DNA of 58,085 bases, filler included, from Sluysia triapertura (taxonomy: Eukaryota), in assembly GCA_046118255.1 (NCBI GenBank). It is 4 parts of 4 records of this genome, joined end to end, with 100 filler letters (N's around TTAATTAATTAA, not from the genome) between each part and the next. Parts side by side here need not be neighbours in the genome. Positions count along the whole stretch, not along the records: positions 1 to 12,180 come from JBJNIA010131515.1; 3 more parts are not named here. One strand, 5' to 3'. The position numbers and the translations under genes were made by a program. Numbering within the stretch: position 1 is the stretch's first letter; each line of letters starts with the position of its first letter. This document shows, piece by piece, positions 1-58,085 of this stretch. Below the pieces are notes generated by a model. That model saw nothing but the letters and a program-made list of their open reading frames with translations. It was not told the DNA's origin and made no database searches.

Positions 1-530
1 AGAGAGGTGAAGGTGAAAACATCTAGAGCCTCCTGAATGCCTTATAAACTATCAAATAACTTTAGAACCTCAATAAATCTTTAAACATAAAATAAGATTA
101 AGTCCAGAAATAGATTAATTAATTAAAATCTTATTTAACTTAATTAAGAAAAAGTACGTTTTTCTGAATAACTTTTGAATGCGGAATGCTATGTTAAATT
201 TGAAACTGCGTATGTAGTTGTTTTGAAAAGACCTTTCGATGATTATATGGTTTGATCGAGTTCATACGAAGAAAGCCTTAATATTTGAGAAATGTCAAAT
301 TTTAATTATGGAATGTTGAATTTCTAATACTTAGAGTGATCCAAATATGATGAATGGAATATGAGATGATTGCTATGAAAGAGAATTCAAAAGTGAGTTC
401 AAAATGTTTGTAAAATGGTTCGTTTGAGAATAAGAACCTTAAAACATTTTTCATTGGAAATTTGGGTGTGAAAACTGGAAAATTAATTAAATAATGGAAA
501 GTGAAATTAAATTCATTATTTTTATGTTTG

Positions 531-1165
531 TTAACAGTATAGCTGATTTATATTTTCTAGTTTTGCTTTCAGAATTATTTTGGAGTCCATTTGTATTTCA
601 TGAGTTTGGAAAGTATTATAACAATTTTTTGGTGTAATTTCAAGATATTCTTCTATCGTTGGTTGCTTAATCAATGAAATATGGCTATTATGTCCACACC
701 ATCTAATTGATCTTTTTCTAGAGACTGCACATTCGTATGCTTTAGTATAAAAATATCCTCTTTCTTGATAAATATGATAAATCTGATCGTATTGTTTAAT
801 AAATTTATTTGAATATCCATCAGGGAATTTTTTCTGCATCGATTAATGAAAATTTTGCTCCAAGTGTTGCATTTTCACAATCAAACGCTTTAATGATTGT
901 ATTCGTTTCTTGGTTCAATTTTAACATTTTTGTCTACGTTTATATTATTACTATCGTTTAACTTAACATCTACTTTATTTTCAGCTTTAACAATCCTAAT
1001 ATTTTCCTGAATATTACTTAATTTTATGTTAGGTATATTATTTGTCTCATTGTCTTTCTTATTGGCTTTAATAATAATTGTGCTTGGCTTATAAGGTAGA
1101 CAACTACATTCAACTATATATTCATTGTCATTAATATAATCATTTTTAATACTAATATTACATCA
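531..1165 (-). pseudogene. env: Chuvirus/Jingchuvirales-like fusion glycoprotein (env) N-terminal fragment, frameshifted and truncated
   Basis: Removing one A from the A-run near 830 joins 900-831 to ORF 531..839: IKAFDCENATLGAKFSLIDAEKFPDG...IYQERGYFYTKAYECAVSRKRSIRWCGHNSHISLIKQPTIEEYLEITPKNC. This fits the recalled chuvirus-G pattern (A/G)(Y/F)DC...SLxD..C...Q.....C......(Y/W)CGxxSHxS...C. An Asn/Lys-rich open stretch continues upstream to ~1165 behind a second frameshift near 900. Confidence 0.7.
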
Positions 1166-2669
1166 TTATTAAATAAACTGAATAACATACGAGTTAGAGA
1201 AATTAATTATTTACCTGAGGTATATGGGTTTATGATTATTGTTATTATTATTAGATTGTAAACAGTCTTTAAAAATGTGAAAAAATTAAAAAAAATAATA
1301 AAGTTTATTAAAATCATTATTATTGTTATTACGGTATTTAATTATAACTGAATTATGAATTGCGTGCTTAAGGCACTTAGAAACGATCATTTTATAGTTG
1401 TGAGGACTAATATAATAAAACTAATATAAATGCATTATATTAAAATATAGGTATAATATAATTATACTCGTTCTTGAAACTTAAGAATTTATAAAACATA
1501 AAAATTATTTATAGAACAGCAAAGTAAATTCTCACAATCGTGACGTCGGATCGACCACGCACACACATACGATGTTTAACATCTCTATCTGATATATTGC
1601 TAATAACTAATTCATCTAGCCAGAACGCCCCATGCAGAATTCGATGTAATCCACACATCCACCCTCGAAACTCATATCCACGTTCACTGAGATCTCGATC
1701 ATTATTCGGTTCATCAACATCGTCCATGGTCTTCCTGATAAAATGTTTTGAAATTTGACTTGAACACTTTAATGCCACTGTAAACTTCAAATCGCCGTAT
1801 TCAACACTTTTCGATATAATATTAAACACTTTAAATCTGCGTAACACTATAGTTATTTCCGTATTTCGTAATTCTTTTTTTATCGATCCATTATACACTT
1901 TAATGTAAGGTTCGTAGATATATGACAGTTTCCAAAGCCGCAAAATCGTCAACCCAGTATTTTCAACCAACTAACCATATGCCACTTATATCATTAATTC
2001 CTAAAACTCGATCAATTTCATATTTTTCTGAAAATTTAATCATATTGTCATTAATCAATTCATGATATGCATTGGACAAGTTCTCTTTACTATATAACAC
2101 AATTGTTCATAATAGCGATTTTTTTGAAACTTCAAAATCGGAAAGCTTCATTAGATTTACTGTAACATTACCTTTAACAAACTCAAAAACTTCATAATTT
2201 TCATTTTTCATTTTCAAGGTTGATTTAATTGCGTTTTTCAAAAATTTTAAAAAAATCTCTTGACACTATTATCAAAACAAAAGAATTAATTCATAATTTT
2301 CATTTTTTTGTGATATATATATATATATCGCGTACAAATTTAAATGATTCATACAATTTACTTTTAAAAAAATGCTACTTTTTCTAATTATACTTCATGA
2401 ATTCGTTTTTTTTTCGAATCTCATTACTATTATATCACGGCTATTACATCAAATGAACTTTGAATAAACAATTTTTAATGTTATTTAAAAAATCAAAGTG
2501 TACAACTGATAAGAAAAATTACAGCTTAACTAAATATATATAAACGTAGTTCTAATTGTTGAATTTTCATTAATTACTAATATTGCTATATTTAACTTTG
2601 CATTATCAAATATCTTGTCTACTGACAATTTAGATAAATGCGGCATTGATTTATTGAAAAATAATCATA

Positions 2670-2830
2670 TACAAATTATTGAACAAAAATTCGATTCTAA
2701 TGATTTAGTGAATGAATTACCATATTATGACTGTGTTATCGGATAGTACTTTTAGTAGTTCTGTCCATAGATCTCTGTTTTCGATTTTATTACCGGATAA
2801 ATCTATTTCTTCAATTCTTGCGTTGTTATT
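2670..2830 (-). pseudogene. Leucine-rich-repeat (RI-like) gene fragment inside the LTR element
   Basis: NNARIEEIDLSGNKIENRDLWTELLKVLSDNTVI fits LxxLDLSGNxI...LxxxLxxNxxL; after a frameshift it continues YGNSFTKSLESNFCSII. Confidence 0.5.
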
Positions 2831-3199
2831 AACGAAAAATAATCCGAATATAAATTTAATAAACGTACACTTGAATTCCACTAATAAAAAGATTAATCTT
2901 GGAAAAGTAGAAGGCTTAACATCTAAATTTAAGTTATAATTAAACATTTAAATCATGCACAAGTACAATACACTAAAAGAATGGTGTCGTAGTGATGACA
3001 AAATGATGATAAACATTATTTAAATATTAATGAGCAAAATATTGATAAAATGTCAGAGATTTTGTAGTGCGTCTAAGCTTTGTTAATGATGAACGATGTA
3101 ATAATGTAAGGATCATGGATGGATTTTATTTTAGTGTGGTTTTTGTGATAAGGTTTATATGGTTTGTGATTAGAATAAGTATAATGATGTAATCTAAGA

Positions 3200-4584
3200 G
3201 GCTGTGCCACCACAAGGTATTTATTGGAACATGTATCTCATGCTTATTATCTTCATGTGGTAATATTGCCTTATTATTTTTATTAAACCAATAATTTTCT
3301 ACTTCCTTAAGTAAACTTTTTTAAGTAAACGGCTTAGGAAAATGCACGTTATTCTGTAAATAATTATACTATTTCTTCACTATTACTTATAGCATCTATA
3401 TACTATATTTAAATACTTGAATATATCTCCAGTATTTGTGTACTCATTACTGATTAATTAAGTAATTCATCAACATTCTCGATATTTACTTCATCATTAA
3501 TTACTTCTTTTTCTTTTTCTTTCTGATTAATATCTTCTGGAGATAATACAAAAATATTACTTGAGTCCATCGTATCATCTTGAGGTACTTCTTCTTTTAA
3601 ATTTTACATTTGTAATTGTAGAGTCAATTCCTTTATTGTTTCTTTTAAATTTTTATTTTCTTCATTAGTGGAATCCACTTGGTTACATAATACTTGGGAA
3701 ACTTGACTTCTACTACGTTTTTGATTATTTCTGTTTCCTCAATTACTTCTACTTCTATTTATGTTGCCAAACGAATTTCGATACCAACAATTACATTTAC
3801 TATGGCCTGATTTCTTGCAAATTGTACATGATTCACTTGTAAATTGTACTTTACTTTGTTGACTTACATTATTATACTGATTTTGCCCTTTATAGCTAAT
3901 AAACTGTGTATTCCGTCGAAAATATTTTACGTTATGCTCATTATAATTATTATTATAAATCTTCTTATCATTGTTAAAAAACATATTATCAGAAAAATTA
4001 TTATACTTAAAATTACTGCGACTGTTAGAAAAATTATTCATTTGTCCATCTAGATCTGTTCGAATTATAGGCTCGTTGGCCATCACATTGGACTTGTGCG
4101 AAATTCCTGTTCTACTCTCTATATTTGACGCTTTTTGTACTAACTCATCTAAATTAGTTAAATCTATCATCAAAAGTTGGGTTCTGATTGGTTCCTTACA
4201 TCCATCAATAAATTTTTCAGTAATTGACTCAAGTTTTTGCTCATGCGTAAAACTGGGACGGTTTCTTTACTATTTTGTATCCTGCCTCGAAAGTTTTTAA
4301 AATTAAAAAATTTAGAGTTTCTAGGAGAAAATCGACTTCTAAACTCATCGATTAAATCTTTCCATGCATTTTTATTTTCTTCAGGGATATTTAAATAAGC
4401 CTCAACCGCTTTACCTTTTAAATGTAGTAGAAAACGTCTACATTGGGTATCCTCAACCCAGCCAAAGACACCAGCGTAAAGTTGATATTGATTCACAAAA
4501 TTTACCGTCAAAAGATTCCAGTGAAAGAACGAAAGATCGCATAGATTCAGTATTCATTTCTTTTTTCTTTCTAGTCTGTGGCAT
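3200..4584 (-). pseudogene. gag: Ty3/Gypsy-type Gag (capsid-like region plus CCHC zinc knuckle), with frameshifts and stops
   Basis: MPQTRKKKEM...LESFDGK/FVNQYQLYAGVFGWVEDTQCRRFLLHLKGKAVEAYLNIPEENKNAWKDLIDEFRSRF (ORF 4170..4511); CTICKKSGHSKCNC = CX2CX4HX4C at 3787-3828; the degenerate frame continues to ~3200. Confidence 0.85.
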
Positions 4585-4652
4585 AAAATGTTAAATCTGA
4601 AATTATAAACTTATTTTTTGCTTAAAAACAAATCTATATAATTATAATGAAA

Positions 4653-4668
4653 CTTCACTGGGGCACCA
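4653..4668 (-). promoter_or_regulatory. Primer-binding site (PBS), probably complementary to elongator tRNA-Met
   Basis: TGGTGCCCCAGTGAAG, 7 nt after ...TAACA and ~70 nt upstream of the gag ATG; complementary to a tRNA 3' end ...CACUGGGGCACCA. Confidence 0.7.
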
Positions 4669-4675
4669 AAATTTA

Positions 4676-4887
4676 TGTTATCTTTTATTACTTTTATTTT
4701 CCCAAATTATAAAAGGTTATTATCAGCGGATCAATATTGAAAATGCAGCTACTTATAATTATTTACTAATCGTTGTACAATTTTAAAAATTGAAAAAATT
4801 CCAAATTTTTTGAAAATAAAAATTGCATTTCACAAATTTAGAATATTTGCTAATCTAGGGTCATGATTATTGATTATAAAGGTAACA
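4676..4887 (-). repeat. Candidate 5' LTR (~212 bp)
   Basis: Termini TGTTATCTTTT / TAAAGGTAACA (9/11 inverted match), AATAAA near the 3' end, adjacent PBS. The outer boundary overlaps the par-3 K-V-T codons, so it is uncertain. Confidence 0.45.
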
Positions 4888-5783
4888 GTTGCATTTGGTG
4901 ACGTGAAAGTTGTTGTGCCTTGTGGAAATGGTGATATAATTATCAGACAATTGGCAGACCTTGCCACAACACGATACAAAAAATCTTTACAGAAGGATAG
5001 TTCTCATTTAAGTTGTATGTCGAACATAACCACTACCTCTTTAGTATTGGCACGTGACAATGGAATTCTTGACTGGGATGATAATGTCAAAGATGTCATT
5101 GATGATCATGAATTTATAATGGCTAAGTTTAATAATAATTCAAGTGGTTAGTTATGTTCAAACAATGCCGATATTTTAAGAGACATAATTTCTAATAGCA
5201 ATAATTGTTACCTAGAACAACAACACCATCCGCAGCATCAACAAAGACAACAACAATATCAACATCATCATCAGTGACATAATTCTATAAATAATCCGTA
5301 CCAATATCAACGGTTATATTCTGAGCCACCGAATTTAAATTCTGAATATCCAAATTCACCATTAAAGCGTAAGGAAGACATATCGATAATATGGCCTATC
5401 CCACTGCCGCCATTGACTGATCTTTCTGAAAATATAAACACAAATGCGCTTCAATATATAGAATTAATTGAAAATAATATCTGTAAATGTATAGTTACCA
5501 TTATAACTACCACAACCTCATCTTTATCATTTTCAGGGTATACCAGTTACTATAACAACACCTGATATCAGTAATGCAGTCTCAAATACTGTTATTTCAA
5601 GCTCCTTACATTTCAGTGACATACTAATAAATCATCGTGATAAAAATGTGATACCAAATAAATATTCAATACCCATGCCACCGCCCGCACAAAATTCATT
5701 GACATCCTCTTCAATTCACCATTTAATAACAACTTGGAATCCGTTTCTTTATCATCTTTATCAGAAAAATCAAACTCACCAAA
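4876..5783 (+). pseudogene. par-3: Processed par-3/bazooka pseudogene (N-terminal CR1 oligomerisation domain plus low-complexity linker)
   Basis: (I)KVTVAFGDVKVVVPCGNGDIIIRQLADLATTRYKKSLQK...DNGILDWDDNVKDVIDD matches the PAR-3 N-terminus. The expected start codon reads ATA (4876); in-frame stops at 5149-5151 and 5275-5277; frameshift near 5535; no introns. Confidence 0.85.
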
Positions 5784-5939
5784 TGTTAGACTTCGTAAAA
5801 TGGACTGACCGGAGATCGAACCCGGGACCTCTAGTTGCGCAGTCGATGCTCTACCGCTGACCTATCAGCCCCGTCTAACGATTTTATTTTATTATAGTCA
5901 ATTTTACAAAATGGCACTTTACGCCTTTTTACCCCAACA
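5784..5939 (-). mobile_element. tRNA-Ala-like mini-element, copy A (tRNA-like body 5801-5871)
   Basis: TGTTGGGGTAAA leader, then CGTTAGAC-GGGGCTGATAGGTCAGCGGTAGAGC...GGTTCGATCTCCGGTCAGTCCA-TTTT-ACGAA-GTCTAACA; A and B boxes present; homologous to 49919-50075. Confidence 0.85.
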
Positions 5940-6248
5940 ATATGAAATAAAATAAAATAAGATTAATAATAAGATTAATAATAAAAATAATAAAAATGTA
6001 ACAATAATGTTGCATTGATTTGTGAGAGAGATGTTTAATCAAAAATTTGGGAGTTATTGGATGATGAGAAAATATAAAAAGGAATACCTAAAAATTTTAC
6101 TTCAAAACAATAACAACAATTAGTAATGCAAATGAGAAGATACATGCTTTAAGTAATTTTTGAATTTATTTTATAATTAAAAATAACAATTTTTTGGGGA
6201 TTTTATAAGCATGAATAATAGTTAATATTTAATAGTTAATGGTTAATA

Positions 6249-6915
6249 TGTTGCGTCACCTCTGGTTTCTTTGGATAGATTATTGTGGTCTTACTATTGT
6301 CATAGATATTATTGTTAATTTTGAAGTTTAGTCATTTTTATTTAATTCACTTGTATTAATGGTAAAGCAGAAACTTATAATAACGACTTGTATTTGATTT
6401 TTTAATTAATATATTCTTGAGTTATTGTTATTAATTTGAATTAAGAACGTAATTTTTGGATTGAATAAATATCATCGTTCAAATAAGAAAATTTGTGATA
6501 ATCTATACTTGATCTAGTGTTATTGAAATTATTGAGATTCTATTTAAGTAAATTAAACTGATATTGATTTATTGTTACAAATAATTTCAAAGACACATCA
6601 ATAATAGTGGTTAAATGAATATTAACACAATGTTAAAATAAACCTGGTGATTTAAACCTGGTGATGCTAGTTTACATGCTAATAATCAGCCAACACTCTA
6701 GTAACTTCTATTTTATTTTTGGAAACGAATTTTCTTTTCTCGAAAATTTATTTTCTTTTTTGGAAAATAAATATTTTAAAATGATTTAGTGGGTTGTGAA
6801 TTCACGTTTCAAAGACAAGTAAAGTTAATAGTTACTAATTTAGAGTAATTTGGCAACAAAATTAATAGTTGGCACGAAAACTTTTAGTTTTAAAATAAAC
6901 TTTTAGGTTGAAACA
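6249..6915. repeat. Solo-LTR-like remnant
   Basis: Begins TGTTGCGTCACCTCTGGTTTCTTTGGATAGAT (inverted homolog ending ~39211), ends ...AAACA, and contains the shared GATGCTAGTTTA promoter-core motif near 6662; no TSD found. Confidence 0.4.
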
Positions 6916-7763
6916 TTGTTATTAATGTCATTAGAACATAATTACATACACGTAACCTACTGAAAATTTTAGAGATATAAAGTTTGAACCAAGATTTAGT
7001 CATTTTCAGAAGCATTCATTTAATTCTAAAATTATTTTTAAAGAAAATCCTATAAGGTTGTCTTCCATAGGGATTTAAATTTCACGTTATAGGTTGACTC
7101 AATATATTCAAGTAAATGATTAACTCATTAACACTCATAAAAATAATAAAAATAGTTATATTAATGATCTTAAATTTAAAGCAATAGAGTTTATACATTC
7201 GTCGATTTTTAAAAACATAAAGCATGTAATCATTGGATTATTAAATTAGGGCGATAGTTTATGTATAAAAAATGATAATAAGAGTTTTAATGATTTAACA
7301 TTATTAGAAAAGTATAATGAGTCATAACGATCAACAAATGAGCAGCAGAAATGATATCAATACTGATAATACTGATATTAATTGGATGAAGAATATTGGA
7401 ATGAAAGAAGATATGTAGATTATTTAGAAAAGATTACTTATATGAATACATGATAATGTAAAGATGTAAGATACATGATTGAATATGTTTGTGAATTCAT
7501 GATTTTGGGTTTTGACTCACCATAAATAGAAAATTTCAACTATTATTTTGTAAAATAATAGTTGAAGTTCATTTTTAAATTTGAACGATTAATCAATAAA
7601 TTACAATGCAGCATAAGAATCAAACTTAGAATATATAAATTTCAACTTTAATGTCACACTTGATTAGAAAAACAAAAGTCAACAGTGCTAATTATACATT
7701 ATTATTTATAGTATTATGATAATAACAAAAAGTGATATTTAATAAATAAAAATTATATCAAAA

Positions 7764-8507
7764 ATGAATGAAGCAAATGAACTGTACGTGATTGGGGCTG
7801 GTCAAATGAGAACGGGAACAATGTCAATGAAGGAAGCTTTACAAATTATATATCCTGGTACAAACTGTTATCACATGAGAGAAGTATTTGAAAATCAATC
7901 TCATGTTAATATTTGGCAAGAAGCTCTTAAAAAAAAGAAATTAACTAAAGAGATGGCAAATCAATTATTTAAGAATTACAAAGCAGCCGTGGATGTTCCG
8001 GCATGTGTGTTTTATAAAGATTTAATGGAGTTATATCCAAATGCTAAAGTGATTTTAACGACAAGAGATAGTAAAAGTTGGTTTAAGAGTGCTTCTAAAA
8101 CGACGTTGCCTTCTAGAAGTTTTTCATGGTTGGAATTTTTCCTTGGTTTTAATCAATCGTTTTATAATTTTACACGTGACATACTTAAATATCAGTATGG
8201 TTATTCAACAACAGAATTGTTATCAAATGAAGAGTTTTGTAGGAAAAGATTCGATAAAATTAATGAAGAAGTACGTCAATATGTTCCAACAGATCGATTA
8301 TTAGAATTTAAACTAGGTGATGGTTGGGAGAAATTGTGCAATTTTTTAAATGTTCCTGTTCCATCGGTGCCTTATCCACAGTTAAATTCTACCGATGATT
8401 TTAATAAAAGAATTAACAGAAAATTATATCTTCTAAGAGTAATATCTTATGGATCTATTGCTATTATTGTTGGAATTATTAGTTATATGTTGAAGTACAA
8501 ATGTTAA
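7764..8507 (+). CDS. Sulfotransferase, Sulfotransfer_4 / schistosome SULT-OR-like family, single exon, C-terminal TM anchor
   Basis: 247-aa intact ORF with VIGAGQMRTGTMSMKEALQIIY..CYHM (PAPS P-loop), VDVPACVFYKDLMELYPNAKVILTTRD..W, VPTDRLLEFKLGDGWEKLCNFLNVPVP..YP..N, and hydrophobic tail VISYGSIAIIVGIISYML. Confidence 0.93.
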   Translation: MNEANELYVIGAGQMRTGTMSMKEALQIIYPGTNCYHMREVFENQSHVNIWQEALKKKKLTKEMANQLFKNYKAAVDVPACVFYKDLMELYPNAKVILTTRDSKSWFKSASKTTLPSRSFSWLEFFLGFNQSFYNFTRDILKYQYGYSTTELLSNEEFCRKRFDKINEEVRQYVPTDRLLEFKLGDGWEKLCNFLNVPVPSVPYPQLNSTDDFNKRINRKLYLLRVISYGSIAIIVGIISYMLKYKC

Positions 8508-11500
8508 ATGAAATGTAAACATTGTATTCTAAATTTTAGAATGGTTGAGATAATATGGTTAAATTTAAAAATTATTTTACTCTAACTTTAACATCTTTAA
8601 TTATTTTAGTTTATTTTTTGATTGTTATTAAATATCAATTTTGTTGATTTTTACACATTAGTTCAATACTGAAATAGAAGCCGAATTCCGAAAAGGTATT
8701 TAATTCGAAGAAGAAAAAAGGTACTCACTTGTAAAAATTAATTAATTGATTAATGACTTTCGGTTAAAATGTCTCTCTATTTATATCCATTTGGTAATGC
8801 TGTATAATTGCCTATAACTATTGTAATTACTTTTAGAAATTATTATTCCGTAAAATTCGTTTGTAATTACTTTTTTCCATTAAATTATTCTGTATAATTA
8901 CTTTTTCAATTGAAAATCCATTAAGGTCCATTAAGTAAATATTCCTTTTTTCTTCAATCCATTAAACATTAATTATTTTTTCTTTAAAATGCACTATTTT
9001 TATTTTTTTAAAGATTTTTGCATTATCGTTAATAATTATTTTTTTATTTAATAATTAAATTTTATATGTAGAATAATTAATTTAAATTGGAAATGGAGAT
9101 TAAACTAAATTTGAAATTAATTTAAGTTTTTATTTTATTTTATTTTTAACTTATTTTATTTACCGTATTATTATTGTTACTCGAATTTAAGGCGCAACAA
9201 ATAAGTTTTATTTTGTTTAAGCTTCATTAGTCAGATTGATTTATACTTATTCGATATATCATAGTATTATTATTATTACCAATAATAATAATATCGAAAG
9301 GTATTATTGCAAGGTACAACCAACAAATTTTATTTTGTTTAAACTTCATTAGTGAAATTGTTTTATACTTAGTCTCTATATCATAAAAGTTATTTATGAA
9401 TTCGACTCTGATGGTAGAAATACGTATGCAAATTTTAGTAGTTAAAATAAGTTAAAACTGTTAACTCAAAAATATATCGAACTAATAATATACTTAGGTA
9501 TATTTAATGAAAGCAATTAAAAAATATAAATACAAATATATTGCAAAGGACCAAACGTAGTAATTATGATATTATTCATTTTAAGTCTAGTTTATTTTAA
9601 ATTTTTTTAAAATTTACTTTATTTATTGTATTTTATTAACGTCGATTACGATTTATAAAGATGGCTAGTTAATAAAAGTTAGTGAATTTTTTATCCGATT
9701 AGAATCAAAATTGTTGAGCAAAACTGATAGTTATGTTTATGGGCTTTTGAGTAGAAAAATTTACTTATAAACATTTCCACTAATAGTTAACAATTTCATT
9801 CGGTAATAATTTTTCTATATTTCTATAATTTCTTAAACTTAATATCAAATAAATGATTTAAAAAGACGTATTAACTCAATAAGATTAATTTAACCTATAT
9901 TTTAATTAATTTTCTATAATATTAGTTTATATAATTACAAACTATTGTTAGGGTTTTTAAGAGTTAGAATTTCATGAGTTTTCTTAATTTAAAAAATGCT
10001 TTTTTCTCTTGTCAAACCCTAAATAACTTAGCGAAAACTTCGATAATTCTATTATGGTATTGATTTCAACAAATATATTTCGACTTTATAAATTTACTGA
10101 CATGTCTTAATAGCGTGTGACATATTCAGCGGAAACATTTATCCTAAATTTTCTTCTTGAACACAATGTGTTGTGTCTTTAATAAATTAATCTAAATTTA
10201 TTGCTATCCTAAATTCAAATTTAAAAGAAAAGTTCAATTAAATTCTCTGAATCACAACTATCACTTAGTACAAACAAGTAAAATTTAACACAATTATCAA
10301 TTAACAAAATAATCGTTAAATTTCCTAAAAGAAAAATATATTACAGGCCACATAATCAAACAATGACAATTAACTTAATGAGGTACTAATAATCTAAATT
10401 TATACATTTAAACAACAGCTTAAACCTCGGCGTTATTCTCAACAAAATTAATTAATTTAACTTAAAATAAAATTAAATAAAATGAATTATAAAATTAGTC
10501 TTGATGTTTTCAATTAAATATAGAAGTGAATAAAATGTTTTAGAAATTAACTGAGCCCACATACGGTCCTAGTCCTAGAAATTACGGCTAAGCTGTAGGA
10601 ATTTAAATAAGAATGGTTATGCACACTTACTGGAGGTTAATTTTAGTTCTCAATAACTTAAATCTTAACGTTTAACTATGTTTGCTAATTTTAATATAAT
10701 TCCTTCAAATAGAGCTAAGTTATTTAATAATAATTATTACTGAGATTCGTAAATAAGTTTGGCTACATTCAATATAAGTTATCAAATGAGATTCTACATA
10801 GGATCTAACAAATCTATATTTTACTAAATGCGATATGAAAAGCCGGTTTCAAAATCTTATTCAAGGATAATTTAAAATAAATTGCTATACTATATAAATT
10901 GCTAATGATCTTTTTAAAATAATATCAAATTTAAGATTCAGTGTTTGAAAGAAAAATAATGATTTATTAAATAAAATAAAAACAAGAACTACATGGTCGT
11001 TAATCACAATAATGTAAAGTTTTTTGAAAATTGATTTTACTTAGAACCTTTTAAATGGTTCTGCAAAACATTTAACCATAAGATTTTGAGTAAAAGTTTA
11101 CAAATGTACATAAATAGTACGGAAACTTAATTAAAATAAACTAACGAATATGAATAATGCGTTGAACCAGTTCAAGGATAATTACAAAAGGTAGCTGCTA
11201 GTCGAATATAATGTTCACCCAAAACTTTGAAAAGAAAATATGCCTTTATCGCATTAGTTATGAAATTAGGTACAATAAATATTAGTTACAAACATCTATT
11301 ATATTTATAATAGATTTGATTTGACCTTAATACATGACATGATAAAACAAAAAATTAAATTTACATAAATAGTCTAATAGTTTACGTCCAAATATTTAAA
11401 ATAAAATAGTCCGGATCCAAAATACTAATTAAATATTAAATAAATATTTAAATACATCAATAAATATTTACAACATAGATATTATTAAAACACGTAGTTA

Positions 11501-12180
11501 ATTGACTTAAACACGGAATCATAAATTCGTACATATAACAAATATTTAAAACATTATTTAAATCATAAATTCAATTGTCTATAGTACATATATTTAACAT
11601 AAACATCAACGATAAACGTAACAATTTTGTTTTATTATAGTCAATTACACTATCATTATTCTATAGCATTTTAGGCCTGTAACTCAACATAATGTTAAAC
11701 TTTTAATGTTGCTTATTGGTGAAGTTATGTTTAAATTATGGTTTACTCATGAAAACACATTCTTGCTAGAAGGAAGACATCCAAAATGCTTGATAATTTG
11801 TCTTATCATGCATAGTATTTGCTGCATTGCAGAGTTTTATTAAAGTTTTATTCCTAGGGTTGTCGAGAGTTATTTTATTTATTTCAAATTTAATGAATAT
11901 TGGCTCAAGATGACCCAAAACAAAATGAAACGTATCGTAAAAATGTCTCAATTTAAATCGCTGAATATCAAAACTGCTATCTTTCGAGAACACTCGATCA
12001 ATTGTGCGAAACGTTATCAGACTCAAAATCTTATGGAAAATATCATCAAGAACGCATTTAATTAGTTGAACAATATACAAATTTACTAATGTCTACCAAT
12101 ATCATGTGGGCCTTCGCAAAAAAAACGAATACATACTTTAAAGTTTTCATCACTATTGAAACTTTAAAGTTTTCATTTAC

Positions 12181-12280
12181 NNNNNNNNNNNNNNNNNNNN
12201 NNNNNNNNNNNNNNNNNNNNNNNNTTAATTAATTAANNNNNNNNNNNNNNNNNNNNNNNNNNNNNNNNNNNNNNNNNNNN
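12181..12280. other. Artificial contig linker N44-TTAATTAATTAA-N44
   Basis: Identical 100-nt construct occurs three times; TTAATTAATTAA puts stops in all six frames. Confidence 0.95.
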
Positions 12281-12299
12281 AGCGCAATATAAATTAATA

Positions 12300-12300
<1 letters not shown>

Positions 12301-12352
<52 letters not shown>
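12301..12352. repeat. (ATT)n microsatellite
   Basis: Perfect trinucleotide run at the contig start. Confidence 0.95.

Positions 12353-25817: not shown

Positions 25818-25869
<52 letters not shown>
25818..25869. repeat. (AAT)n microsatellite
   Basis: Perfect run; the source of the poly-Asn in ORF 25669..26103. Confidence 0.95.
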
Positions 25870-25881
<12 letters not shown>

Positions 25882-26309
25882 ATTAACACTGGTCTTAAAG
25901 AATTGCTGTGTTTCTTGATTACCTTTTCCTTTACAGAGTGTACCCAAGGAAATTGCGGTTTTTCTTATGTCGCATTTTGCATACGTTTAAACAAAAAAAA
26001 ACAAATCATGAATCACACAAATAGTATAAAAATACTAAAAAAATGGGACATAATTTTCTGTAAATTTGTAGAGGTTGGTTATTCACTTTTGGCGATTACT
26101 TAGATTCTATTTGACGCTGAGTTTATCTACAACATTTTGCAGATAATAGTTGGGAAATAAACATAACAAATTAATAAATAATGTAAAAATTTTGTAAAAA
26201 CAATTGATTTGTAGCTTTTTTTTCAAGTTTTTACACTTGTATATTTATGTTTGCGGCCATAAAAGGTTTGCAAGCCCACAAGTTTTACGTTATAATATAT
26301 TAAAATTAT

Positions 26310-26387
26310 CGCGAGTATATTCGTGCTGATAATTCCGAACACCATGCCAACCACGAGTATATTCGTGGTTGGTAGCGAATGTGTTAA
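26310..26387. repeat. Palindromic DNA-transposon end (piggyBac-like, TTAA)
   Basis: CGAGTATATTCGTG occurs twice; hairpin CCAACCACGA-GTATAT-TCGTGGTTGG; ends GAATGTG-TTAA. Confidence 0.45.
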
Positions 26388-26727
26388 ATGTACGAATTTA
26401 CCATACTTTCATAATGTGAAATAGGATATATTAGACTAATTTTATCTTATGTACAAACTGATTTTTATCCCATTGCATTAAAATTTGTTTGTAATTATTT
26501 ACTTACTATTGTAACTAACAAATAATTGTAAATAATCAATTAAAAATTTTAAATATTCAATATATTTATATACTATAAACATTCTGATTGTTATATAGAT
26601 ATTAACTCAAAAATATGATTTGTTTTTATTTAATCGATAATAATAATCAATTCTTAGAATGAACAGTTGTTTCACCAATTATTTACTTATCTTATAATTT
26701 AAAAACATAAACAAAATTATATCCTAC

Positions 26728-26904
26728 TCGACAAATATCTTGAATTAACGAATATTTGAACATCCAATCCAGTACTAACTGCTTCTGCGATAGAATATCT
26801 TTTAAACTGCCTTTCGTGCAATATTCGTAAACAATGAATTGATCGTATAAGTCAAGGCATGCGCCAATAAAACGACATATATGATCATTATTCAAATCTT
26901 TTAC
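26728..26904 (-). CDS. Receptor guanylyl cyclase kinase-homology domain exon B
   Basis: TTCAG|GTA; VKDLNNDHICRFIGACLD...VYEYCTKGSLKDIL...LDWMFKYSLIQDICR|GTAGG; 177 nt, phase 0 at both ends. Confidence 0.92.
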
Positions 26905-27627
26905 CTGAACAATAATTAAATAACTTTAAATTTAAAATACTTATAATTGTTACAAATTATGCTTTATTATTAAGTGAAGAAGAAGAATTTATGAACAGAA
27001 TAAAAATATTCTTACACATAATTTGCATTGATGCAGAGAGATAATTCTCCGGTTTAACCCTGATTTTAGAGTTCGAATGATGAATGTCAAATTTCTTTTT
27101 AATTATAATATTGTTGTCTTTCAACTATAATTTATATTTAATTCCAAATATATTATTTATTAAATAGAATGATTACCAGATACAAATTTGTAGCCACCTC
27201 GGATGTTTCTAGAAACGTACAGTATTCGATATTCAAAATGAGGATCTATTAATTCTAAATGCCCAAAAAGTGAAGTTACATGAAAAAACTCTTAGGAATA
27301 GTAGCAGTATTAATTATTTATGAGTCAGTGATTATTAAATAAGACAAGAAAAATTACTTGCTGCTACGTGATAGGATGGTTTTGTGGTAAAGATATTGGT
27401 ATATATTTCTTGTACTTAATGACTTTATCGCCGCCGTTCATAACTTTTGACAGATAAATTTTTATACTTTTAATTTCAAATGATTTATTAACACAACATT
27501 GAAAATCGTTGTTTATTTACTATGTGTTCCAATTATTTCAATGAATTTTTCATAATATTATTATTAATTATAATTATTATTATTATTATTTTTTTTACAC
27601 TTACTGTGTAATATATTAACAACATAC

Positions 27628-28137
27628 CTTTTTAACTTCTTGTAACAAATCTCTGTTAACTTCTAATCGCTTATCTCTTTTTATTGGTTTAAGAGCTACA
27701 ATATGCTTCTTATACAGAGCAGCACAGCCATACACCACATTGTTGTCTCCACCTGTAATACTGTCAATAGAAATATGACTACGTTCGTGATCTGAATCGA
27801 AATCACCCTCATTGGTACTACATTGATTATGTCTTTGTTTGTTTTGATAGTTTTTATCTTTAGTGAATATTGCACTCAAATCACCGCAAGCAGACCGAGG
27901 ACGTCCATGATCCAAATTAGCACTATCATCACTACTAACACCATATTTTGTAGTTATTTCTCTACCAATTGATTTAATTATCAAATCAATATCAGTTACA
28001 GAAATCGCATTTTGAAAATGTTGCTTTTCATTGGACAATTTTCTATTAAGATCCATACTGTTGCTATTACTCTTTGTTAAACGAGAGGTTTCCATCAAAT
28101 TCTCGTGACTGTAGCTTCCACTGTTAGACATTTTCTG
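27628..28137 (-). CDS. Receptor guanylyl cyclase juxtamembrane/KHD exon A
   Basis: Low-complexity region, then VYGCAALYKKHIVALKPIKRDKRLEVNRDLLQEVKK|GTATG, phase 0 into exon B; acceptor AATTAG|CAG (NAGNAG ambiguity). Confidence 0.85.
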
Positions 28138-28160
28138 CTAATTGAAATATAAGTTTGTTA

Positions 28161-28162
<2 letters not shown>

Positions 28163-28203
<41 letters not shown>

Positions 28204-28213
28204 CATTATCATT
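28163..28213. repeat. (ATT)n microsatellite at contig end
   Basis: Trinucleotide run abutting the linker. Confidence 0.9.
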
Positions 28214-28313
28214 NNNNNNNNNNNNNNNNNNNNNNNNNNNNNNNNNNNNNNNNNNNNTTAATTAATTAANNNNNNNNNNNNNNNNNNNNNNNNNNNNNNN
28301 NNNNNNNNNNNNN
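28214..28313. other. Artificial contig linker
   Basis: N44-TTAATTAATTAA-N44. Confidence 0.95.
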
Positions 28314-29047
28314 ATATGAGATCTTCTTCCAACTTGGAGAATTAATCTTGCTGCTTGATTAATTATTAATTGTAATTTTTTCACTTTTCTGTCTGAAATT
28401 GAGTACAATAAACCATTGTTAAAATCAATATTGCTAGTTATCAGTGAGTGAACAATAAGTTTAGCTGTTTCTTTATTAATAAATTTTCGAATATGTGATT
28501 TATACAGTATTAAAGAATTTTATACAGAATGATTTATACAGAATTTTAGAATTGATTCCTATTAATTTGATTTTGACATTTTCAAATAAATTGAAACTCA
28601 TTTATTAGTTTTATCATATCTTTTCGTCATTTTTGTAATTGAAACATTTTCATTTTATTTTAATTTGGTTGTGTTATACATAAAAAATTAAAATAAATAA
28701 ATAAATAAATAAATAGACAAGCAAGTATTTAAATTAGCATAAATTAAAAAGATATGAAAAAAATATGATTTGTATGTCGATTAACATCAAGCATAATAAA
28801 ATAAGTATAACTCACTACAATAAGTAATAAATGTAAATAGTAAATTTTGTTTTACTTAATCATTGATTAGTAACTTTAATTGTTGTTAAAAAACTTTGAT
28901 TCAAAACTGTTGACTATATAAATATTATTTTCATATATCAATTTTTTAATTTATTAATATTTCAAATTTAATTTAATAATTTAATTTAATAATTTCAATT
29001 TCAAGTTTTCGTGATATAAAATTTTCAATTATCTAGTGTAATAATTT

Positions 29048-29974
29048 ATGTTTCAAATTAAAAAGTCGCATACTACAGATTTGTCGAAACTTCGTGAAAT
29101 ATTAACTCAAGATATTGAAGATCATATTGATAAAGTAAATCAAGAATGTGAAAAAATCAATTTAGCGGAATTAATATCTTCTGACAAAGAAAATAATGAC
29201 GAAAAAATCGAAACACATGTGCAGAAAAATAAAAGAAGCAAAAGCAACATCAAATCAATAGAACGTCCATCATTTCTAGTAACCAGAATCGATACGAAAT
29301 ATAAACCATTTTATTCGAGAAATCATTTATCAAATAATCAAAAAACATCATCTTTAGTTTATAAAAGTATTCATTACGATTCAATTATTCGAAAAGAGGA
29401 AAGTATTAACAAGCACTTGTTAGAATTACAAAATAATTTAGAAAATGAATTAATAGCTCGAGCAACTTCTATTTGTGATACTAGTATTCGAGAAGCTAGA
29501 CAGCTGATTCAGAATTCTTTGGCCACTAATCGAATAATTGGTGGTTTTTTTGAAGAAATTAAGAAAAGTGAAGGTTGCACTTTAAATAATGTCACTACTA
29601 ACAAAACAACAATGTTAGATACTTCACTTTTAGAAAATAAAGTTCAAAAACCATTAAATATAACTCCAGACTTAAGAAATGGTGTGGATAAAAAAGTGGA
29701 GTTATTCGGTTTTACGACCAGTTATATGGATCAAGATGTTGTAAATTTAGAAAAAAGAAACCGTAGGACAGAGAGAACAGAACATCACTTAGATTACAAT
29801 GAACCGCACATTCGTGCATGGTTGGATAAAAAGAATCGAGATTTGGAGATAGAAAGAAAAAGTCGAGAAGATGAAGCAAGAATTAAAGAACGGTCTCAAT
29901 TGGCTATGGAAGCAGTCAAAGATAGACGGCGTGAAATGGCACAACGTGCTTATAAAAGGTGGTTACAGGACAAG
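29048..29974 (+). CDS. Coiled-coil protein (CCDC181/CCDC34-like motif), exon 1 of 3
   Basis: ATG 29048, 309 codons, donor AAG|GTTAGG; paired RAWLDKK...AQRAYKRWLQDK charged-helix motif. Confidence 0.8.
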
Positions 29975-30202
29975 GTTAGGTGTATTATCTGGATGAGTAA
30001 ATTCGTGTTAAAAATTTATTAACTTGATTCAAATTTTAAAAGATTTCTATTTTTTCAGTTTAAAAACTGTTATTCAAGAATTTACAAGTTTTAGCTCCGT
30101 TTTTATTATATATTTATTATATGTTTTTGTTAAATGTTTTTGGTATTTCCGTCGGCCTACCTTTTCGTTTGTATCTTTATACAAGCAATTTTTTGAAAAT
30201 AG

Positions 30203-30260
<58 letters not shown>
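30203..30260. repeat. (AAT)n microsatellite
   Basis: Perfect run in intron 1. Confidence 0.95.
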
Positions 30261-30263
<3 letters not shown>

Positions 30264-30432
30264 TAGTAGTAATAAAGCGTTTAAATTAAGCTACTAAGAT
30301 CGTATTTTTCAGAACAATAAAGGAAGCTTATGAAAACATCATATCATTATATGCATTTGTTTGCCAAATAATAATTTTTAGATTTTTGTCATCTAATACA
30401 AGATTTACGATTTTCTAATTCTATATTTTTAG

Positions 30433-30759
30433 ACCGAGCAGCAAGATTTTTCGCCTCAGATAACTCAAATCTCAGTTTCGAATCATGTAGACAACAAACC
30501 AATCGGATATACGCTACACAATTCTGTGTTTAAAAGGACACCTTTCATTATCGATAGACCAAAAACTACGGCTTCGTTTAATATTCGTAAAGATGTTGAT
30601 CTTAAAGTCTACGGATTAGCCGCTTCCATACAAGACTCGAATACCGAACGTTACCGGCACTTGACAGCTCGACATATTATCGAATACCCCATGCCTGTTA
30701 CCAAGAAATCTGTAATGGATTATCAAGATAGTATTGGTAGAACCATTTTAAGACCACAA
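30433..30759 (+). CDS. Coiled-coil protein exon 2
   Basis: TTTTTAG|ACC ... CAA|GTAAGA; 327 nt, phase 0 at both ends, open throughout. Confidence 0.8.
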
Positions 30760-30818
30760 GTAAGAATAATATTATTTCAAAATATTAATTACTGACAATT
30801 TATTTAATTTAATTAAAA

Positions 30819-31279
30819 TGTTGGGATACAGGCCTAAACTGCCTGCCATTTGGTATGGTTGACTATATTAATCTAAAAATTCCAATTTTACTCTCCTTTT
30901 TTTGTAATTTTAAAAATAAAATACAAATTATGTTGCCTTTCTCGTTTACGTTTGTATCTTAACATACTCCCATCTCCATTTCATTCATTTTTTTGTATAT
31001 ATTTTTGTATGATGATAATCCTCAGAGTTTATATCTCTGAAGTGGCAGCAGCAGCAAGAGTCAGTTTTTTAAAGCAATATTAATTTTCACAAACATTAAC
31101 AAACATTTTTGTGATCCCCATAATTTTGCCTTATTTATATATATACATATTATGTGATTCTCTATATGTAAAACCTGTTATACAGTTGAAATAAATGTTT
31201 TAAATTCAAAATTCATCGAACTGCGCAGCGAGAGGTCCCAGGTTCGATCCCCGGTCAGTTCATTTTATGAAGTCTAACA
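30819..31279 (+). mobile_element. tRNA-Ala-like mini-element, copy C, interrupted by a ~330-bp insert (30882-31213)
   Basis: Leader TGTTGGGATACAGGCCTAAA...AATCTAAAAATT; resumes CATCGAACTGCGCAGCGAGAGGTCCCAGGTTCGATCCCCGGTCAGTTCA-TTTT-ATGAAGTCTAACA. Confidence 0.8.
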
Positions 31280-32959
31280 AAAATCAAATCAAAACCACTA
31301 AATAATAATAATATTTTAAATAATAACAAATCCAATTTTACTGTACAATATTATTTGGTCTTAATGTAATTAATGTGCATATAATAAGCTACAACATAAC
31401 CAAATCGAATATATAGCAAAGTTGGTTGCAATAAATCAAGTTAGTGAGAGTATATTGTACAGTAGGTACTATCTATAATATAGTATGGTCAATTACACAT
31501 AGTAATTTATGTGGCTAATCGGTGTTACTATGAAAAATAGTATACGAAGGTATCCATTCCAAGTAACAAATACAAGTTTATTAACGATACTGAAGAAATA
31601 TACTTGATCAATTATTCGGCGATAGATTTGATGAACTTAGTTTGAAATTCAAGTTTGTATTTATTACTGAATTTAATAAAATAATTCACGAATATTTAAA
31701 TTGGTAAAATTATAAAGAATAAAATCAATTATAACATAATTAAAAATAAAGTTTATTTAGCGCTAAAATAATGTTTCTTAAATGCATAGAATTTTGTCTT
31801 TTGTCTCTTAAATATTTTATGATCTTCCAATTATTTGACGCATTTTTCATAATTGTAAAAAACCGCACGAACTTATGCACCAATCCAATTTATTTCGATG
31901 AAATTATCAATTTGTACATATTTTACAGTGGAAAGATTATTAAAGATTAAGGAATCTGTTAACATTGAATATACCTAATATCGTCAAATGACGTCAAAAG
32001 AACATTTATTTGTTTAAATATATAGATAATCAAATTGATCAAGATTTATGTAACTTGAGCAGTCATATAAATAATAATTATTCATGTAAGTTCTGAGAAT
32101 GAAGATGATGAAATTGAAGAAATCAAAGATTTGTTTGGAAATGACATTACTCATTATATTGTGAATCATCTCATAATATTATAACCCTATATCACATTCA
32201 AATCTTGGAGTGTCATATTTTTGAGTAGAAAAAAATTGTATACATTAAAAATGTGTTCATAGTATGTAATACTAGAAGAAATCGATGCTGTGTGCAAGAA
32301 GTATCTACACTTCAATAAAATTAAATAAGATATCCCATGGTCAGAAAAATTAGGAATGGTGCTTTTCAAAGAAACAGTGTCTCGAAGTCAAAAATTAGAA
32401 AGGCGTTTAAGTAAATAAATTTGTCTTAACTTCAAATATATGGAAAATTCAATTGGTAATTATCTTCCTAATGGAATCATGGTCTTGCATTAACAGTTTT
32501 ATCTCACGTTATATAATATATGGGGATTGTTCCTGAAAGTCCACATAAATTTGGCATCACATTTTTGTTAGTTTTCTAAATATTTTGAATTTACTGACAA
32601 AAATAAAGACAATGAGTACAAACAAATTATGAAAGAGTGAACTAAAGATCGCTGATCAAACACTGTTTTCAACTAGATGAAGATTCCACTTTAATTGTGT
32701 AACGATATAAAAAAGAAAATATCTTAGGAACAACAAAATTCTAAAATATTCTAAAAATTAATTTTATTAAACTTACCATTCTTTAATTTTCATTATATTC
32801 CTCAACATAACCTTAGAATCATTATATAATAAGCGTTAATTCACCTCTTTTGGATTATACTCTTAAAATCATACGGACTAGCGATTTCTTGTAGGATCAT
32901 AGGCAAACTCATAACATTGGAACCCTATTAAGATTCCAAAAATAATTGGCCGAACTAAT

Positions 32960-33100
32960 CTAACCTCATTTTTCAATAAAATAACTTATTTTCTAAAAAA
33001 GAAAATTCCTTACTAAAAATAGAAAATAAAATTCTAGAACATTCTATCGATTTGTATTGGTTAATGACTAGTATATAAACTAGCATCAGTTTCACTATTT
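32960..33100 (+). repeat. LTR-like promoter core shared with 46490-46610, 47180-47240, 14420-14520 and (inverted) 52340-52450
   Basis: AATAACTTATTTTCTAAAAAAGAAAATTCC..CTAAAAATAGAA..ATTGGTT(A/G)ATGACTAG(T/C)ATATAAA(C/T)TAGCATCA (CCAAT-like plus TATA). Confidence 0.6.
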
Positions 33101-35018
33101 TACCATTAGCTTTATTTTCAATACTTTGCCATTTGCTTTATTCTCGGTTGTTTGTTTAACTGTCATTGCTGCGATTGTATAAAATTCATTGTGGTGCCAA
33201 TTTTAGTTATGCTTCAAAACAGATTCTCATTTCCATGAATGCGGTAAATTATTTTTTATAAGAAATTTTTACCTTCCCAGAGAAGATATAAATTATATAC
33301 TCTTGTGTTAAAATAATTTTGTAAATTAGTTTTTTCCCCTGTCTACTGAGGGGAATTTTCTGTAACAAAAATCTGTGGGGATTTTAAAAGTAAATAAGAC
33401 CCTTATAGAATAAAATAAGTCCACCAACGTACTAGGCTTACCAGTTAGGGCTAGTCGTTAGATTTATAGAGATAAGTAAAGGTGGGAATAACTTCCTAAA
33501 GTGTCTGTGAATTTAATAGGATACTCTTAACTTAATAATTTGACTATTAATTCAGAATTTAAATGCTTACAGTCAAATTAGTGAATTTAGTTGAATTCCG
33601 GAGGTATTTTGACAAATGGGAATCGATGCAAGCTGTGAATAATATTTTAATAAGATTTATAAACAACTGAAAGTCAGGATAAATATTTAATTAACTGAAA
33701 AAATACTAAAGTAGTTTACGTAGATCCTATGAAAAGATCTGTAATCAATGATTTTACGATATTCGAATTTTATATTAGGGATTTTATATTTAAAAGTATT
33801 AATTAGTAACAAAATAAATTCTCTAATAATTTATATTACACACTTAATAAGGTACAGTTAATTCAAAAATAAGTAAAAATGTTAATTAATTTTAATAAAG
33901 AATTAATAAAGAATTAATTTTAATTCTCAAATAATAATAATTTAACAATGATTTTACGGGAAATTTATTACAAAAAATTAATTTAAGTGTATCTTTCGAG
34001 GATATATTTTATATCCAAAATCTAACATAAAAAACTAACATATTTTTTTGTTTAAGAAGAAACTCGATAATTTAAATTCAATTTTCCTTATCTAAATTTT
34101 CTCTGAATCTTCAAAAATTTTGACTCTTTTTTGCTTTGACGAAAATATTTATAAAAAATCAGTCAGTGTTGTAATAAACGAAATTGTGCTTTTGTTGTTA
34201 AATTCTATGAATATTTAGAGTTGATCCAACTGGCCTTGCCCAGATTAAAACAAAATATTTATTTTAATTATTAAAACAAAAGTAATTTAATTAATTTTAA
34301 AAATATTAAAATTTTCATTTTATTAATATTTTTAAAATTTACATATAATAAATATAATTAATTGCGTTAGTTTATTCCAAAAACAATAATTTAAAACCAA
34401 ATAAAATGATTTTAGATCAAAAAATCAATAAATTGTTATTATCAATAATAAAATAATGATTAAAATAAAAAAATCAATAATTAAAATCAATAAATTGTTA
34501 TCGCACATATAAATGTTTATTACAGTAATGTTACACACATTATATAAGATGTATAAAATCACAAAGTTCAAAGTCATGCACATTAATTACAAATCAAATA
34601 GTAAACATAAATATTAAACATAATTTTAATTTCAAATTATCTGATTTTTATTATTTTATATACGATAATTATTATTTTAATAAAATTTTGTGACTTTTAA
34701 TCATTATTTTGAGAGACAAATTGATTTAATTAAGTTTTAAGTGCAAATAGTTACAGAGACGTCTTCTATAAGATATACGTTGTTTACTATAACCGAACCT
34801 TGCTTAATTTTTATTTTGCCGTAGATTTTAAGTTTAAGAAAACTACAGCAACATAAAACTTATTTATTGATCAGGACAAGTTTAAGTCTTAGAAAACCCG
34901 ACACAACATTTTTACAAATAATTATCACTACTAAGAATAAAATTTAAAATAAAATTAAACAAATTATGACTTATATTGTTAATCAATGTACAAAATTTAT
35001 CAAATTTTTAATTTTTAG

Positions 35019-35396
35019 ACGGCTACAGTTACCACAAGCAAACCAAAGTTTAATAAACGTAGAAAATCCAAAAGTAAATCTTCACGAATCGATAATACAA
35101 ACATGGTAAAAGAAAATAGTCAAGTAGAATACAACAACCAAAATGAAGACGATAAAATAGAATGTAATGTGGAAGAATACGATGAAGTGGAGAGTATTAA
35201 AGAAGAAATCAATCAAGAATATAATGAAAAACGTGAAGTAGAAATAACGGAAGAAATAAGTTTACAAAGTGATGACAATAAATTAGATAAAGAAGAGGAA
35301 AATCAAGAAATTATAGAAGAAATTGAATCAGAAGATAATGATCCTTTTAAAGTCACAGATTTTATTTCGTATGAATCTGATACAAACCAGAATTAA
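35019..35396 (+). CDS. Coiled-coil protein exon 3 (terminal, acidic tail); total CDS 1632 nt, ~543 aa
   Basis: TTTTTAG|ACG in frame with ORF 35103..35396; TAA stop followed by AATAAA at ~35453 and ~35461. Confidence 0.78.
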   Translation, partial: TATVTTSKPKFNKRRKSKSKSSRIDNTNMVKENSQVEYNNQNEDDKIECNVEEYDEVESIKEEINQEYNEKREVEITEEISLQSDDNKLDKEEENQEIIEEIESEDNDPFKVTDFISYESDTNQN

Positions 35397-38300
35397 TCAC
35401 TATATTTGTTGCACTTTTAATGTAAAGTTTTAATTAAATATTCATTAAATATAATAAACAAATAAACAATTAAATATAATAAACAAATGTTGAATTCAGT
35501 ATTTTGTATAACAATCATAAATTTGATCCATTTGTAAGGTTTCTCAAATTATACAAACAATATTAATTTCGGCTAATTTAATTCTAAAACACCAAGCAAA
35601 ATGGAAATATATATATTTCGTAAATTAAAAATTAAAAAATATAAATGTACATTAAGTTGTAATCATAACAAAAATTGAAATTGTTTTAATATTTTTCAAT
35701 AATAAATTCTCTTTACGAATTCATTTAAAAACAATGAAAATTAAATTGCTTGAGGCATTATTTTTTCGATTTTTAATTTCTTAAGTGATAAAGATTAATA
35801 AAAATTACGATAAATTATTGTAAATGCAAATAAATAAAAATAACCAAACATAAAAGTTGAAATGTATTATTAATTATGTCAAATCAGTTAAATTTGATTT
35901 TGACTTTGTTTCTAAATTTTGTTACTATCAGAAAATTTAATCATAAAGATAACAGAATTTGAATTTGCTTTAGTTGAGTTGTATCAGTACTTTTATCAAG
36001 CATTTAGGCTTTCTATAAAATTTAACATTATTTCTTCATTAAACTGTTTAGGTGATGGAACATATTTATTAATAAACGAAAACTAACCGGAATTGGAAGA
36101 ATTTCTATTATATTCCAAGGTATGTAATAAACAATTAAGATCTGTAATTAAGAATTAAGAAGGCTGTGGAATTTTTTGTGATTACCAGACAAAGGTTTTT
36201 GCATTACAAAAATTTATTACTAAATTAGTTTGAGCAAAAAATTAGAGTTAATAACACTAATCGATTGTATTTTATATAAATTTCATTATTAATAATTCCA
36301 AAATTAGTTATTATTCCACTAAAAATAAGATTGGACTTAAAATTTGTTAAAGCTGTGCAAATAAGTAATTATACATTTTCATTGCATATAACATTTATAC
36401 TGGCAAAATAAACGCTAACTGTACAAGAAATCTATGTATATGCAAAACTAAATACTGATTCATACACATGTGGTATAAATTTACGTGAACCGAATTTATT
36501 CACAAATGTCATGTTAATGTTGTATATAATATTGTGTATTTATATTTATTTATTTTATATTATTATAAAGGTTCTAACGATTATCATTTAATTATTATTT
36601 AAAATTTTAAAAACTTTTATTTCGCAGAATAATTATTTGTATAAAAAATCAAATTATTATTAACACTAAAATAACTAATAATTATAATGGTCGTTTGGCA
36701 GTTATTTTTCTCATTAATTAAATTACAGAAATTTAAAAAGGTATAAATGTTTAATTTAGAAAGAGTATCGGACTTAAGGTCCTGGATCGTAGTATTTAGT
36801 GTAAAAACCATTAACAAACTATAATTTGCAAAAGCTTTATTGAAAACTTTAAAACAATAACTATCATTACACAAAAAATCATTAAGTAATCTGAAATGTC
36901 ATGTATTAAGCCGATAACGGCAATACATTAATATAAAAATAATGAAACTAGACAAGAACCTTGGGGGATCTCGCAATCGAAATAGGTAATTAACAAGAGC
37001 GACATCTTGAAATTCATCAATACAGTACGTTCCAACCGAAAACAAAACGTTCGAACAGATGGTCGGACAGCATTTAAAAATATTACAAAAAATCTATAAA
37101 ATCTGCAGTGAAAATCTTAATCATTATATCATGAACATTATCGTGAACCATAGGAATAGCACAGACAGGTTTTACTATTACTAAACTTGTTAAATTTAAA
37201 TAACCGTACGAATCATTCATTATATCTGTAATGTAACAATGACTAAGTGACTAATTTAAACGATGAATAACTACTCTAGAATTGTGCGAATTTGATATTT
37301 ATTAATAATAATGATGATATTTTGATATTTATTAATAACTTTATTTGGTTTTATCAATTTTCAATTTTATAGAATTTTAATTTTATAATTACATAAATTT
37401 TATTTTGGAATTTTACTGGAATATTGTAACCACTAATTAAGTAAGAATTTCTTATTTTATCTTATTTTAATTTTTACAAATTAATTTTTATTTTATCTCT
37501 AAAACTAACGTCACTAATATATTAATTTTAAATTTTGTTTAAAACATGTATATAAAGGTTACACTTTTAACGATTCTCACACAAAAAATTTTTTCTTACA
37601 AGATTGTTAAAGCAGAATTATAAATATTCCTAAAGACAGTTCTACGAAAATTTTAAGTGGCTTTAGTTTAATAATTTTAAGGCTCATACAAATCTTTATA
37701 TCTTAAGTAAAATACACTTAAAATCTATATTCTTAATTTGGATCTTATAAAGATCCTTGGCAAAATCTTTTCTAAATTTTAATTGATCATAACTAACTAA
37801 CAAGAGTTAGTTAAAGTAAATTCTTATTATTTTCATTAACCTTATTTGTATAATTTTTATATTTGCGCTAAATAATAAAAGAATTTTTTTGTGTTACAAT
37901 TTTTAAATTTAAATTTGCAAATTTAAATTTAACATCTTCTATGATTTGTGCAGCTTTTGTATCGGAATTGTATAAGACAATTTTATTGATTTGCACCATT
38001 ATTCCATTACATTGAGGACATGTACTTCGGTAACTTAATATTAATTAGCGAGCATGAATCAATGAATCAGAAGTTTTAATGGCAATATCCATCAAAATAT
38101 TTTTTCTTTAAAGGCAAGACATAATTTGATTCAACGATCTATCATCTTATAGACATTGAAAATTTTTAACCATTTTCTTTAAAATTTTAGAAAAAATGTA
38201 ATATTAAAACAAAATTTAAAATGTATTGCTATTACATCAATTTTTCTTTTTAACTTTATTGCACATTATCAACAGCTATAATATAAAGATCCAAAACAAG

Positions 38301-39335
38301 CATCCTAAAAATCTATAAAATATACATATTGGCTGATCAATTTTAATAATCTCGCATAAACTGGCTTAAAAAATAAATTTGATCAACAAATATTTAATTT
38401 TTAACTCATCAACTTGATACACTTGAAAATAGCATATCATTGTAAAATTCGATAAACAAATACTACTATTTAATCTTTTGATTTAACATGTTTGCTGCAT
38501 GCATCTTTAAGATACATACATCTGCATAATAAATTATAGGGATGTTAGAATTTCAATGGTGCTACTAAAGTGGACGAAGGAGGCGATATCAACACGAGCA
38601 CCCATGATTAATTTGTAAATAATAAAACTTGTAGATTACTATGATTTTATATATTAATGGTTCAGTTATGTGAGCTTTGTAAGTTGGGTGAAATGTGATG
38701 AAGTTATTAGATGGATGAAATGTTTATAAATGAGACTGAACTGAGTTATATTTATACTTATGTTCATTAATTGGTGTTTTTAACAACAACAATGAGGTGT
38801 ACGGCTGTGACAATACACCAGATCTTAAGGTCAAGCGAGAATAATATATAAATAGTGGTACAGATTACTACCGACACACAAGTAAAATTTTGATAGTTAT
38901 TAATTACGATAAATCAATATCAATTTAATCAATTTTAATAAAATCTCAATAATTTAAGTACTCACTATATTAAGTATAAATTATCAGTAATTCTCTTATT
39001 TTGATAATAATAAGTATTCACCCCAAAATTAAGTTTTTGAAAATCAAATTAATAACAACACAATAATTTAATGATTAAACAATAAACAAATACAAATTAT
39101 TATTATCATAAATCTCCACTAAACAATACTAAAATGACAATATTAACAATAACGTTTATAATAGTATTAAGGACATAAAAATCTATCTAAAGAAACCAGG
39201 AGTGATGCAACAAACAATAAAAATGTCAATATCTAGAAACTTTAAAATAGTAATGGTGCTTAAATATTTTCAGATAATCTTAATGTAACTTAATAACGGT
39301 TAAATATTATTAAATAATTTGGGCAAAGTATCTCC

Positions 39336-39435
39336 NNNNNNNNNNNNNNNNNNNNNNNNNNNNNNNNNNNNNNNNNNNNTTAATTAATTAANNNNNNNNN
39401 NNNNNNNNNNNNNNNNNNNNNNNNNNNNNNNNNNN
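39336..39435. other. Artificial contig linker
   Basis: N44-TTAATTAATTAA-N44. Confidence 0.95.
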
Positions 39436-52655: not shown

Positions 52656-55429
52656 TTAGCATTTGACTACAACATGTGTCAGAACGTGATATGTGCATTT
52701 AGACTATTCAGTAGTCATACACCTATGTGAAATGATTTTATTTATTTATTTATTTAGATTTTACGTGAATCCCTTACTCACTTAAGGGCTAATACGTAAG
52801 TGGCGTATAAAATAGTTATTTGGAGGTTATATCAAAGAACATTGCTAATCTAGCTTAAAGACCTAATGCAGTGGTGTCAAGATTTAATTCCCCTTTTCTT
52901 GCAGTGACAGATTAAAACTATATAATTTTCATCAGTTCTCTGAAGAGTAATCCTCAATTTTTGGATTTTATTATTACTAAAATACTTTCAATCATCTATG
53001 ATTTTGGTTTGATTTTATGACTATGTAAATTTCTAATTGTCGCAAATGATGGAAAAGGATAATTCGTATAAGTTTATAAATATATATTATGACAAAATCA
53101 AATACTCGACGAAGTTATAAAATACAATACAAGGGACATAAAGTTTACTACAGTTATGCTCTAAAGTATTAATTCCTTTATTGGTAGTTTAAAAATATAT
53201 TTTACTTCAACGCGTTAAATGGTTGAAGGGAAAAATATGATATAGATTTTAAGTGCATTTTTGCATCTATGAAATCTAGTTGAACTTATAATAAACATGA
53301 CTATTAAATGTATCGTTATCGTCAGAGAATGAAGTGTCAATTGGTTTGAGGAATCTCGAAGTCTTGTAATAAAAATGCTCGTGGAAAAATTGTGAAGATT
53401 TTAAAAGTGCAAGATTTTAAACTTATTCTCTGCAAATTATCTGAGAAGTCGGTCCTCCTAATATATACGATTTATACCACTATTGGAGACGTACCATTAG
53501 GTTTTCTTAATTCAATTAAACTTACCTAACTTTCCACTTATAATCACTTTAATTTATGTTACAACCCTTTACTAGGTGTTTAATGAAATTTATATTTTAC
53601 AAATTACGCAACCCGTATAAAGGTGTTGCTTTTGAAAAATGAATTTTAAATTAATTATACGAAATAAAATCACTTAAACTCTTTAATGCATATTAACGTC
53701 AATGAAATAAACTTAACAAGTCAAAGGATCAACTATAATATAAGTAATATTTTAGTTTTCTACTCAACCTCGGTTGGTAGTTTCTTTGAATATTATGATG
53801 ATTTTTCGCAACCCGTATTAAGGTGTTGCATGAAACAAAAAGATTTTTAAGTAGTATTTTACACTTCCTATTAAAGTGATTTTGGAACTTATATAAAAAT
53901 TAATTACTTTGACAACATGGATATTTCAGAAGTTTGGAATCAGGAACTCTTCTGGATCTTTACTAAAAATTTTCTAAAATTATTGGTTTCTGCTAAATTA
54001 ATTTATTTGAGTACAAAATGACTTCTTTACAATAACTAATTTATTTGTGTCTAATTCCTAAAATGTTTCTTATAATAATCTTACTTACAACATGGCTTCT
54101 TTAAAATAATTTCTTCCTTGTTTGTTAATAATTTATATAATTTTTCCTTGTTTTGTTCCTAAAAATAAAATTTTCTTTTTTCCTAAAAATAAATTTTCTT
54201 TTAAAAAATTAAAATGTTTACTTTCTTTATTAATTTAAATAATTTCTCTTCAAATATTAAAACAAAATTTTAAATTTATGATTTTAAACAAAATTATTTA
54301 CTTCCTTTAATTATTTTTTTAATTTTATGATTTTAATTTATAATATAAAATAATGAATTTTTATGAACAAATAAAAAACAAAATAAATAACTTTATAATA
54401 CAATTATAAACAAAAATAAATAACTTTAGATAACTTTACAAAAGAAATTTCTGTGTTAAGTTTTTTGGTGTGAAGACACAACAATTTTGTCGCGTTATTT
54501 ATACATTTTTTAACAACGTGTGTCGATTAAAAAATATATTATTTCTAAATTTAAAAATAAAATTATTATAATATTATGTTAGTCAATTTATTGTTAAATT
54601 TTATTATTAAAATTTATAAAATTAAAATTTATCACAAAAATATTTATATAAAATTAATAAAACAAAATAAAATTACACTTACATAAATCAAACTATCCAA
54701 ACATTAAAATAAAATATTCAAATTATTTATGTACAATATGTAAATAAAATTGTTCAGATTTCAACCTTAAATATCTAACAATTATAAATTTATTTTTAAC
54801 GGGTTCGCCTATAATTTAAGCTTTATTTCACAACGGAAGACTTAATTATAGGTTATTAGAAAGTTGCTGCGTAAAGTTTTCCTTATTCCTTTTAGTCTTA
54901 ACTTGAGGGTCTTCTTAAATACACTGATGGTTTCTAAAGTGAATTTAAATGAAATTTACTCTTTAAAACAAAATAATAATAATAATGATACACGTGGTAT
55001 CCTATGAACTTTTATTAATAAAAATAAAAATAACTACAAGAATTCGAGTAAATAAACAGTAATAAGCAAATAAACAATAATATGTAAAAATGGTATATAG
55101 CTGATAATAATAATAAATAAATTTAAATCTTTTAGGATTTTCTCCTAAAATTTTAACAAATGATTTTGTAAGGATTTTGACTCAAGTGTAATACTTGAGT
55201 TTAAAGTGTAACGAATTTGAGTAAGATTTTAATACAACTATATTATTGTATGACCTTAAAATTAATAGCTTACTGATTTTTTAACAAATTTGCTGGATCC
55301 TTGTGTCACAAAATTAAAATTGATCAGGAACGATTATTCTCAGTAAAAATGAATTCCTCAACTGCTCCAAGGTGAACAAAATTGATCCAATAGTAATTGA
55401 TCCTTTAACAATTAGTTCTTTCCAATATA

Positions 55430-55605
55430 TCCTTTCCAACGAAATGTGTATTCCAATATCTCCAAATTATTCCGTAAAATATTAACTGGTTTCCTCGTTA
55501 AGATTCCAACGAAGCGTATATCTTTTCCAACGAAATGTGTATTCTCGAATTGACCAATATCTCCAAATTATTCCGTAAAGTATTAACTGTTTTCCTAGTT
55601 AAGAT
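55430..55605. repeat. ~90-bp imperfect tandem duplication
   Basis: TCCAACGAAATGTGTATTC...CCAATATCTCCAAATTATTCCGTAAA.TATTAACTG occurs twice. Confidence 0.75.
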
Positions 55606-58085
55606 TTTTAAAGAATTTCTTTTTATTTATGTGAGTGAGTGAAAAATTGTTTGTCTATTTATACCTATTTAGAATACTGATAAATATTAAAAGATTAAAT
55701 TTTCTAAAATTAATAATTAAATTTTAGTGAAATAGTTTATTAATTTTAGTAAAATAGTTTAATTTTTTAACATAAAAATTTTTATCTAATTTAAGCATAA
55801 AGATTTTTTATCTATTCTAACATAAAAATTTTTATCTAATTTAAGCATAAATAATTTAAAGATTTTTTATCTAATATTAAATATGTTTTATTTTATCAAT
55901 TACATTTGTACTTTTTAATTAAATTAATTAATTAATTCTTTTTAAAATTGCCATCTTAATCTTTTAACATTTACAGTGCCATAAATAGTGCCATAGAGAT
56001 TGCAAATAATTAAAACAGTCAAGAGAAGATATTTAATAAAAGAATATTGTATAATCTTGTACAAGCCTTGGGAAATTAGAAGAGAAGAACTTCACTAAAC
56101 CACAAAAGAATAAGAAATTATCTAGGTAAGGCTTTCGTAGACCCTCACATTATTAATTTCTAATAGTTACCTACGAATACTTACACCGTAGATTGTAGGC
56201 GAACTCGGATAATAAATTTTAATTTGTGTAAGTGTTAAAAGAAGAAATACACCAGCAATATGGTGAGCCACAAAAATGTTAAATGTTCGAAGTTCGAATT
56301 AATAAAAGTAAATAATGAAATTTAAGTGTTTGTTATGATCGTTCAAATTAATTTAAAGATAACATTTAAATGAGTAAAATGGTGATCAACAAAAAAATTG
56401 ATGAACCAAATATAATATATGAATAATAATAGCATGGAATTGAATATTTATGATTTTTATTGATGTTTAGTTAAATTAAATTCAGATTCTTAGCAAAAAA
56501 GTAATATGTAAGCTGAATAGTATGAATGTTGAATTTATTAAATCAACTAATAAATTAATATCAAACAATTATTAAATTTTATAATATAATGATTAATTGT
56601 ACATGAATGTAATCGAAATTTATATTTGTATAATTTTAACGTTTAATATTCTAATAATTTTTATGATATGAAATCACTATATAAATGGCTAACATTTTGT
56701 GTATGAAATATAAAAATAATGGTTTTATAATATTTATTGATATTTCATTACAGATTAATTATATTTGTTCATGCCTATTCGATCACATTTCAATAATCTT
56801 TTTTTAATACTAATTATAACGGTTTGAGCTAACAGTATTCAATATGACAGCATTTGTACACAAAAGGTCTTTGTTACATTCCTGCTTAACATATAATATT
56901 GTCTTTATTTTAATATTACTAAATTTGTATAAATCTATTTTTATCTGAACAATAATGTTTAAAAATATTTTTCTTTTGTACGTCTGTGTCAATTATAATT
57001 TTGATTGCTATTATAACAATCTAATAAAGTTTTTCTTATTTTTTCTAACTTACGAAGTATATAAAGAGATATAAAGTTAAAACTTGCAATAACTATAAAA
57101 AATTAAAGTACTACTATAGAAGTCATAGGTTTTTACGAGAAAGTATAAGAGTTATAAATTGGACATTTACTCACAAGTTGAAAGTTTTGCATTAAAAGAT
57201 AAGCTCGAAAATTCTGTAAAAGTCATAAGTCTTACATTATCAATAATAGAACTATAAAGAATAAATTTTGAGAAGATTTAGAGTTGGAAAACCATTATGA
57301 ATTAAGACTTGTGCAACAAAAAAACATACATCGAATGAACTTTATTTTACATATGTGGTGAATATAAAATAAAAATGGTCATGTAATCAAATTACGATAA
57401 ATTCAAGTCCAATAATTAATTTACAAAATGACAAAAAATAAATTAAATTGTACTTTATAATACACAGAAATTCTTATTGGTTGAAATCAAGATAAAGTTG
57501 TTGCTTTTAGTTTTACTTTCTCAAAGTTAGTCAAGATCGAAGTAATTTTTTTAGTCTTACCAATTATGAAACCACGAAAGACTTAATTTTTTTCTCATTT
57601 TTGAGTTTCGTTTATGGTTAATTTTGATCACTTGATATAGAACTAAATAAAACCAAATGTTGCATCTTTTATAATATAACAAAATAATTCGAAATTACAA
57701 TAAAATTTAACCTTACATTTGTGGTGATCAACCTTATCACTCAAAGTTATAAATACATTAAAATACTTTGAAGTTCACAATTCGACGACATTAAAATCAT
57801 TATGACATCAAAATAATTAAATCTTCATAAAAAATCATTAAATTTATATTTTAAAATGTAGTGGTCAACTTTAATAACTTAAAATTAAAACAAACCGCAA
57901 TAAAAAAAAACAACCTTCTCAACAGCCATACTCCTTAATTCATAATCACAACACCACACATCTCATAAAATAATAATTCACAATCATAACACCTCACCAA
58001 CTTATATTCAACAACAAAACAATCTATATCTCAAACATTTCCAACTCAATAAACTACTACATCCAGTCCAAACAATTCATAACAT

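Follow-up and report, generated by a model that had tools for sequence, protein, structure and literature searches.

A probable dead gag-env-pol retroelement of the planarian Ty3/Gypsy kind in the genome of Sluysia triapertura

The window analysed here is a stretch of 58,085 nucleotides from Sluysia triapertura (assembly GCA_046118255.1), joined from four parts of the genome, and its positions 531-4887 very probably hold a broken copy of a Ty3/Gypsy-type gag-env-pol element of a kind described in planarians. On the minus strand the copy runs from gag through a ubiquitin-like linker into the beginning of a gB-type env; a 2-kb insert, likely unrelated, interrupts it, and it ends before pol. As the gag-then-env layout has already been described in planarian flatworms, the element is probably a dead and unexceptional representative of a family already known rather than a new capture from a chuvirus. 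By sequence comparison, the gag and the glycoprotein remnants are parts of one element. The original prediction of an LTR-end remnant, a PBS-like site, a gag with a single CCHC and a glycoprotein remnant, in this order and on one strand, holds in part: the PBS-like motif, the gag and the glycoprotein remnant lie on the minus strand, and the LTR end is a likely one. A flatworm host, as had also been supposed, is plausible and likely.

At the upstream end of the copy a remnant, probably of the 3' end of the 5' LTR, lies at 4669-4780 (minus strand), its left limit given by the PBS and its right limit being approximate; it is marked by a drop in depth and by AATAAA motifs directly upstream of a PBS-like site. 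This site (4658-4668, minus strand) is a sequence motif that begins with TGG and has a 9-mer unique in the window, and read in the direction of the element (4668-4658) it may resemble the 3' end of an elongator tRNA-Met. In run X1 the depth is 41,745 in bin 4558-4774, 44 in bin 4775-4991 and 25-44 across bins 4775-5642, i.e. it falls so sharply beyond 4774 that at most ~100 bp of LTR-like sequence can remain, and there is no second LTR within the window. Of the LTR end and PBS proposed originally, the TGG motif stands, but the LTR is reduced to this short piece and its right boundary had been drawn within host sequence: position 4887 falls inside a plus-strand stretch encoding a Par3 N-terminal domain (4867-5148; PF12053, E 5.7e-23). 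A sulfotransferase neighbouring the element has oxamniquine-type enzymes as its best match, and the GC content is mostly 20-30%. At the other end, after the env remnant, positions 1-530 (no strand assigned) belong to a different, very abundant repeat outside the element, which has a depth of ~1e6 in run X1 and no env or pol match.

The gag capsid region (~3922-4557, minus strand) is broken into at least three frame pieces, as seen in the six-frame translation. It matches Retrotrans_gag in Pfam at E 3.5e-4, under the curated cut-off, and in tblastn (E 1.7e-9) residues 35-125 and 138-239 of the related protein P0017 align to 4526-4257 and 4266-3922, respectively. The region that follows (3487-3849, minus strand) contains one CCHC knuckle at 3828-3787, found by a CCHC scan, and after it an acidic/coiled stretch with in-frame stops; here residues 24-138 of P0001 match 3849-3487 (tblastn, E 2e-10). 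The single-knuckle gag proposed originally is therefore present, its capsid part in frameshifted pieces. Moreover, the window shows a Gag capsid followed by a CCHC knuckle, a feature of Ty3/Gypsy elements (Metaviridae), and the nearest relative, P0001, carries a Ty3-like Pol, in agreement with the earlier assignment of the Gag. For the window copy itself the Ty3/Gypsy class is read from relatives only, as a six-frame domain search revealed no pol domains in positions 1-4800.

Between gag and env lies a linker in two parts. The probable first part (3215-3400, minus strand) is weak: it shows a depth at repeat level (9,582 in bin 3256-3472, run X1) and a short match of P0001 residues 190-206 to 3377-3327, which is within chance, 22 of 200 shuffles scoring equally well. 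The second part (911-1162, minus strand) comprises the second half of a ubiquitin-like domain and a low-complexity spacer. Residues 271-353 of P0001 match 1156-911 with a score reached by none of 200 shuffles, and a profile built from the linkers of four relatives ranks the window ORF (911-1162) first among 2,494 six-frame pieces (E 8.4e-5), detecting only the second half of the domain. When compared with the PDB, the same profile gave ubiquitin-fold chains in 33 of its 35 matches (best E 0.002); the four linker stretches, searched one by one, matched no Pfam family.

The linker is divided by ~2 kb of DNA at 1224-3214 (no strand assigned), which is likely an unrelated insert and not decayed pol. 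It has no match to P0001, its depth in run X1 (130-625 over 1303-2821 and 1,128-1,344 over 2822-3255) is lower than that of both flanks, and its two sides correspond, by extrapolation, to nearly adjacent P0001 residues (~243 and ~250). A 6-bp direct repeat flanks it (3220-3215 and 1223-1218), which by itself is within chance. The insert has no conspicuous terminal repeats, and searches of Pfam, the Atlas and the PDB yielded no usable match to a family; two possibilities raised by eye, a chromodomain (2040-1903) and a piece of RNase H or LRR type (~2830-2720), were unsupported (best E 0.02-0.2). A read joint between 3295 and 1414 (run X1) may stem from an AT-rich inverted match and was left out of the argument.

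The env remnant, which is the N-terminal part of a class III (gB-type) glycoprotein, occupies 531-894 (minus strand) and is, as originally proposed, readable after repair of a single frameshift near 823, which joins the frames 894-823 and 824-~549; similarity stops near 550. The piece 842-531, an ORF open for 103 codons, matches the Pfam family PF24664 (Monjiviricetes_fusion) above its cut-off (E 4.6e-10), and residues 391-501 of P0001 match both frames jointly (894-561; tblastn, E 2e-34). The proposed relationship to chuvirus glycoproteins is thereby borne out at the level of the chuvirus/Monjiviricetes family, whereas the FDC/SLxD/CGxxSHxS pattern, taken as typical of chuviruses, is not specific to them. 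A hydrophobic stretch immediately precedes the env motif in all ten relatives checked and is found in no frame of the window. The frameshifts, the stops, the missing hydrophobic leader and the end of env after ~115 codons mark the window copy as dead. A predicted model of the 103-residue ORF (pLDDT 54) gave one structural match (Z 2.1), which is uninformative.

Relatives of the env ORF were collected by a full HMMER scan of 1.84 billion proteins. The best match, P0001 (E 4.5e-26; 54-55% identical to the window env), is a single gag-env-pol polyprotein; two of the 13 matches (P0003 and P0008) are repeat-protein noise. None of the 23 candidates from a word-based search for longer proteins, made with the env ORF, reached E 0.001. 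P0001 carries CCHC, env, PR, RT, RH and IN in this order in one ORF, its Pol has Ty3 as best match (E 4.9e-119), and it is collinear with the window at 3849-3487, 1156-911 and 894-561. It is compact (2,627 aa) with one knuckle and without the capsid start; its NCBI label is that of a bacterial MAG. P0017 joins gag, env and PR in one ORF and matches both the window gag and the window env. Env lies ahead of the protease within one ORF in six fetched proteins (P0001, P0004, P0005, P0011, P0014 and, weakly, P0017), and gag features, env and protease are joined in one ORF in P0001, P0011 and P0017. Thus, the glycoprotein of these relatives sits between gag and pol, before the protease, and not after pol as the env position of the original prediction implied. 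Burro-type domains occur as Bcl-2 in P0002 and as ankyrin in P0014 (4,844 aa). A model of P0002, of mixed quality (mean pLDDT 53, TM-scores 0.13-0.31), matches herpes gB and GP64 (E ~1e-7), as a gB-type env should. No DNA loci were found in genome contigs scanned with P0001 or in metagenome contigs scanned with P0001 and the window ORF.

That a Gypsy element independently and recently captured a chuvirus glycoprotein would accord with the PF24664 match and with matches of two relatives. The top matches of P0002 in BFVD include glycoproteins of chu-related viruses (E 1e-26), and Atlas look-alikes of the P0017 env fall into clusters rich in Negarnaviricota. However, P0002 is only 16-20% identical to its top ten viral proteins, with qin-related and xinmovirus glycoproteins ranking alongside, and P0001 and P0014 have both Pol (48% shared) and Env (35% shared) in common. 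In a tree of 12 retroelement-type envs and 35 arthropod or unnamed glycoproteins, no source-named chuvirus protein being among them, the window env nests inside the retroelement clade (support 0.987), apart from the 35 glycoproteins; it is 25-55% identical to the former vs 13-24% to the latter, and branches with P0001 (54-55%) and P0010 (44%) at support 0.998. P0007, a member of this clade 36% identical to the window env (33/91), agrees by eye with Smed_errantivirus_1 from the eLife supplement at 104 of 111 positions. The tree thus places the window env among the gag-env-pol envs of planarians, the tie of P0007 to Smed_errantivirus_1 being by eye only. As such envs have been in print since 2019 (PMC6431247) and again in 2026 (PMC13524379), an independent, undescribed capture is not supported by the comparison with these 47 proteins, and we regard a recent one as very unlikely.

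A gag remnant might also have come by chance to lie beside a viral fossil or the remains of some other env; the 2 kb of unrelated DNA between them, the weak upstream linker match and the fact that no contig listed covers the whole stretch would fit this idea. Yet two separate single-ORF proteins, P0001 and P0017, each match the window gag and env in order, making chance nesting unlikely, and the insert flanks map next to each other on P0001, so we give such a coincidence very little probability. BEL-type Gag has three knuckles, and DUF1759, Peptidase_A17 and DUF5641 are BEL-specific Pfam families. An Anakin-type BEL/Pao element with a chuvirus-like env, as reported from mosquitoes (PMC7642597), is a scarcely probable source of the copy, which has one knuckle only; P0001, P0005 and P0014 contain none of the three families at E 0.01 or 0.05, and the Pol of P0001 matches Ty3 best. 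Similarly, the open 103-codon ORF could hint at an env or gag fragment in the service of the host, but frameshifts and stops throughout, the missing leader, the truncation and the repeat-like depth of the gag and env bins (run X1) render domestication very improbable.

For the dead gag-env-pol copy the intact relatives, which encode gag, linker, hydrophobic leader, env, protease, RT, RNase H and integrase in a single reading frame, suggest how the family may work. The ectodomain of env would be directed into the ER by the leader, and Gag, Env and Pol would be released by cleavage. By means of the env trimer, particles would then fuse with further cells, likely those of the stem or germ line, and in this way the family would spread by infection as well as by copying within a cell. 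With a frameshifted gag, no leader and only a small part of env, the window copy is unable to do this. Taken alone, a defunct copy from an already described kind is of small importance; it adds a further host genome with seemingly abundant gag-env-pol elements and a likely undescribed compact branch. We consider it improbable that the host in which this one-knuckle Burro-type branch (the window copy, P0001 and P0010) abounds lies outside the flatworms surveyed so far; if it did, these enveloped elements would have crossed between distant animal groups by infection. The question for the field is whether the gB-type envs of gag-env-pol elements fuse cells and whether they are source or descendant of Monjiviricetes glycoproteins; for testing this, the broken copy offers nothing beyond what the intact Schmidtea elements already provide.

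Among known systems, the closest are the nine GAG-ENV-POL errantiviruses of Platyhelminthes, including Smed_errantivirus_1-6 (Chary and Hayashi, eLife 2026, PMC13524379), whose authors place the Pol of the Schmidtea elements inside Ty3/Gypsy and argue for an ancient origin of this env type. They share with the window's kind the Ty3/gypsy type and the HSV/gB-type env between gag and pol, whereas the window copy is broken, lacks pol and forms a branch of its own together with P0001 and P0010. The Monjiviricetes glycoproteins, those of Jingchuvirales included, share the PF24664 family and the class III fold, but differ in the low identity of P0002 to its top ten viral matches (16-20%) and in that the window env has no other viral genes beside it. 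Anakin elements of mosquitoes (Dezordi et al. 2020, PMC7642597) are likewise LTR elements bearing a glycoprotein of the chuvirus-like family, but they are BEL/Pao elements of insect hosts, whereas the relatives of the window have a Ty3-like Pol and env before pol. The giant planarian LTR elements Burro/GYPSM1 (Arkhipova and Yushenova 2019, PMC6431247, section 7) have an env that follows gag in frame, precedes the protease and matches mononegavirus fusion glycoproteins, and a ubiquitin/SUMO-like domain between gag and env, in an ORF of ~5,000 aa that also contains two or three knuckles and MATH, BCL2, BIR and ankyrin domains. The position of env and the ubiquitin-like linker before it, of which the window shows the second half only, are thus common to both. 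Unlike Burro1-4, both P0001 and the window show a single knuckle, P0001 is compact, and none of the MATH, BCL2, BIR or ankyrin domains is found in positions 1-4800 or in P0001. The compact one-knuckle branch formed by the window copy, P0001 and P0010 is probably undescribed, within a known kind.

Read along the minus strand, the window shows a short LTR-like remnant followed by a PBS-like motif that starts with TGG (4668-4658). Frameshifted gag pieces (about 4557-3922) and a single CCHC knuckle (3828-3787) come next, and then a first piece of linker. Some 2 kb of other DNA separates this from a second linker piece (1162-911), after which the remnant of a glycoprotein occupies two frames (894-823 and 824-about 549). 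ORF 842-531 (minus; env ORF) matches Pfam family PF24664, Monjiviricetes_fusion, above the curated cut-off (E 4.6e-10), the Retrotrans_gag match of the gag piece is weak (Pfam, E 3.5e-4), and the six frames of 1-4800, stops being read as X, lack any match to a protease, RT, RNase H or integrase family. Pfam, translation and the knuckle thus bear out the original prediction of gag with a single CCHC and a glycoprotein remnant on one strand. Its right end, 4887, is no element boundary, as it lies within a plus-strand Par3 N-terminal stretch and is therefore not the LTR start. This stretch (4876-5600, PF12053, E 5.7e-23), a single frame that continues through several stops, has ATA at the expected start-codon position and low depth, and is likely a processed par3 pseudogene.

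As judged from sequence, gag and env of the window are parts of one element, and chance nesting is unlikely. In P0001, the best database relative, residues 24-138 match 3849-3487 (E 2e-10), residues 271-353 match 1156-911 (a score reached by none of 200 shuffles) and residues 391-501 match 894-561 (E 2e-34), all three being collinear with the window order. A short match at 3377-3327 agrees with this order, but is within chance (22 of 200 shuffles were as good). By extrapolation, the sides of the gap map near P0001 residues 243 and 250. P0017, a single ORF that comprises capsid region, knuckle, env and start of protease, matches the window in both gag (E 1.7e-9) and env (E 1.5e-9).

The window copy is dead. 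Its gag contains frameshifts and stops, env is frameshifted near 823, and the hydrophobic stretch preceding the env motif in all 10 relatives checked is absent from every window frame. Env similarity stops near 550, at the onset of a very abundant repeat (1-530; summed depth about 1e6 in run X1). The insert between gag and env (1224-3214, about 2 kb, moderate run X1 depth) yields no usable family match in Pfam, Atlas or PDB; besides a 153-codon ORF (1970-1509, minus) it holds pieces of decayed, coding-like sequence. It is flanked by a 6-bp direct repeat (3220-3215 and 1223-1218), which alone proves nothing because the same comparison gives a second 6-mer match. In run X1, a possible source sample whose figures are summed contig depth and not copy number, depth is 3,900-99,000 in bins 3256-4774, 1,128-1,344 in 2822-3255, 130-625 in 1303-2821, 2,100-76,000 in 652-1302 and 25-44 in the par3-like bins, a pattern compatible with a rarer insert lying within an abundant element.

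Screening 1.84 billion representative proteins by HMMER with the env ORF (E 0.001) gave 13 matches, nine with PF24664, two env-like fragments without Pfam match (P0009, P0010) and two being repeat-protein noise. P0002, 35% identical to the window env piece, has an AlphaFold model (mean pLDDT 53, mostly 70-93 over residues 180-340) that resembles herpesvirus gB and baculovirus GP64 (E about 1e-7, low TM-scores). Its ten best matches among predicted viral structures, at 16-20% identity, are Tacheng tick virus 4, qin-related, chu-related, xinmovirus and similar glycoproteins. Thus, "chuvirus-like" is correct for the family, as PF24664 and this model indicate, but is not chuvirus-specific. The further suggestion of an independent chuvirus capture is highly improbable. 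In a midpoint-rooted FastTree env tree of 48 rows (7 envs from polyproteins, 6 fragments, one of them the window ORF, and 35 of 57 database matches, those outside 590-720 aa and a further two being omitted; none of the 35 is named chuvirus by its source), the window ORF groups with P0001 and P0010 (support 0.998), nested in a retroelement-type env clade (0.987), and is 25-55% identical to the 12 retroelement-type rows versus 13-24% to the other 35.

P0001 (2,627 aa, 54% identical to the env ORF) is a single ORF in the order CCHC knuckle, env, protease, RT, RNase H, integrase, and the PDB sequence closest to its Pol is Ty3-G Gag-Pol (E 4.9e-119). NCBI lists this full env-pol polyprotein of a retrotransposon (HBK71150.1) under a Flavobacteriaceae MAG as a hypothetical protein, likely reflecting eukaryotic contamination of that bin. 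Env also precedes protease within one ORF in P0004, P0005, P0011, P0014 and, weakly, P0017; therefore env lies between gag and pol in this family, and not in the classic position originally assigned to it. A profile built from the gag-env linkers of four relatives matches ubiquitin-fold chains in 33 of 35 PDB hits (best E 0.002) and ranks window ORF 1162 first of 2,494 six-frame pieces (E 8.4e-5), this match being confined to the second half of the profile. The relatives have a single reading frame spanning gag to integrase. Domain order and general knowledge of class III fusogens suggest that in intact members an internal hydrophobic leader would route env into the ER, that cleavage would free Gag, Env and Pol, and that enveloped particles may fuse with other cells; for gB-carrying elements, the eLife discussion (PMC13524379) terms the entry mechanism unknown.

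Low GC of the window, the env kin and a neighbouring sulfotransferase agree with a flatworm host, short of proof. The latter (7746-8507, plus) is an uninterrupted Sulfotransfer_4 ORF (E 4.7e-65); its C-terminus is hydrophobic, and its best PDB matches are oxamniquine-type enzymes (E 1e-47 versus 6e-34 for the next group). Elsewhere, two tRNA-like copies are related to each other and share an odd anticodon loop (5801-5871, minus; 49989-50058, plus), the former, in very high depth bins, likely being a tRNA-derived SINE. A reverse transcriptase remnant (51019-51633, plus; RVT_1, E 8.5e-8) likely stems from a non-LTR element. A kinase-like exon and a second exon (17612-18361 and 27616-28137, minus) resemble receptor guanylyl cyclase by eye, and CCDC34-like exons (29045-30795, plus) match weakly.

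According to Chary and Hayashi (PMC13524379), env is solely of HSV/gB-type in errantiviruses of Platyhelminthes, Nematoda and Bryozoa, in the order GAG-ENV-POL; nine flatworm elements are listed, one with 215 copies, the table gives ENV-POL matches in five of five Rhabditophora genomes, and a mosquito BEL/Pao chuvirus-like glycoprotein is described as adjoining gypsy pol. P0007, mitochondrial ribosomal protein L47 fused to an env piece and likely a gene-prediction chimera, is near-identical by eye to Smed_errantivirus_1 of that paper (104 of 111 positions of the supplement row agree). The BEL/Pao elements with a chuvirus-like glycoprotein are the subject of Dezordi et al. 2020 (PMC7642597), and the arthropod screen of Dezordi et al. 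2023 (PMC10084718) gave no clear Gypsy capture. For the giant planarian Burro elements, Arkhipova and Yushenova (PMC6431247) place an in-frame env between gag and pol, report that it matches fusion proteins of mononegaviruses, and locate a ubiquitin/SUMO-like domain upstream of it; the Bcl-2 and ankyrin domains of Burro are shared with the relatives P0002 (Bcl-2) and P0014 (4,844 aa, ankyrin). The compact one-knuckle P0001 branch may be unnamed. Taken together, the window element is a real, decayed member of an already described kind.
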